NCBI GenBank assembly: GCA_963847445.1
Contig: CAWJZV010000030.1
Location: 192,001 to 256,000, forward strand
Origin: an uncultured delta proteobacterium
GTDB taxonomy: Bacteria > Desulfobacterota > Binatia > UBA9968
Length of the DNA: 64,000 nucleotides
Direction of reading: 5' to 3'
In this document: positions 1-64,000 of the stretch, one piece after another
Layout: every line of letters begins with the position of its first letter
Numbering within the stretch: position 1 is the stretch's first letter
Program-made: the position numbers and the translations under genes
The notes under the pieces: model-generated
Databases searched by the model: none
What the model was told of the DNA's origin: nothing
Seen by the model: the letters and a program-made list of their open reading frames with translations, nothing else

Positions 1-164
1 GCAAGCGCATCTATGGTGCAGCGCAACGGCTGATCGCCGATGATCTGCCCTATGTGCCGCTGTGGTGGCAGAAAAATGTCATCGCCAAGAAGACCAACGT
101 CCAAGGCTTTGTTCCCTATCCCGACGGCGATCTCATATCGCTGAAACAAGTCTCACTGCGCTGA
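1..164 (+). CDS. 3' end of peptide/nickel ABC transporter substrate-binding protein (partial)
   Basis: Frame from nt 3 reads KRIYGAAQRLIADDLPYVPLWWQKNV...SLR*, an SBP family 5-type C-terminus directly upstream of two permeases. Confidence 0.8.
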   Translation, partial: KRIYGAAQRLIADDLPYVPLWWQKNVIAKKTNVQGFVPYPDGDLISLKQVSLR

Positions 165-176
165 GCTCCGACGCCC

Positions 177-1101
177 GTGAAAACATTTATCTGGCGCCGC
201 CTGCTGCTCCTGCTGCCGACTCTCTTCGGCGCGTTGTCATTGGTCTTTCTGCTGGTTCACTTGATTCCCGGCGACCCCGTCGAGGTCATGCTCGGCGAGA
301 CCGCCAGCGGCGCCGATAAACTGGAACTGCGCCGCGCCCTCGGATTGGATCAACCGCTGGCGACGCAGTATCGAAACTTTCTGACCAAGCTCGCCGCCGG
401 CGATCTCGGCCGTTCGCTCTTCGAGCAGGCAAGCGTCAGTGCAATCATCGGCCAACGGCTGCCGGCGACTCTCGAACTGGCGTTGTGCGCCATGATCGCC
501 GCGCTGGCCATCTCGTTTCCACTGGCGTTTCTCGCGGCGCGCCGGCCCGGCAGCCTGATGGATCGCTGCGCTCTATTATTCTCTCTGCTCGGCCTGTCGC
601 TGCCGAATTTTTGGCTCGGGCCGCTGTTGATGATTCTGTTTTCGATTCAGCTCGGCTGGACGCCGGTGTCGGGCCGCGGCGGACTAGCTCCATGTCATTC
701 TGCCCTCGCTCACGTTGGGATTGGGCATGGCCGCGATCCTGACGCGCATTTTGCGCGCCAGTTTGATTCAGGTCGCCCGCGCCGAATTCGTCCAAACCGC
801 CCGCGCCAAAGGCTTAAGCGAACAATCGGTCTGGCTCAAACATATGCTGCGCAACGCGCTGTTATCGGTGGTGACGATCATGAGTCTGCAATTCGGCGCC
901 CTGCTCGCCGGCTCGTTGATCACCGAAACCGTATTCAGTTGGCCTGGCATCGGCAGACTGACCGTGCAGGCGATCCAGACTCGCGACTATCCGCTGGTGC
1001 AAGGTTGTGTGTTGGTCATCGCGGTCGCCTATGTGCTGGTGAATTTCTTTACCGACATCCTTTACAAACTTGTCGACCCGCGGGTGAGCTATGGCGACTA
1101 G
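177..1101 (+). CDS. dppB: Peptide ABC transporter permease (DppB/NikB family), frameshift near 690
   Basis: PGDP N-terminal motif; ARAKGL and RDYPLVQG in the second frame (715..1101). Confidence 0.85.
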
Positions 1102-1891
1102 AGTCTGGTTCAACACCGGCGTGGCGATCTTGCTGGTCCTGTTAGTCTCGGCGCTACTGGCACCGGTCATAGCGCCGCATAATCCATTACGGCAAAATTT
1201 AGAAAACGACCTGATCGCTTACAGCGCCGCTCATCCGCTCGGCACCGATAAACTCGGCCGCGATATCTTGAGCCGGACGCTTTACGGCACGCGCATCTCG
1301 CTCTCGGTCGGCTTCGCCACCGTGGCGCTCTCCCTCGCCATCGGCTTCGTCGTCGGCGCGCTCGCCGGTTACTTCGGCGGCTGGATCGATTTACTGCTCA
1401 TGCGCCTGGTCGATATCCTGCTGGCGTTTCCCGGCATTCTCCTGGCCATCGCCTTCACCGCCGTGCTCGGGCCCGGGCTCGATCACGTCATCCTCGCGCT
1501 TTGCCTGATCGGCTGGACCGGCTATGCCCGTCTGGTGCGCGGCGAGATCATCGCCCTGCGCGAACGAGAATTCGTCCAAGCCGCCCGCGCCCTCGGCGGC
1601 AGTCCCAAGCGCGTTGTTTTGCGCCATCTGTTACCCAATCTCCTGGCACCGTTATTGATCCAAGCGACTTTCGGCCTCGCCGCCGCGATCATCGCCGAAG
1701 GCAGCTTGAGCTTCCTCGGCCTTGGCGTCGAACCGCCGACACCGTCCTGGGGATCGATGCTGAACGACGGCCGGCAATTTCTCCTGGTCGCGCCGCATCT
1801 CACCACCTATCCCGGGCTGGCGATCATGATCACGGTCTTCGCGCTCAATCTCGTCGGGGACGGATTACAAGAACGGCTTAGAAGGCGATAG
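1091..1891 (+). CDS. dppC: Peptide ABC transporter permease (DppC family)
   Basis: HPLGTDKLGRD, LSFLGLGVEPPTPSWG and NLVGDGL motifs. Confidence 0.9.
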   Translation: MATRVWFNTGVAILLVLLVSALLAPVIAPHNPLRQNLENDLIAYSAAHPLGTDKLGRDILSRTLYGTRISLSVGFATVALSLAIGFVVGALAGYFGGWIDLLLMRLVDILLAFPGILLAIAFTAVLGPGLDHVILALCLIGWTGYARLVRGEIIALREREFVQAARALGGSPKRVVLRHLLPNLLAPLLIQATFGLAAAIIAEGSLSFLGLGVEPPTPSWGSMLNDGRQFLLVAPHLTTYPGLAIMITVFALNLVGDGLQERLRRR

Positions 1892-2000
1892 TTCAAGCCG
1901 TTCAAATCGTTCAATCGCTGCGCTCCGTTCAAAGCGTTTTCGCATCGAGAGTTTTCCGATCTGAGATTTGAACGACTTGAACGTTTTGAACGACTTGAAC
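1891..2000. repeat. Tandem-repeat hairpin, family A (GTTCAAnnn x4 ... TTGAACnnn x4)
   Basis: Four GTTCAA units, a short spacer, then four inverted TTGAAC units. Confidence 0.85.
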
Positions 2001-2069
2001 GAGTTCGTACTAGATTGCCTAACCCCGGCCACGATGGTAATTAGTCTCAGAACCAAGGAGGGCTCCGCG

Positions 2070-2631
2070 ATGAAATTATACACCAGCCGCACCTGACCCT
2101 ACGCCCACAGGACAAGGATTGTCCTGGCCGAAAAGAACATCCCTTACCAAACGATCGAAGTCGATCTCAAGAACAAACCGGAAGATCTGGTTAAGCAAAA
2201 TCCCTACGGCAAGGTGCCGGTGTTGGTCGACGGCGATGGCGTCATCTACGAGTCGGCCGTGATCAACGAGTATCTCGACGAGAAATTCGCCGACGCGCCG
2301 CTCATGCCGCGCAATCAACTCGACCGCGCCAAGGTGAGGATTTGGGTGGATTTCTTCAACACCCGCGTGCATCCGACGGGAAGCGATCTGCAAAAAAAAC
2401 GTGACCCGGAGAAAGCCCAAGCGCGCATGGATCAACACCTGCGCACTCTCGACGACGCCTTGGCCGGCAATGATTATCTGGTCGGCAATCAGTTCTCGCT
2501 GGCGGATGTCACGTTCATCCCCTTCTACACCCGGCGCGAACGCTACACCGTCGACATTCGACAACTACCCCAACATCAAACGTTGGGCGGAGAAGCTGAT
2601 CGCGCGTCCGCAGGTGGCGCCGACGCTATAA
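2070..2631 (+). CDS. Glutathione S-transferase, probable selenoprotein (UGA at 2094-2096), frameshift near 2558
   Basis: AAGGAGG RBS then MKLYTSRT-TGA-PYAHRTRIVLAEK, in frame with NPYGKVPVL...ESAVINEYLDE; C-terminus YPNIKRWAEKLIARP in an adjacent frame. Confidence 0.85.
2108..2126 (+). promoter_or_regulatory. Putative bacterial SECIS hairpin
   Basis: Perfect stem CAGGACAA-gga-TTGTCCTG beginning 11 nt after the in-frame TGA. Confidence 0.7.
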
Positions 2632-2640
2632 CACACCAAT

Positions 2641-2713
2641 TGGAGTGATGGAGTATTGGAGTGTTGGGAACGAATCCCATTACTCCCACCACTCCAATAC
2701 TCCATCTACTCCA
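2641..2713. repeat. Tandem-repeat hairpin, family B (TGGAGTnn ... nnACTCCA)
   Basis: 8-nt period TGGAGT units with inverted ACTCCA units. Confidence 0.85.
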
Positions 2714-2723
2714 GGAGCTATTT

Positions 2724-3779
2724 ATGCAACCCATCCTCGTCAGTCCCCAAGAGATTCGCGGCATTGTCACCATGAACGAAGCGGTCGAAGCCGTGCGCTT
2801 CGGCTTTCGCGAGTGGGGTGAGAGACCCCAGCTCAACGCGCCGCGCCGGCGCATTCACATTCCCACCGGCGTGCGCGTGAGCGTGCACCAGGGCGGCGTG
2901 CCGGCAGCCAAAGCCACCGGCCTGATGACCCATTGCGAGTGGGTCAAGCCGATGGCCAGCGAGCAAGTCTATCCGCGCCTCAATCATCCGGTCATCGTGC
3001 TCTACGACGCCGCCGAAGGCGAATTGAAAGGCATCATCGTCGGCGAGATCACCTGCTCGGAGTTGCCGGATAACATCGCCGTCACCGGCCTGCGCACCGC
3101 CGCCACCAGCGCCGTCGGCACCGACCTGCTGGCGCGGCCCGACGCTTCGAGCCTGGGAATCTTCGGCGCCGCCGGCCAGGCGAAAAATCATCTGCTCGCC
3201 TTGATGCAAGTGCGCAAGTTGAAAACGGTCAAGGTCTACAGCCGCAACCCGGAGAACCGCAAACAGTTCTGCGACGAGATGGGACCGCTCACCAATCTCA
3301 ACATCACGCCGGTGGCAACCCCGGCCGAAGCGGTGCGCGGCGTCGACATCGTCCTGACGGCGACCAACTCCAGCGTGCCGGTATTCGACGGCAACCTGTT
3401 GGAACCGGGGCAACATGTGACGACCATCGTCGGCAGCAACGTCGGCCTGGTCAAAGGCGGCTTCACCGCCGCCAAGCGGCGCGAGATCGACGACGCCACG
3501 TTGTCGCGCAGCCATGTCCACGGCATCGTGTCGATACAACAGGCGGTGCAAGACGAGCAGGCGGATATTTTCGATCCGGTCAACCGCGGCGTCATCAAGT
3601 GGGAACAGCTGATCGAGATCGGCTCGATCCTCGCCGGCAACAGCGAAGGCCGCACCCGCCTCGACCAGATCACATTTTACAAAAACAACGCCGGCCAAGG
3701 CGTCGCCGACGTGGCGCTGGGAGCGAAGGTGCTGGAGAACATCAAAGCAAAAAAATCCGGACTGGTCCTCGACTATTGA
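2724..3779 (+). CDS. Ornithine cyclodeaminase/mu-crystallin family protein
   Basis: GLRTAATSA, GIFGAAGQA and ITFYKNNAGQGVADVA motifs; GGAG RBS before ATG 2724. Confidence 0.85.
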   Translation: MQPILVSPQEIRGIVTMNEAVEAVRFGFREWGERPQLNAPRRRIHIPTGVRVSVHQGGVPAAKATGLMTHCEWVKPMASEQVYPRLNHPVIVLYDAAEGELKGIIVGEITCSELPDNIAVTGLRTAATSAVGTDLLARPDASSLGIFGAAGQAKNHLLALMQVRKLKTVKVYSRNPENRKQFCDEMGPLTNLNITPVATPAEAVRGVDIVLTATNSSVPVFDGNLLEPGQHVTTIVGSNVGLVKGGFTAAKRREIDDATLSRSHVHGIVSIQQAVQDEQADIFDPVNRGVIKWEQLIEIGSILAGNSEGRTRLDQITFYKNNAGQGVADVALGAKVLENIKAKKSGLVLDY

Positions 3780-3942
3780 ATTGGATTGGTGGATTGCAGA
3801 GGTTTAGCGATCAACACACCGTCACATCTAGTTTTCCCTTACCGCTCCAGGCTGCTACCTGTTGAGAAAACAACATTCATCAATGACAACCATAGACTAA
3901 TTTACAAAATATTTATGAATGAGAGGCGCCTGTCTAATCCAG

Positions 3943-4001
3943 GCTCAACGTTTGGGTGAGAGGCGCGGTCTGCCGCGACCTTCTCAACCCGATGGTTATC
4001 C
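3943..4001 (-). other. attC site of the mazEF-like cassette
   Basis: Minus strand GGATAAC ... imperfect palindrome with bulged bases ... GTTGAGC; R'' complements this cassette's GTTATCC core at 4682-4688. Confidence 0.8.
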
Positions 4002-4029
4002 GGGATCAATCCCCGCACTCCCGCCGAAG

Positions 4030-4368
4030 CTAGTTCGCTATCCCCATCCAGAGTGCTAAAGCTCGGCTCACCCGCAGCACTAAATCATCCTCCAATCGTC
4101 CAATGCTCTGCGCAATGCGAGTGCGAGATACGGTTGTGACTTTGTCAATCATGAGCTGGGACAAGGAACGCAGGCCGTTGACAGGCGACGGTTCCAGAGT
4201 AAGTCGGAAGAGTGGGGCGTCCACAAGCGTACTCGTCACCGGAACAACAGTTACGCTCGCGTGCGTCTCGTTGAACAGGTCTGACTGTACAATCAGCGCG
4301 GGACGGGGCTTGCCATAGTCACCAGGTAGAGCGACTATCACAAGATCGCCGCGCTTCAACCGGTCCAC
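4030..4368 (-). CDS. mazF: PemK/MazF family toxin
   Basis: KRGDLVIV, GKPRPALIVQSD and SQLMIDKVTTV motifs. Confidence 0.9.
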   Translation of the reverse strand: MDRLKRGDLVIVALPGDYGKPRPALIVQSDLFNETHASVTVVPVTSTLVDAPLFRLTLEPSPVNGLRSLSQLMIDKVTTVSRTRIAQSIGRLEDDLVLRVSRALALWMGIAN

Positions 4369-4580
4369 CCTTCGGTATCCCGGGTCTCGTCGAGCCAGTT
4401 CAATACCTGTGCCTCAGCGCGCCGATGCTTTGACGCAGCCCGGCTTTGACGGCGGCACTCCTCAGCGAAACCTCGAGCCCTTGTATCTGGGATCCACAGC
4501 TGCACGAGTCGCAGTCCTGCACGTCTCATGCGGGTACGATAACGCTGCACGCTTCGAGCAGGCGAACTTTCCTTTTTCAT
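4356..4580 (-). CDS. MazE-like antitoxin (DUF3018 type)
   Basis: RMRRAGLRLVQLWIPDTR...FAEECRRQS; overlaps the toxin start. Confidence 0.85.
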   Translation of the reverse strand: MKKESSPARSVQRYRTRMRRAGLRLVQLWIPDTRARGFAEECRRQSRAASKHRRAEAQVLNWLDETRDTEGWTG

Positions 4581-4681
4581 GACATGTAATATGGCATGCT
4601 ATGCAGCGGTGCGCCAGCACGCGCCCCCGAGCAACCAAAAGCTTGGGCGGTCGTCAGACGCGCCCGCCCGATCCCTCATGT

Positions 4682-4759
4682 GGATAACGCCCCGCATCAC
4701 CTGCCGACGGAAGCGGGCGAAGCCTGCTGTAGCCGGTCAGGTGCATGCGGATGTTCAAG
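4682..4759 (-). other. attC site belonging to the recombinase-transposase cassette
   Basis: Plus strand CCGCATCACCTGCCG pairs with CGG(T)CAGGTG(C)ATGCGG with two extrahelical bases; minus-strand R'' CTTGAAC and R' GTTATCC. Confidence 0.8.
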
Positions 4760-4859
4760 TAAGCCGCTGCGCGGCAGTTAATCCGTCCTGACAATCGATT
4801 CTGTCCCACACCATCGATCTTCGATAAAAGTCTCCTATCTTTTCAGAAGGAGAACGTTT

Positions 4860-5750
4860 ATGAACGATTGGTATCAACGCATGGTCGCTACTCTGCAACT
4901 CAATGGGAAAGGAGAACGAACTCAACAAGCCTACACCCGCGCGGTCCGTATGCTCTCTGAGTTCTACGGCAAAACACCGGATCTGGTCTCGGAACCCGAG
5001 CTCCAAGAATACTTCCTCCACCGAAAAAACGTCAACCGCTGGTCACCCAAGACCATGCGCATCTGTTACTGCGGAATTCGCTTCTTCTACGTCAACGTTC
5101 TCGCGCGCGATTGGCACATCCTCTCGATCCTGCGCGCTCAGAACGAACACCGCCTACCGGCCGTCCTGAGCGTCGAAGAGGTCCGAAGCATTTTGGCCCA
5201 CGTCAAAACCTTCCACAACCACGTCTATCTTTCCACCGTCTACTCCTGCGGCCTGCGCCTCCACGAAGGCCTTCATCTCGAAGTCACCGACATCGACAGC
5301 CAGCGCATGATGATCCATGTCCATCGCGGCAAGGGCGCCAAGGACCGCTATGTCCCGCTGCCTCAGTCGACTCTTCATTTGCTGCGCCAATACTGGCGCA
5401 CGCACCACCATCCCCAGTCTTCTCTTCCCAGCTCTTGGCCGCAAGCGGCACAGGCGCCAAAGCAGGCGCTCCATCCCATGGCGAAAAGCAGCGTCCAGGG
5501 CGCCTTCCGCCGTGCCAAGTGGGAGGCCGGCGTTCACAAAAAAGGCGTTTCGATCCACACCCTGCGCCATTCCTACGCCACCCATCTCCTCGAAGCTGGC
5601 GTCAACCTGCGCGTCATCCAACGCTACATGGGCCACGCTCGACTGGAAACCACCATGCTCTATCTCCACTTGACCCAGAAGGGACAAGAAGATGCCTGTC
5701 AGCTGATCAATCACGTGATGGAGGGACTCGATCATGACCTCCATCCGTGA
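4860..5750 (+). CDS. Tyrosine recombinase/integrase with N-terminal SAM-like domain
   Basis: YSCGLR, GKGAKDR, HTLRHSYATHLLE and MGHARLETTMLY catalytic motifs. Confidence 0.92.
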   Translation: MNDWYQRMVATLQLNGKGERTQQAYTRAVRMLSEFYGKTPDLVSEPELQEYFLHRKNVNRWSPKTMRICYCGIRFFYVNVLARDWHILSILRAQNEHRLPAVLSVEEVRSILAHVKTFHNHVYLSTVYSCGLRLHEGLHLEVTDIDSQRMMIHVHRGKGAKDRYVPLPQSTLHLLRQYWRTHHHPQSSLPSSWPQAAQAPKQALHPMAKSSVQGAFRRAKWEAGVHKKGVSIHTLRHSYATHLLEAGVNLRVIQRYMGHARLETTMLYLHLTQKGQEDACQLINHVMEGLDHDLHP

Positions 5751-6827
5751 AATCTTCACCACCTTCGGCCCCGAGTATCTGCAACGCTACGCGACGACCA
5801 TGCCCAAGCACCCATCGCAAAGTCATCGATGCCATCATGGCTTGTCGCACCGAGGCCTGCGGCATCGCTTTCTATCAGTGCGATGGCTGTGCTGAGCCGC
5901 AACAGTTCTTCGTTTCTTGCGGCAATCGCCATTGCCCTACCTGCCAGTACACTAAAGCTCAGCAGTGGCTCCAAACCCGGATCCAGCGCCAACTGCCGGG
6001 GCATCACTTCCTGCTCACGTTTACCGTTCCAGAACAACTGCGTTCTTTCATGCGCCAACACCAGCGCGTCGGTTACTCGGCTCTGTTCAAAGCTTCTTCC
6101 GATGCCATCAAAAAACTAGCCACCGATCCAAAGCACATCGGTGGTGATCTGCCGGGCTTCTTCGGTGTGCTGCACACCTGGGGTCGAACTCTGCAGTACC
6201 ATCCCCACATCCACTACGTCGTTTCCGGTGGCGCTATGCATTCCTCCGATGGCTCCTGGCATCCCTCCAAAATCGATTTCTTTCTGCCGGTCCAAGCGCT
6301 CTCGATCATCTTCAGGGCTAAGTTCCGCGATCTGATGAAACAAGCAAAACTGTTCGATCAAATCCCACCCGAGCTCTGGCAGATTGCCTGGAACGTCAAC
6401 TGCCAAGCGGTGGGCTCCAGTCAAGCCACGCTAAAATATCTCGCCCCTTACGTCTTCAAAGTCGCCATCTCCAACTCGCGCATCGTTGGTGCCCGCGATC
6501 GCACCGTGCTGATTCGGTATCGCAAATCTCACAGCCAGCGCTCTCGAATCCTGGCTCTTGATGTTATCGAGTTCATCCGCCGCTTCCTCCAGCACGTGCT
6601 GCCCACCGGCTTTATGAAAATCCGCTACTACGGCTTTATGAACGCGCAACTGTAAGATTGCGCTCGAACGGATTCGTGGCCTGATCGAATTGAGCTACGG
6701 CTTCGCTATCGATCTCCCCGTCCCTGAGATCGAGCCCCCTCGCCGCAGTACCTGCCCAAGTTGCGGCGGGCTGCTCAAATTCCGCTCGGTCCTGCCATCG
6801 ATGAAGATTCTGCGCCGCTCGGGCTAG
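5734..6827 (+). CDS. IS91-family (Y2 HUH) transposase with zinc-binding domain, frameshifted
   Basis: SCGNRHCPTCQ, LHTWG...HPHIH, YLAPYVFK, RFLQHVLPTGFMKIRYYG and C-terminal CPSCGG. Confidence 0.9.
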
Positions 6828-7118
6828 CCGCCCATTCCCTTCAACCAATTCTGTTGGATTTCCAAATTGTTGCCCTGCTCGCTGCGGCCTGAAGGAGGCA
6901 GACGCCGAGCTGCGCTGACTTTACCGATGGCGGAGTTCCGATTCACTCTAGCTGCGGCAAATTCGAGCAGAACAAATAAATCTAAACACTCTCTACCCTG
7001 ACCATTTTCGCCGCGCACCGCAGTTCACCATGTGATTGGACCGCCACCCCCTTCGGCGCAAATCACCGACCACAACCTTTTCCCTTATATTGTTCCTGCC
7101 CGCCTTCATCACGGGCTT

Positions 7119-7173
7119 CTTGAACACCGGATTGAAACGACTCGGAAGTCGTCTCAATCCTTACGGGTTAGGC
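7119..7173 (-). other. attC site of the EF-Tu-domain-III-like cassette
   Basis: GGATTGA(a)ACGACT/AGTCGT(c)TCAATCC palindrome; cassette ends gttaggccac and gtggcctaac are exact complements. Confidence 0.8.
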
Positions 7174-7180
7174 CACGTCT

Positions 7181-7489
7181 TCATGTCTTCAAAACTCGAC
7201 CTCGTCCGACAACTCGCGGGCCTTCGCGAACTGTAAACTCCGCTCCTGGCACGAGAGGAGAATAATCAACGTTCGGATGATAAACCAAACCCAGAGTCGC
7301 CGTGAATGAACTCTGCGCTTGGACAGACTTTGGCGCGGACAAAAACATTACACCAAGATACTCGCCCTCGCCAACAACGAGATGAGGACGATACAAAGTA
7401 GGCGTGGTCAAAACAGGCGGCTGCTCTCTCCCGCCTTCCGCCTTGGTGAAGAACGCCATCTCAACTTCAATCTTGGGAACGTCGTGCAT
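7181..7489 (-). CDS. Stand-alone EF-Tu domain III-like protein (cassette gene)
   Basis: KAEGGR...YRPHL...FTVREGPRVVGRGRV resembles EF-Tu KDEGGR...YRPQF...FAIREGGRTVGAG. Confidence 0.65.
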   Translation of the reverse strand: MHDVPKIEVEMAFFTKAEGGREQPPVLTTPTLYRPHLVVGEGEYLGVMFLSAPKSVQAQSSFTATLGLVYHPNVDYSPLVPGAEFTVREGPRVVGRGRVLKT

Positions 7490-7502
7490 GGCGCGTGAAG
7501 TG

Positions 7503-7545
7503 GCCTAACTATTAAGTATACTGCCGGCATTTCCGGCGGGTTATC
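7503..7545 (-). other. attI-like array start (no adjacent intI)
   Basis: Non-palindromic GTATACT-TAATA-GTTAGGC directly before the first cassette. Confidence 0.5.
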
Positions 7546-7800
7546 CAAGCGTGTAAATTGCTAAGAACAAAATCGACTGTAATATCGGTCAACAAGTCGC
7601 AGCTTGTCAATCTCTTCTCCGGGCAAACGCTGGCCGTGCGGCGGGGTATCCAGATACCAGCCCGCGGTATAGCTCGCTCGAAACCTTTCGGTCGGCCGAC
7701 AAGCACACGAATCACCGGTAACAAGCCGCGTAGTCCACTTTTCCTCAAATTCACCTCGTATCGTGCAGCTCGTCATGGTGACGTTATCCAATTGTCTCGC

Positions 7801-9258
7801 TTACTCCACCGTCCTATCCCGCCGATCCGCGCCGCGCAGCGCTGAAGTGACGATGGCGATCGCCGCCAACCCGGCGATGACCGTCCACGAACCCTGAAAC
7901 GCATTGACGAACAATCTCGGCATTGCCGCCCCACTGGGTATGCGGCGGCACCACGGCGCTCGCCATGCCGTAGATAGTTCAGCCAGCGCATGAACAGCAC
8001 GCTGCCGACGGCCACGCCCATCGCGTTGGCGATGTTGGCCGAGGTCAACGACAGGCCGCTCACCGAGCCGATGTGGCGCGGTTCGACGGCGTTGAACATG
8101 CCGCTCAGATTGGGCGACTGAAACAGCGACCAGCCCAAGCCCAACAACATCAGCGGCGCCATCACCGCGGTCTGGCTGCTACCCGATCCGAGGAGCGCGA
8201 AGCCGACCATGCTGGCAGCGGTCAGTGTCGAGCCGACGGTGCAAAGCATGCGCGATCCCAATCGATCCGCCAGCCAGCCGCCGATGGGGGCAAGACAAAC
8301 GATCACCAGGGAAAAGAAGATCACCGTCAATCCCACCTGGGTCGGCGTGTAGTGGAGAATCCCCTGCAAGTAAAACGGCAAGAGAAAAAACGTCGAGGTA
8401 TGCGACAGCGAGACGAAGAAATGGCTCAACATGCCCGGCGGTAAGCAAGCGGACTTTGAAAAGCGAGAGATCGAGCAACGGCGCCGGATTGCGCCGCTCG
8501 AAGTAGAGCAACAAACTCACCGAGATCAATGACACCACGACTGCCAGCGCCGGAAGAGACCGAAGCCGCTCTTGGCCACCTGCTGCAGGCCGACGATCAA
8601 AGCGACTACGGTCGTGAGCAACGTAATCATGCCAAGCGGATCGATAGAGTAATCGCGCTTCTCGGTGACGGTTTCCGGGAGAATTTTCCACGCCATCATT
8701 GCCGCCGCCAGCGCCACCGGCAGGTTCATGAAAAAGATCCAGCGCCAGCCGATGGTATCGACCAAGAACCCGCCCACCGACGGGCCGGTGATGTAGCCCA
8801 GATGAAACGACATCGACATCATGCCCAGGGCGCGGCCGCGCCCTTCTCTGGCGTAGAGCGCCGAGGCGATGGCCCGGCCGTTGGCCAGTACCAGCGCGCC
8901 GCCGATGCCTTCGATCGCGCGAAAGCAGACGATCAACCATAGATACGGACTCAGACCGCAAGCCGCCGAGCCGATGCCGAGCATGACGAAGCCGAGAGTA
9001 TAGAGCCCCTTGCGGCCGAGCTTGTCGCCCAGGCGCGCCATGCTCAAGACCAGACCGACGATGGTCAATTGATACGCCAGCGGAATCCACTGCACCGCCG
9101 CCATCGAAGTGTCGAAATGCAGCGAGATCGTCGGCAAGGCGACGTTGACCGAGCGCGAATCGAGCGCGCTCAAGAAACTGCCCGAGGCAAACATTCGCCA
9201 GAGCGAGCCGTTGGAGATTCGGAGTTAAAGTTGTTTGCGCCATGTCGTTGCTTGCCAT
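7801..9258 (-). CDS. MFS transporter (EmrB/QacA DHA2 family), several frameshifts
   Basis: DSRSVNVALPTI, LGDKLGRK, WRWIFFMNLPV and LFQSPN across three frames. Confidence 0.85.
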
Positions 9259-9334
9259 CCCGAACGTCCAGGAACTCGTCTATCGAGTAGTGGTTCAGTT
9301 CACAGTGATCTCTGTTCGGATCAGCGAATCGAAT

Positions 9335-9401
9335 AGATTTCTCGCTTCGCTCGAAATGACAAATCTCGACTAGCCGTCATCCCGAACGGAGAGAGGGATC
9401 T
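9335..9401. repeat. REP-like palindrome (AGATTTCTC...CGAAATGAC type)
   Basis: AGATTTCTCGCTTCGCTCGAAATGAC followed by GTCATCCCGAAC...GGGATCT; related copy at 47959. Confidence 0.6.
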
Positions 9402-9495
9402 CATGAACAGAACCAGCTCCCGTCTACCGATTGACGCTAGCTAACTTACTTGGATAGCTTGACTCGCAAAGATAATCCAGGCTGAAAGATAAACC

Positions 9496-10306
9496 ATGAG
9501 AAAAATCGCCATCGCGCAATGCCAATCCAGCACCGACAAGGCCGCCAATCTGAAGAACGCGTTGCGACTCATCGACGAAGCCAAAAGCCAAGGCGCCGAA
9601 CTTGGTCGCCTTTCCGGAATTCCTCATGGCGTTTTCACCGGCGAGCCAGAGCGCGGCAGAGTTAACCGCGGTGGCCGAGTCCGTCGACGGCCCGTTTATC
9701 GCCGCGCTCCGTGATCGTGCCAAAGCGGCCAAGCTCGGCGTCCTGGCGGCGATCTATGAATCGAGTCCGATAGCCAATCGAGTGTACGACAGCGCGGTTT
9801 GGATCGACGCCGCGGGCGACATCGCGTCGGTCTACCGCAAGCTCCACCTCTACGACGCCTTCGGCTTCAAAGAGTCGGACAAGTTTCATCCCGGCAATGA
9901 CATCGCGCCGCTGGTCAGCTTCGGCGATGCACACTGCGGCACGATGATCTGCTACGACCTGCGCTTTCCCGAGCTGGCGCGAATGCTCACGCTGACGGGC
10001 GCCAATGTCTTATTCGCGCCATCCGGCTGGGTCCAAGGCGATCTCAAAGTCGAACACTGGCAGACGATGATTAAAGCGCGCGCCCTGGAGAACGGCTGCT
10101 TCGTCATCGCGCCCAATCAAGTCGGCAACATTTACACCGGCCACAGCATGGCGGTGGACCCGCTCGGACGCACGTTGGTCGATCTGCAAGAAAAAGAAGA
10201 ATTGGCGGTAATCGAAATTGACCTTGCCTTGGTCAATGAAGTGCGGAACAAACTACCGCTATTGCAAAACCGCCGCACCGACGTCTATGCAAAGCATGGC
10301 GGGTAA
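9496..10306 (+). CDS. Carbon-nitrogen hydrolase (Nit/deaminated glutathione amidase-like), frameshift near 9603
   Basis: FPE, YRKLHLYD, ICYDLRFPE triad motifs; ARALEN. Confidence 0.88.
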
Positions 10307-10318
10307 AACTCCAAGAGA

Positions 10319-10670
10319 TTTCACCACGAAGGCACGAAGGACACGAAGGTTTCGGAGGATAAACGTTCCGAACTTCGTGCTCTTCGTGTCCTCCTTCGAA
10401 AATGCATGCGAGGGATGATACGCATAACGAAGAGCCTGCGGGGCTCCGTCTTGCCGGCGCAGGCCGGCATCCAGACCCATCATCCTCCTGGATACCGTTT
10501 TTCAACGGTATGACGAACTCTGTCCGTCACCTGGATTCCGGCCCTTCGGCTTTGCTCAGGACAGGCGTGCGCGGGAATGACGAATCGAGGAGGGGAGCAT
10601 GTTCTGGGAATACAAACCATTTTCATGCTCTGTAGGCGAGCGCAAGCTCATGAAACACTTCGTGGTGAAA
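10319..10670. repeat. Nested repeat composite: family D hairpin (CACGAAG units) interrupted by REP-like palindromes
   Basis: TTTCACCACGAAG left arm and CTTCGTGGTGAAA right arm enclose GCCGGCGCAGGCCGGCATCCAG, CTGGATTCC...GGGAATGAC and CCCTTCGGCTTTGCTCAGG. Confidence 0.75.
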
Positions 10671-10898
10671 ACATCTTTCCCACTTGGTTGCGGATGAGCC
10701 GCCATAGGCTCTCTGCGGTTAAGCCTTCCGTTCGATCGAGATGAAAGCGTTACCGGGGTATAAGTTCCCCTATTTAAGGCGCGCTACATTAACCGTCAGT
10801 GAAGATTTTCAAACCGGAGATTTATTGCCAGGAAGAGAGCGGCGATTGGACAATCCGAACGGCGGAGCCGCGCAGCGCCGACAAGCCACTTCGCCTGC

Positions 10899-12107
10899 TC
10901 ACGGTTGAACTGGATCAACTGGTATCCCGATAGCGACTCCGCGACTAGGAATTTTTACCGACAAGTAGTCGAGCTTCTTACCGTCGAGGGCAAACTCGAA
11001 GTGAAGATGGGGGCCGGTGGCATAACCGGTCTGGCCGACTGCACCAATGGCTTCGCCTACATTGACCCGCCGGCCCTCTTCTACTCCCTCGGCAATGCGC
11101 GACAAATGCGAATAACTGGAGGTGTAACCGCCGGCATGCTTGAGCTCTACCATGAGGCCATTACCGGGGCGCGAACCGGCAAACTCGACAGTGCCGGCGC
11201 CGATCGCCATCACCGGCGTTCCATGAGCGGCCTGATAATCGATCGCTTCATGGGGTCGCAGCGCACCCGTCGCCGGATCGGGGCGCGCCAAATCGAAGGT
11301 CGAAGAGATCCGCTCGAATTTTAACGGCGCCGCCAGAAACGGCCGCGGCAACAAGTGACCGTCGCTATCGTAGTAGTGCAACACACCATCGTCGCCGCGC
11401 AAACCGAACGCATCCATAAACCGTCCGCCATGCACCACGCGCACCGCGGCCATCGCCCCCAAGGCGACATGTCCATTCAGATACTGTTTTTGCGGCACAA
11501 CTAACAACACTTCATCACCGGCAGTTAACGCAGCCTGCAAATCGAGCTCGGCGCTAAAAACCCGCTGCAACCCGGCTATCTGCGCCGCCGAGACACCGGC
11601 CCGTGCCGCGCTTTGCGCGAAACTATCGGTGATCCGTACCCGAACGATATTCGATCCCGCGACATGGGCAAGCTCCTGCCGCTCCACCGACCAGCCAACC
11701 AGATTGAAACTGGCGCGCACAAGATGCTCTTGCATGACGAACTCTACCGCGCGAACATTTCTATCCTGTCGGTCGACGACCAAACTGATGGTCTGGTCCC
11801 GCGGCATGCGCCGTAAATCCACCGAGGAATATAGTTTCTGCGACAACTCCTGCGCCGAGCCAGGACCAAGACCGAAACGATTCAGTAATCCTTGGAGAGT
11901 TTCATTGCGGCCGAGTTTTACCGCGATCCGTTCCTCCGAACGGTGTTCAATACGTTGCCAAGCAGATGCTTTCTCATCACTACCCGACGGATTCAGTGCC
12001 GGCACAAAAGCGAAGACTAACGCCAGCACCACGGCACAAAATGCCGCGCCGATCGGCAGACCGGCGAATATTTCGGTTATAAAAGTGCGTAGCAGTTTGT
12101 GAAGCAT
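10899..12107 (-). CDS. M23 family metallopeptidase (MepM-like), C-terminus probably frameshifted
   Basis: HEAIDY, YSHLS and TGPHLHFE motifs; N-terminal TM helix. Confidence 0.88.
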   Translation of the reverse strand: MLHKLLRTFITEIFAGLPIGAAFCAVVLALVFAFVPALNPSGSDEKASAWQRIEHRSEERIAVKLGRNETLQGLLNRFGLGPGSAQELSQKLYSSVDLRRMPRDQTISLVVDRQDRNVRAVEFVMQEHLVRASFNLVGWSVERQELAHVAGSNIVRVRITDSFAQSAARAGVSAAQIAGLQRVFSAELDLQAALTAGDEVLLVVPQKQYLNGHVALGAMAAVRVVHGGRFMDAFGLRGDDGVLHYYDSDGHLLPRPFLAAPLKFERISSTFDLARPDPATGALRPHEAIDYQAAHGTPVMAIGAGTVEFAGSRPGNGLMVELKHAGGYTSSYSHLSRIAEGVEEGRRVNVGEAIGAVGQTGYATGPHLHFEFALDGKKLDYLSVKIPSRGVAIGIPVDPVQP

Positions 12108-12290
12108 TAGGGAGTAGATCGAAAGAGTTTCGCAGTTTTGTATGCGAAACTCTCCAAGAGCGCAAGCGTTTTTTGTCTAAAATCGATCTACTCTTTAAAA
12201 CGAAAACAATTAAGAGTCCTAATTCCAGGCAGATACAATACCGCAAGTCGCGAAATAATTTTTCACCAAGGCGACTATTTTTCGAATCGG

Positions 12291-12803
12291 TCAGCTACAC
12301 AGCGCGAAAGCTGGATGATAAGCAGCCTGTGCCATGCGGATAATCGTTAGAAAAAGAACTGCGCTAAAAAATATTCCGGCGGAACATTTTCAAGCAATAA
12401 ATTTTCCCGAGCCACGAAACCCGAAACGCTCATAATATTCGGGCTCGCCGAGTAACACACAGCCTTGCGCATGCAGCGCGCATAGAGACTCCAACCCGGC
12501 AATTACCAAACGCGAGCCGATGCCGTTTCTCTGATAAGTCGGGAATACCGCCAGCGGCGCCAATCCGTACCAATCACAGAAACGCCCGGCGATCGTCACC
12601 GGCGAGAAAGCGACATGACCGACCACGCGACCTTCGACTTCGGCAACCAGCGAAACCGCCAGCGCACCGCTCTCACGCAATCGGTCGACCAGCAAGTGCT
12701 CCTTTTGATTGCTCTGGGCTACGCTAGCGAATGCCGCACTAACAACCTTACGGATCGCGGTAACGTCAGCATCTCGTTCGGCGCGAATCAGCAACTCAGC
12801 CAT
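12291..12803 (-). CDS. GNAT N-acetyltransferase (YhbS-like), frameshifted C-terminus
   Basis: VGHVAFSPV, LAPLAV...QRNGIGSRL, LGEPEYYERFGF; tail YHPAF in another frame. Confidence 0.85.
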
Positions 12804-12823
12804 TGTCTCGCTGGGTTGGGCAC

Positions 12824-13768
12824 TCAGGAGAGAACCGCTCGGCAAATCGCGTCGATATGCCGATGGTCGGTGCCGCAACAACCACCGAACACATTGAGTT
12901 GACTCAACCTGGCTTTACACTCGCGGTAGCGCTTGGCTAGATCGATAGGATCGCCGGCATCCAAAGATGTCGCTTCATCGAGTTCCTTGTGGCTCTTGGT
13001 CGACGCGTTGGCTCGGATTCCATGGATGCGCGACCGCCAGGCGCCGCCATTGTCGAGCACATCGGCAAAATGGCTCGGGTGCGCACAGTTAATCATGTAG
13101 TAAACCGGAGCATTGCCGGTGGCGCCATCGACTTGCGCGATCGCATCACCAAGCGCTTGGCCGTTGGGCAACTTGCCGTCGGTTTCCACGGTAAAGGAAA
13201 TCGCCACCGGCATGCCGGCCCCCTGCCCAGCGCGCACGATACCGATCGCCTCCTCCGGATAGGTCATGGTTATCGCCGTAACCATGTCCGCGTCGGCGTC
13301 GCGAAAGGCTTGTGCTTGCATGCGATGATAGTCCTGCGCCTCGGTTTCATTCATAAAGTTTGCTGGACTGTAACCGTCGCCCCGTGGGCCGATGCAGCCG
13401 CTGATCACCATCGGTGTGCGCTCGCTTTCAAAGTCATCGCGAATTTCATGCAGCAGCGCGATCGCCTGGCGATTCGCTGCGGCAAGAGCGTCAATCGAGT
13501 AACCCAGCTTCGCGCCCCAATCGGCGCTCGCCCGCCAGGTGGCGCTTTCGAGGATAAACCCAACGGCATATTTTTGCGCGATCTCGGCGTATGTCCGAAA
13601 ATACTTGCGAAGCGCTGCTTGGCCGGCGGCGTGTTTAAGCAGGTCGAAGGCAGCGAAGTAAGGCAGATCCAGGCCTTCGTGAAAAATCAACGTGGTCTCG
13701 ATACCACCGTCGGTAAGAAACAGCTCGTTGCTTAATTGCGGCAATGTTTCGCGATACTTGGCCATCAC
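12824..13768 (-). CDS. Homocysteine S-methyltransferase family protein
   Basis: LTDGGIET, INCAHP and GGCCGTD motifs. Confidence 0.9.
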   Translation of the reverse strand: MMAKYRETLPQLSNELFLTDGGIETTLIFHEGLDLPYFAAFDLLKHAAGQAALRKYFRTYAEIAQKYAVGFILESATWRASADWGAKLGYSIDALAAANRQAIALLHEIRDDFESERTPMVISGCIGPRGDGYSPANFMNETEAQDYHRMQAQAFRDADADMVTAITMTYPEEAIGIVRAGQGAGMPVAISFTVETDGKLPNGQALGDAIAQVDGATGNAPVYYMINCAHPSHFADVLDNGGAWRSRIHGIRANASTKSHKELDEATSLDAGDPIDLAKRYRECKARLSQLNVFGGCCGTDHRHIDAICRAVLS

Positions 13769-13783
13769 TGTTCTCCCAGCATT

Positions 13784-14773
13784 TTATTTGAGCCGTTCGA
13801 AAAACTTCTCCTTTTCCAATTCCTGCAGCAAGCTCAAATCGATAAACTGTTCAGGTTTGGCATTAACCGCCTGCGGCATGCTCTTGTACTCGTCGAGCAC
13901 CGCGCGCACTTCGTCGAGGGTTGGATAGGGACGCGCTTGAAAGAATTTGACGGCGTATCGATAGCCGTCTTCGAGGACGTCGGTATCGTTGATGCGCATG
14001 TACTTTTTCAACACGTTGATAGCGAGGCCTTTTTGCGTGCGGATGGCGTGAATGCCTTCGATCTCGCCCCGAATGAAATTCAGCGCCGTGGCGCGTTGGC
14101 GTTGAATGAAGCTTTTAGTCGAGGCTATCGCCACCGCCGGATACTTGTAGTCGAGAGTTTCGAAATCCGACAGTTCTCTAAAGCCGGCCTTCTTCGCGAC
14201 CGTGAGCGCCGGCGGAGAAATCGACCCGCCGGAAATCGCGCCCGCCTTCATCGCCGTCACCAATTCGGGTATGCCGCCGATCTGCACGATGGTGACATCC
14301 TTGGCGGGATCGAGACCGAGCTTGCGCAGATAGCGCCGGATCACCAGATCGCTCAAGGCGCCGAAGCGGCTGACACCCACCCGCTTGCCGCGCAGATCGT
14401 CGGCTGTCTTTATATCCGGCGTCACCACCAAGCTCTGCGGGATGATCGGCACCAGGGTCAACACATTGACGGTGTCGGCCCCCTGCAACGCCGCCTGAAT
14501 GGTGCCGTTGCCGCCGAGCTGGATCATCGGCGCTTCGCCGGCGATCAACGCCGAGGTGATTGTCGACGCGCTGCGAATCAAAACCAAGTCGACATCCAGA
14601 CCATACTTTTTGTACAGGCCGCCGTCATGAGCGATCCAAGTCGCCAGCGACCAGGAGCTTTCAGCCGAATAAGCGGCGCGCAGTTTGGTCAACTGCGCCG
14701 AAACGCCAGACGCCACGGCGAGTGATAAGACAAGGAAAAGGCCCGTCAACCGACTTATGCCGCTGAATCTCAT
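13784..14773 (-). CDS. NMT1/SsuA-like ABC substrate-binding protein
   Basis: Signal peptide, KYGLDV, DLRGKRVGVSRFG, C-terminal FIDLSLLQELEKE. Confidence 0.85.
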   Translation of the reverse strand: MRFSGISRLTGLFLVLSLAVASGVSAQLTKLRAAYSAESSWSLATWIAHDGGLYKKYGLDVDLVLIRSASTITSALIAGEAPMIQLGGNGTIQAALQGADTVNVLTLVPIIPQSLVVTPDIKTADDLRGKRVGVSRFGALSDLVIRRYLRKLGLDPAKDVTIVQIGGIPELVTAMKAGAISGGSISPPALTVAKKAGFRELSDFETLDYKYPAVAIASTKSFIQRQRATALNFIRGEIEGIHAIRTQKGLAINVLKKYMRINDTDVLEDGYRYAVKFFQARPYPTLDEVRAVLDEYKSMPQAVNAKPEQFIDLSLLQELEKEKFFERLK

Positions 14774-14929
14774 ATTCCCTCCTGGCCAATAGCCGTCAAG
14801 CACCTTGCATCGAACTGCAATGTTGCCACCCTGCAGATCAATTCACAACCCAACTCGTTAGCGCCCAGTCAACCAGCCCTGCAACTTTGTCCAGTTGTCA
14901 TTTGCGGAACACCTCGCCGAACACGATCT

Positions 14930-15997
14930 TGCTCTAACGCAACGCCTCTTCGACAAAACTGTTATTGAAAGTTAGCTTGGGATCGAGTTGTTTAGCTTTT
15001 GGGTGATCGAGAAACATGATCGCATCGGCCGGATCGCCTTCGTCAAGCTCGGTCCGTAAACTCGCTGGGACAATAGCGACGTTGCTGCCGAGAAGAATTC
15101 AAAGGTGCTCTGCAATGCTGCCTCGTCCTGAACTCGCGGTATAGCGGCGCAGAGCTATTCTTGCTCGATCGCGTTGACGTCGGTCTTGGACAATGTGGAG
15201 TAACGCGCCAGCCTTCGGCAAGTTCGATCGTCCCGGGTCGGCAGAAAACCATCACTGCGTTTGCGGTTCGCGTCTCCTTCAGGCCAGAATGATTCGCCCC
15301 GCGCCGAGCCGATGGTCGCAGTTCGGGTATCGTTCGACCATATTCGGTGTCGACGGCGGATCGAAGCAGTCAAGACTGAAGTGCGCAGGCCAGCCTGCTT
15401 GTTAAACCGCAACGGGTCGATGACCGATCATCGCCGCGGCCACCGCTCCCATTGAAGCCATCGATGAGCGGCTGCATGAGGATTCACCGACTCCGCCGCT
15501 GACGGCAAGATCTCGCTCGAGCGTAGGCGTTCATGCCGCGCGACGGCAGGGCCGCGGCATGGAAAGACCGGCGAAATAAGTCGACGCGCCAATGCGGCTG
15601 ACGGCAACTTTTTTCGCCTTTCAAATCCTCGATGGATTTGATGCCAGGCCTTGGCCATAGCCGTCGATCGTGAGCACCTGTCAAGTAGCTACCGATGACC
15701 GTGAGATCGCTACCAGCGAGCTGACTGGAGATAATCCCCGCGCCGCCGGTCAGACCAATGGGAAACTTCCCCCGCCATCATCGCCGCATTGATCAACGGC
15801 GAGCCGCCGAAGAATACCGGCACGACCTCCAGGCCATGTTTTTGAAACAGGCGCTCTTCAGACGGCGATGAAAAACGGCAGTGTCGCGGCCGAGATCGGC
15901 GGAGAGTAGCCAACGGTGAGCTTGATCGGATCGGCTTGACCCCGCGTACGCGGTCGCGGAGAAAGCCAGCAGCGCCACGAGGCAAGCTAATCTCATG
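14930..15997 (-). pseudogene. Degraded NMT1/SsuA-like binding-protein sequence(s)
   Basis: Fragments LFQKHGLEV, GIKSIEDLKG and LDPKLTFNNSFVEEA scattered across frames with stops. Confidence 0.55.
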
Positions 15998-16013
15998 AGC
16001 CGGCGCATAACCA

Positions 16014-17109
16014 TCAATTCACACCGTAGAGTCGCCGCGGATTGTCGCATAGATATTTTTTCATCATAGCCGGCGCGACATCCTCCCGCGCGCGCATGTT
16101 CTTGACGAAATCCGGCTCCTTGGACGGATCGTTGTGGCCGTAGTCGGAGCCGATGACGATATGATCTTCGCCGATGTAGTTGAGCAGATGCGGCAGTTCC
16201 TCGTCGGCTTCGCAGGCGATCCAGAAGCGGTACTCGCGGAACAGATCCTGGGGATTCTTGGTCTTGAAATCCGGCCGCGCCGACCGGCGCAGCACATGCC
16301 AGATATAGGGCACCCAGCTCGCCGCCGCTTCGATGAAACCGAAGCGCAGCTTGGGAAACAGTTCGGGAATCCGGTTGGCCACCAGATCGCGGAACGCGAC
16401 CACCGGCAGGACTCGATTGTGGGCGAAGGTGTGATTGCGCTCGACATCGAAGGGCTGCATCAAGTGCCGGCTGCCCGAGCCGGTATGAATGCAAATGGTC
16501 AGATCGAGTTGCTGCGCCAACGCATAGATTGGATGAAGCTGTGGATTATCGAGGGTCAGATTGCCTTCCATGCCGCGAAAAAACACGCCCACCGCGCCCT
16601 GCTGCTTGGCCCACTTCATCTCTTCCAGCGACGCAGCGATATCGCGTAGCGGCAAGATCACCACCCACTTGAGCCGATCCGGCGCTTTCGCGCAGGCGTT
16701 GGCGATAAAGCGGTTGTAGGCACGGCACAGCGCCACATCCAGCTGCGGCATCGTCGGTGAGATAGACCAGAAACAAGGTCGGATAAATCACCTGGACCTC
16801 GACGCCGATCTTATCCATGTCTTTCAACCGCGCCAAAGGATCGGTCAACTCGCGCACGGCCAGATGGATATCGCCGCGGCCGGACTCTTTCTTCTGCGCC
16901 GACGGCGTTATCAAACTGAAGCTCGCCTTGCCGGCGGGCTTGGGAAAAATTTCGCCGTCGATCAGCCAGAAGGCATTGCGCTCATGGTACCAAGTATCGT
17001 CCGGGATGCGCGCCAACACCGGCCGGCGCGGATACATTTCTTTGTCGATAAAACTCCACATCGCCTCGGACTCGGCGATATGGGTGTCGGCGTCGAAAAC
17101 TCCGGGCAT
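16014..17109 (-). CDS. Amidohydrolase_2 family protein, frameshift near 16750
   Basis: DADTH, VIYPT, ICIHTG, FIEAAASW and GSDYGH motifs. Confidence 0.85.
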
Positions 17110-17128
17110 CTTTAACTCTCCTCAAACA

Positions 17129-17280
17129 TTCAGTTCCAACAGTTTCAATTGTTCCAGTGGTTCCAGTCGTTCAGAAGACGGACACGAATCAGCTCTTAAA
17201 CTTTGCGACCTTTGCGTTCTCTGCGGCCAATCCTTCCGATTCCGACTTCTTCTCTCTGCGAACTCCGCGTCTCAGCGGTG
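17129..17280. repeat. Intergenic short tandem repeats (family A-like GTTCCA and family E TTTGCG/CTGCG units)
   Basis: GTTCCA/GTTTCAA units at about 9-nt period, then TTTGCGACC-TTTGCGTTC-TCTGCGG. Confidence 0.6.
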
Positions 17281-17289
17281 TATCCGTTC

Positions 17290-18286
17290 CTACTTCTTAA
17301 ACTTGTCGATAAATCCACTCTTGCGGATTTCATCGAGCACGCTGCTGTCCAGCAAACGCAGGCTTTCAGGCGTCTGCCCTTTGGCTTTCGGATTTTCTTT
17401 CGCCACCTGGCCGAGGATGAACTCGATACCTTTGCGGTCTGGCATGACCATCACGCCGTCGCCGTACTTGGCGAGATAGTAATCGTAGCCGATGGCGGCG
17501 TCTTCGTCGCTGACGCGGATGTATTTCTTGATCATTTGTATCGCCAGCGGTTTGTCGTTCTTCAACGTGATAATACCCTTCGATCACGCCCTTCATGAAG
17601 TTGACCACCTTGGCGCGGTTAGCTTCCAAGTAGCTGCGCCGCACCAGAAAGGCATTTTGCGGGAACGGCACGCCGCTTTCGGCGAGATCGATCAGTGAGT
17701 TCATCTTATGGTCGCGCAGCGCCATGGTCGTCAGTGGTTCGGACAATAGCGTCGCGTGAATGCTACCGCCGACGATAGCCGAGAAGCGCGTCGAATTGCC
17801 GCCCGCTTGGATGATCGTGACATCCTTGGGGTTGACGTTGAGTTTTTCCAACGCCAACTGGGTGGCGTAATCGGACGCCGAGCCGAATCGGCTGATGGCG
17901 ATGCGTTTGCCCTTCAAGTCCTCAGGCCGTTTGATGTCCGGCCGGGTCACCAACTTGTTGGGGATAAAATTGATCCCGCCGGCGATGATCGTCGAGTCGC
18001 CGCCCTGCAAATTGGCGGTCACCGCCAAGGCGCCGGTGGTAAACGCCGCCTGAGTTTCATTGGCCAACAACGTCTGCATCGACACCGTGCCGTTCTCGAT
18101 GGCGAGATATTCCATGTCGAGGCCGTATTTTTGGAATATCTTTTTCTCGTAGCCGACCCACAACACCGCATGGATCGCCGTGCCAAAACCACCGCTGACG
18201 GCGCGGAAGCGATTCTGCGCCGCTGCTGGCGCAACAGATAAACTGAAAAACAGCAGGAGCAATGGTATCCAAATGATTCTTTTCAC
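17290..18286 (-). CDS. NMT1/SsuA-like ABC substrate-binding protein, frameshift near 17568
   Basis: KYGLDM, DLKGKRIAISRFGS, C-terminal LDEIRKSGFID. Confidence 0.85.
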
Positions 18287-18419
18287 GATCGTCTCCCCAT
18301 GAAATTGCCGGCGAATCCCTCTTTCGGGATATCTACGATGCTTTTACGCTGTGATCAGGCTGCGAGCAAGACGTATAAAGGCCTTGATCGATGGTCAGAT
18401 TGCGATATTCTCCAGGGCG

Positions 18420-19445
18420 ATGAAGTCTGATCGAGCTTGCCGCAGAAACTTAACACATTGTCGCTGGCTTTTTTGTCTCATGATTGGGTCGGCCGCGATG
18501 TTCCACAGCCCCGGCTCGAGCCACGCGCAAGAGCCGGAGAAACTCGTCATCGGTCACTCCAACCTACGCAACGACATCGCCGCACTCTGGGTGCCGAAAG
18601 AACTCGGCCTGTTCCGTAAGCATGGGGTCGAGGCCACGGTGGTGCTGATCACCGGCGGCGCGCGCATGACCCAAGCCATGTTGTCCGGCTCCTCCCCAAT
18701 GGCGTTTACCGGTGCAACCCCGGTGGTAAGCGCTGTCGGCGGCGGCGCCGATAGTGTGCTGATTCTCGGCATCAACAATAAACTCACTTACGACATCTGG
18801 GCCAAGGCCGAGATCAAAAAGCCCGAGGAACTCAAAGGTAAGACCATCGGCATCAGCGGCTTCGGCAGCTCCTCCCATGTCGCGTCCTTTTTGATGCTGC
18901 AACATTTCAACTTGGACGAGAAACGCGACCGAATAACCTTTGTCTCTATCGGCGACGAACCCACGCGCGCCCAAGCGGTCTTAGCCGGGCGCATCGACGC
19001 CACCTTGATGGACGCATCGATTTCCGGTCAGATCAAAGGCCGGGGACCGACTTATCTCGGCAATCTTGAGCAACTTGGCGTACCATTCGTCAACAACGCA
19101 CTGGTCACCACTCGCTCATTCCTCAAGGATCGAGCGAAGACTTCCGAGGCGGTGGTCAAGGCGATAGTCGAAGGTAATGCTTTCATCCTCAATCCCGCGA
19201 ATCGCTCGACGGTCACAAATATCGTTGCCAGATACCTGCGGCTTTCCGCCGAAGATGCCAAGCACGCCTACGACGACTTGATCCCCAAAGTTGAGCGTCG
19301 CCCTTATCCCAACCTCGACGCGGTCAAGGCCGCCATCCAGATCATGGGCGCGCGAAATCCTAAAATCGCTCAGCTGAAAACCGAAGATATCGTCGACACG
19401 AGTATTCTCCGGCGTCTCGAACAGAGCGGTTTTATTCGCCAGTAA
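18420..19445 (+). CDS. NMT1/SsuA-like ABC substrate-binding protein (start uncertain)
   Basis: LFRKHGVE, ELKGKTIGISGFGS and DTSILRRLEQSGF. Confidence 0.85.
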   Translation: MKSDRACRRNLTHCRWLFCLMIGSAAMFHSPGSSHAQEPEKLVIGHSNLRNDIAALWVPKELGLFRKHGVEATVVLITGGARMTQAMLSGSSPMAFTGATPVVSAVGGGADSVLILGINNKLTYDIWAKAEIKKPEELKGKTIGISGFGSSSHVASFLMLQHFNLDEKRDRITFVSIGDEPTRAQAVLAGRIDATLMDASISGQIKGRGPTYLGNLEQLGVPFVNNALVTTRSFLKDRAKTSEAVVKAIVEGNAFILNPANRSTVTNIVARYLRLSAEDAKHAYDDLIPKVERRPYPNLDAVKAAIQIMGARNPKIAQLKTEDIVDTSILRRLEQSGFIRQ

Positions 19446-19473
19446 CAACTGCTGCATCGACGAAAGGATAATC

Positions 19474-20572
19474 ATGATTTTTCTCACCAACGAACAGATC
19501 GAGCAGGTCTTGGACATGAAAACCTGCATCGACGCCATGGAAGACGCCTATCGCGAGCTCAACGAGCTCAAAGCCGGCTATCGCCCGCGCATCGACTTCT
19601 ACGTGCCCAACGAGCCGCATTACTACCGCTGGGGCACCATGGAGGGCGCGTCGCGCAAGCTGGGCATGTTCGCGATTCGCATGAAGTCGGACATGCTCGC
19701 CTGGGAAAATCAGGACGGCTTCATGGTCGAAGACAAGTATTGCATGGAGCGCGGCACCTACTGCGGCTTGATCTTTCTCACCAGCACGCGCAACGGCGAG
19801 CCGCTGGCGATCATGAACGACGGCTATTTGCAGCATATGCGCGTCGGCGCCTGCGCCGGCCTTGGGACAAAATATCTCGCCCGCAAAGACGCCAAAGTCA
19901 TGGCCATGATCGGCTCCGGCGGCATGGCGCGAACCTATGCCGAAGCGATCAAACATGTCCGGCCGCTCGAAGTCATGCGCGTGTTCAGCCCGACGAAAAA
20001 GAACCGCGAAGCCTTCGCCGCCGAGATGACCGAGAAACTCGATATCGAAGTGATCGCCGTCGACTCGCCGGAGAAAGCGCTCAAAGGCGCCGATATCGTG
20101 TCGCTGACCACCGATTCGCTCGATCCCGGTGATCAAGGCCGAATGGCTGGAGCCCGGCATGCATATCAACAACGTGCGCAACAACGAAGCCGGTCCCGAC
20201 GTGCTCGCCCGCGCCGACGTGCGCGCGCGCTTGGGCACATCGACGCTGTACGCCGACCGCAACGCGCCCGAGGTCGTCACCGGCAGCGACGGTATGTTCG
20301 GCTTCATCGCCGGCAGCCCGGATGAAAAGCAGAAAATCCCTTCGTCGCCGCACCATGAGATCGACAACCCCAACATCGGCACGGTCCCCGACATCATGGC
20401 CGGCAAATGGATCGGCCGCGCCAACGACCAACAAGTCACCTTCTTGAACAACCAAGGCACCCAGGGGTTGCAATTTGCCGCCGTCGGCGGCACGGCGTAT
20501 AACTTAGCCAAGGCCAAAGGGTTAGGCCATCCGATGCCTTTGGAATGGTTCACGCAAAACATACGAGATTGA
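19474..20572 (+). CDS. Ornithine cyclodeaminase family protein, frameshift near 20128
   Basis: HMRVGA, IGSGGMA, LEPGMHI and QGLQFAA motifs. Confidence 0.85.
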
Positions 20573-20578
20573 GAATAA

Positions 20579-20660
20579 TGGAGTGATGGAGTACTGGAGT
20601 GTTGGGTAGATTCGGAATACCGACCCACTACTCCATTACTCCACTGACTCCATGACTCCA
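20579..20660. repeat. Tandem-repeat hairpin, family B
   Basis: TGGAGTGA-TGGAGTAC-TGGAGTGT ... ACTCCA x4; homologous to 2641-2713. Confidence 0.85.
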
Positions 20661-20681
20661 ATCCCGACCCGGAGGACTCCC

Positions 20682-21477
20682 ATGGCAACACTACGCTACG
20701 TCGCTTATCTCGCCGAAGATCCCGCGAAGCTGGTCGATTTTTACCAGCGCTTTCTCGGCACCGAAGAACTGGGGCGAACCCCCGAAGGCGACATCACCAT
20801 CACCGACGGCTTTTATAATTTAACCTTTTTCAAGAACCGCCCGGAGCTGGGCGAGATGCAAATGAACAACGGCCTGCACCATATCGGCGTGCAGGTCGAC
20901 GATCTCGAAGAAGTGAAAGGGCGATTTTTAAGATTGAATCCCGCGCGGCATGATCATCCAGGAGGCGAACGATTTGCAGCATGGCCAAATTCGCTTGCAC
21001 GACCCGGAATGCCGGCCGGTCACGGTGTCGACGACGAGCTTCGGCGTGCCGGCGAGCAAAGAGAAGAAATTTCCGCGCGTGCGTCACATCGCCTACAACG
21101 CCCTCGATCCCGAAACCATGTTGCAGTTCTACACTCAGGTGCTGGGACTGCGCGAAGTGCCGTCGAGCTATCTGCGCCGCCAGCAGGGACGCGGCAATCG
21201 CTTCTGCGCCGACGGCCAAACCAATCTGGCGATTCATCCCTTTTACAGCCAGGTCGAAGGCCACGAAGCCAAGTACGGCATCAACCATATCGGCTTTTTG
21301 ACCAACACCATGCAAGCGACGATGGCGGAGCTCAGCAGCGTCCTGAAAATCGCCCCGCGCCCGTCGACGCGGCCCTACGCCGAGTTTCGTTTCCGCGATC
21401 TCGAAGGCAATGCGCTGGATTTATCGCAAACCAAGGGTTGGGAAGTGGACGTCGATAAGTGGGAGAGCGCGGCGTAA
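20682..21477 (+). CDS. VOC/glyoxalase-family protein (two domains), frameshift near 20945
   Basis: GLHHIG, RVRHIA, GINHIGF and FRDLEGN. Confidence 0.8.
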
Positions 21478-21484
21478 AAGATTT

Positions 21485-21515
21485 GTTCAAGGTTCAAGGG
21501 TTCAAAAGTTCAAGG
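21485..21515. repeat. GTTCAA tandem repeat (single arm, family A)
   Basis: GTTCAAG-GTTCAAGG-GTTCAAAA-GTTCAAG. Confidence 0.7.
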
Positions 21516-21582
21516 TAAGACTCGTATCGGATGGGTGGAGCGCTGCGGTACCGATCGATTCGAAGGGTAACGGTTTAGCATT

Positions 21583-22602
21583 ATGCGGAATTTAAAAACT
21601 GTGGTTTCAATTGTTTTAGCGACTATGGTGTTCATCGCCGGCGTCGCCACAGCACAGGCATTAGCGGCATCGGCGCCGCTGGAAAAACTCACCATCGGCT
21701 GGAGCGCCATCGCCGGCTCGCAAGCGCCATTTTGGATCACCAAGGAAGCTGGGCTGTTCGAGAAGAACGGCCTCGACGTGATCATGATCTACCTCGACGG
21801 CGGGTCACGGGCCACTCAAGCGATGATGTCCGGCGATCTGCCGATCGCTCAGGTCGGCGGCAATGCGCCGGTGGTTGCCAAACTGCGCGGCGCCGATGTC
21901 ACGCTGATCGCCGGCTTACTCAATATCCTCGCCTACAGCATGGTGGTTTCACCGGAGATCAAAAAACCGGAAGACCTCCGGGGTAAAAAACTTACCGTCA
22001 GCCGCTTCGGCTCCAACTCCGATTACGCCACGCGCAAAATATTGCTTAAGTGGGGTTTGAAACCCGATGTCGACGTTGCGGTGCTACAGATACCGGGCGG
22101 CCAACCCACCCGCCTGGCAGCGATTCAATCAAAACAAGTGCATGGCATGGTGGCCCAGCCGCCGGTGACCAATCTGGCGCGCAAGTTCAATATGAATATC
22201 ATCGCCGAGCCGGAAGACTTTGGCGGCGCCTACCCGACCACGCCCGTGGCCGCGCGGATTTCGTTCATCAAGGACAAACGCGACACCGTGCGCAAATTTA
22301 CCCGTGCCCTGCTCGAAGGCATCCACCTGTACAAGACCAACAAGGAGTTCAGCAAAAAGGTCATCGGCAAATACGTCAAGACCGACGATAACGACGCCTT
22401 GGAAGACAGCTACCAGTTTTTCTCCCGCCTGGTACCGCAAAAGCCCTACCCGTCTCTCGACTCGATCAAAGAAGCCCTCGCCGAACTCGGCGAAAAAGAT
22501 CCCAAGGTGCGCGCGGCAAAAGCAGAAGACTTCGCCGACATGAGCTTGATTAAAGAATTTGACGACAATGGGTTTATCGATGGGTTGTACAAGAAGCGAT
22601 AA
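21583..22602 (+). CDS. NMT1/SsuA-like ABC substrate-binding protein
   Basis: Signal peptide, FEKNGLDV, DLRGKKLTVSRFGS and FADMSLIKEFDDNGF. Confidence 0.88.
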   Translation: MRNLKTVVSIVLATMVFIAGVATAQALAASAPLEKLTIGWSAIAGSQAPFWITKEAGLFEKNGLDVIMIYLDGGSRATQAMMSGDLPIAQVGGNAPVVAKLRGADVTLIAGLLNILAYSMVVSPEIKKPEDLRGKKLTVSRFGSNSDYATRKILLKWGLKPDVDVAVLQIPGGQPTRLAAIQSKQVHGMVAQPPVTNLARKFNMNIIAEPEDFGGAYPTTPVAARISFIKDKRDTVRKFTRALLEGIHLYKTNKEFSKKVIGKYVKTDDNDALEDSYQFFSRLVPQKPYPSLDSIKEALAELGEKDPKVRAAKAEDFADMSLIKEFDDNGFIDGLYKKR

Positions 22603-22640
22603 ATAATTCAATGCTTTTCCAACCGCAGGGATCACCTATC

Positions 22641-23590
22641 ATGGAGACTACGAGGCGATCTGCCAAGTGCGCTCGACGAACGAGCGCGATTCTCCGTATT
22701 ATCGGCCTCATCGCTGGCTTGGCAACGCTCGACATCGGTACTATCGGATCGGCTTACGCGCAAACATCGTCAATCCGATGAAACCCACTCCCCTCCCCGT
22801 GCAGGCTCCGGCCAAGGACGGCGTAGCGCAGCTTGACGACACCCGTCTCTGGTACTGGGACACGGGCGGACAGGGCGTGCCGATCGTGCTTCTGCATCCG
22901 GCCACAGGCAGCGCGCTGATTTGGGGCTACCAGCAGCCGGTATTCGCCAAGGCCGGCTACCGTGTCATCGCCTATTCGCGGCGCGGCTACTACAACTCCG
23001 CGCCCTTCGACCCGGAAAGTCCTGGTATCGGCTCCGAGGACCTTCGGCACCTAGCGGACACTCTGGGCCTTGGACGATTTCATATAGTCGCCTCGGCGGC
23101 TGGCGGCAGCATCGCGTCAGACTTCGCGTTCTCCTACCAGGACCGGCTCCTGAGCCTGACCATTTCCAGCAATTCCTTCGGCGTGCGCGATGGCGAGATC
23201 GCCAAGGCGGCGGCCTTCATTCGTCCTAAAGGCTGGGAGCAAATGCCGGCAGAGTTTCGCGAGCTCGGTCCGTCCTACCGTGCAGTCAACCCCGAAGGCG
23301 TCAAGGCGTGGATGGAGCTCGAACACAAGGCGCTGATCGGTAGCGAATACCGGCAAACGCTCAAGAACGAGATCACCCAGGCAAGGCTCAAGGAGCTGAA
23401 GCTGCCGACCCTGCTGATCTCCGGCGCTGCCGACATGTCGACGCCGCCGTCGATTTCGCGCATGATCGCTGCCGAGATTCCGAACAGCCGCGTGGCTCTG
23501 CTGCCCGAGGCCGGCCACTCGACCTACTGGGAACAGCCGGAGCTCTTCAATCGCGCCGTGCTCGACTTCATCACCGACCAGTCCAAATAA
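22641..23590 (+). CDS. Alpha/beta hydrolase, possibly with a frameshifted signal peptide (start uncertain)
   Basis: LLHPATG, ASAAGG nucleophile elbow and EAGHSTYWEQP. Confidence 0.8.
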
Positions 23591-23727
23591 CCCGCGGGAG
23601 CAAACGATTAGAATCTAGCCGCCGGATTGACTCACCTTCTCGCGCGTGGCAGCGCGCAAAGCGATACTCGCCCGGATTGAGAACTAAAACCCGCAGTTAC
23701 GAATAAAGACTTCTGGTGAGATATAGC

Positions 23728-24801
23728 ATGACAACCATTGAGAACATTGAAGTTTTGGTGATGCAGCAAATGCCGGATGCGGTCCTCGACCGCATTGCCA
23801 AGGTCGATCCGCGCGTCAAAGTTGTCGATGCCAGAGGATGGTTCGACGTTGAGCTGCGCGCTACTTGGCCGCAGTGGACCGTCGACCGTTATCTTGGCTC
23901 CCGGAAATATCCTGCAACCACGTTGCGACCAGCGCAACCAAGCGCTGGCGTCGGCCGAGATCATGCTCGTGGGCTGGCCGCCGGTCAAAGATATCCGCGT
24001 TCGCGCGCCCCGACTGAAATGGGTCCATGAACTGCCAGCCGGAGCCAGCAACTTTCTCGACACCGATCTGTGGGGTTCAGATGTTATCGTGACGACTTCG
24101 CGCGGCCTTACGAATCGCCGCCCGATGGCTGAGTATGTGTTGGCTAGCTTTCTCCACTTCTCTCGCGGGCTTCATTTGAGCTACCGCGATCAACGGCGGC
24201 ACCAACTCGATCATCGACACCTACGATCCGATAATTATTCGGGACAAGACCGTTTGCGTCGTCGGCACCGGCGGTATCGGCCAGGAAGTGGCTAAACTCT
24301 GTGCTGCAGCCGGCATGCGCGTGGTCGGCACGCGGCGGGCAGTTTCCTCGGGATCTGCAGCTGCCGCCAGGCTTTGCGCCGATTGGAACCGCTCGACGCA
24401 TTGCATGAGCTGCTGCGCGAAAGTGAGTTTCGTTGCAATTTGTTGTCCATGGACGACGGAGACCACACATCTGATCGGTGCCGAAGCCTTTGCCGCAATG
24501 AAACCGGGAACAGTTTTGGTCAACATCGCGCGCGGCGAGATCATCGATGAAGAAGCTTTGATCATCGCTCTAGACCAGGGCAAACTGCGCGGCTTTGCCA
24601 CCGACGTTTACGACGGTGAATTCGAGCGCCCGCCTGATATTCGCCTGTGGGACGATGAACGCGTCGTCATCACGCCCCATGTTTCCGCGGCAACCGATAT
24701 CTCCGAGCATCGGTGGTGTGAAGTTATTCTGCGAAAACTTGCGCCGTTATCTCGCAGGACAGCCGTTGGAAAACGTCATCGACTGGCAGCGTGGCTATTG
24801 A
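23728..24801 (+). CDS. D-2-hydroxyacid dehydrogenase family protein, multiple frameshifts
   Basis: VVGTGGIG, MKPGTVLVNIARG and VITPHVS. Confidence 0.82.
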
Positions 24802-24948
24802 AATTCATGCCGTAACCGGTGACGATCACCAACGAGATTCCTGCGTGAATTGGCAAGTGGTATAAAATGTCAATGGCCTGCGTCTGCCGAATGGCGAATG
24901 CAATTCGCCCCTTATCCCTTTACGCTTTACGCCTTTGGACCATGTATT

Positions 24949-25699
24949 TTACCCGACAAAATGAAACCCGCCGTCGACGTTCAGCAACTGTCCGGTCATA
25001 AAGTCGCTCTCGCTCGACGACAAAAACAGCACGGTCCCCACTAGATCGCTTTCCACCTGGGTCTTTTTCAGGCTGCGCTGCTGGGCGCGGATCTTTTCGT
25101 ACTCGGGATCGACTTGGCGGCCTTCGGTGACGACGAAGCCAGGACTCACCGAGTTGACGCAGATGTTCCAGTCGCCCAACTCTTTCGCCATCGCCCGGGT
25201 CATGGCGATGAGCGCGCCTTTTGATGTGACGTAATGAATGTAGTTCGGATTGCCGGTGAGGGCGACGTTGGAGGAGATGTTGATGATCTTGCCGCTCTTT
25301 TGCTTCATCATGTACGGCGCTGCAGCTTTGGCGCAGAGCCAGGAGCCGCGCACGTTGACCGCCATCGCTTTGTCGAACTCCTCAACGGTCATTTCCCAGA
25401 ACGGCCCCTTCCATACGCGACATGAAATAGGCCGCGTTGTTGATCAGGATATCGACGGTGCCGAACTGCTTCACGGTTTCGCGCACCATCGCCTTCACGC
25501 TCTGCTCGTTAGACACATCGCAGGCCATGCTGATCGCCGTGCCGCCCATGTCTTTGATCGTATTAACGATCTGATCCGCACTGGCGATATCGGGCAAGCT
25601 ACAACTTCGCGCCCTTCTTTGGCAAACGCCAGCGCATACGCCTTGGCGATCTTGCCGCCGCCGCCGGTGATGATCTACGGATTTATCTTTGAAACGCAT
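24949..25699 (-). CDS. Short-chain dehydrogenase/reductase (tandem paralog 2), frameshifted
   Basis: NNAA and YVTSK motifs; highly similar to 25792..26538. Confidence 0.85.
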
Positions 25700-25713
25700 C
25701 GGAGCTCCATGAA

Positions 25714-25786
25714 GGTAAGGAGTAAGGAGTGAGGAGTGAAGAAGTTCGGATCGGAACCCCTTACTCCTTACTATTTACTCCTAACT
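25714..25786. repeat. Tandem-repeat hairpin, family C (7-nt AGGAGTA / TACTCCT units)
   Basis: GTAAGGAGTAAGGAGTGAGGAGT ... CCTTACTCCTTACTATTTACTCCT. Confidence 0.8.
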
Positions 25787-25791
25787 GTTCT

Positions 25792-26538
25792 TCATCCGAC
25801 AAAATGGGCGCCGCCGTCGACGTTGAGCAGCTGGCCGGTCATGAAGTCGCTCTCCGGCGATGACAAAAACATCACGGTGCCGACCAGATCGTTCTCGACC
25901 TGGACGCGCTTGATAGCGCGATTGGCGACGCGGCTGGCATTGAACGCCGGATCGACCGCCCGACCTTCGGTGACGACGAAACCGGGACTGACCGTGTTGA
26001 CGCAGATGTTATAGTCGCCGACTTCCTTCGCCATCGCCCGGGTCATGGCGATCAGCGCGCCTTTGGAGGTCACGTAGTGGATGTAATTCTGCCCGCCGTT
26101 GAGCGCGGTGCCGGATGAGATATTGATGATCTTGCCCTTGCCCTGCTGCTTCATGTACGGGAACGCCGCCTTGGCGCACAGCCACGAGCCGCGCACGTTG
26201 ACCGCCATCGCCTTGTCGAACTCATCGACTTCCATCTCCCAGAACGGGCTTTTCTTGACGGTCATGAAATATGCAGCGTTGTTGACCAGGACATCGACGC
26301 TGCCAAATTGTTTGGCGACGTTGTCGACCATCGCCTTGACGCTCTTTTCGTCGGAAACATCGCAGGCCATGCTGATCGCCGTGCCGCCCATGTCCTGAAT
26401 CGCTTTGACGACGTGATCGGCGCTGGCGATATCCGGTAGCGCCACTTTCGCGCCTTCTTTGGCAAATCCCATCGCATAGGCTTTGCCGATCTTGCCGCCG
26501 CCGCCCGTAATAATCACCGACTTGCCTCGAAAGCGCAT
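25792..26538 (-). CDS. Short-chain dehydrogenase/reductase (tandem paralog 1)
   Basis: TGGGGKIG, NNAA, YVTSK and NVDGG. Confidence 0.92.
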   Translation of the reverse strand: MRFRGKSVIITGGGGKIGKAYAMGFAKEGAKVALPDIASADHVVKAIQDMGGTAISMACDVSDEKSVKAMVDNVAKQFGSVDVLVNNAAYFMTVKKSPFWEMEVDEFDKAMAVNVRGSWLCAKAAFPYMKQQGKGKIINISSGTALNGGQNYIHYVTSKGALIAMTRAMAKEVGDYNICVNTVSPGFVVTEGRAVDPAFNASRVANRAIKRVQVENDLVGTVMFLSSPESDFMTGQLLNVDGGAHFVG

Positions 26539-26699
26539 AAAGTTCTCCTTTAGCTTAGTTTAAGTGTCACTTAACACCCGGTCCCAAGTGTGTCAACGAA
26601 ATCAGCCACAATCAGCCAATTGATTGACAGCAACACCACTGACTTTTATGATCGCCCCACATGTACCGATCACGCTTAGTTGATTGTTTGGCGTTGTCT

Positions 26700-26842
26700 C
26701 GAGCAAAGATATACCTGCAAGATCTCGATCGCTCCAAGCCCGGCACGCGGAATTGAACCCGCTGAGATTTGCCGGTATGGATTTGGTCAAAGAACTGGAG
26801 ACCAGCGGTTTTATCGATCGCGTCTTCGGCAAGAAATCCTGA
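26700..26842 (+). pseudogene. C-terminal remnant of an NMT1-like binding protein
   Basis: ...FAGMDLVKELETSGFIDRVFGKKS* matches the tail shared by the intact paralogs. Confidence 0.55.
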
Positions 26843-26861
26843 GAGAACGAGGCTGACATCC

Positions 26862-27821
26862 ATGGCTAAACTGAAACTCACCATCGCATTCGACAAGTAC
26901 GATTACCTGCAACCCTGCGCGACGGCCAGATCGAAGCCCAAGGCCTCGACTTGAACGTCATCACCGTCGAGAGCGGCATCCGCCATGAACGGATGTTCCA
27001 CTACGGCGAGTATGACGCCTGCGAGTTTTCCATGTCGTCCTATCTGGTCGCGCGCGGCCAGAGACATCGACCGGCTGCAAGCGATCCCGTTTTTCCCGCG
27101 GCGCATGTGGGGCCATAAGTTTTGCTTCATCAAGGCCGGCTCCGGCATCAAGAAGCCGTCCGATCTCAAAGGCGGCCGCATCGGCCTGCGCAGTTACGAA
27201 AACACTCTGGCTCTGGTCAGCAAAGGCATGTTGATGAACAGCTACGATCTCGGCGTCGGCGATGTCACCTGGGTGATCGTCAACAAAGAGCATGTCGGCT
27301 TCAAGCTGCCGCCTCATATCAAGGTCGAATTCGTCGAAGGCAATCGCAAGCTCGAAGATCTGCTGGTCGAAGGCAAGGTCGACGCCGAAGTCGAACCCGA
27401 CTTGCCGCAGCGCTGGATTCGCGGCGATGGCACCGTCGAGCGGCTGTTCCCGGATTTCGAGAATGAAGAACGCGCCTATTACAAAAAGACCGGCATCTTC
27501 CCGATCATGCACCCGGTCGTGATCAAGAAAGAAATCCTCGACCGCGACCCTTGGGTCGCCACGAGTTTGTACGAAGCGCTGCTCGCATCGCGCAAAGCCT
27601 ACAACGAGTTCATGGAACAGCCGCACCGGCTGAGCTTCGCCTGGGGCCGGTCATATTTGGAAGAGGAACGAAAGTTTTTTGGCAAAGATCCATTCTATCA
27701 GGGCCTGAAGGAAAACTATAACGACGTGGAGAATTTGATAAAATTCGCCGGCCAGCAAGGCATGCTCGGGCGGGACTTGAGCGTGGAAGAATTGTTTACG
27801 GAAAATACCAGAAGCACTTAG
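26862..27821 (+). CDS. 4,5-dihydroxyphthalate decarboxylase-like protein (periplasmic-binding fold), frameshifted
   Basis: KLTIAFDKYD, EFSMSSY, IPFFPRR and YYKKTGIFPIMH. Confidence 0.75.
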
Positions 27822-27959
27822 ATACCACTCCATGACGATGCGAGGATGCGAAGCATTTCGACCGAATGTCGAGATGTCTCATCGCTCCACTCCTCGGAAT
27901 GACTCAATGAAGCCGATACCGACGAGTTATTTGAGACATCGAACGCATAGGAGGAAGCC

Positions 27960-29055
27960 ATGGCCGATTACCGAATCATCGACGCTGACGGGCATGTAAT
28001 GGAGCTTGACTCCGAACTGCGCGAGTTTATCGGCGCCCCTTATAACGACTTGGAGTGGCATCACAGCTATTCATTTTGGCCTGGCCTTACCATGGACGGC
28101 TTTCTCCGCTCGCTGCGCAAGAAAGGCGGCTGGGCTGGCGGCGGCACCGGGCCAAACGCTCAAGACTGGCTGCGCTTCCTCGACATCAACAAGATCGAAC
28201 TCACGGTGCTTTATCCGACTCAGGGGCTGACCCATGGAGCGATTCAGGATCATGACTGGGCGATCTGTATGGCGAGAGCCTACAACGATTGGCTTTACAA
28301 CAAGTTCATGGCGGTAAGCCCGCGGTTAGTCGGCGTCGCACTGCTACCGATTCAGGATATTGGCGAAGCAGTAAAAGAATTGCGCCGCGCCGTAACCGAA
28401 CTGGGCATGGTGGGTGCCGTGCTGCCGGCCGTCGCGCCTGGGGGCCGACTCTACAGCGGACCGGAGTTTTATCCGCTCTGGGAAGAAGCGCAGAAACTCG
28501 ACGTGCCGGTGTCGACCCACGGCGGCCTCAGCATGCCGTCCCTCGGCCTGGATGCGGTCAACAACTTTACCATCGGCCACACACTCGAACATCCCTTCGC
28601 GCAGATTCGCCAATTCACCGCGTTGATGTTCGAAGGGGTTTTCGAGCTGTTCCCCAATTTCAGATTCGGCTGCATCGAGTGCGGCGTCGGCTGGGTGCCC
28701 TACATGATGGACCGCATGGATGAAGAACAGGAACGCAAAGGCCACTACTCGCCGCGCTGCAAGTTAAAACCCAGCGAGTACGTCAAGCAAGGGCAATATC
28801 TACTTCGCCGTCGAAGTCGAAGAGTCGGCATTGCCGCTGGCCGCGCAAGTCGCCAACGACAACGCGCTCATCTGGGCCTCCGATTACCCGCACGAACGCG
28901 ACCAACGCGACTTCAGCCACGACATCCCGAACTTGATCAACCGCAAAGACGTCAGCGATGAACTGAAGCGGAAGATTTTCTGGGACAACCCGCTGCGCTT
29001 TTATCCGCGGCTGAAAGCGCGAATCGAGAGGAGTGAAAAGAAGGCCGTTGCGTAA
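27960..29055 (+). CDS. Amidohydrolase_2 family protein, frameshift near 28800
   Basis: IIDADGH, LYPT, IECGVGWVP and WASDYPHE. Confidence 0.87.
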
Positions 29056-29070
29056 TTTTGCGAAATTCTA

Positions 29071-29155
29071 TTTCACAACGAAGGGCACGAAGAGCACGAA
29101 GTTCGGAGTATTAAATTTCCGAACCCTTCGTGTCTTTCGTGAGCTTCGTGGTGAA
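29071..29155. repeat. Tandem-repeat hairpin, family D, between convergent genes
   Basis: TTCACAACGAAG-GGCACGAAG-AGCACGAAG ... CTTCGTG-like units ending CTTCGTGGTGAA. Confidence 0.85.
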
Positions 29156-29204
29156 TAATCTTTGGTTGCGGCTCTGCTGCGCTAGCCCTTTGCGGCTAAT
29201 TTTC

Positions 29205-32200
29205 TTAATGAAAATCCCGGCTGCGCGCACTCGTCGGCTGCAGCTCTACTCTCGGCTCCCAGAGTCGTTCAGCCACTAGATGCACCACGCCGTCCTCCGC
29301 TTGCAGTTTGCCGCTGATGCCGAGAAAGCTCACCGTCTTCGCCAAGACTGCGTAGCGCTGGAACACACTCTCCCAGACAACCACGTTGACGAAACCGGTT
29401 TCATCCTCCAGCGTCATAAACACCACGCCGCCGGCGGTGCCCGGCCGTTGCCGGCAGATCACCAAGCCGGCGTAGTGAATCTTTTCACCATTCCTCATCG
29501 TTGCCACAGTGCCGGCGTCCGGCAGCCCCTGGCGGTTTAAATCTCCCCGCAGCGGCTCCAACGGGTGACGCCGGGCGCTATGCGCCGTGCGCCGATAGTC
29601 CCAGCCGACTTCTTCGAAGTCAGTGAGTGGCGCGAAGTCCGGGATTGGCTTCCTCTACCGACATCGTCAACGACTGTTCTCGGGCTTGAACCAGGCGGCG
29701 CACATCCCAAAGAGCGTTGCGCCGAGCCACACTTAAACCATCGAAAGCACCTGCCTCCGCTAGCGCACATAAACTCCCCTCGTCGAGTCCGGTACGCCGA
29801 ACGAAATCCGCCAATGAGACGAACGGCCTCACCCGCCGTACGGCTTCGACTCTCTGCCAATTACCTTCGCCCATGCTTTTGACATAGCGCAACCCCATGC
29901 GCACGGCGAAGCCCCCAGCGCTTTCACTGCAACACTCCAGCGTGCAATCCCAGTCGCTCGCTTGCACGTCGATGGAGCGAACCGCGACGCGATGCCGCTT
30001 GGCATCTTCGACGATCGTCGCCGGCGTGTAAAAGCCCATGGGTTGGGCGTTGAGCAACGAGCATGAGTATTCGGCATGGTAGTGGCACTTCAACCATGCG
30101 GTCGCATAAGCGATCAGCGCAAAGCTCGCCGCGTGGCTTTCCGGAAAACCATATTCGCCGAAGCCGCGAATCTGCTCGAAGACCCGCTCGGCGAACTCGG
30201 CGGCGATGCCTTTGGCCTGCATGCGCGTGATCAAGCGCTCGCGGTGGCGCTCCATCCGTCCGGTGCGGTGCCAGGCCGCCATGTCGCGGCGCAGTTGATC
30301 CGCTTCGCCGGGCGTGTAATCGGCGGCGATCATCGCCAAGCGCATCACCTGTTCTTGAAACAGCGGCACGCCGAGGGTTTTTTTCAACACCGGCTCTAGC
30401 GACGGATGCGGATACGCCACTGTCTTCCTTGCCCTGGCGTCGCCGCAGATAGGGATGCACCATGCCGCCGGTGATCGGCCCAGGGCGAACGATGCTGATC
30501 TCGATGACCAGATCGTAGAAGTTACGCGGCCGCAGCCGCGGCAGCATCGCCATCTGGGCGCGGCTTTCGATTTGGAACACGCCCACCGTGTCGCCTTTAC
30601 AGATCATATCGAAGGTCGCTTCATCGCGCGCTGGGATCGTCGCCATCGACAGCTCGACGCCGCGCTGTTCGCGCAGGAGCTTGAAGCAGAGATCGAGCTG
30701 GGTGAGCCCGCCCAGGCCGAGCAGGTCGACTTTAAACAGGCCGAGAGCTTCGACGTCTTCTTTGTCCCACTGGATCACCGTGCGCTCGGCCATCGTGGCG
30801 TTTTCGATCGGCACCATGTCGTGCACCGGTTCGTGGCCGAGCAGAAACCCGCCGGGGTGGATCGACAGATGGCGTGGAAAATCTAAAATCTCGTTGGCGA
30901 GCTGCAGCAGATGCTCATGCAGCCCGGTGGCCGGATCGACACCCAACGTCTGCCAACACTTCCGGCCGGACGTTTTCGTAGGATGATAAAAACTTCGCCA
31001 CCCGATCGAGCGCAGTCTCGGAAATCCCCAAAGCCTTGCCGACATCGCGCAGCGCCGAGCGCGACCGGTAGCGCACCACGTTGGCAACCATGGCGGCGCG
31101 GTCGCGGCCGTATTTCTGATAAACATGCTGGATCACTTCCTCGCGCCGGCCATGCTGGATGTCGAGATCGATGTCCGGCGGCTCGGCGCGCTCCATGGAA
31201 ATGAAGCGCTCGAAGAGCAAATCCATACGCACCGGATCGATAGCCGTGATGCCGAGGCAATAACAGACAACCGAATTCGCCGCCGAGCCGCGTCCCTGGC
31301 AAAGTATGCCGTTGGCCCGGCAGAACTCGACGATCTCCCACATGGTGAGGAAGTAGCCGGGATAGTCGAGCGCTTCGATGATCTCCAGCTCTTTCTCCAA
31401 CTGCGCCGCCACCGTTTCCGGAAGGCGCTCGCCGTAACGCCCACGCGCGCCGTCGAACACTTGCCGGCGCAACCACTCCGCCGAAGTCATGCCACCGGGC
31501 AATTGTTCCGATGGATAGCGATAGTGAATTTCCGCGAGAGAGAAGTTGCAGCGCTCGGCTATCTCCAGCGTCCTCTCCATCGCCGCCGGATCGTCGGCGA
31601 AAAGCCTGGCGAAAGCGTAGGGCGGCTTTAAAGCAAACTCGGCGTTGGGTTTTAATTTTCGCCCACAGGCAGCAACGGGAACGCCATGGCGAATCGCCGT
31701 CAAGACATCCTGCAAACGGCGCCGCGACGGATTGTGATAGAGCACTTCGTTGGCCGCGATCGATGGAATATCGAAGCGCTTCATGCGCTCACGCCAATCC
31801 CTTTCCAGCGCCGACCTCCTCCTCACAACGATGGCGCGCGATCATGCCATAAAGCCGATCGCCGAAGGCGTCGTGCAATCGGCCTGTGACTTTGTCCAAA
31901 GCCGCCTTGCCCACGGCGCGTTCTTTTCCGTCATTCCCGCGCACGCGGGAATCCAGGTCTGTTTTTTTCCCTGCGTAGCCATTCGTCTGAATGCCCGCTT
32001 TCGCTGGTATGACGGTTGAACTCTCCCCACCACCCCACAGCGCAATCAGCCCCGCCGCATGCGCACACACCTCATCCCAACCGACAGCGCTCTGCCCTTT
32101 CTCCGACCGCCGCCGTCCCTTGGTAATCAACCGGCACAGATTGGCGTAGCCGCCACGATCCTGGGCCAGCAAAACAATTGTCGAGCCGTCATCGATCGAG

Positions 32201-32403
32201 ATCTCCGAGCCGATGATCAGCTTCAGCCCCACCTCGCGCGCCTTCACATGCGCCCGCACGACGCCATAGACCCCATCCCGGTCGGTCAACGCCAACGCCG
32301 GCAGGCCCTGCCGAAACGCCTCATCGACCAACTCATCCGGATGGCTCGCGCCTTCGAGGAAGGAAAAATTACTTTTGCACCAGAGGGGAATGTAGGAGGA
32401 CAT
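29205..32403 (-). CDS. dnaE2: Error-prone DNA polymerase DnaE2, multiple frameshifts
   Basis: [51 protein letters not shown] and C-terminal SRDFH. Confidence 0.93.
31928..32015. repeat. REP/RPE-like palindrome lying in frame within the dnaE2 PHP domain
   Basis: CCGTCATTCCCGCGCACGCGGGAATCCAG ... CTGAATGCCCGCTTTCGCTGGTATGACGG, translated as VIPAKAGIQ...LDSRVRGND. Confidence 0.85.
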
Positions 32404-32554
32404 TGGGAAAACCTACTTGGCTAGAACAGCCTAAGTAGGTCGATCTCGTCCGAAATGCAATAAAAACGGCAAATCGCCAGTAGCTTGAGAACTTTCCGTA
32501 TAGTCGATACCGGCAGGGGGGCGAAGCGGAATCAGAATGCTACTAAGAGGCAGA

Positions 32555-32582
32555 TAAAAAGAGGGGGCCGTCCACCCCCCTC
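32555..32582 (-). terminator. Probable intrinsic terminator after tadG
   Basis: Minus strand G-rich arm, short loop, CCCCCTC arm, then TTTTT. Confidence 0.6.
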
Positions 32583-32639
32583 CGACCACCAGAATGATCG
32601 GAGGGGAAGTTGGCGCAAACCAAGATGCTGGTGTTTAAA

Positions 32640-34241
32640 TCACAGCACCAAGCGCAATTTTAAGATCGCAGCGATTTCGTTGAAAACGGCAGTGAGCTGC
32701 TGCGTGACGTTGCCGCTATCGTCGACGATAAAGACCTTGCCCTTCTCTTGAGTCGTATCGATGCAAGGACCGGTGCCACAGGGCCAGGATTGGAGCAAGT
32801 CAGCGTGGGTATCGCCGTCGACAGTCGTCGTGAACACGCCGTTACAAACCGTCGTCATGGTCTCAACGACACCCGTAGATAAAGTGACTATATCTGTGGC
32901 GTTAGCCATACGCGCGAGCATGCATTTCGCGTTAGCATCCAAGCTACCTTGCGGCTGGCTAGCGCTCGGTTGGCCGATCGCGATGGCAAAAAACACGACG
33001 TCGTGCGCCCCGCCTGCGGCGCAGGCGCTATTACCATAGCCACAGTTGCGAATTTGATTGGCTTCGTGCATCGCTCCGTTAGTAACGCATCCCGTGATCG
33101 ACCGAGTACAGCGAATTACCTCGCGGTACAAAGCAGCGTTATCGCCTGATCCAGGAATGCGCCCAGCTGCACTGAGATTAGAAAAATCCTTTCGTCGCAT
33201 GTATTGTTGTGAAGAACTGCTAGTCCAGCTTGGAACACCGTGTATGCATCCACCGCTCACCCCTCCGGTATTTCCCGGCGCGGGCAAAATGTTTCCTGGG
33301 AGTATCGGGTTATGCTCACACTCCGAAGCGCTGTCCCGCCGCATGAAGGTCGGTTGTCCATCGGTAACGAGCAGAACGGCCTTCCGGGTCGTCGCACGGG
33401 TTGGATCGGTAAACGCCGCAGCCAACGGCGGCCGAGCCGTCCGCACCCCCTCCATTGTATTCGTACCACCGTTGCCGCCGTTGGTGGACAGCGCGGTAAC
33501 CTTGCTTTGCAACGTGCTGATGTAACTGCTCGTGGCAAAATCCAAAGCGGCATCAGGAGCACAGGTAGCGGCCGTCGAGTCGACTCCCGACGAGTTACCA
33601 CAACCACGCCACGCGAAGCTGGTCATGCCGATCCGGTCATTCGCCGAGAATAGATTCGATAACCCCAAGAATGAGTTGACAGCCGATTTTAGCGAAGCGA
33701 TTCTCATCGTGCCAGTCCCATCAGTCGCGTCCATTGACCCGGAGCGATCGAGCACGAGCATCAGGTCGATAGGTCGCTCCGGCCCCGCTTCGGCTTGGAC
33801 GACGACATTGATGGTTGAATAATCACCGGGCGCCATCCAGCCGAGAAATCTCAGAAACGTCGTCGGTACTGGCTCGCTGCCAATGATGCGAACCGCGCGC
33901 AAATCCGGACCGCCGGCCACGGGCATGTTGAAAAAAGATATCGTGGCGGTGATCGGTGCACCGCTGGTGGTCGAGCAGGTATTGCCACCAGTCCAAGCAA
34001 CCTGTGCACCGTTCATGAGCATGGAATCGCAAGCCGCTCGGGTGGCGTCGGTCTCGAAGGCGACTTGTCCTTTCAGGACTTTTGCCGCGGCCAACGCCGC
34101 GCCGTCTATAAGACGAGAGACACGCGCCTTCTCCAGATAGGCGCGGCCAAAGTCAACGGCAAAGCCGATAAATGTTCCCAGGAGGGCAAACCCCAGAGTG
34201 AGAAAGACAAGAAATGAGCCTCTTTGGTTTAGCTTGCGCAT
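32640..34241 (-). CDS. tadG: TadG-like pilus protein with VWA domain
   Basis: QRG prepilin-like N-terminus, AVDFGR...DGAALAAA, MIDAS motif DRSGS, LVTDG; Cys-rich insertions. Confidence 0.8.
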   Translation of the reverse strand: MRKLNQRGSFLVFLTLGFALLGTFIGFAVDFGRAYLEKARVSRLIDGAALAAAKVLKGQVAFETDATRAACDSMLMNGAQVAWTGGNTCSTTSGAPITATISFFNMPVAGGPDLRAVRIIGSEPVPTTFLRFLGWMAPGDYSTINVVVQAEAGPERPIDLMLVLDRSGSMDATDGTGTMRIASLKSAVNSFLGLSNLFSANDRIGMTSFAWRGCGNSSGVDSTAATCAPDAALDFATSSYISTLQSKVTALSTNGGNGGTNTMEGVRTARPPLAAAFTDPTRATTRKAVLLVTDGQPTFMRRDSASECEHNPILPGNILPAPGNTGGVSGGCIHGVPSWTSSSSQQYMRRKDFSNLSAAGRIPGSGDNAALYREVIRCTRSITGCVTNGAMHEANQIRNCGYGNSACAAGGAHDVVFFAIAIGQPSASQPQGSLDANAKCMLARMANATDIVTLSTGVVETMTTVCNGVFTTTVDGDTHADLLQSWPCGTGPCIDTTQEKGKVFIVDDSGNVTQQLTAVFNEIAAILKLRLVL

Positions 34242-34266
34242 AATTACTCCCTCTCATGCTTTTAGG

Positions 34267-34842
34267 CTACACCGAGCCGCTGACATTGGTAAAAATAGTC
34301 CTATCGTAGAAATCAGTGTTAATTCCCTTGCCAACATAGGTAACGATGTACGGTAAGTAGTTGAAATAGACTTCTATGACTTGGAAAGTTTGCCCCGCTA
34401 TAACACTGCCGATACCGGGAATAGTAACGATCTCATTGACCGCGCCGGTGCTGCTCAGCTTGCTATTTTTGACCAGCAGCCCGCGCGTCAATTGACTTTC
34501 AATTCGGTACGTACAGGGAGTCGTCGGTGGATTGGGACATGGGACAGTAATGTCTTGGGTCACCTTGGAATAAATGATCTTCCAGTTGGCTTGATTGGAT
34601 GTCTTGAATGTATCCGACGCCGACGCGATGATGGCATCGAGAGCATTACTGGCTGTGGTGCCGCGGGAAACCAAATTAGCGCCTTCGCGGGAAGTATGGG
34701 TCATCGTTAAATGAGTGCTGATAACCTGGCCTACTTCGATGGCGCCGTAGGCGAGAAATATCATGAGTGGCGCGATCAGCGACAGCTCGATGAGCGACTG
34801 CCCCTTCTGTGAACCGAGCCTAGATCTTAGTGATTGCATCAT
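34267..34842 (-). CDS. TadE/TadF-like pseudopilin
   Basis: KGQSLIELSLIAP...SREGA. Confidence 0.82.
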   Translation of the reverse strand: MMQSLRSRLGSQKGQSLIELSLIAPLMIFLAYGAIEVGQVISTHLTMTHTSREGANLVSRGTTASNALDAIIASASDTFKTSNQANWKIIYSKVTQDITVPCPNPPTTPCTYRIESQLTRGLLVKNSKLSSTGAVNEIVTIPGIGSVIAGQTFQVIEVYFNYLPYIVTYVGKGINTDFYDRTIFTNVSGSV

Positions 34843-34859
34843 AATACCTCCAAGTTTGT

Positions 34860-35330
34860 TTAGAACGGCTCGTTCTTCCAGGTCGTGCTCAGTTGAAACG
34901 GCACGCCACCGGACGGGAAGAAGCGGGAGAAAAACGGCATCAACGAGGGTTTAGACAGATTGACCGTAACCACGACGGTTTGGTTCGACCCTCCGCCCGG
35001 TTGGCTGCAGCTACCGTTTAGACAGGCGAACTGAAAATTACTCGTTCCTAAATTGGGGCACTGCACCCCCGCGGCGATAACGTTGGCGCAGAAAACGTCG
35101 TGAATCATCTGGTCGCGAGGAATAGCAACACCGGCGCCGTCGGTTCCCGTCTTGCCGGTGACCATGTACCGGCCCGCGGTACGCAGCGCGTGCTGTAACG
35201 TAACCTTGGAGTACAGCAAGTGAGAAAACTCCACGATCGCCATGAACAAGGAAAAAAATATCAAGAAACCGAAAGTCAGCTCGACGACGGCTTGGCCGTC
35301 TCGACGGGTAATCGGTGTAGCACCTAGCAT
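34860..35330 (-). CDS. tadE: TadE-like pseudopilin
   Basis: DGQAVVEL...AGRY and C-terminal WKNEPF. Confidence 0.82.
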   Translation of the reverse strand: MLGATPITRRDGQAVVELTFGFLIFFSLFMAIVEFSHLLYSKVTLQHALRTAGRYMVTGKTGTDGAGVAIPRDQMIHDVFCANVIAAGVQCPNLGTSNFQFACLNGSCSQPGGGSNQTVVVTVNLSKPSLMPFFSRFFPSGGVPFQLSTTWKNEPF

Positions 35331-35437
35331 ATAGACTCCTCCTCTCGGGCTCTCGCCACCACGGATCATTGGCATCCGGATGCTAAGTCACATGTGAGAT
35401 TATGAACCGTAATTGGCGTTGTTAGTGGAGGGGAAAG

Positions 35438-35453
35438 AGCAACTCCGATGCCA
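35438..35453 (-). promoter_or_regulatory. Sigma-54 (-24/-12) promoter for the tad genes
   Basis: Minus strand TGGCAT-CGGAG-TTGCT fits TGGCAC-N5-TTGCW. Confidence 0.65.
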
Positions 35454-35713
35454 TTTTTGACAAAGCACCTGAGCGCACTCCTGGGTCATGCGTTGATAGA
35501 TAGGGCGTTTGTCGAGCGCCAGTCTGCCAAATTCGGCGCCCCTTGCCGTACATTTTCCACCAATTGATTCACCGAACAAAATTGTTCAGACAGCAACTAC
35601 GACAAACGAAGGGCGGAACTTCCTGGCAAACGACTGGAGACGCGGGGGAGGAACAGGCAAATTCGACGAATCACCTTGGCACCTTTGGGAAGTCGCGACG
35701 GCGAAGATTCGCT

Positions 35714-36316
35714 CTACCTAAACTGTCCATGGTTTGCCAAAACTTGCTGACTACGAAAGCAACCCTCCGCATGGTCGTTGACCATGCCGGTGGCTTGCAT
35801 ATGGGCATAGATTATCGTCGATCCGACGAATTTGAAGCCACGCTGTTTGAGATCTTTACTCAAGGCGTCTGACTCGCGGCTGGTGGCCGGATAATCTTTC
35901 AGTTTTGTAAGACGATTGACGATCGGCTTGCCGCCAACGAAGCGCCAGATGTAGGCGTCAAAGTTGCCGAACTCTTTTTGGATCTGTAAAAATTTGCCGG
36001 CGTTGTTGACCGCGGCGTGGATTTTCAAGCGATTGCGAATGATACCTGGATTATTCAGCAACGCCTCGATCTGCTGCTCGCCATAGCGCGCGACTTTTGC
36101 CGGATCGAAACCGGCAAACGCTTCGCGGTAAGCTTCCCGCTTGCGCAGCACGGTGTACCAGCTCAATCCCGCCTGGGCGGCTTCCAAAGTGAGAAACTCA
36201 AAGATCACGCGATCGTCATGCACCGGCACGCCCCATTCGCGGTCATGATACTCGACATAATCCGGCTTGGTCATGTCGACCCAAGGGCAGCGGTCTTTGT
36301 TGTCATAACCTTTCAT
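35714..36316 (-). CDS. tag: DNA-3-methyladenine glycosylase I
   Basis: RCPW, YHDREWG, QAGLSW, IIRNRLKI, GFKFVG and GMVNDH. Confidence 0.95.
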   Translation of the reverse strand: MKGYDNKDRCPWVDMTKPDYVEYHDREWGVPVHDDRVIFEFLTLEAAQAGLSWYTVLRKREAYREAFAGFDPAKVARYGEQQIEALLNNPGIIRNRLKIHAAVNNAGKFLQIQKEFGNFDAYIWRFVGGKPIVNRLTKLKDYPATSRESDALSKDLKQRGFKFVGSTIIYAHMQATGMVNDHAEGCFRSQQVLANHGQFR

Positions 36317-36364
36317 GGTTCACCGGCTCCCGAAAAGGTACTTTGGAATAACTTGCCAAGCCAA

Positions 36365-36432
36365 GAGGGCGGGTTTCAAACCCGCCCCTCGAATGTCGAT
36401 TTCTTTTTGCGCATTTTGCGTTCTTTGCGGCT
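36365..36432. repeat. REP hairpin plus family E repeats
   Basis: GGGCGGGTTT-C-AAACCCGCCC followed by TTTGCG x3. Confidence 0.7.
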
Positions 36433-36967
36433 AATTCTTTTTTGGAAACCTGCGATACAGCCGCACAATCCACCAGACGAGCGCCAGGGCGAAGCCGAAA
36501 AGAATCGCCGAGAAGGTCGACACCGGCAGTGCCGGCGGCTGCATGTGATTGGCCTTGAGAATGACGTAGTGCATGCCGAGCATCATCATGACGATCAAAC
36601 AGCCGAGTCGTTTGCCGTGGGCTGACAAGTAGCGCAGCGACTCTTCCCGGCGCGCCGGCGCCAGCCAGTAGTCGCGGTTGGGCAGGTTGGTCCAGTGCGG
36701 AAACTTGCGCGGCAAAGTGCCGACTGCGAAGCTGACCAACGCCGAGATGCCGATCAAGAACGCCAGCATGAACAGCAGATAACCGTTGCGGCTCATCCAG
36801 CCGTTGGCCTGATTGTCCCCGGCAAAATGAGTCGCCACCGAGTCGGGCAGGTAGCGCGTCGTATAAATAATAAACACCACGGCAAATACCGTCAGACAGA
36901 TCAAACTCACCAATGCGCCCGCGCCATCTTCACGCCGCACGCTCATCTTCTCGCTGGTACCACGCAT
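36431..36967 (-). CDS. DUF1648-like membrane protein
   Basis: LPDSVATHF...ANGWM and NLPNRDYW; four hydrophobic segments. Confidence 0.7.
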   Translation of the reverse strand: MRGTSEKMSVRREDGAGALVSLICLTVFAVVFIIYTTRYLPDSVATHFAGDNQANGWMSRNGYLLFMLAFLIGISALVSFAVGTLPRKFPHWTNLPNRDYWLAPARREESLRYLSAHGKRLGCLIVMMMLGMHYVILKANHMQPPALPVSTFSAILFGFALALVWWIVRLYRRFPKKN

Positions 36968-36980
36968 AACGTTGGCCGTC

Positions 36981-37470
36981 CTAACAGATCAATGCGCTCG
37001 CCGCTTCAGTCTTGATGCCCACGATGGCGTCGCCGCACAGCTTCGGCGGTTTTCTGCCATTGGCACCCTGCCCCACCGGCCCACGGCGGAAGACGTGCCA
37101 AGCGTTCAAACCCGGAAAGCCGTCGCTGCCGTTACCCCAGTCACGGCCGGCGTCGACGATAACCAGCCGATTCGCTTGGCCGTGATATATCGAGGTGTTG
37201 CTTTTTTCCGTCGCCCGTTCTTTGAGCACAAACGCGGTGTTTCGCTGGCCATCGCCGTCGAAATCACCGTGCAGATAAAATGGCTTGATATGCGCTGACA
37301 ATTGATAGCGCTTAGCCAGCGGACTCTTCGCGAAATTGATGCGCTCCTCTGGCGGCAGGCTCGGCAGCGTTTCAAAATCGATCTCATCGGCAGCGATGCT
37401 ATCGGAATTGCAGCAACACCGATAGTAGAGCTGAGAGCCGCAGCAACACAGAGAAACCGGGATGGTGAAC
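36981..37470 (-). CDS. Hypothetical secreted protein, frameshifted (ends approximate)
   Basis: Signal-like N-terminus; KPFYLHGDFDGDG motif. Confidence 0.45.
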
Positions 37471-37482
37471 AGACGAAACGAT

Positions 37483-37965
37483 CTACCGGCCCGAACTGCG
37501 AACCAACGCGTCCAACCCCTCGGCGACGGAATTTTCGGAATCCGGAGTCACCTGCCCTTGCGGTGTCAGCTGATTGATTAGCTCGGGCAGCATCTGCGAC
37601 ATGGCCGAGCCCGCTTGATCTTGTGACATACCGAGTTTCGCAGCGATATCGCCGAGCGCGTCCGAGCCGAACACTTGCTGTAACTGATCCGGTGAAATGT
37701 TCATGTTCTGCCCCGTGCCTACCCAAGAGTCAGCCTGGGCGCCCATACCGGCTTCGCGGAACTTGCCGAGCACACCGCCGAGCCCGCCCTGCTGCTGCAG
37801 CATCGAAAGACCGAGCTGCAACAAAATATTTCCTGTGCTACCGCCACTGGCGCCGGTAAGGCCGCCTAAAATCGCGCTCAACGGATCTTGAGCTTGTGAC
37901 TGCCCTCGATTGCCACCTAGGGCGGCGCCAAGTACGTTTCCGAGTAAGCCATCTAATAGTCCCAT
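37483..37965 (-). CDS. YidB (DUF937) family protein
   Basis: GGLGG...SWVGTGQN...LPELINQLTPQG. Confidence 0.88.
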   Translation of the reverse strand: MGLLDGLLGNVLGAALGGNRGQSQAQDPLSAILGGLTGASGGSTGNILLQLGLSMLQQQGGLGGVLGKFREAGMGAQADSWVGTGQNMNISPDQLQQVFGSDALGDIAAKLGMSQDQAGSAMSQMLPELINQLTPQGQVTPDSENSVAEGLDALVRSSGR

Positions 37966-38133
37966 GAAATCCTCCTTACGCGATTTCTTTAAAATATGCC
38001 GACGATTCAAATACTATCCCAGGTCGCAGCACAGCCGCAATATAAACGGGGCAAGTTCTGAACTCACTCCGCCATTGCCAGTCCTTCGATAATCGGATTA
38101 CGTCTAACCATGACCGTATTGATGCGACTGCCA

Positions 38134-38544
38134 TTATTTTGATCCTTGCCGATTGCGCCGCGCTTTTCGTTCGACACCTTCGAGATGAACGCGCCGTGAC
38201 TCATCACTCTGTTGGCGCTTTTTGCGCCGGCATAGCCGGCAGCGCACCGCCGTCGTGTAGACAAATCCCTTCGCCACTTCATACCACCACTTCTGCTGCG
38301 TCCCGGTCCACACTTCTTCTTTACCGCAGTCGCCACAGCGAAACGGCCGATCGACGTAGTAGCCGCGATAGACGAAGTCGGGCGCGCCGTAACTGTTGTT
38401 CGGCGCCAGCAGGGCTTCATTCACCGGCGGCCCGAGCACGGGACGAGGTTGCCGCTCCTGCTGTTTATTGGGCGACTCAATCTTGGCCGCTTTGTGATTT
38501 CGTTTGGCCTTAATCTCAACGTACTTCTGCTTGCCGCTTTTCAT
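38134..38544 (-). CDS. Zinc-ribbon domain protein
   Basis: YVDRPFRCGDCG...QQKWWYE...RCRLCR. Confidence 0.8.
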   Translation of the reverse strand: MKSGKQKYVEIKAKRNHKAAKIESPNKQQERQPRPVLGPPVNEALLAPNNSYGAPDFVYRGYYVDRPFRCGDCGKEEVWTGTQQKWWYEVAKGFVYTTAVRCRLCRRKKRQQSDESRRVHLEGVERKARRNRQGSK

Positions 38545-38560
38545 TAACCCAATTCGATTC

Positions 38561-39103
38561 TCATCGTTCGGCTGACGCTACAGAAGTATGCACGCTGCCG
38601 GATTCGTCCCACTGAACCGCAGCGCCGACAACAATTTCGCCATCGGTGAGGACTCGTGCATAGGCGCCGCCGCGCCAGCCGTCGTACATCGCAACCTGCA
38701 GTCCGGGCAAGACTTCATCCATTCGTTCGCAAGGTTTGGTCTCGCCGCCAATTTGCAGCCGAGACGAGCCAATGCGCAAAACTTTCCCGCGCGAATTGGC
38801 CAATGAAATGCCGCGCACCAATAGGTTTGCCCGGCGCACACTGGGCTCTTTCGAACCGCCGACCAGCTTCATCAACTCATCCCAGACCTCTATTTCCAGC
38901 AAGGTAACCTGGCGTGATCCGCTTCGGTCGGCGCTCCCGGCGATGCCCTCTCCAGCGACCAGCTTTGCAGCCGGCACCGCGTCCATCGGCCCGCGATGAG
39001 CGCGCTTGATCCAGATCGCCGCCACATCACCGACGCTCGGAGTCAAAACACCGGCAGGAACCGGGTGAAGTTTTGCTTTAGGTAATCTCAAGATATCCTT
39101 CAT
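38561..39103 (-). CDS. MOSC domain protein
   Basis: RQVTL, RRANL, KPCERM and GAYARVL. Confidence 0.85.
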
Positions 39104-39113
39104 GGCCGGCTGA

Positions 39114-40112
39114 TTAGCGCAGGCGCTGCATAAACCCTTCTTTTTCGATCTCGTCGAGCAGGCTCATATCGACGAACTCGGCGGGATTGCGCTGCGGCGC
39201 GTTCATTTCCCGCAGGATATTTTTCAATCCTTCCAGATTGGTCCGCGGTATGGCGTCGGTGCGGCGGGCGAAGAATTCATAGGTGGCATCGGTCGCTTCG
39301 GCATCGTCGACGCGCAGATATTTCTTGAGAATCTTGATGCTGCCTTCCCGATTGGTGCGCATGTAGTGAATCGCCTCGATCTGCGCCCGCAGCAGGTTTT
39401 TCGCCAGCGGCCGCTGTTTCTCGATGAACGCGCGCGTGAGCATCCACGACGTATTCGGATAGGCGCTGAATTCGCCGATATCGGCGAGCACGTTCATGCC
39501 GCGCTTGCGCGCGATATGAATCTCCGGGTAGGAAAGAATCGTCGCGTCGATCTGTCCTAAGGTCAACGCCAATAATCGCGCATTGGTCGCGCCCGACTGG
39601 AGAATCGTCACCTGGCGCGGATCGATTTTCCAGGCGCGCAGCGCCCACTGGATGCCGGTGTCGTTGGAGCCGCCGAAGCGGAGAATGCCGATCTTCTTGC
39701 CGATCAACTGCTGCGGTGTTTTGATTTCCGCACGCGCGATGATTTCGGCCGACATGCGATTTTCCGAGGTGGCGACGAGCGCGATCGGCGCGCCGCGCAA
39801 CGCCGCCCCGATCGCCGCCGACGCCGAGTTCTGACTCAGCTGAATGCTGTTGGCGAGCAGTGCCTGCATGCCCAGCGCGCCGCCGCTGATCAACAGCGGC
39901 TCGATATCGACGCCGTACTTCTTGCCGATGTCGGCTTCCTTGATCACCCACAGCGGCATCTGGTAACCGGCAATGCCGCCGTAGCCGGCGTAAATTTTCG
40001 TCGGATCGGCGGCGGCAGCTCGATCGTGCAATACACTGCCGAACAAACTAGCGAGTAGTGCCGCCGTCGTCCAAAAGGGGAATTTTCTTATACGTGAATA
40101 ACCAAGTTTCAC
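39114..40112 (-). CDS. NMT1/SsuA-like ABC substrate-binding protein
   Basis: [17 protein letters not shown] and [15 protein letters not shown]. Confidence 0.85.
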
Positions 40113-40133
40113 ACTGACCTCGATGATCCAAAC

Positions 40134-41225
40134 TTAACCCACGACATATCGATCCAACTCCCGGCTGAACTCCAAACCCAGCCCCGGTTGAGTCGGCACC
40201 ACCAGTTCACCTTTTATCGGCGCCGGTACTTCCTGCCACAAGCGGAACGACCACGGCATATATTCCACCGTCAAGCCGTTGGGAATTGCCGAGACCAGAT
40301 GGACATGAATCTCCGGAAACAGATGGCTGACCACCGGCAAATTGAAAGCCTCCGCCATCGCCGCCACTTTCATCCAGTTGGAAATGCCGCCGACGCGGAT
40401 CAAATCGATCATGATGATATCGGCGGCGTGCGCTTCGATGGTATGGCGAAACGGCGTGATGCCGTACAAACATTCACCGCTCGCCAACGGCGTGGCCAAG
40501 GCATCGGCCACCCGCGCCAAGCCGGTGTAATCGTCATGCACGGTCACGTCTTCGAGCCAAAAGAAATGCACGTCCTCGACACGCCGGCCGATATCGATCG
40601 CCTGATTGACCGACCAGCGCTGATTGATATCGCACATGAGATCGATGTCCGGCCCCACCGCTGCGCGGGTCAAGCGCGCGCGCTCGGCCTCCTGCGCCGG
40701 GGTTACGTCACCGGGCAACGCCATCTGGGTTTTCATTTGCGTGAAACCGCGCTCGACCAGTGTCCGACAAGCTTTGAGCAGATGATCGAGCGGATAGCTG
40801 CGCACCAGCGCGCCGCTGGCGTAGGTCGGGACGCGCTCGCGCAGGCCGCCAAGCATAGTGCCAAGGGATTGGCCGAGAACTTTACCTTTGATATCCCATA
40901 GCGCCATATCGATGGCCGAGATCGCCAAAGTGAGAATGCCGCCGGGCCCGGCGCTCGCCGCCGCCGTGCGCAGTTTCTGCGTCAGCGCTTCGATGCGCAG
41001 CGGATCATCGCCGACGATCATCGCGCCCAACTGATCGATCGCCTGCTTGAGCGTCGCACTGAGCACGCCGCCAAAGAACGTCGCGCCGACGCCTTCGACA
41101 CCATCGGACGTCTCGATCCGAACTGTGACGAACATGTTATGCGCTCGTCCCGATGGCGGGCCATCGGCCAAAGGCTCGTCGACGGGTAGGCGAATCACTT
41201 GGGAACGGATGCTTTTGATTTTCAT
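40134..41225 (-). CDS. Mandelate racemase/muconate lactonizing enzyme family protein
   Basis: AIDMALWDIKGK, DINQ, WLED and GE motifs. Confidence 0.9.
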   Translation of the reverse strand: MKIKSIRSQVIRLPVDEPLADGPPSGRAHNMFVTVRIETSDGVEGVGATFFGGVLSATLKQAIDQLGAMIVGDDPLRIEALTQKLRTAAASAGPGGILTLAISAIDMALWDIKGKVLGQSLGTMLGGLRERVPTYASGALVRSYPLDHLLKACRTLVERGFTQMKTQMALPGDVTPAQEAERARLTRAAVGPDIDLMCDINQRWSVNQAIDIGRRVEDVHFFWLEDVTVHDDYTGLARVADALATPLASGECLYGITPFRHTIEAHAADIIMIDLIRVGGISNWMKVAAMAEAFNLPVVSHLFPEIHVHLVSAIPNGLTVEYMPWSFRLWQEVPAPIKGELVVPTQPGLGLEFSRELDRYVVG

Positions 41226-41227
41226 AG

Positions 41228-41446
41228 TTAGCCCTTTGCTCCTCGCACTACTTTAGCGATCCTCCACCGATACCACAGCGTAACAAATACTAGAAGATTC
41301 AAGATCGCGTACACCGCAACATAACACCACTGCGCCGGCGCCGAATGACCGACCGACTCGATGCCATAGCTCGCTTCGAGCCAGGACCAAAGCGGCAACA
41401 AGATAAAAGTAACGGCGAGGCTCAGTGGAATGCAGCCGAGCAGCAC
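41228..41446 (-). CDS. Small membrane protein
   Basis: Two hydrophobic segments around GIESVGHS; abuts the downstream gene. Confidence 0.55.
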   Translation of the reverse strand: MLLGCIPLSLAVTFILLPLWSWLEASYGIESVGHSAPAQWCYVAVYAILNLLVFVTLWYRWRIAKVVRGAKG

Positions 41447-41569
41447 AGCACCTATGCGCAGCAGAGCACGCCATCGTCACCCTAAATTCCGGCAATCGAG
41501 CCGACTCAATCCATTGATAGCTTGCAGTTGGGTATCTAGCACGCACGGTTTCTGTTAGGACTACCTTTC

Positions 41570-42154
41570 ATGAATCGCCACCAACGACGCGCTTACTTAC
41601 GCGAACTGCGCCCCTTCTTGATCGCTAGTCTAATCTTCTTCACCGTCGGGGTGGCATTCGGCGTGGCCGTGGCGAACCGCTTTCCAGGGCTGGCCGATCA
41701 TTTCGGCGACTCCATCACCGGTTTTCTCAAAACCTTCCGCGGCCTGCCCAAGCCACAACTCGCCGTCGCGATCTTTCTCAACAATTCAGTGAAGACATTG
41801 GCCGCGATCTTGTTAGGCTTAGCCATGGGCATCGTGCCGGCGTTGTTTCTGGTCGTCAACGGCGTCGTCCTCGGCGTGGTCTTTTTTCTCTCATCCCAAA
41901 GCCGCGGCGTGTGGCCGTCGCTATTGGCGATCTTGCCCCACGGTGTCATCGAACTCGCCGCGGTATTTCTCGGCACCGCCATCGGCCTCATGCTCGGCGA
42001 CCTGGTGCTGAAACGGCTGCTGCGAAAATCCGACGCGAAAATTCGCCCCGCTCTCGGCCGCGCCCTGCGCTTTTTCGCCATCGTCATCGTGCCGATGTTG
42101 CTCATCGCCGCATTGATCGAAGCCTTCGTCACCACCGCCCTGATCGGAACCTAA
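41570..42154 (+). CDS. SpoIIM-like membrane protein
   Basis: IFLNN, NG, LPHGVIEL and AALIEAFVT. Confidence 0.85.
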   Translation: MNRHQRRAYLRELRPFLIASLIFFTVGVAFGVAVANRFPGLADHFGDSITGFLKTFRGLPKPQLAVAIFLNNSVKTLAAILLGLAMGIVPALFLVVNGVVLGVVFFLSSQSRGVWPSLLAILPHGVIELAAVFLGTAIGLMLGDLVLKRLLRKSDAKIRPALGRALRFFAIVIVPMLLIAALIEAFVTTALIGT

Positions 42155-42251
42155 TGATGCGCCATGGAGTTAGCAGGCCGCCGATCCCGTTCGGATTGAA
42201 ATAAAACTGGCGGGGATATCTCGAAGCCATTTTCGGCGAAACTCTGACGCA

Positions 42252-42677
42252 TCATCGGGATTCTACTTTAAGCGAACAATAGCGCACCAGTAATTCACGA
42301 ATCTCTGCGACACGTTGGATTGGAAATTCTCGCGATTCGGTAAGATGCCCCCACACCGGCGCCGGCCAGCAGGGATCGTCTGGTTTTCTGCCAACGATAT
42401 GCAGATGCAGCTGGGGCACGACGTTACCGATGGCGGCAAAGTTTATTTTGCCGTAGCCGAGATGCCGTTTAATGAACTGGCCAATCATCGCCGCCTCGTT
42501 TATCGCGGCAATTCTCTGCTCATCAGGGAGATCAAGTAGATCAGTGACGTCGGTTTGCGGAACTAGAATGAACCAGGGCATCACGGCATTCTTGTTGAGC
42601 AGGACATGGCAGAAGGCGAACTTTCCCAGCCGATGGCAGTCAGCGAGCAACTGGGGATGGATTTCGAATCGAGACAT
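42252..42677 (-). CDS. HIT family protein
   Basis: KINFAAIGNVVPQLHLHIVGR...WPAPVWG. Confidence 0.9.
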   Translation of the reverse strand: MSRFEIHPQLLADCHRLGKFAFCHVLLNKNAVMPWFILVPQTDVTDLLDLPDEQRIAAINEAAMIGQFIKRHLGYGKINFAAIGNVVPQLHLHIVGRKPDDPCWPAPVWGHLTESREFPIQRVAEIRELLVRYCSLKVESR

Positions 42678-42700
42678 GGAGTGTGCACCTCGCGACGGGA

Positions 42701-43885
42701 TTACTTCTTTACAGCGCTAGCGCAACGAAAGCCGATGCTATCATCACGATGCTCGGGCGGCGCATGCATCCGCTTCGTGCTGGTCAGCCGTTCGGGGGGA
42801 TCGTACCAGCCGCCGCCGCGCAGCACTTTGTCGGTACCGCTCGCCGGCCCCTTGGGGTTGCGCGTGTCGGCGCGCGGAAAACTTTCCGTGAACCAATCGG
42901 CCACCCACTCCCAAACGTTGCCGGAAAGATCATCGACACCAAAGGGGCTCGCCCCTTTAGGATGGGCCCCGACGACGGCGACGCCGTCTTGGTAAACCGA
43001 GTGCTGGTGATTCTTTGCGAAGCGCGCATGCTCGGCGCTTGGCGGCTCGTTGCCCCAGGGATATTTCCGTTCATCCGCGCCGCGCGCGGCCCGCTCCCAC
43101 TCCGCGTCGGTCGGCAAACGCCGGCCCGCCCACTGGCAATAACTGTTGGCATCTTGCCAATCGACACCGACAACCGGCAGACCGGCGTGCATCTTGAGAT
43201 CCGCAGTCTCCCATTCTTCAGGCGGTTTGGCGTTGCCAGTCGCCTTCAAGAAGTCGCCGTAACGAGCCACGGTCACTTCGTGCTTGTCCAGGTAGAACGC
43301 ATCGACAAACAGCTCACGGCGAGGCGACTCTGAATCATCACCCCAGATAAAAGTCCCCGCTGGAATCATAACCGCCGGTGCGCCATCGTTACCGACTAAC
43401 TGGTTTTTCGCCTGACCTTTTAACCCATAGTAAAGCGCCGCGCAGGCCGCGACGACGACTGCCGCGGTAGCGATCATGCGTTTGACCCGCCGGCGCCGCC
43501 AGTCGGCGGCGATGCGATACACTGCGGCAGCGACAGTAGCGGGCAAGTTGCCGTCGGTTTCGAGAAACGTCACCGCCTTGAGCGCGGCGGGTAGCTGCTC
43601 TACAGCCAATTTGCCGAGGGCTACCGGCAGCAGCTTGACGCTGGCTTTCTCGGCGATGTCGAGTTCCGTCAAAGTATAGCTGCCGGCGTCCACGGCATTG
43701 GCACTGATCAAAAATATCAAGAGTTGCGAAGCTTCGATGGCCGCTCGTATGCGGTTATGGAATTCGTCACCCGCCGGCAGATCGGCGCGGTCATAGAACA
43801 CCGTATGGCCCTGATCCCGTAGCGCGAAATAAATCGACTTCGCCGGCTCGGCATCTTGGGAGGCGTAACTGAGAAATATCTTCAT
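42701..43885 (-). CDS. TIR domain - TM - FGE-sulfatase (SUMF1/C-type lectin fold) protein
   Basis: IFLSYASQD...YTLTEL; TM helix; RLPTDAEWE, GNVWEW, RGGGW and IGFRC. Confidence 0.88.
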   Translation of the reverse strand: MKIFLSYASQDAEPAKSIYFALRDQGHTVFYDRADLPAGDEFHNRIRAAIEASQLLIFLISANAVDAGSYTLTELDIAEKASVKLLPVALGKLAVEQLPAALKAVTFLETDGNLPATVAAAVYRIAADWRRRRVKRMIATAAVVVAACAALYYGLKGQAKNQLVGNDGAPAVMIPAGTFIWGDDSESPRRELFVDAFYLDKHEVTVARYGDFLKATGNAKPPEEWETADLKMHAGLPVVGVDWQDANSYCQWAGRRLPTDAEWERAARGADERKYPWGNEPPSAEHARFAKNHQHSVYQDGVAVVGAHPKGASPFGVDDLSGNVWEWVADWFTESFPRADTRNPKGPASGTDKVLRGGGWYDPPERLTSTKRMHAPPEHRDDSIGFRCASAVKK

Positions 43886-43991
43886 GACCTCCCTAACTTT
43901 TCACCCGATAGGAGCAAACCAGTAAAAGCCCGGCGATCGGGCTCGTCACCAAGCTTCTTCTATCGATTGCCGTGTCATCCGCGTGCGCCGC

Positions 43992-44981
43992 CTACCAGGT
44001 ACGCAGGGTCTTGCGCACCAACGTTCGCAGCTCGCGGTCGCCGATTTTGCTAAGTTGCTCAAGCTGCGAAATCGCGCTCGCGCGGCGTAGGTCGATGGCA
44101 CGGATCGCGGTCTGTTTCGGGTTGGTTTCATTGATGTCCCAAAACTTCCCACCGCCGGTTCTCATGAGCTCGGCCGACTGCACTGCGCCGTCGAAGACGA
44201 TTTCGCCGAATCCATGCCGGCGATCTTGGGGCGTTGCCGGCAACCAGCCCTGCCAATGATACTGCAGCTTTTTTTCGTGGATGACCGCGCGGGAAAGTTC
44301 GCTCTGCCACAGACCCACCGGCATGCCCGTCGAGTCGTAGGATCTTCCATCGAATTGGATGACCCCGCTGGCTTCGTCAAAGCCGATGGTAAACAAACTG
44401 ATCGCCTGACTTCCGCCTTTGTGAATCCGCTCCCACCAAGTCCCGGAAATGCGACTAGCAAAATGGCCCAGCGCGAGACGATGGCCAAGGGTCGCGGCGG
44501 TGAATTTAGGCCGTAATCCCAACCTTGCGATGCGTTCGGCAATCAAAGTGCAAACCGGTTCAATGGCGGCCCGCCAATTGCCGTTACGACTGGGACGAAA
44601 ACTGGCCGACTTGATACCCAACAGATCGCTCGGGATTTTGAGTTGGGAATTATCCTGACGCACCATGTAACAACGTTCGCGCCCCAACCTTCCCATGAAC
44701 AAACCCAGTTCGAAGATCACGTTATCCCGCGGCGCCAGGCTCTTGAGCTTGCGGCTGGTCGTAATATCGTCCGGCGAGAGCACCATAATGGCAAAGTCGG
44801 CCTGTTCGACCGCGGCCTCGAGAGACTCAATGTAAGTCGCGCTGAGATCGAACTTGCGCGACCATGGCTCCACTTGCGCCGCGCTGCCAAGCTCGCGCTC
44901 CAATCCCCGGCAGATCGCATTGGTAATTTTCAGCCCTTCGGATGAGGAAGCGATAAAAATCATTGCTCGATTCATGGACAT
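43992..44981 (-). CDS. Cap12/PycTIR-type TIR protein with a C-terminal beta-rich domain
   Basis: IFIASSSE, DFAIMVLSPDD, PRDNVIFELGLFMGRLGR and KIPSDLLGI. Confidence 0.85.
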   Translation of the reverse strand: MSMNRAMIFIASSSEGLKITNAICRGLERELGSAAQVEPWSRKFDLSATYIESLEAAVEQADFAIMVLSPDDITTSRKLKSLAPRDNVIFELGLFMGRLGRERCYMVRQDNSQLKIPSDLLGIKSASFRPSRNGNWRAAIEPVCTLIAERIARLGLRPKFTAATLGHRLALGHFASRISGTWWERIHKGGSQAISLFTIGFDEASGVIQFDGRSYDSTGMPVGLWQSELSRAVIHEKKLQYHWQGWLPATPQDRRHGFGEIVFDGAVQSAELMRTGGGKFWDINETNPKQTAIRAIDLRRASAISQLEQLSKIGDRELRTLVRKTLRTW

Positions 44982-45086
44982 CCTCGGGTTCCAGCCGAAA
45001 TCTTTGTTCTTCTACGCCGGCCGGCGAACGACTGTTTGGGGAGCTGGTGGTGTTGCAGCCCTCTACGCCTAGCACTCGGAGAGCAA

Positions 45087-46145
45087 CTAGCGCTTCCTTT
45101 CTTCGGGCAACGCGCCGCCCCACAGCTCCTTCATGAATCCGCTCTTCTCGAGATTCTCGACAAAAGTATTGTCGAAGACTTCGCTCGCCTTGCGGCGAAT
45201 CACCGTGCCCTCTTCACGGGCGTTCTCGATGGTTTCCGCGACCATCTTGCCTGGCACGATCATGCGCCGGTTGATCAACCGCTTGGCGTAGGCATCGTAG
45301 GCCGATTGCAGGGTATCGGCGTCGCTTATCCGTAGCGTCTTCCCCACCGATGCCATGCCGATCTCCGGCTTTTTCTCGACGAGATAGACCGACTCAGCCA
45401 ACGCCGCCACCATCTTCTGAATCAGCGCGGGCTTTTCCTTGTAGGTCTTAATGTTGCTAAACAACGAACTATAGATGAACGGGAGCCCGAGGTCGCTGAG
45501 ATGGTAGATGACGTTGAAGCCGTCCTTTTTGCCGCGGGCGTCGAGCGGCGGTTGGATCAGGATCGCCTGAAACATATCTTGCGCCAGCGCGGTGTAACGC
45601 TCGGTCGGCGTGCCGCCGACCGGGGCGAGCGTCACGTCTTTTTCGCTCAAGTTATTTTTTTTGAGAAAATCTTTCGCCAGTTTGTAAGTAAAGTCGCCCG
45701 GCCGGGTGACGCCGATCGTCTTGCCCTTGAGATCGGCGGGCCGCCTGACGTCCTTGCGCGCCAACACGACATAGGGCAATCCCACCAGCGGCGAGGCGAC
45801 CAGTTTGCCATCCATGCCGGTGGCGATGCGCGCGATATTGGTGTCGGCGTTACAGTAGAGAAAATTAATCTCATCGGCGGCCAACGCCGCCGCCGCCACG
45901 CTGCCGCCGCGCACGACGATATGCTCGGCATGGACGCCATACTTCTCGAATATTTTGTTATCGAGGGCGGCATAGAGATGAATGAAGCCGCCGGTGATGG
46001 CGCAGGTGCCGATGCGCGCCCGCATCGGCGGCTCCCCTGGCTTGGCGAGATAGGGATTGGCCTGGGCCATCTCGACGGACGCTAGGCCGGCAATCGCAAA
46101 AGCCGCGACAAAACATTTCGCCAGGTGAGAAAAGATCCAAGACAT
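45087..46145 (-). CDS. NMT1/SsuA-like ABC substrate-binding protein
   Basis: FEKYGV, DLKGKTIGVTRPG and FDNTFVENLEKSGF. Confidence 0.85.
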   Translation of the reverse strand: MSWIFSHLAKCFVAAFAIAGLASVEMAQANPYLAKPGEPPMRARIGTCAITGGFIHLYAALDNKIFEKYGVHAEHIVVRGGSVAAAALAADEINFLYCNADTNIARIATGMDGKLVASPLVGLPYVVLARKDVRRPADLKGKTIGVTRPGDFTYKLAKDFLKKNNLSEKDVTLAPVGGTPTERYTALAQDMFQAILIQPPLDARGKKDGFNVIYHLSDLGLPFIYSSLFSNIKTYKEKPALIQKMVAALAESVYLVEKKPEIGMASVGKTLRISDADTLQSAYDAYAKRLINRRMIVPGKMVAETIENAREEGTVIRRKASEVFDNTFVENLEKSGFMKELWGGALPEERKR

Positions 46146-46525
46146 GAGGGACTCCCGATCGATCGGTCAATCTGCGCCTATATACGAGGTTTCGCTGTGA
46201 ACGGTCAATGAAATAGCCGTTTGGCTAGTAAAGTTTTTTACCCATATCACGCCACAGCAAAGATCGCGCAGCAGTGAAATAGTTCACGCCGGGCGGCGCT
46301 CCTGCGCTACCTGCATGATCTCGTTCTTGAGATCCGGATGGGCATTGAGATGCAAATATCGACCGCAGCTTCGTCATAGATGATCGGGGCATTCTAATGA
46401 CATGCCGTCCGGCTGTCGAGCATAGCGATAGTTTAAGTTGACATCGGCGGACCGGGTTGGATACTGTCGCTAGCGAAGCCAGAGCACTGACAAAACCAAT
46501 CGCGCTGTAAACCAAGGAGGTTCCT

Positions 46526-47015
46526 ATGCCGAAGATCACCAGCATCAGCCATATCGTGCTTTATGTTAAAGACCTGGACAAGATGGTCGACTTCTACACC
46601 AACATGTTGGGCTTGGTTAAATACCGCGAGAATGCCAACCGCATGGTGTTCCTAACTCCCGACCCAGAACTCGACGACCACCAACTCGCTCTGGTCAAGG
46701 GCCGCGAAGGCGACGCCAAGCTGATCGCCCATATCGCCTGGAAAGTCGAAACCCCGGCGGAGATCAAAGAGTTCTACGAACGCTTCAAAGCCCACGGCGT
46801 GCCCATCGACCATTGCGTCAGCCATGCCTACGACGGAGATGGGCAACACCGTCTCCTGCTATTTCCTCGACCCCGAAGGCAACCGCCTCGAAGTCTACGC
46901 CCTGGTTGCCGAGCGCGACGCCGCGCGGGAAAACCGCCCGCTGGATTTAGACAAGAGTTTAAGTGAAATCGTCGCCGTGGCCAGCGGCCGGGCGCCGGCG
47001 AGCAGCGCGCATTAA
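46526..47015 (+). CDS. VOC/glyoxalase family protein, frameshift near 46835
   Basis: HIVLYVKD, HIAW and YFLDPEGNRLE. Confidence 0.85.
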
Positions 47016-47077
47016 CGACTCTCAGGGCAAAGCGGATAGGGTCTGGTTCGTGCCACTAAACGAAGCCCAATGACACG

Positions 47078-47824
47078 TTACCGGCCATCGCGGCTCGACA
47101 TCAACGGCTTTGCAATCGGCTCCAGGCCGCTCTTTGTGATGGCGTCGGCCGCCTCAGGCGACGCGAGGAATTTAATCACCGCCCGAGCCGTGGCCGCGTC
47201 CGTCGTGCTTTTCGCGATGCCGGCGGAGAACACCGAGACCTTCTGCACTTCCGCCGGCAGCGGCGTCACATGCGCTATGCCAGGCACCGGCATCAGCTCA
47301 CTCATCTGCTGGAAACCGATCTCCGCCTCACCGCGCGCGATCACGGCGCCGACGCGCTCACCGCCGCCGATGAGCCGGCTCTTACCCATCACTTGGTCGA
47401 CGATGCCCAAGCGCTGATACAGCTCCTTGGTCAAATATTCGCCGCTTACGCTGGCCGAATAGGCGATAGACTTTGCCTGCAAAAGCGTGCGCTTCAAGGC
47501 GTCGACGGAGCCAATGTCCGGCTTGGCGGCTCCGGCGCGCACGGCCATGCCGATGGCGGAGCGTACCAGGGGCGTATAGCTTTCAGCCAAAACCAAACCG
47601 TCCTTGATGAATCCGGTCAGCACGCCGTCCGCGACGATGATAACGTCGACGGCCTCGCCGCGCTTGAGCCGGCTTGGGATGGAGGTCTCCCCGGTCCCGA
47701 TGGAGGTTGCCGCGGTAACGATTTTTTTCTGCGTCAACGCTTCGAGTTGGGGAATCAGCTCAAGATACGCCGCGGTAAAAGCCCCTGAGGTCATCACCTT
47801 AATGTCATGGCTCGTAGTCGTCAT
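47078..47824 (-). CDS. ModA-like substrate-binding protein
   Basis: VMTSGAF, RLKRGEAVDV, AEIGFQQMSEL and LPAEVQ. Confidence 0.8.
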   Translation of the reverse strand: MTTTSHDIKVMTSGAFTAAYLELIPQLEALTQKKIVTAATSIGTGETSIPSRLKRGEAVDVIIVADGVLTGFIKDGLVLAESYTPLVRSAIGMAVRAGAAKPDIGSVDALKRTLLQAKSIAYSASVSGEYLTKELYQRLGIVDQVMGKSRLIGGGERVGAVIARGEAEIGFQQMSELMPVPGIAHVTPLPAEVQKVSVFSAGIAKSTTDAATARAVIKFLASPEAADAITKSGLEPIAKPLMSSRDGR

Positions 47825-47958
47825 GGTTTTCTATCTTTTCAATTGCCCGTTGGCGGCGTTCATTGCGCTTGCCTCTCGCACAGCATTTATCGCTAAGGCC
47901 TGCGAGCAATCAAGTTCTGTCGATAGACTAGGCCGAGCGGATGCGACGGATCTAAGAA

Positions 47959-48024
47959 AGATTTCTCCCCGTGGTCGAAATGACAACAACTCCGAACTTG
48001 GCGTCTTTGCGCCTTGGCGGGAGA
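47959..48024. repeat. REP-like element plus family E repeats
   Basis: AGATTTCTCCCCGTGGTCGAAATGACA then TTGGCGTCTTTGCGCCTTGGCG. Confidence 0.6.
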
Positions 48025-48087
48025 AGTCTTCGCATCCGAGGATTGTCAGTCTCCGGCATCGATTGCGCCGGCCGCGCAAATTTTGCG

Positions 48088-49200
48088 CTATCGTAATTCA
48101 ACTTTCTGCCGTTGCCCGGTCTGTGAAGCGCGCACGATGGTGTCCAGCATGCGGTGGCGGCGCACCGCGTGATCGAAGTCGGGCTCGATCGCGTTCGAGC
48201 CGGTGCGGATCGCTTCGGCAAACTTGACCCACATCTGGCCCACATCGTACGCCGGACCGCCGTCGCGCACGGCTTCCGGCACCCAGGTGAAGCGCTCCGG
48301 CACGGGCAACTCTTGCAGCGCCTTGTCGTCTTTGTGTCCGCCCATGATCTTGCGCCGGCGCTCCTCGCCGCCCTCGCCGCCGCCGATCATCGCCAGCGTG
48401 CCGTCCCTGCCGTAAATCTCCAGGCGGTGGCCGCTGCCGTGGTACGGCTGCACGCCGCAGCAGGCATTGACGATGGCACCGTTTTCGAGCCGGCCCTGAA
48501 CCACGATGTTGTCGGGCGAGGTGACGTCGACGTATTTCTTCGTGTCGGTCTCGAACCACTGCGGCACCTGGGTGGCGACGATGGCGGACACTTCGGTCAG
48601 CTCGCCGACCACCATGCACATGGCATCGAGCACATGGCCGAAGGTAATCGTCAGCGTGTTCGCGCCCAGCGTCACATCGCGCTGCCAGGTGCGATCCGAG
48701 GGGCGGGTCAACACGCCGCTGTTCATCAGCATCATGTTCACCGACAGCACCTGGCCGACGTAACCTTGCTGGATGAGCTCGCGCATGTACAGATAAGCGG
48801 GCGACGCCCGGCGCTGCAAGCCGACCATGGTGCGGAGGTTTTTCTGGCGCGCCAACGCTGCGAGTTCTTCGGCCTCTTTGGTGTTCGCGCCGAGGGGCCA
48901 TTCGCAGAAGACATGCTTGCCCGCTGCAAGGGCGTTTTTGCTAAGCCCATAGTGCGCCGGCACGCGCACCGCCACCGCCACGGCTTCGACCTGCGGGTCG
49001 GCGTGTAAAGCACTGTCGCTGCCGTAGGCGCGCGTCACGCCGAACTTATCGGCCGCTGCCTGCGCGGTATCCGCATGCGCCGTGCACACGGCATAGAGCT
49101 CGGCTTCGGACACACCCTTGAGCGCCGGCACATGCGCGCGCGGCCCCCATCTGCCGCCTGCGCCGATGAGACCTACCCGTAATGGACTTAATTGCGTCAT
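48088..49200 (-). CDS. Gfo/Idh/MocA oxidoreductase
   Basis: VGLIGA, GKHVFCEWPL and GHVLD. Confidence 0.9.
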   Translation of the reverse strand: MTQLSPLRVGLIGAGGRWGPRAHVPALKGVSEAELYAVCTAHADTAQAAADKFGVTRAYGSDSALHADPQVEAVAVAVRVPAHYGLSKNALAAGKHVFCEWPLGANTKEAEELAALARQKNLRTMVGLQRRASPAYLYMRELIQQGYVGQVLSVNMMLMNSGVLTRPSDRTWQRDVTLGANTLTITFGHVLDAMCMVVGELTEVSAIVATQVPQWFETDTKKYVDVTSPDNIVVQGRLENGAIVNACCGVQPYHGSGHRLEIYGRDGTLAMIGGGEGGEERRRKIMGGHKDDKALQELPVPERFTWVPEAVRDGGPAYDVGQMWVKFAEAIRTGSNAIEPDFDHAVRRHRMLDTIVRASQTGQRQKVELR

Positions 49201-49365
49201 GGTTTTCCTCTTCTGGTTAAGTGGTTTTTAGCCTTACGACTTCAGCGCAATAAACTCAACCTGCACTCTATCCGGCCCGTCGTAGAAGCACACACGCCGT
49301 CCGCCTGAAACCGCGCGTCTCTTCAAGTACGCCGATGTTTTCGGGCGACAAGAAATTCAAACTTT

Positions 49366-50514
49366 TCATAAGGAAGCCCGGCGAACGAGCGGATGGCCGA
49401 TCACGTAGTGCATCAAGAGTTCCAGCGCGATGAGCGTCAAGGACGCCGCTGCCAAGCCGGCCGCAAGCCGAACCTGGCGCCTTTCCTGGGGCGTCATCTC
49501 AAGGCAGGAGCGGCGGGCTATGCAGTCGCGGCGCATGCGGCGTTGACGCTCGAGCGAGACCAGGACGATGGAAGCAATCAATGTCGACAATATGAGGAGG
49601 GGCACGCGGGCGGCGCTATCGTCGAACCAGTGTGCGAGCGCAAAAAGCGCACCCGCCGAGCCGCCGCCGAAGGCTAGCACCAGCGCGGCGGCAAGATTGC
49701 TGCCGAGGCAGCCGCTGCCGAGTAAGGCGAGCGTCACGGCGCTCCAGTTCATCGCCGGCCGATCTTCAAGCTCCGACCAGGCAGCGGAGAGCGACCCCTC
49801 CGGCTTGCCGTTCAACCGATAGGCCACGCTGCGCTGCGGGAATCCCTTGAGGGCGAACGACTCGGCTGGGACGCCCGGATAGGCCGAGGCGACCTCTTGA
49901 TAGACGTCCTGTGACACGACGATTTCGGTGGCCCGGGCTTGCGCCTGCAGGCGCGCCGCCTGGTTAACGGCGTCGCCGATGGCCGTGTAATCCTTGATGT
50001 CGTCTGAGCCCAGACGTCCGACGCGCGCAAAGCCCGAGGCTATGCCGATCGACGCCCGCAGGGGCACGCCCAGACGTTCGGAAAGTCCGGGAAGGAGAGC
50101 TTGGAGCTTGGCGGCGGCCGCGACTGCGGCCGCCGCATGGTCGGCGCGTTTTATCGGAACGTTGAAGAAGGCCATCACCGCATCGCCGATGTATTTGTCG
50201 ATGAAGGCCCCGTGGCTCATCAGTGTGGTCGAAGCCAGGCGCAGGAACTCATCGACCACTGAGTAGGTGGCGTTTGCCCCCAGGCGGCCCGTCATCTCCG
50301 TGAAAGAGGAGATATCGGCGAAGACCACCGTCATCTCCACGAGGCGGCCCTCCTCTAGGTGGGCGCCGCACTGCGTGCAGCAATTCGGGTTGCGCGGGCT
50401 CCGGCGAATGCCTCGCCACCTTAAGAAAACGGCGGCCAAGCCCGAGAGCGGAATGCCGCAGACGGCGCAGTTGGCGGCGAGCGGCGGAGTTTGGGTTTCC
50501 AAAGGCACGCTCAT
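49366..50514 (-). CDS. Class III adenylate/guanylate cyclase with N-terminal Cys cluster and C-terminal TM segments
   Basis: FADISSFT, DKYIGDAVMA and YTAIGDAVNQAARL; CAVC...NCCTQC. Confidence 0.88.
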   Translation of the reverse strand: MSVPLETQTPPLAANCAVCGIPLSGLAAVFLRWRGIRRSPRNPNCCTQCGAHLEEGRLVEMTVVFADISSFTEMTGRLGANATYSVVDEFLRLASTTLMSHGAFIDKYIGDAVMAFFNVPIKRADHAAAAVAAAAKLQALLPGLSERLGVPLRASIGIASGFARVGRLGSDDIKDYTAIGDAVNQAARLQAQARATEIVVSQDVYQEVASAYPGVPAESFALKGFPQRSVAYRLNGKPEGSLSAAWSELEDRPAMNWSAVTLALLGSGCLGSNLAAALVLAFGGGSAGALFALAHWFDDSAARVPLLILSTLIASIVLVSLERQRRMRRDCIARRSCLEMTPQERRQVRLAAGLAAASLTLIALELLMHYVIGHPLVRRASL

Positions 50515-50755
50515 TGTGAGACGAAAACCTTTCGTTTCGCCGCCTCGACAATCACGGCGGCGCGAATCTTTTCCTGGAACGCGCTCAGAGGCATAGCTTG
50601 GTGTTTTCTGTTGTGCTGTTCTGTCGTCATCCGTTTTGCTGTTGCGCTGAAGTTTTGGCTGAGAGACACGATCCATCGCGGCCCCGTTGCGTGCCAACTG
50701 CTCATGAAAAATGGCGCCATGACTGCAAACAAAAACGCTGCAACTCTTCGGCTGC

Positions 50756-52351
50756 TCAGCGCCACGATCGGGCTTCGATGCGTAGCGTGCCGCGCAAGCC
50801 TGGCCTGGCTTTCTGCTCGATGGGGATATCGAAAGCCAGGCCTGGCGCGGCCGCCGCGCCGCCGTCCAGCGCGCGCGTTACCGCGTCAACGCCCGGCTTG
50901 CCTGGATTGATGTCCTGAAAGCCGTACTTGATCCGCCAGCCGCCCAGGGCCGCCGCGTCGGCGAATGCCTCGACCAGGATCAGCTCGCGCAGGATGAAGC
51001 CGCCCTCGTAGTGGCGGTTCAGGAACAGAATGCCGTCCACTTCGTAGTCGGGCACCAGCACCTTCAGGTCGAACGCGAAGCTAACCGATTTGGAAGCCTT
51101 GACGCTCTTGCTCGGATCGAGAAACACGGAGAAAAGATGCGGGCTCTTGGCGCGGTCGGGCGCGCGCTGGGTGCCGTCCTGGCCCGGGAACAGTTCGTCG
51201 TAGCTGCGGAAGATGGCGGAGTTCTCGCGTACCTCGCGGCGCGTCATCTGCCACTGGCAGCCGCGCACGCTGGCCGCTATCTCGAACTGGTACGACGCGC
51301 GCACCGTCTTGCCTTCGCCGTGCGCCTTCTGCACCTCGACCGGCAGCGTGATGTCGTCGATGTCCAGAATGCCGTCCACGCGCAGCGCGCCGAACAGGAA
51401 GCGCGTGAGGTTCTGGTAGCCCTCCTCGGAGTTCACGATGCCGTAGTGACCCGAGTGGCTGCGGTGCACGAAGGCGCGCGGCGAACTGACATCCTTGCCG
51501 TCCGGGCCCGGCCCGTGCGTGGTGGCGTTGTCGATGCGCACCAGTCCGTCGCTCGCGTCGCCCGCCGCCCAGGCCGAGAGCGCCGCCGGCCACGTTGTAG
51601 TCGCGCGGGTTGGTGCCGACCAGGTTGAAGATGCGCTCGCGGCGGAAAGTTCTGCACCACCGAGACATCGTCACCCTTGGGCACATCGAGGTATGCGGCC
51701 ATCTTCTCGCGATTGAAGTTGTTGACGTCGCCGAACGAGAGCCAGCCCGGCACGTTGCGCACGATGCGCATGTCGATGCCGTTGTGCGGCGTGGCGTAGG
51801 TAAAGAGCTTGTCCACCGCCCCGCGCGCCTCCACCGAACCGAGCTTCGTGTTCTGCAGGAAGGCCCGGCAGACCAGGCCGCCCATGGAGTGGGCGACAAG
51901 ATGCACGCGGAAATCCTCGGGCGTCATCCGGTTGTCCGGGTTGGCGCAGACCTTGTCGCGCAGCCGCAGGATCAGCTTGTCCAGTCCCCTGCGCAAAATG
52001 CTCGATGGGCGGCGCGCCCTTGCCGTCGCCAAAGTCCTGCGAGGCTTCGTCGTAGTAGCGGTAGATGACGATGCAACGGTACGGGACCGGGTGGTCGGCA
52101 CGCTCGGCCGCCACCAGGTCGTCACCGTCCACGAAGACGTCCTCGTACTTGTGGTCGCTCATCAAGCGCACCAGCGGCGACTCAAAATAGAACCGCTTGA
52201 CGTCGCCAGTCCAAGCCACACGCGACTTGGTCGAGCCGATGTTGAAACCCATGTACGGGTCGGCCACCGTCTCCTCGATCTCGCCCTGCGTGGCCGCGAA
52301 GCCGCGCACGTAGATGATCGGGTGGTAGGGATGCTGCGAGGCCGCGGGCAT
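50756..52351 (-). CDS. Lipase-like alpha/beta hydrolase (PGAP1-like), frameshifted
   Basis: PIIYVRG, VAHSMGGL, YATPHNG and RSHSG across three frames. Confidence 0.75.
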
Positions 52352-52548
52352 CAGAGTATCTCCGAGTTGTCGACGGCTTCGCCGCGCTTCAGCCGACTTG
52401 GAATCGAGCTATCCCCCGCGCCGATGGATGCCGCCGCGGTGACGATTTTTTTCGTTGTCAACGTTTCGAGTTGGCGGAAGAGCCCAAGATATGCCGCGCT
52501 GAATGCGCCTGAGGTCATCACTCTGATTTCGTCGATCGCAGTCTTCAT
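52351..52548 (-). pseudogene. Truncated 5' copy of the ModA-like gene
   Basis: IRVMTSGAFSAAYL...IPSRLKRGEAVD closely resembles the N-terminus of 47078..47824, then stops. Confidence 0.8.
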
Positions 52549-52689
52549 GCTTGCTTTATCCCCGTGGTTGCCTGATTGAGTCGTAGGTTGAGATATCGTT
52601 CCTAGAGTTTTCATCTTCGAACGCAGAACGCGCAATCAAGTCATCGCGATTCTTCTCCTCGTTGGCAGGCTTGATCCAGCGCCCGCGTT

Positions 52690-53172
52690 TCAATAGGGCG
52701 CGCCATTCTTATGTAGGAACCGCCAGTTCCCGTCCTCGTCCAACCCAGCTTTGAGATCGTCGTCGGGATAAGTCCCGGCATCGCCGGCGCTCCGGTCGCC
52801 GACTTCGAGATAAACGACGTCTTGGTCCGCTCGATTGACCAGATGATGGCCGTTGCCCGTACCGGCTTTGAAACCCGCGCACATTCCTGGCGCAAGCGGC
52901 GTCTCGCCGTGATCCGTGATGAGTACCGGGTGCCCCGCCAAGATGTAGACGAATTCATCTTGCTTTGAGTGAGCATGGCGCAGCGCAGAGGCGCCGCCCG
53001 GAATAAGGCGCGTTAGATTGACACCGAAATTGGCCAGGCCGAACAGGTCGCCCAGCGGGCGCTTTTCTCGCCCCGCCATGCGTGATGCAAATGGCTCTGG
53101 ATAATTTGTCGGCTTGGTTCGCGGCGCGGCTTCCAAAGCAACGATTGCCGTTGGGAACTGGCTATTTGGCAT
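52690..53172 (-). CDS. Cupin domain protein
   Basis: LGDLFGLANFGVN, HAHSKQDE, GHHLVN and YPDDDL. Confidence 0.88.
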   Translation of the reverse strand: MPNSQFPTAIVALEAAPRTKPTNYPEPFASRMAGREKRPLGDLFGLANFGVNLTRLIPGGASALRHAHSKQDEFVYILAGHPVLITDHGETPLAPGMCAGFKAGTGNGHHLVNRADQDVVYLEVGDRSAGDAGTYPDDDLKAGLDEDGNWRFLHKNGAPY

Positions 53173-53369
53173 AAAGCCTCCTGGTTGTTGATAGCCACTA
53201 TTGCATTGAGTGCAAACCAAACATATTACCTTCCGTGTCGAAGGCCAAGGCGATGAACCCGTACTGACCAATGGACATCTTATCTCGTTGCATCTGATCG
53301 ATGTTTGTTGGCTTTTGAATTCGCGGCGTAGGCCTTCCCCACCTGACACGGTTTTACGCCGAAAAAGAA

Positions 53370-53619
53370 TTATCGGCGACGCGGTAGCTTCGGCCTGATG
53401 GTTGTCACTTTGTAGACTCTGGCCTTTGCGGTCGTAGGTCGTCCACTGTCCGACTTGCTGGCCATTTTCAAAGGTGCCGGAACGCAGCTTCGTTCCATCC
53501 TTGCGAAACCACTCCCAATACCCAGTTGGCACCCCGTCGATGGTTTGCCCTTTTGCCCAAACACTGCCGTCCCGGTGGTGCACGGTATGCGGTTTGGTGG
53601 CGGAGGTTTTCGCGGCCAT
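53370..53619 (-). CDS. Small MORN-variant/YwqK-like repeat protein, frameshifted
   Basis: TGYWEWFRKDG...GQWTTYD. Confidence 0.65.
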
Positions 53620-53725
53620 AATCAATGACTCCAAAAAGAACAAACGGTTTAGCTAGGACGACATGGCTTTAGCGGTTCACTCCAAGTGCGTTATCGCTTT
53701 TCCTATTGTCTGCTCATGTTTGAGT

Positions 53726-54124
53726 TCAGCGGCTAGGGTAGGATGTGGCCACACAGGCGACCGCGGTAAACATGACCTGCGCGCCCGGATAGAGTTTCAG
53801 TGGTTGGCACACCGCGCGCGCCGGAGGTTCGGTGGGGAAATAGCTCTTGAAGATCTCGTTGAACTGCTCGATCTTTGCCATGTCGAGCAAATAGAGCTGC
53901 ACGAACATGACGTCGCGGTAGTCGCCGCCCGCTTCCTGTAGCAGAGCTCCTAGGTTTCGCAGAGCCTGATGGGCCTGCTCGTCAAAGGTTTGCAGCATGT
54001 CGCCACTTTCTGGCGACCGTCCGACCATGCCGGCCGTGTACAACATTCCGTTGGGCGCAACCGTAGCTTGTGAGACCGGGTTGTACATCGCGGCAGCGTG
54101 TGTGGTCTTGATAACGCGCTTCAT
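53726..54124 (-). CDS. RidA/YjgF family protein (possible cassette gene)
   Basis: QALRNL, FNEIFKSYF and PPAR. Confidence 0.85.
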   Translation of the reverse strand: MKRVIKTTHAAAMYNPVSQATVAPNGMLYTAGMVGRSPESGDMLQTFDEQAHQALRNLGALLQEAGGDYRDVMFVQLYLLDMAKIEQFNEIFKSYFPTEPPARAVCQPLKLYPGAQVMFTAVACVATSYPSR

Positions 54125-54148
54125 GTGGGCTTCCTTTCAAAACTGCAC

Positions 54149-54220
54149 GGCTAATGACCGAGCTCGCGGGCGGCAATAGAGCGCTGCGGAACTGCCGCCC
54201 GGTGGAGCATCTGGCTAGGC
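54149..54220 (-). other. Degenerate attC site
   Basis: GGGCGGCA/TGCCGCCC palindrome; ends GCCTAGC and ATTAGCC are each one base from canonical. Confidence 0.6.
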
Positions 54221-54297
54221 AATTTTTCGTGATTTAATTGCACCCTCAATCCTCAAAGCTTGCCTATATGTGAAGATCCGCGCATTGGCAGCCAAGC

Positions 54298-54564
54298 TCA
54301 AAGAACCTTCCACTTCAGCACGACCGCGACCGCCGCCGGGAAGCCAAAGATAAGTAGGAATATCGGAAGTTCTTCGCCAAGCGAGTAACCTGCTTTAGCA
54401 ACGCCGACCCACATGTTTCCTGCGGCGATAACAAACCAGAGCGCGACAAACGCAACGGTACTCCACGTTGGGGCCGCAGGATAATTGGACGAGAAGAGCT
54501 TGGCCAGCAGTGCAAGCGCGGCCAGAAGCAAAAACCCCGCAACCAGAAAGAGCAGAGTGCGCAC
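54298..54564 (-). CDS. Small membrane protein (cassette gene)
   Basis: Three TM segments; NMWVGVAKAGYSLGEELPIF. Confidence 0.7.
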   Translation of the reverse strand: MRTLLFLVAGFLLLAALALLAKLFSSNYPAAPTWSTVAFVALWFVIAAGNMWVGVAKAGYSLGEELPIFLLIFGFPAAVAVVLKWKVL

Positions 54565-54607
54565 TGAATATCCTTCCGTAGATTCGAGCCAGTGGCGATT
54601 CCGTGAC

Positions 54608-54650
54608 GCCTAACGTATAGCGTTTTATCCCTAAAGTTTGGTGGCAATCA
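54608..54650 (-). other. attI-like array start
   Basis: AT-rich non-palindromic GATAAAACGCTATAC-GTTAGGC before the cassette. Confidence 0.4.
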
Positions 54651-54929
54651 AGTTAATTGAAGGCAACGAAAGTTAAACTGCCAACCGCAATCACTTTTGA
54701 CACGGATCGTCTCGCATCACGTTGAACGTTTGTGGCAACTAATAAATCTGCAACACGTCCTGAGCAAAGCTATTTTTCGCGTCCTATATCATAGGATCAA
54801 TAGGTTGTGCAGGTCCGAGCCGGTGATACCTAACGGCTTGGTTTTCAACCCAGTTCCCGTGGTTGCGCTAGACTGCTCGGTGGCAGGCGGCAGAGAACTT
54901 ACGAGTCATTAAAGCACGCCGGTGTTCGA

Positions 54930-56213
54930 TCAGAGGATTTCGTTTAGCATGTAGAAAGCGTTGTCTTTCAGCTTGTGCCACAGCCCGCGCTTGCGCCACG
55001 CCTCAAGCTCGACTTCCTTGCAATGGGGCGCGTACTTCTCGAACACGGCATCGAGCCTCTGTGCCGTTGCTGCGTCCCGGATCCCGAGCGTGATTTCGTC
55101 GTTGGTCTCGAAAGACCGGTCGTCGAAATTGCTTGAACCGATCGCACTCCAAACACCATCGATGGTCATCACTTTCTGGTGCAGCAGCGTGTGCGGATAC
55201 TCGAACAGACGCACGCCGCAGCGCAGCAGCTTTTCGAAGTTGCGGTGCCCGGCGTGTTGCACCATGGGGTTATCGGACCCCCCAGTCGAAGGCATGATCA
55301 CGCGCACGTCAACGCCGCGGGAGACGGCTTCCCCGAACGCGTCGATCGCTTCCGGCTCGGGAATGAAATAAGGATTCTGAATCCAGATTCGCTTGTGGGC
55401 GAGGCATATCGCCGTATGGTGAAGAATCTTCACGGCAGGCGCCGAGCCTTCCGGCTTCGCGTACGCCGCATGGATCAACACGTCGCCTGCAGGTTCCAGG
55501 GTCGGAAAGACATCGTCGCCGACGAACAACTCCCCCGTTTCTCCGGCCCAGTTCTCGCTGAACGCGGACTGCACGCTGTTCACAATCGGGCCGCGCAACC
55601 TAACGCTGATGTCGGCGAAGTGTTCGCTGTCTTGGGCATCGCCGAGCCAACTGTCGACGATGCAATGACCACCCACGAATGCTTCGCGACCGTCGATGAC
55701 GACGAGTTTGCGATGGTCGCGGTCGTTCAGCACGCCGATGTTGCGTAAAGTCTTTTCATGGAAAAGCACGACTCGGCATCCGGCTTCTTCCATCTGTCGC
55801 CGAGCTGCCTTGCCTACTTCATTCGAACCCGTTGCGTCAAGCATGACACGCACCTGCTTGCCTGCGCGAGCGCGCTCCGACAGCGCGTCCGCCACGCGCT
55901 GACCGAGCACCCCTTCCTTCCACAGAAAGGTTTCGAAATGCACTGAGTGTTGAGCTGATCGAATTCGCTGCAGTAGCACTTCGAAAAAAGCGCCGTTCTC
56001 CAAGACTTCGACGGAATTGCCAGCAACGGCTGTGCTGAGGGTCAGGCCGGCGAGGGAAGGAATCAGCTCATCGATCGGCGAAGCACATTCAATGTGCAGT
56101 CTGGGATCGCGGTGACGTCTGATCGACCAAATGATGATCGATAGCAGCAAAATGCCACAAATAAACACCACTGCCATAACAATGGACAACTCGTCCTGAA
56201 TTGAGTGATTCAT
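54930..56213 (-). CDS. cls: Cardiolipin synthase-like phospholipase D
   Basis: Two HKD motifs (HRKLVVID, HQKVMTID); GSSNFDDRS. Confidence 0.9.
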   Translation of the reverse strand: MNHSIQDELSIVMAVVFICGILLLSIIIWSIRRHRDPRLHIECASPIDELIPSLAGLTLSTAVAGNSVEVLENGAFFEVLLQRIRSAQHSVHFETFLWKEGVLGQRVADALSERARAGKQVRVMLDATGSNEVGKAARRQMEEAGCRVVLFHEKTLRNIGVLNDRDHRKLVVIDGREAFVGGHCIVDSWLGDAQDSEHFADISVRLRGPIVNSVQSAFSENWAGETGELFVGDDVFPTLEPAGDVLIHAAYAKPEGSAPAVKILHHTAICLAHKRIWIQNPYFIPEPEAIDAFGEAVSRGVDVRVIMPSTGGSDNPMVQHAGHRNFEKLLRCGVRLFEYPHTLLHQKVMTIDGVWSAIGSSNFDDRSFETNDEITLGIRDAATAQRLDAVFEKYAPHCKEVELEAWRKRGLWHKLKDNAFYMLNEIL

Positions 56214-56254
56214 TCATCGTACCAGTACGCTATGAGGTCGAATACAGCAAATAT

Positions 56255-56554
56255 TTACCCAATAATCACGTACCTGCGGATATCAGGCTCTTGGGCGAAC
56301 AACGACTCAGCCTTAGACAAGGCGTCTTGCACATGAGAGGTTGTCATGTGGTTATCAATGGCGGCATCGCTCGTCCATTCTTCAACGAAAACAAAATCGC
56401 TCTCGTCGGTTTTGTTTTGCAATAACTGATAGCTGACGCAACCCTTTTCCGCGCGTGTCGGCCCTATGAGACCCAACAAAATCGCTTTGAGATCCTCAAC
56501 TTTGCCATGTTGCGCGGTAATTTTCGCGACTACCCTCACAGCTTCACTTGCCAT
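56255..56554 (-). CDS. Antibiotic biosynthesis monooxygenase family protein
   Basis: TRAEKGCVSY, FVFVEEW and HMTTSH. Confidence 0.88.
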   Translation of the reverse strand: MASEAVRVVAKITAQHGKVEDLKAILLGLIGPTRAEKGCVSYQLLQNKTDESDFVFVEEWTSDAAIDNHMTTSHVQDALSKAESLFAQEPDIRRYVIIG

Positions 56555-56557
56555 AGA

Positions 56558-56686
56558 TCACCCCCGTGTAAACGAAATCTGTAAGAAGCACTGCAGCGCC
56601 CACGGCGCAAAGATTGCAGGCACGAGTTGGGTCTCATATAACTCGGCGGTGTTGCCGCCGAGTTGCCATCGTTCAGATTGGCTCAT
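56558..56686 (-). pseudogene. 5' fragment of a SAM-dependent methyltransferase cassette gene
   Basis: AGGAGG RBS after GTTAAGG core; MSQSERWQLGGNTAELYETQLVPAIFAPWA then resemblance ends. Confidence 0.55.
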
Positions 56687-56697
56687 CCTCTCCTCCT

Positions 56698-56767
56698 CCT
56701 TAACGTTTGAGATGAGCGGACGACGGAGGCCGTAGGCCGGAGAAGGTCTATTCGATGGAAGTTAGCC
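56698..56767 (-). other. attC site
   Basis: R'' GGCTAAC and R' GTTAAGG; cassette ends gttagccgtca and tgacggctaac are exact complements. Confidence 0.75.
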
Positions 56768-56768
56768 G

Positions 56769-57408
56769 TCACTGCGTGTCTCTCAAGCATCGTCCACCGC
56801 GAATGATGATGCGTTGTGTCTCCGTGACTGCTCTTAACAGTTTTTCATCTTTGTGACTGAAGGAGGCCTGTAGAGCCAGTGCAACAGCTTCGACCCTTTT
56901 GCCTTCATCGTTGTAGGCAGTGGAAACACCGAATTCTAGTGTGACCGACTTGCCAGCTTCGATCGGGATGTTCATCAGAGGCGGAGCGGTACGGTCTTCC
57001 TTGACTTCGACGAGAAGAACAGGTTTTCCCAAATCGAACACCTTGTTTAGATCCCAACTAGGCGCTGCCGTACCATCAGCAAGGTCAGTGAGACGCTCCA
57101 AGCGAACGACCGAGTAGCGTGTAGGGGGCTTTTGGCCTTCCTCGGTCTGGATGACGACTGGCGGAGCTTCAGTACTTCGTGTGAGACGTTGTAGGGTTGT
57201 CGTTCTGCCACCGATATTCGATACGTTGAATCGCATGATTGTTCGGGTTTGCCACTCGCCTATGGTCTTGTTGCATGTTGTGAAAGAACGTCACGACAGA
57301 GGTAACTACGATCTTGGGCGAATTGGCTTCGTGGGTCTGGTAAAGCGCCACGAGACTTATAGCGAAAGCTGCGAAAGCAATGTAGTCGGAAGACTTTAGA
57401 CTTGGCAT
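56769..57408 (-). CDS. Hypothetical cassette protein with N-terminal TM, frameshifted
   Basis: Two overlapping ORFs fill the cassette from the core site to the attC. Confidence 0.6.
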
Positions 57409-57432
57409 GTATAAGCGAGATGCTTTTGTGAC

Positions 57433-57475
57433 GGCTAACGAGTGAATAGGCTGGTCTGGCTATTACCGAGGTTAT
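57433..57475 (-). other. attI-like site downstream of the intI remnant
   Basis: ...CAGCCTATTCACTC-GTTAGCC, non-palindromic, about 160 bp from the remnant's stop codon. Confidence 0.55.
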
Positions 57476-57598
57476 ATTCGATTAACCTGGCTGCTTTGTA
57501 TTGCTAAAACCGCCTACTTGTCAAATTATTTGCATTGCAGATTGCTCTGGCCAACTTAGACCAGTTTTTTTCTGTTAGGACTGACAACACGGCAACGA

Positions 57599-57672
57599 TC
57601 AACTCAACTGATTGTCCGCCGGGCTGCAAACTCCACGCCCACCACGGTTAAGGACATGCGTGCTTTGTGCCC
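57599..57672 (-). pseudogene. intI: Integron integrase C-terminal remnant
   Basis: Minus strand GHK, a deletion, then THVLNRGGRGVCSPAD, matching the IntI tail THVLNRGGRGVRSP. Confidence 0.75.
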
Positions 57673-57714
57673 GCCAGCGCTCCCAATCGTTTCTGATACT
57701 CTTCAGAGAAACTC

Positions 57715-57756
57715 GTTCAAAATGTTCCAGCCGTTCAAAAAGTTCAAATCGTTCGA
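57715..57756. repeat. Family A repeat arm
   Basis: GTTCAAAAT-GTTCCAGCC-GTTCAAAAA-GTTCAAATC-GTTCGA. Confidence 0.75.
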
Positions 57757-57778
57757 TCGGCGAACTCCCGATCATCTT

Positions 57779-58520
57779 TCAGTCCCGAAACTCTCTTAGA
57801 ATCTTCGAACCTAACGCCGGCATCTCATCCCATGTCCGACCATCCAGCTCGCGCCCGGTTAATTTCTTTCTCGTCCCGCCCCACTGCTTGAAGAAAAATG
57901 GCACGCCATGAGCAATGCATCGGTCTCTAATTTTTCTTGCCCATCGTCGGATCAATATTGCGCGCACCAGGGCCGGACTCGCCGCCGACAATCACCCAGT
58001 GGACTCCTTGGAGCGGCAATCGAGAAATCGGTCCTAACAGCGGCTCCACAGAGAGAAAGCGAACCGACGCCGGCACCTTTCGCAAATGATCGATGCGATA
58101 AGTGTAGTCCGAGTTCTCAACGCTCACGCCCATCCAGATATTATCGTGCCATGGAAGTTTGCTGGCAACTTCGGCCAACCTCTCCGATCGCTTGGTCAAA
58201 ATCTGAAACGTGTGCCAATCGGCCTCGCCCATCACGTCGAAGATTCGACGAATGAAACTCAACGGCACATCCGGATGAAAAAGATCGCTCATCGAGTTGA
58301 CGAAAATCTTTCGTGGCTGATTCCAGCGCAAAGGCTGCTCAACGACATCAGATTGCAGAGTCACAGCGAAGTTATTCCGGTATCTCGCCTGTCCCATGGC
58401 ATGGAGCCGCCGCGCCATCCGGTGCGCGTAACAGTTCTTACACCCCGGACTGATCTTCGTGCAGCCAGTGACCGGATTCCAAGTCGCATCAGTCCATTCA
58501 ATCGCCGAGTCTTGGGCCAG
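57779..58520 (-). CDS. DUF5131 (phage Gp37/Gp68) family protein, ATG lost, frameshifted
   Basis: [45 protein letters not shown] and FFFKQWGG. Confidence 0.9.
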
Positions 58521-58974
58521 GATCTAGAAAGACAACAGCACGCGTTTTAATCCAGTCGTTCTGCTGGCACCACTTTAACAGATACGAATTCGCATCCTCT
58601 AAAATCGCGATGCGCGAGGCAATAGCCGGGAACTGCCGTCGGAGGTTCGAAAGACTCTTGACATGCTCTTCATTATTCTCAATGAAAATGTATTGGGAAA
58701 AAGCTGGATTCGTTTCGAGAGCCACTTGGGTACTCCCTTTCCGTAGCGCTTCAGCATCCGAATCCGAAGTGACATCGAACAGCAAGTTCTCCTCCGCAGC
58801 TTCGGTAACAGCGTCCTTTCGGAATCCCGCCCCTGCAAATGCATCCACATAAATGGTCTTCAGCAGTTTGGCTTGAGGGTGTGTACTGAAGATAGTCATA
58901 TAGGCCCGTAGGTACTTTCTGAGGCGAGAAAGTTTTTCTTCTGTCCATGGTCCGCCGAATTGAGGTTCAGCCAT
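58498..58974 (-). pseudogene. tcmP: Three-Cys-motif partner protein TcmP, 3'-truncated
   Basis: FGGPWTEEKL...YVDAFAGAG...GS...FIE...DAN...AVVFLDP, then abrupt end. Confidence 0.8.
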
Positions 58975-59085
58975 TTAGGATTACTCCATGCACTACGCCA
59001 ACTTTTTGCTGCACAGTAAAGCCAGGTGATAAATTCGTCAAACGTTTACCGCATTGACTCGCCTCTTAGCGGTGTCCGGATCAAT

Positions 59086-59385
59086 CTACCCCGCATACCT
59101 TAGCGACTGTTTTCTCATAATTCGTTGGCAATGTCTCTCTTCGCCTCTTCCGTCATACCGCGCCTGCAGATCGAGCCAGTAGCGCTCCGACATGCCGAAG
59201 TAATGCGCCAGCCGGTGGGCGATGTCGGCGTCGATGGCGCGCTGGCCCTGGACGATGTCATAAACGCGCCGCGTCGGCACGCCGATGTCGCGGGCGAGAT
59301 GCCAGACGCTCACTCCTCGGGGAGCGAGGAATTCTTCTAACAATATTCTGCCGGGATGTGTCTTTGAAAAGCGATTGGTGTTCAT
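59086..59385 (-). CDS. higA: HigA family antitoxin (no adjacent toxin)
   Basis: HPGRILLEEFL...IVQGQRAI...FGMSERYWLDLQ. Confidence 0.88.
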   Translation of the reverse strand: MNTNRFSKTHPGRILLEEFLAPRGVSVWHLARDIGVPTRRVYDIVQGQRAIDADIAHRLAHYFGMSERYWLDLQARYDGRGEERHCQRIMRKQSLRYAG

Positions 59386-59410
59386 GGGTGCTCCTTTTCT
59401 AGATTTTCAG

Positions 59411-59453
59411 GTTCAAACCGTTCAAATCGTTCAAGTCGTTCAAACCGTTTCAA
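59411..59453. repeat. Family A arm, 3' flank of the four-helix-bundle gene
   Basis: GTTCAAACC-GTTCAAATC-GTTCAAGTC-GTTCAAACC-GTTTCAA. Confidence 0.85.
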
Positions 59454-59462
59454 GGATCGGAT

Positions 59463-59893
59463 TTAAGGTGTCGAACTTGTTCGATTTGTTTGATGCCGTA
59501 TACTTCTGGCCCCTTCAGAGCGCTGCGCTTTGAGGTAGTCGATCAGGTTACTGATCATGATGGACAGTCGACTGAAACGATTTGCTGACGTCGTCGACAA
59601 TCTTTCTGCGCGACATAAGCTTGATCCAAAGCTACGTAGAGTTGGGAGCGCACCTCGCCACACGATGCTTTGGCGACGTAGAGAAATTGAACGAACTCTT
59701 GATTTCCGCCGCGTTCAAATCCTTCGGCGATATTGGACATGACCGACATTGAGCTGCCCGGCGGATTTGATCCCGCAACGCGAAATCCTTGGCGAATCTT
59801 GTCGTCTTTCGTCATCTGATAAATTCTTTGGGTAAGCCGTCGCGCATCTTTCCATATCTCAAGGTCTTCAAAATTCTTCACTTCCATTGTCAT
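59463..59893 (-). CDS. Four-helix-bundle protein (23S rRNA IVS protein family), frameshifted
   Basis: AGGAGG RBS; FEDLEIWK...SVMSNIAEGFER...FLYVAKASCGEVRSQLY. Confidence 0.9.
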
Positions 59894-59908
59894 CCTCCTC
59901 CTAACGAT

Positions 59909-59951
59909 TTGGAACGTTTCGAACACGCTTGAACGTTTTGAACTGTTGAAC
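59909..59951. repeat. Family A inverted arm, 5' flank of the four-helix-bundle gene
   Basis: TTGGAAC, TCGAAC and TTGAAC x3. Confidence 0.8.
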
Positions 59952-59964
59952 TTTTGCATTCGCG

Positions 59965-61535
59965 TCATTCGACCGCGCCTTGTAAGAAACCATCGCCGTC
60001 TCACCCGGTCGTAGTAGAGCCACAGCAAATCGCCGCGGCGGGTTTCGGCGTAGTAGTATTCGCGCTGGATCTCGCGGTTCCACCAGCCGCCGGCGAAGAC
60101 GTAGGGGCCGGTGAGTTTGTCGATGGTGCCGTGCTTGGGGCCCAGGACGAGCCAGCCGTCTTCGTGGCTGTGATACGGGCCGCCGGCCAAGCGCACCGGC
60201 TTATGGTTGACGCGGCGGATCAGCATATTCGGAGTGGAGAGGTTCAATCCGTTCAAATCGTTCAACCGCTTCGCGGAGCCTGCCCTGAGCGCGGTCGAAG
60301 GGTTCAAAACGTTTGTCGGAAGTTTGACTTGAGTGAGCGGCTCCCAGGTAAATCTCGCTTCGGGCAGATGGCCGTCGGTGAGCTTGGCGCAGACCACCGC
60401 GTCGTCGCCGAACTCGGCGCGCAGACGCGCCAGCGCGCGGTTGGCGGCTTCGAGGTCGCGGGTCGGTTTCTCGTTAAATAAGCGCAACTGCTCGCTGGTG
60501 GCGGCGCAGGCTTCGGCGCTGAGCTCGATTTCAATGGCGCCGGCGGCGAGCTGGAGCGACTCCAGGCGCAGACGAACTAGATCTAGAATCTGCACGGCAT
60601 CGAGTGTCGGCACGGCCGGGCGCAGCGATTCTTTGAAATAGTTTCCATGATCAACCAGCAACGATAACCAGAGCGCGACCAGCGCCTGATGGCGCGCGGC
60701 GAGGGTGGTTAACAAGGGATGGAGCAGCTGCTTGATCAAAAACAGCAGCCGGGTGCTGTCGCTCTCGGCGTCGTCGAGAATAACCGTCTGCCGCGCCGGC
60801 TCCACCGGCGCGCTCGGCGCCAGCGGCGTCCACAGATCGCCGGCGGCCATGCGGTGCAGACGATGGGCTTGCTTGCCGAAGCGCTCGCGCAGCCCGCCCG
60901 GCGGCAAGGACAACAGCGCGCCGACGGTTGTGACGCCGAGCTTGAACAGCGCATCGCGAAACTTGGGCTCGATGTTCAAACGGTTGAGCGGCACGGCGCT
61001 GGCCGCCTGCTTTTCTTCGGCAGCATCGCGAAAGATGGTGATCCCCGCTTTCGTCTTGGCGACCGCATAGCTGCCGAAGCGGCTGAAACCGACGGCGAGA
61101 TTGGCGTTAAATCCCTGAGCGGAGAGATCTTGCTGCATGGCGCTGGCCCACTGCTTTGGGCGAAGCATAGAGACGTTGCAGGCCGGCACCGTTCAACCAA
61201 AAGACGCCGGGCTCTTGCGCCGCCGGCTCGACCTCGGGAGTAAAGCGCATCAGCCGATCGGTTAAATCGCCAAGCGCCTTTTCACTCTCAGCCGGCGAAA
61301 CTTCGCCGGCGCGCAACGTCGACGCGAGGGAAAACGCCGCGGCGTAGCGCAGGCCGGGCAGCACGCCCTGCCGGCGCGCGCTTTCATTGACCCAGAGGAC
61401 CAACCCCTGCGGCTTGTCCTGCGCCACCACCGCCGCCGGATGACCGGCCCAGTCGGGATGGCGCCGGAGCAAGAGTTGCAATGGAAACGCCGGCAGATCA
61501 ACACAGGCCAGCCGGCCCGGTATAGAGCTCTTCAT
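59965..61535 (-). CDS. imuB: ImuB (inactive Y-family polymerase-like), frameshifted
   Basis: RLACVDLPAFPLQ, RFTPEVE, LARLRAEFG and GGWWNREIQREYY...LWLYYD. Confidence 0.85.
60242..60313. repeat. Family A arm with nested CCTGAGC-GTCGAAGG REP, in frame within imuB
   Basis: Matches 1891-1939 plus an internal insertion; translated as NVLNPSTALRAGSAKRLNDLNGLN. Confidence 0.82.
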
Positions 61536-62094
61536 AATTCCAGGTGGGGCCGCGCCGTTTGTCCTTGAGCACGCGCAGAGCGCAGGCGAAGCGATTACCT
61601 TCCACGCGTTTTTTCTCGGCATGGGCGCGCAGGGAAACCAGCGAACCGAGAGAAAAAGCCCCGTGAGTTTTTTCCGTCAGACAAATCAGCGCCGTGTGAT
61701 GATGATGGGCCAGGCCGGTCAAGCGCGTCTGCAGCGGCATCGGAATATCGGCGGCGCCGAGATCGAGCACGACGACGCCGAAGCCGCCGGAGCGCAGCAG
61801 CTTCTCGCCGGCGCGGGCGATGCTGTCGGCGCGCGCTAAACGCACCACCACCAACGCCGCCAAATCGGTGCCGCCTTGAGCGACATCCGGCGGATAGAAA
61901 GAATGTTCCGCCAAGGTGATCCAACCCACCGGCTCGCCGCGCGCCTGCGCCTCGCGAATCAAAGTAAACGTCAGCGTCAACGCCGCCGAAGCCGCCGCTC
62001 CGGAGATCTCGACGAATCGCCCGGCGACCTCGTCAAGCGTCCACGGCGTCGCTGGAATAGCGGGACGAAGTTTTTGCGCGGGAGATAAAGCCAT
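61498..62094 (-). CDS. imuA: ImuA/RecA-like protein
   Basis: GRFVEISG, FYPPD, LLRSGGFGVVVLD and KDKRRGP; overlaps imuB. Confidence 0.82.
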   Translation of the reverse strand: MALSPAQKLRPAIPATPWTLDEVAGRFVEISGAAASAALTLTFTLIREAQARGEPVGWITLAEHSFYPPDVAQGGTDLAALVVVRLARADSIARAGEKLLRSGGFGVVVLDLGAADIPMPLQTRLTGLAHHHHTALICLTEKTHGAFSLGSLVSLRAHAEKKRVEGNRFACALRVLKDKRRGPTWNYEELYTGPAGLC

Positions 62095-62250
62095 GAATGG
62101 GCACTCCGGGAAAATTGCTCCGGCACCAGAGCGGGACACAAACGACGAGATCAGCAATCGACAACAGCTTCAGAACGGTAGGATCGAGCTGCTACAGAAA
62201 AGTAACGTCGCGTTCGCAAAATGTAGAAAATGGTAGAAGGGGGGAGCTTT

Positions 62251-62307
62251 ATTTAACTTTTGAGTTAACGGGCGCCGCAAGGCGTCCCGTTGAACGAATG
62301 GTTAGGC
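62251..62307 (-). other. attC site (last of the array)
   Basis: R'' GCCTAAC, AACGGG-CGCC/GGCG(T)CCCGTT palindrome, R' GTTAAAT. Confidence 0.82.
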
Positions 62308-62375
62308 CTCACGTGCTGCACTCTTTGTTAACTCGATTTCTTCCTCGACCAGCACGAAAAAGATCATCGGGCAAT

Positions 62376-62864
62376 TTACTGGGGTGGCGGTTCGTCCGAC
62401 GCGAGAATCGCATTTAAAGTGGTTCCGCCGATCGCTGCGCAATCATGCTTCTTCGGATCCGACCACTTTATTGCCACACCTTGGACAACAGGGCGGACCA
62501 TTCGCCACGGCCAGAAGCCGAATCTTTGCGAGCCTGTGTAGTTAATGAGTGCATCCGCTCCGATTTTTCGCGCGATAACAGCAAATTTCGGAAGAATCTC
62601 TTTAACCCCGCCGTAAGTTCCTTTGCCAAGTTTTAATTTCCTTATTACTCTGTACTTGATATCGACTGATGGAATACCGGCAAAGAAGCATAATCCCAAT
62701 ACATCGGTAGTTGGCACAGTCTTTTCGGCTCCTACCTTGTCGGGCGCAATTTCGACTGAAGACTCAGTCGGTTCTGGGGATTCAGCAGAAGGCGTGACAT
62801 CTGCGGCAAAGGCATCGCTGAAGAAAAGCGCCAAGACAATGGCAGGTAATGCTGATGATTTCAT
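62376..62864 (-). CDS. Hypothetical secreted protein (cassette gene), possible YbjQ-like fold
   Basis: Signal peptide; ARKIGADALI...VQGVA; cassette ends gttaggcct and aggcctaac match. Confidence 0.65.
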   Translation of the reverse strand: MKSSALPAIVLALFFSDAFAADVTPSAESPEPTESSVEIAPDKVGAEKTVPTTDVLGLCFFAGIPSVDIKYRVIRKLKLGKGTYGGVKEILPKFAVIARKIGADALINYTGSQRFGFWPWRMVRPVVQGVAIKWSDPKKHDCAAIGGTTLNAILASDEPPPQ

Positions 62865-62961
62865 ATTTCACCGTAATAAAATATTCTTGAGACCTGATTG
62901 GCAAAGTTGCTACTTCTGCGCATACGTTACAACCGACACCCTACCGCCACTATTGTTAAAG

Positions 62962-63010
62962 GCCTAACGGTATGCCGCTGACCCGGAATCGGTTCGAGCG
63001 GCGGTTAGGC
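62962..63010 (-). other. Very short attC site (49 bp)
   Basis: GCCGCTGACC / GGTTCGAGCGGC palindrome between GCCTAAC and GTTAGGC. Confidence 0.78.
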
Positions 63011-63013
63011 CCT

Positions 63014-63277
63014 CTATCGGTAAACGTCTTTTCTGTGGCCAACTTTTACGACGTCAACCAGTAACTTCTCATCTTCGATGGAGTACAATATACGGTAGTT
63101 GCCCTCTCGCACCCTGTACCGGTCGAGGTGACCTGATAACTTTTCACAACCGAACGGTCTGGGATTTTCGCCTAAAGATTGAATCCGTAAGACAATTCGT
63201 TGTCGGTCTTTCTTTTGTCCAACGGTATCAATCTCTTTGCTTGCAGACGGCTTAATGACAATCTTATATCTTGCCAC
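63014..63277 (-). CDS. relE: RelE/ParE family toxin
   Basis: NPRPFGCEKLSG...YRVREGNYRILY...VKVGHRKDVYR. Confidence 0.92.
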   Translation of the reverse strand: MARYKIVIKPSASKEIDTVGQKKDRQRIVLRIQSLGENPRPFGCEKLSGHLDRYRVREGNYRILYSIEDEKLLVDVVKVGHRKDVYR

Positions 63278-63494
63278 GCCGCCTCAACGACATCACCACG
63301 GTTTCAAAGTCGACGCTCTTTTCGTGAGCACGTTCTTCAAATGCAGCCAGATCTTCCGCATCCTCGGCCAACGCCAGTTTCACAGCATCATTCACCATGT
63401 CAGAAATGGAACGATCGGTAGCTGCTGCCTTGAGTCGAAGGGCTCGGTGGATCTCCGGCTCGAAATAAACGGTAGCTCGTTTGGGTAAACTCAT
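63264..63494 (-). CDS. CopG/ribbon-helix-helix antitoxin
   Basis: KRATVYF...ALRLKAA...SISDMVNDAV...EDAEDL. Confidence 0.85.
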   Translation of the reverse strand: MSLPKRATVYFEPEIHRALRLKAAATDRSISDMVNDAVKLALAEDAEDLAAFEERAHEKSVDFETVVMSLRRRGKI

Positions 63495-63502
63495 ATGGGT
63501 AT

Positions 63503-63526
63503 AGTAACGTTACAACGTCATGACGT
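63503..63526. promoter_or_regulatory. Tandem palindromes, probable TA autoregulatory operator
   Basis: GTAACGTTAC and ACGTCATGACGT just upstream of the antitoxin ATG. Confidence 0.55.
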
Positions 63527-63542
63527 CAATGCGAGGCTAGGA

Positions 63543-63624
63543 GTCTAACGACAAGGCTGAGAAGCGATGGTCCGCGAGCGTTGCGAGCGGGGGCCGTACG
63601 TCTTTCTCAAGCCGCTGGTTAAGG
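63543..63624 (-). other. attC site
   Basis: GGCTGAGAAG / CTTTCTCAAGCC palindrome; R'' CCTTAAC and R' GTTAGAC. Confidence 0.8.
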
Positions 63625-63637
63625 CGGCAAGTTGGTT

Positions 63638-63838
63638 TTATGTCAGTTCTTCAAGAAACTTGACGTCTTTCCGTAGCCACTGATTGACCATCTCGCCGAG
63701 ATCCTTGCCCTTCCGGCGAGCAATGCGCTCGAGTTTGCTCTGCAGTTTAGGGTCTAAATAAATGGGGAGCCGCAGTTCGGCGCCTTTCCGATAAAACTTT
63801 CCTCGAATGGCTTTCGAAAAATCGTATTCTCGTCTCAT
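63638..63838 (-). CDS. BrnA-like antitoxin
   Basis: MRREYDFSKAIRGKFY...IYLD; follows brnT. Confidence 0.8.
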   Translation of the reverse strand: MRREYDFSKAIRGKFYRKGAELRLPIYLDPKLQSKLERIARRKGKDLGEMVNQWLRKDVKFLEELT

Positions 63839-63841
63839 ATT

Positions 63842-64000
63842 TCATTTCCTCTGATATTGCTTCTTTTCATTCTTTGTTGCTTTTCGCGCTGATATCAGCC
63901 GTACTCGCGCACTGTTTTCCGTTTCTTCATGATACGTATGGGAAAGAACCAACAACACACCAGTTTCATCCAACCCCAGGGTTATCCATCTCTCTTCCTC
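63842..64000 (-). CDS. brnT: BrnT family toxin (3' part; continues beyond the window)
   Basis: EERWITLG...RLISARKATKNE. Confidence 0.88.
   Translation of the reverse strand, partial: EEERWITLGLDETGVLLVLSHTYHEETENSARVRLISARKATKNEKKQYQRK

Follow-up and report, generated by a model that had tools for sequence, protein, structure and literature searches.

To our knowledge, integron arrays are usually seen as the domain of the integron integrases (IntI), invaded solely by IS1111-attC elements and group IIC introns. IS1111-attC elements and group IIC-attC introns insert into attC site-specifically and in one orientation, at a point of attC different from the one reported below, and are not known to bring an attC-like end of their own. 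Both groups have been mentioned as attC-targeting elements (PMC9229058). They resemble the element described here in being parasites of integron arrays that insert into attC, whereas their enzymes (a DEDD transposase in the former, a ribozyme plus reverse transcriptase in the latter) are unrelated to those of the element. With regard to the IS91 family, TnpA alone is sufficient for the targeted insertion of bottom-strand single-stranded circles (PMC13181058). Members with an upstream integrase are known, with recombinases only 33-44% identical to that of the present locus. ISMno24-type elements and ISShvi3 are presumably grouped in ISfinder as we treat them here. They share with our element a recombinase gene followed by a Y2 gene (ISShvi3, PMC9229058), whereas the ISMno24-type locus L048 and locus L050 have different ends and lack attC-like flanks. 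ISCR28 of the sul4 modules is, according to the accessible part of its description, IS91-like, has attC sites at its end and occurs in several integron classes in Desulfobacterota, Myxococcota and Chloroflexota from sludge (PMC12772301). That part mentions no element-borne recombinase, and the likeness to our element is one of description. The literature searched contained no account of IS91-type elements with a recombinase that target attC systematically, show an orientation bias or mimic attC, and the earlier mentions, of ISShvi3 and ISCR28, are passing notes only.

We analysed a window, i.e., a whole stretch of 64,000 nucleotides from an uncultured delta proteobacterium, in which positions 4753 to ~7166 are, on balance, probably occupied by a decayed IS91-family insertion sequence located in the R'' core of an integron attC; this grading covers the whole explanation, including the mechanism proposed below. 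The features of the locus are listed in Table 1.

Table 1. Features of the interrupted cassette array and of the element, in positions of the window.
Feature	Position	Strand	Remarks
attC of the mazEF cassette	3943..4001	-	GGATAAC to GTTGAGC; hairpin fold
mazF/pemK-type toxin	4030-4368	-	Pfam PemK_toxin, 8.2e-24
mazE-like antitoxin	4356-4580	-	Pfam MazE-like, 1.1e-22
Host attC body and R' box, cassette X	4682..4752	-	probably severed from its own R'' by the insertion
Left (terIS-type) end	4753..4777	+	GTTCAAG, TA, palindrome GCCGC-TGC-GCGGC; conserved at almost every related locus
Xer/IntI-like tyrosine recombinase, 296 aa	4860..5750	+	Pfam Phage_integrase and SAM_4
IS91-family Y2/HUH transposase gene	5734..6830	+	Pfam Y2_Tnp 7.2e-55, Zn_Tnp_IS91 8.2e-23; two frameshifts
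Right (oriIS-type) end, inner part	7082..7118	+	CCCTTATA (7082-7089), palindrome GCCCG...CGGGC (7098-7116), TT; kept in relatives
Right end, outer part ('attE')	7119..7166	+	inner box CTTGAAC, 13-bp hairpin with one A.C mismatch, TTACGG tail
R'' box of cassette X attC, GCCTAAC	7167..7173	-	probably severed from the rest of that attC
ORF X, 102 aa, cassette whose attC was probably struck	7181..7489	-	ORF list
attC-like site upstream of cassette X	7503..7546	-	GGATAAC (7540-7546) to GTTAGGC; weak, short hairpin, read by eye

The host array comprises 3-4 attC sites, with no integrase found nearby. The mazEF cassette (4030..4580) is the one downstream of the interrupted attC, and ORF X, on the other side, had no family match in Pfam or NCBIfam. 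The chain rule of cassette arrays is obeyed at both junctions tested: GTTAGGC at 7509->7503 (minus strand), with which cassette X starts, has its complement in GCCTAAC (7173->7167), and GTTATCC at 4688->4682, likewise a cassette start, has its complement in GGATAAC (minus strand, 3995-4001). Constrained folding of all AAC...GTT pairs, used as a generic scan for attC, returned the true sites together with 2-14 candidates per 4 kb across the window. Because candidates occurred all over this GC-rich sequence, the scan was not used to define arrays, for which we relied on the chain rule, intergenic position and conservation across loci. In the mazEF attC, the 5' arm of the minus strand carries the unpaired bases (3 vs 0), as in known top strands, and the fold of the host attC body likewise has two extra bases on that arm. 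Together with the minus-strand ORFs, this bulge asymmetry identifies the minus strand as the top strand of the array, against which the element faces, in agreement with the opposite gene orientation noted in the original prediction. GC skew is negative along the whole of contig C30, which would put attC top strands on the lagging-strand template; we regard this as a hint only.

The boundaries of the element cannot be set from within the source genome, which holds no second copy, and they rest on cross-locus comparison with relatives. Homology starts at 4753 and ends at 7171-7173 in 34 related genome loci, such that the stretch common to relatives is exactly 4753-7173. The sequence upstream of the left end varies locus by locus, 4682..4752 is not conserved with the element, and relatives diverge right after GTT at the right end. 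One genome contains three copies with identical left-end sequence and three different flanks (L013-L015). When ~4753-7166 was taken out in silico, a single attC was rebuilt, that of cassette X, with an R'' that matches the start of this cassette. No target-site duplication is seen, as only GTT is common to the empty site (R100) and both junctions of a relative, RCS41_p. As GTT belongs to both partners, the exact cut cannot be placed inside it, and the first base of the element proper is one of 4753 to 4756 and its last base one of 7166 to 7169.

GTTCAAG (4753-4759) and CTTGAAC (7119-7125, plus strand) are exact reverse complements, and both flanks fold into imperfect hairpins with xxxxAAC and GTTxxxx at their borders. 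As minus-strand DNA, the hairpin at 4682-4759 folds with -18.8 kcal/mol (z -2.7) and that at 7119-7173 with -12.9 kcal/mol (z -5.7), a value equalled in 0 of 200 shuffles. Sequence and folding thus bear out the original prediction as to the complementarity of the two 7-mers and the attC-like folds of both flanks, and the 7-mer pair does belong to the element, the left copy standing beside a subterminal palindrome of the IS91 type. The same prediction took the module for a cassette that owns the downstream attC (4759->4682). Since the stretch common to relatives is exactly 4753-7173, the hairpin at 7119-7173 is instead the element's own end and the one that travels, and the supposedly complete upstream attC is a chimera of the host R'' box and this end. 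The proposed extent of 4682-7125 took in host DNA on the left and missed part of the element's own end on the right. That simple transposition ought to leave a single attC and not two does not hold as an argument, since the element brings its own attC-like hairpin. The left end (GTTCAAG and palindrome) and the right end (CTTGAAC, hairpin and host GTT...) would jointly mimic an attC, and the element therefore has the appearance of a cassette with a complete attC on either side.

Compared with integron cassettes, the element has similar boundaries at a GTT/AAC core, a hairpin with complementary 7-mers and a recombinase whose best-scoring family is IntI. It differs in being a 2.4-kb unit with two mobility genes and in its junctions, which appear to lie in the host R'' core (AA/C) as opposed to the R' crossover (G/TT) of ordinary cassettes, with the travelling hairpin upstream in array orientation in place of an own attC downstream.

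The left end conforms to, and the right end resembles, the layout of the IS91 family (IS91, IS801, IS1294), with which the element shares a transposase with Y2_Tnp and zinc-binding domains, a left subterminal palindrome, two right palindromes and, in a relative, insertion without duplication. At the left end, the tetranucleotide, 2-3 nt and palindrome of the window copy (CAAG-TA-GCCGC..GCGGC, 4756-4775) correspond to CGAG-TA-GGCAGC..GGCTGC in an IS91 copy and GAAC-CAC-GGCAGCC..GGCTGC in an IS1294-like copy. The palindrome beside the cleavage tetranucleotide fits the description of terIS, and the reverse complements CTTG, CTCG and GTTC are kinds of sites listed for the family (PMC13181058). At the right end, palindromes are present at 7098-7116 and 7129-7160, with GTTA after the conserved end; the oriIS of IS91 and IS801 likewise has two subterminal palindromes (PMC13181058). 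The tail is similar to the right ends of classical IS91-family copies, the finish ATCCTTAyNG before GTTA resembling TTCCTATAC before GTCC in the IS1294-like copy (L171). The layouts of classical copies match that of the element, and the Y2 cut can tentatively be placed to within 3 nt only, owing to strand conventions and spacing; the classical spacing from the left palindrome would put the left boundary at 4756, in which case the right-end rule misfits. Two features set the element apart from the family: it targets attC hairpins with a GTTAGGC-like 7-mer, whereas IS91 targets bare tetranucleotides, and its left-end 7-mer and inner right-end 7-mer are exact complements, such that the joined ends imitate attC.

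The outer right-end part (7119..7166) retains ~88-90% identity in relatives from many phyla, and its hairpin is maintained by compensatory changes among 49 right ends. From 46 of these right ends, aligned with MAFFT, RNAalifold recovered only 5 pairs, with the inner stem misaligned; compensatory changes were found in three of these five, and the raw sequences of the 49 right ends were relied on as well. Bulged, i.e., extrahelical, bases are absent from the terminal hairpin of the window copy, and some relatives have one extra base. No recognisable right end was detected at L030 and L101 within the 620 nt examined.

Both genes of the module are real and confirmed by Pfam, although the transposase gene of this copy is broken. 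For the transposase, NCBIfam transpos_IS91 gave 344.6 bits against a cut-off of 125, and the motifs HPHIH and YLAPY are visible. Three-frame translations place two single extra bases at ~5806 and ~6644-6646, and the recombinase gene is out of frame relative to relatives at ~5416-5464. The extra transposase bases are missing in L011. In contigs of other sequencing runs, of which the best contained at most 0.36 of the sampled words, the base at 5806/5807 is missing in 4 of 4 runs and that at 6646 in three of four; the four runs contain near relatives with different right flanks that lack the extra bases of the window copy. To judge from these indels, which relatives do not have, the window copy appears to be decayed, and the five single-base indels may alternatively be assembly errors. 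Programmed frameshifting as the cause of the broken transposase was rejected, since relatives have a single open frame. The contigs of the four runs included no joint between the two ends of the element, contigs being unable to reveal circles, and no contig spanning an empty site at this locus. A loose end in X6 comprises 13 letters after 4745, ending in GTTAGG, which may correspond to a related uninterrupted attC and is too short to say more.

[quoted passage not shown] The domains reported for the element were only Y2_Tnp and Phage_integrase; a DEDD (IS110-family) transposase is absent. The best NCBIfam family of the recombinase was TIGR02249, with 174.8 bits against a cut-off of 265; PRK15417 gave 123 against 435, and the scores are below every NCBIfam cut-off. 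The TIGR02249 match skips model positions 180-229, and the extra ~45 residues of IntI1 (alignment columns 201-271) are missing from all nine element recombinases aligned. The columns R133, K161, H233, R236, H259 and Y268, which we take to be the catalytic residues from knowledge of the family, are invariant in the alignment and unchanged across relatives of 33-83% identity. In relatives, the recombinase gene invariably accompanies that of the transposase, often with a 4-nt overlap, and the enzyme is predicted to be catalytically complete.

The association of the recombinase-Y2 pair with attC, noted for this locus in the original prediction, is real and extends well beyond it. An AAC-anchored hairpin of at least 10 bp was found in 85 of 129 distinct upstream flanks, collected by a pattern that fixes GTTCAAG at the left end, compared with 20.8% of 831 control GTT sites. 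About one third of the upstream flanks were not scored as attC-like, some of which look attC-like by eye. The host boxes follow RYYYAAC, with a median site length of 64 nt, and insertions show the 7-mer target consensus GTTAGGC in a hairpin context, which could simply reflect attC composition or recognition by the recombinase. Using a scoring calibrated on three attCs with known strand, insertions were oriented 56 vs 12 (11 ties; p 6e-8); on the majority side the element adjoins the host attC at R'', as in the window and in RCS41_p. On this comparison of loci, attC targeting appears to be a rule of the family, followed mostly in one orientation, in bacterial hosts from many phyla that live in soil, sediment and sludge. 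Two less closely related elements are located inside clinical class 1 integrons. One plasmid relative, pM216_AC2, lies in ordinary cassette orientation directly after an attC and downstream of intI1, with its neighbour's TTAGGC at the far end. The presence of the element in integrase-less settings, also anticipated, is seen in the source genome, where no IntI scored over the cut-off, and in a second genome (G002), which has no IntI match, yet two copies of the element.

As regards the mechanism, we propose that the Y2 transposase makes a nick at the right end and releases the bottom strand as a circle of single-stranded DNA, in the way demonstrated for IS91. At the hairpin foot, the left-end CTTGAAC of the circle would pair with the GTTCAAG of the right end to give an attC-like fold, and the circle would be joined beside the AAC at the 5' foot of the folded attC top strand. 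This is the strand that integron integrases avoid. The recombinase may help to capture or resolve the folded sites. Because GTT is common to both partners, a Y2 cut after AAC and an IntI-type cut between AA and C are inseparable by their junctions; as the joining enzyme, we consider the Y2 transposase about twice as probable as the recombinase. The xTTx target rule and the ter/ori description of IS91 fit the element (PMC13181058). A two-enzyme integron parasite, whose HUH circle with an attC-mimic fold is recombined by the IntI-like enzyme with the host attC top strand, is a tentative and somewhat unlikely reading. If true, it would allow entry, exit and perhaps cassette carriage in arrays with or without an integrase, and the arrays reached would include clinical class 1 integrons.

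Several rival explanations have to be weighed against an IS91-type insertion into the R'' core. A self-mobilising, cassette-like element as in the original prediction, once its orientation is corrected, in which the Y2 enzyme only supplies the circle and the element's own recombinase performs the AA/C exchange between the folded ter-ori junction and the host attC top strand, with possible re-excision, is unlikely in our estimation. In its favour, the junctions lie within the core triplet at which integron recombination crosses over, and a complete attC-like hairpin between complementary 7-mers is part of the mobile unit; the two attC-like sites flank the element on one strand, and recombining them would restore the host attC exactly. 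The affinity of the recombinase to integron integrases, its invariant catalytic columns and its constant tie to the transposase gene point in the same direction, and the missing IntI insertion together with the bulge-free hairpin of the window would fit co-adaptation. However, the recombinase scores below every cut-off of its families, the right end is like ordinary IS91-family oriIS ends, and IS91 TnpA alone suffices for targeted circle insertion (PMC13181058). Moreover, L048 and L050 have the same gene pair with other ends and flanks that are not attC-like, so the recombinase and attC targeting are not bound together, and ISCR28 ends at attC sites with no element-borne recombinase mentioned in the accessible part of its report.

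It is quite improbable that the element is a passive cassette moved in trans by the host IntI, with its own two enzymes irrelevant to attC insertion. Crossover by IntI takes place at R' and involves bottom strands, so that the expected orientation is opposite to the one that prevails among the 56 vs 12 loci, where the host attC is joined at R'' (bottom strand in the element's orientation). The bulged bases of attC are the determinants of IntI strand choice, and the terminal hairpin has none. The copies in the source genome and in G002 also argue against such a route, whereas an IntI over the curated cut-off in four of the five other host genomes tested (six counting the source genome) is in its favour as a correlation only. 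The cassette orientation of the pM216_AC2 relative is consistent with passive movement, and the same reading was offered for ISCR28 in the accessible part of the sul4 paper (PMC12772301). A chance landing of an ordinary IS91-type element next to CTTG/GTTC in a pre-existing empty cassette, with a coincidental likeness to attC, is scarcely credible. The GTTC and CTTG targets of classical IS91 are present at both inner boxes (PMC13181058), and the element is single-copy in the source genome. Against coincidence, the outer hairpin accompanies the element in different phyla, most of the 129 loci have distinct attC sites as their upstream flanks, and among left ends with at least 3 kb downstream and a transposase match there was no clear copy ending at GGGCTT/CTTG without the hairpin.

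An IS91-type insertion into the R'' core thus remains our preferred explanation, and it adds a widespread attC-homing group of IS91-type elements to the invaders of integron arrays. IS91-type recombinase-Y2 pairs were known; the new aspect is the systematic targeting of attC with ends that mimic attC. For annotation pipelines, the finding offers an explanation for 'cassettes' that hold transposases. It also provides a concrete system for studying how two unrelated enzyme classes recognise single-stranded hairpin sites. Given that IS91 relatives are known to carry along neighbouring DNA, an attC-homing member of this family could link rolling-circle mobilisation to cassette arrays, including arrays without an integrase.

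This study revealed an IS91-family element that carries a tyrosine recombinase gene, targets the attC sites of integrons and itself imitates such a site. No attC-targeting IS91 subgroup with a recombinase is described in the openly accessible main texts searched, in which two passing notes come close to such elements. ISfinder lists some IS91-family members having an upstream integrase gene. The original prediction, a self-mobilising cassette between two complete attC sites, is partly supported. Its sequence observation was confirmed: GTTCAAG at 4753-4759 is the exact complement of CTTGAAC at 7119-7125, and each of the stretches adjoining the 7-mers folds into a hairpin with xxxxAAC and GTTxxxx at its borders. 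attC-like hairpins do lie on both sides, but the upstream one is a host R'' box fused to the terminal hairpin of the element. DNA homology with the closest full relative (L011, 84% identical) spans 4753-7173; more distant relatives keep the coding part and, separately, 7112-7173 at approximately 88-90%. Three copies in one genome (L013-L015) have an identical left-end sequence, whereas on either side each copy has flanks of its own. It follows that the element's own end is the hairpin at 7119-7166, and that the one at 4682-4752, which had been taken for the module's own attC, is host DNA.

With regard to the ends, the left one, GTTCAAG-TA-AGCCGC-TnC-GCGGC-AG, is kept in nearly all loci aligned in register, and the sequence upstream is always different. 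The GTTCAAG, which was fixed in the retrieval pattern, was found in 26 of 28 loci of a less constrained alignment. The right end reads GGGCTT-CTTGAAC-hairpin-TTAyNG, and conservation ceases past the next GTT. Among 49 right ends compared, the terminal hairpin is preserved via compensatory changes, and the 7-mer directly beyond has the consensus GTTAGGC (A 35, G 32, G 31 and C 32 of 49; the GTT was required by the search, and the counts cover only the letters after it); positions further on are random. The element measures approximately 2414 bp here, with a median of 2447 bp over 19 complete relatives. These ends fit the account of the IS91 family in PMC13181058: terIS has one subterminal palindrome beside the cleavage tetranucleotide (CTCG or GTTC), oriIS has one or two palindromes followed by a target tetranucleotide whose second letter is always T (CTTG, GTTC or GTCC), and TnpA inserts a bottom-strand single-stranded circle without target duplication. 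The left-end layout of tetranucleotide, 2-3 nt and palindrome is the same in a plasmid IS91 copy and an IS1294-like copy, whose right ends, ...TTCCTAT(AC)|target, are resembled by the ...ATCCTTAyNG|GTTA of the element.

Locus L026 (6230-6310) has a tandem right end, in which the terminal hairpin is directly repeated and the second copy starts with GTTGAAC. Eight loci (L058, L079, L139, L140, L148, L161, L170 and L024) show the 25-letter left end without a transposase match within 6 kb downstream; these left ends may be solitary or truncated, or may belong to elements whose content differs. A 9-nt unit, GTTCAAnnC, which contains the GTTCAA common to the element's end boxes, forms short arrays in the window at 1891-2001, 57724-57765, 59411-59461 and 60242-60274; those at 1891-1923 and 1964-2001 are an inverted pair directly after an ABC-permease gene. 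These arrays look like a genome-wide intergenic repeat.

Features of the element and of the interrupted array.
Feature	Coordinates	Strand	Evidence or remark
Short attC-like site, ending GTTAGGC	7546-7503	-	
ORF X	7489-7181	-	
GCCTAAC, R'' box of the cassette X attC	7173-7167	-	followed by the element hairpin, then the inverted element
IS91-family transposase	5734-6830	+	Y2_Tnp 7.2e-55, Zn_Tnp_IS91 8.2e-23
Tyrosine recombinase, 296 aa	4860-5750	+	Pfam Phage_integrase 1.7e-34, Phage_int_SAM_4 3.8e-20
CTTGAAC plus 78-nt attC body ending GTTATCC	4759-4682	-	
mazE-mazF	4580-4030	-	Pfam
attC, GGATAAC to GTTGAGC	4001-3943	-	

Two co-oriented genes lie between 4753 and 7173; in four annotated relatives, they overlap by 4 nt. 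The top NCBIfam model for the recombinase is integron integrase (174.8 bits, cut-off 265), followed by XerA and XerD. In an alignment of nine element recombinases with IntI1, six columns which we take to be catalytic are invariant, and an IntI1-specific stretch of approximately 45 residues is missing from all nine element proteins. The transposase scores 344.6 bits against transpos_IS91 (cut-off 125). It is a single open frame of approximately 364-368 codons in intact relatives, whereas reading it end to end here requires three frames, with the HPHIH and YLAPY motifs in the middle fragment. Compared with L011 and near-identical contigs from four other runs, single extra bases are present at approximately 5806 and 6644-6646, and three single-base indels at 5416-5464 shift approximately 14 recombinase codons out of frame. 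With these frame-breaking indels, this copy is a decayed and most likely inactive example, although an assembly error might be their source. In contigs of other runs, the element lies beside different right flanks, with loose ends after 7171/7173.

When 4754-7167 is deleted, or an equal stretch displaced by at most 3 nt, GCCTAA becomes joined to C-ATC-hairpin-GTTATCC. The rebuilt site is one regular attC: its R'' box complements the beginning of cassette X, and its R' contains the beginning of the mazEF cassette. The top strand of the array is the minus strand: both cassette ORFs are on it, and unpaired bases favour the 5' arm of this strand in both clear attCs (6 vs 4 and 3 vs 0), an excess also present in three class 1 integron attCs of known orientation (aadA4, cmlA1 and aadA1). 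The element is therefore inserted in the R'' core of the cassette X attC and faces against the array, as the original prediction had its genes. It is single-copy in this genome (91.8% complete), in which no integron integrase over the curated cut-off was found. A second tyrosine recombinase gene (G000:C30:375252-376070, open frame of 363 aa) lies on the same contig approximately 176 kb away; a 57-nt stretch of it is 81% identical to the element's recombinase gene, and its matches to the IntI model reach 91 plus 52 bits, under the cut-off. At the low-GC (0.50) far end of the window, three further attC-like hairpins (62251-62307, 62962-63010 and 63543-63624; xxxTAAC to GTTAGGC/GTTAAGG) may be a second small integrase-less array. 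Elsewhere, two adjacent copies of approximately 600-700 nt at 24943-26515, spaced by approximately 840 nt and with approximately 80% identity (repeat families D1, D3, D5 and D10), are probably a tandem gene duplication.

Recombinase relatives are encoded at 34 loci in a scan of one genome per species. Their hosts are Syntrophus buswellii, represented by a complete genome, and MAGs labelled Anaerolineales, delta proteobacteria, Thermodesulfobacteriota, Burkholderiales, Rokubacteria, Pyrinomonadaceae, Gemmatimonas, Binatia and Planctomycetota; several copies occur in some of these hosts. Scanning metagenome contigs with the 25-letter left end gave at least 120 stretches. The matches listed and the genome loci together supply 139 left ends; once 2 duplicates and 8 ends with under 70 nt of upstream sequence are set aside, 129 distinct flanks remain. 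Among the matches listed, an AAC-anchored hairpin with a stem of at least 10 bp lies directly upstream in 85 of 129 flanks, compared with 20.8% of 831 control GTT sites from the same loci; for stems of at least 12 bp, the values are 79 of 129 and 15.6%. The predicted attC association thus extends to homologous gene pairs. The 5' box of these 79 host sites is RYYYAAC-like, an L-box-like A is conserved at -8, and the median site length is 64 nt. Some non-scoring flanks (L014, L035 and L043) are attC-like by eye with a degenerate AAC, and the ISMno24-type relatives L048 and L050 have different ends and lack attC-like flanks. At L168, the flank directly upstream of one copy corresponds, in reverse complement, to the terminal hairpin of another, and the two are joined at GTTCAAG. 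Apparently an element has inserted into an inverted resident copy, at its inner box, and the element's own hairpin can therefore act as a target. In a Rokubacteria MAG contig (L030), one copy lacks a recognisable right end; a separate attC-like site comes after it and, approximately 0.8 kb beyond on the opposite strand, a gene over the integron integrase cut-off.

In element orientation, the upstream host hairpins (stems of at least 12 bp, sites among the matches listed) have more unpaired bases in the 3' arm in 56 cases, in the 5' arm in 12 and equal numbers in 11 (binomial p 6e-8). Together with the calibrator attCs, this indicates that the element's plus strand continues the bottom strand of the host attC, which places the element in inverted orientation to the array, with its junction on the R'' side. 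In IntI recombination, it is at the R' side that bottom strands are exchanged, and an incoming unit would then take the opposite orientation. GC skew is negative over the entire contig, a hint that attC top strands would lie on the lagging-strand template and be exposed there as single strands.

Annotated plasmids (Herpetosiphon pHAU01, Photobacterium, Salinivibrio and two E. coli IncC plasmids) encode recombinases 38-44% identical, with an IS91-family transposase after each one. The RCS41_p pair, situated between aadA1 and qacEdelta1 in a class 1 integron, faces against the array. Comparison with the uninterrupted R100 site places the insertion precisely within the aadA1 attC, in its R'' core; the junctions have only GTT in common, with no duplication and no loss. 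The pM216_AC2 element, a different relative located between aac(6')-IIa and aadA4, is oriented with the array; it lies directly after the G|TT of the attC there, and its far end is an attC-like site followed by TTAGGC. The Salinivibrio element opposes a run of small minus-strand ORFs. In Photobacterium damselae pPHDD1 (L046, 1646-3118), a group II intron reverse transcriptase gene is just upstream of the pair, placing two element kinds known from integron arrays side by side.

Insertion is precise at the GTT/AAC core of attC, and several enzymes could account for it. Passive movement of the element by a host IntI would fit pM216_AC2, but it conflicts with the majority orientation. The main rival is an IntI-like single-strand exchange performed by the recombinase itself. 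The family resemblance of this enzyme supports it, as do the crossover position and the strict linkage between recombinase and transposase; moreover, the two attC-like sites that flank the inserted copy on one strand would make exact excision possible. The cut would fall at AAC| for Y2 and at AA|C for an IntI-type enzyme, one base apart inside a triplet common to both partners, and the sequences therefore do not discriminate between these enzymes. We favour the Y2 enzyme as the joining enzyme because the right end resembles a typical IS91-family oriIS, because TnpA alone suffices for IS91, and because the recombinase is also present in relatives without attC-like flanks. The Y2 enzyme would free the bottom strand as a circle. 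Within it, at the base of the terminal hairpin, the right-end GTTCAAG and the left-end CTTGAAC would pair, giving an attC-like fold. The folded top strand of a host attC, which has the same layout, would then be cut at its 5' AAC and joined to the circle.
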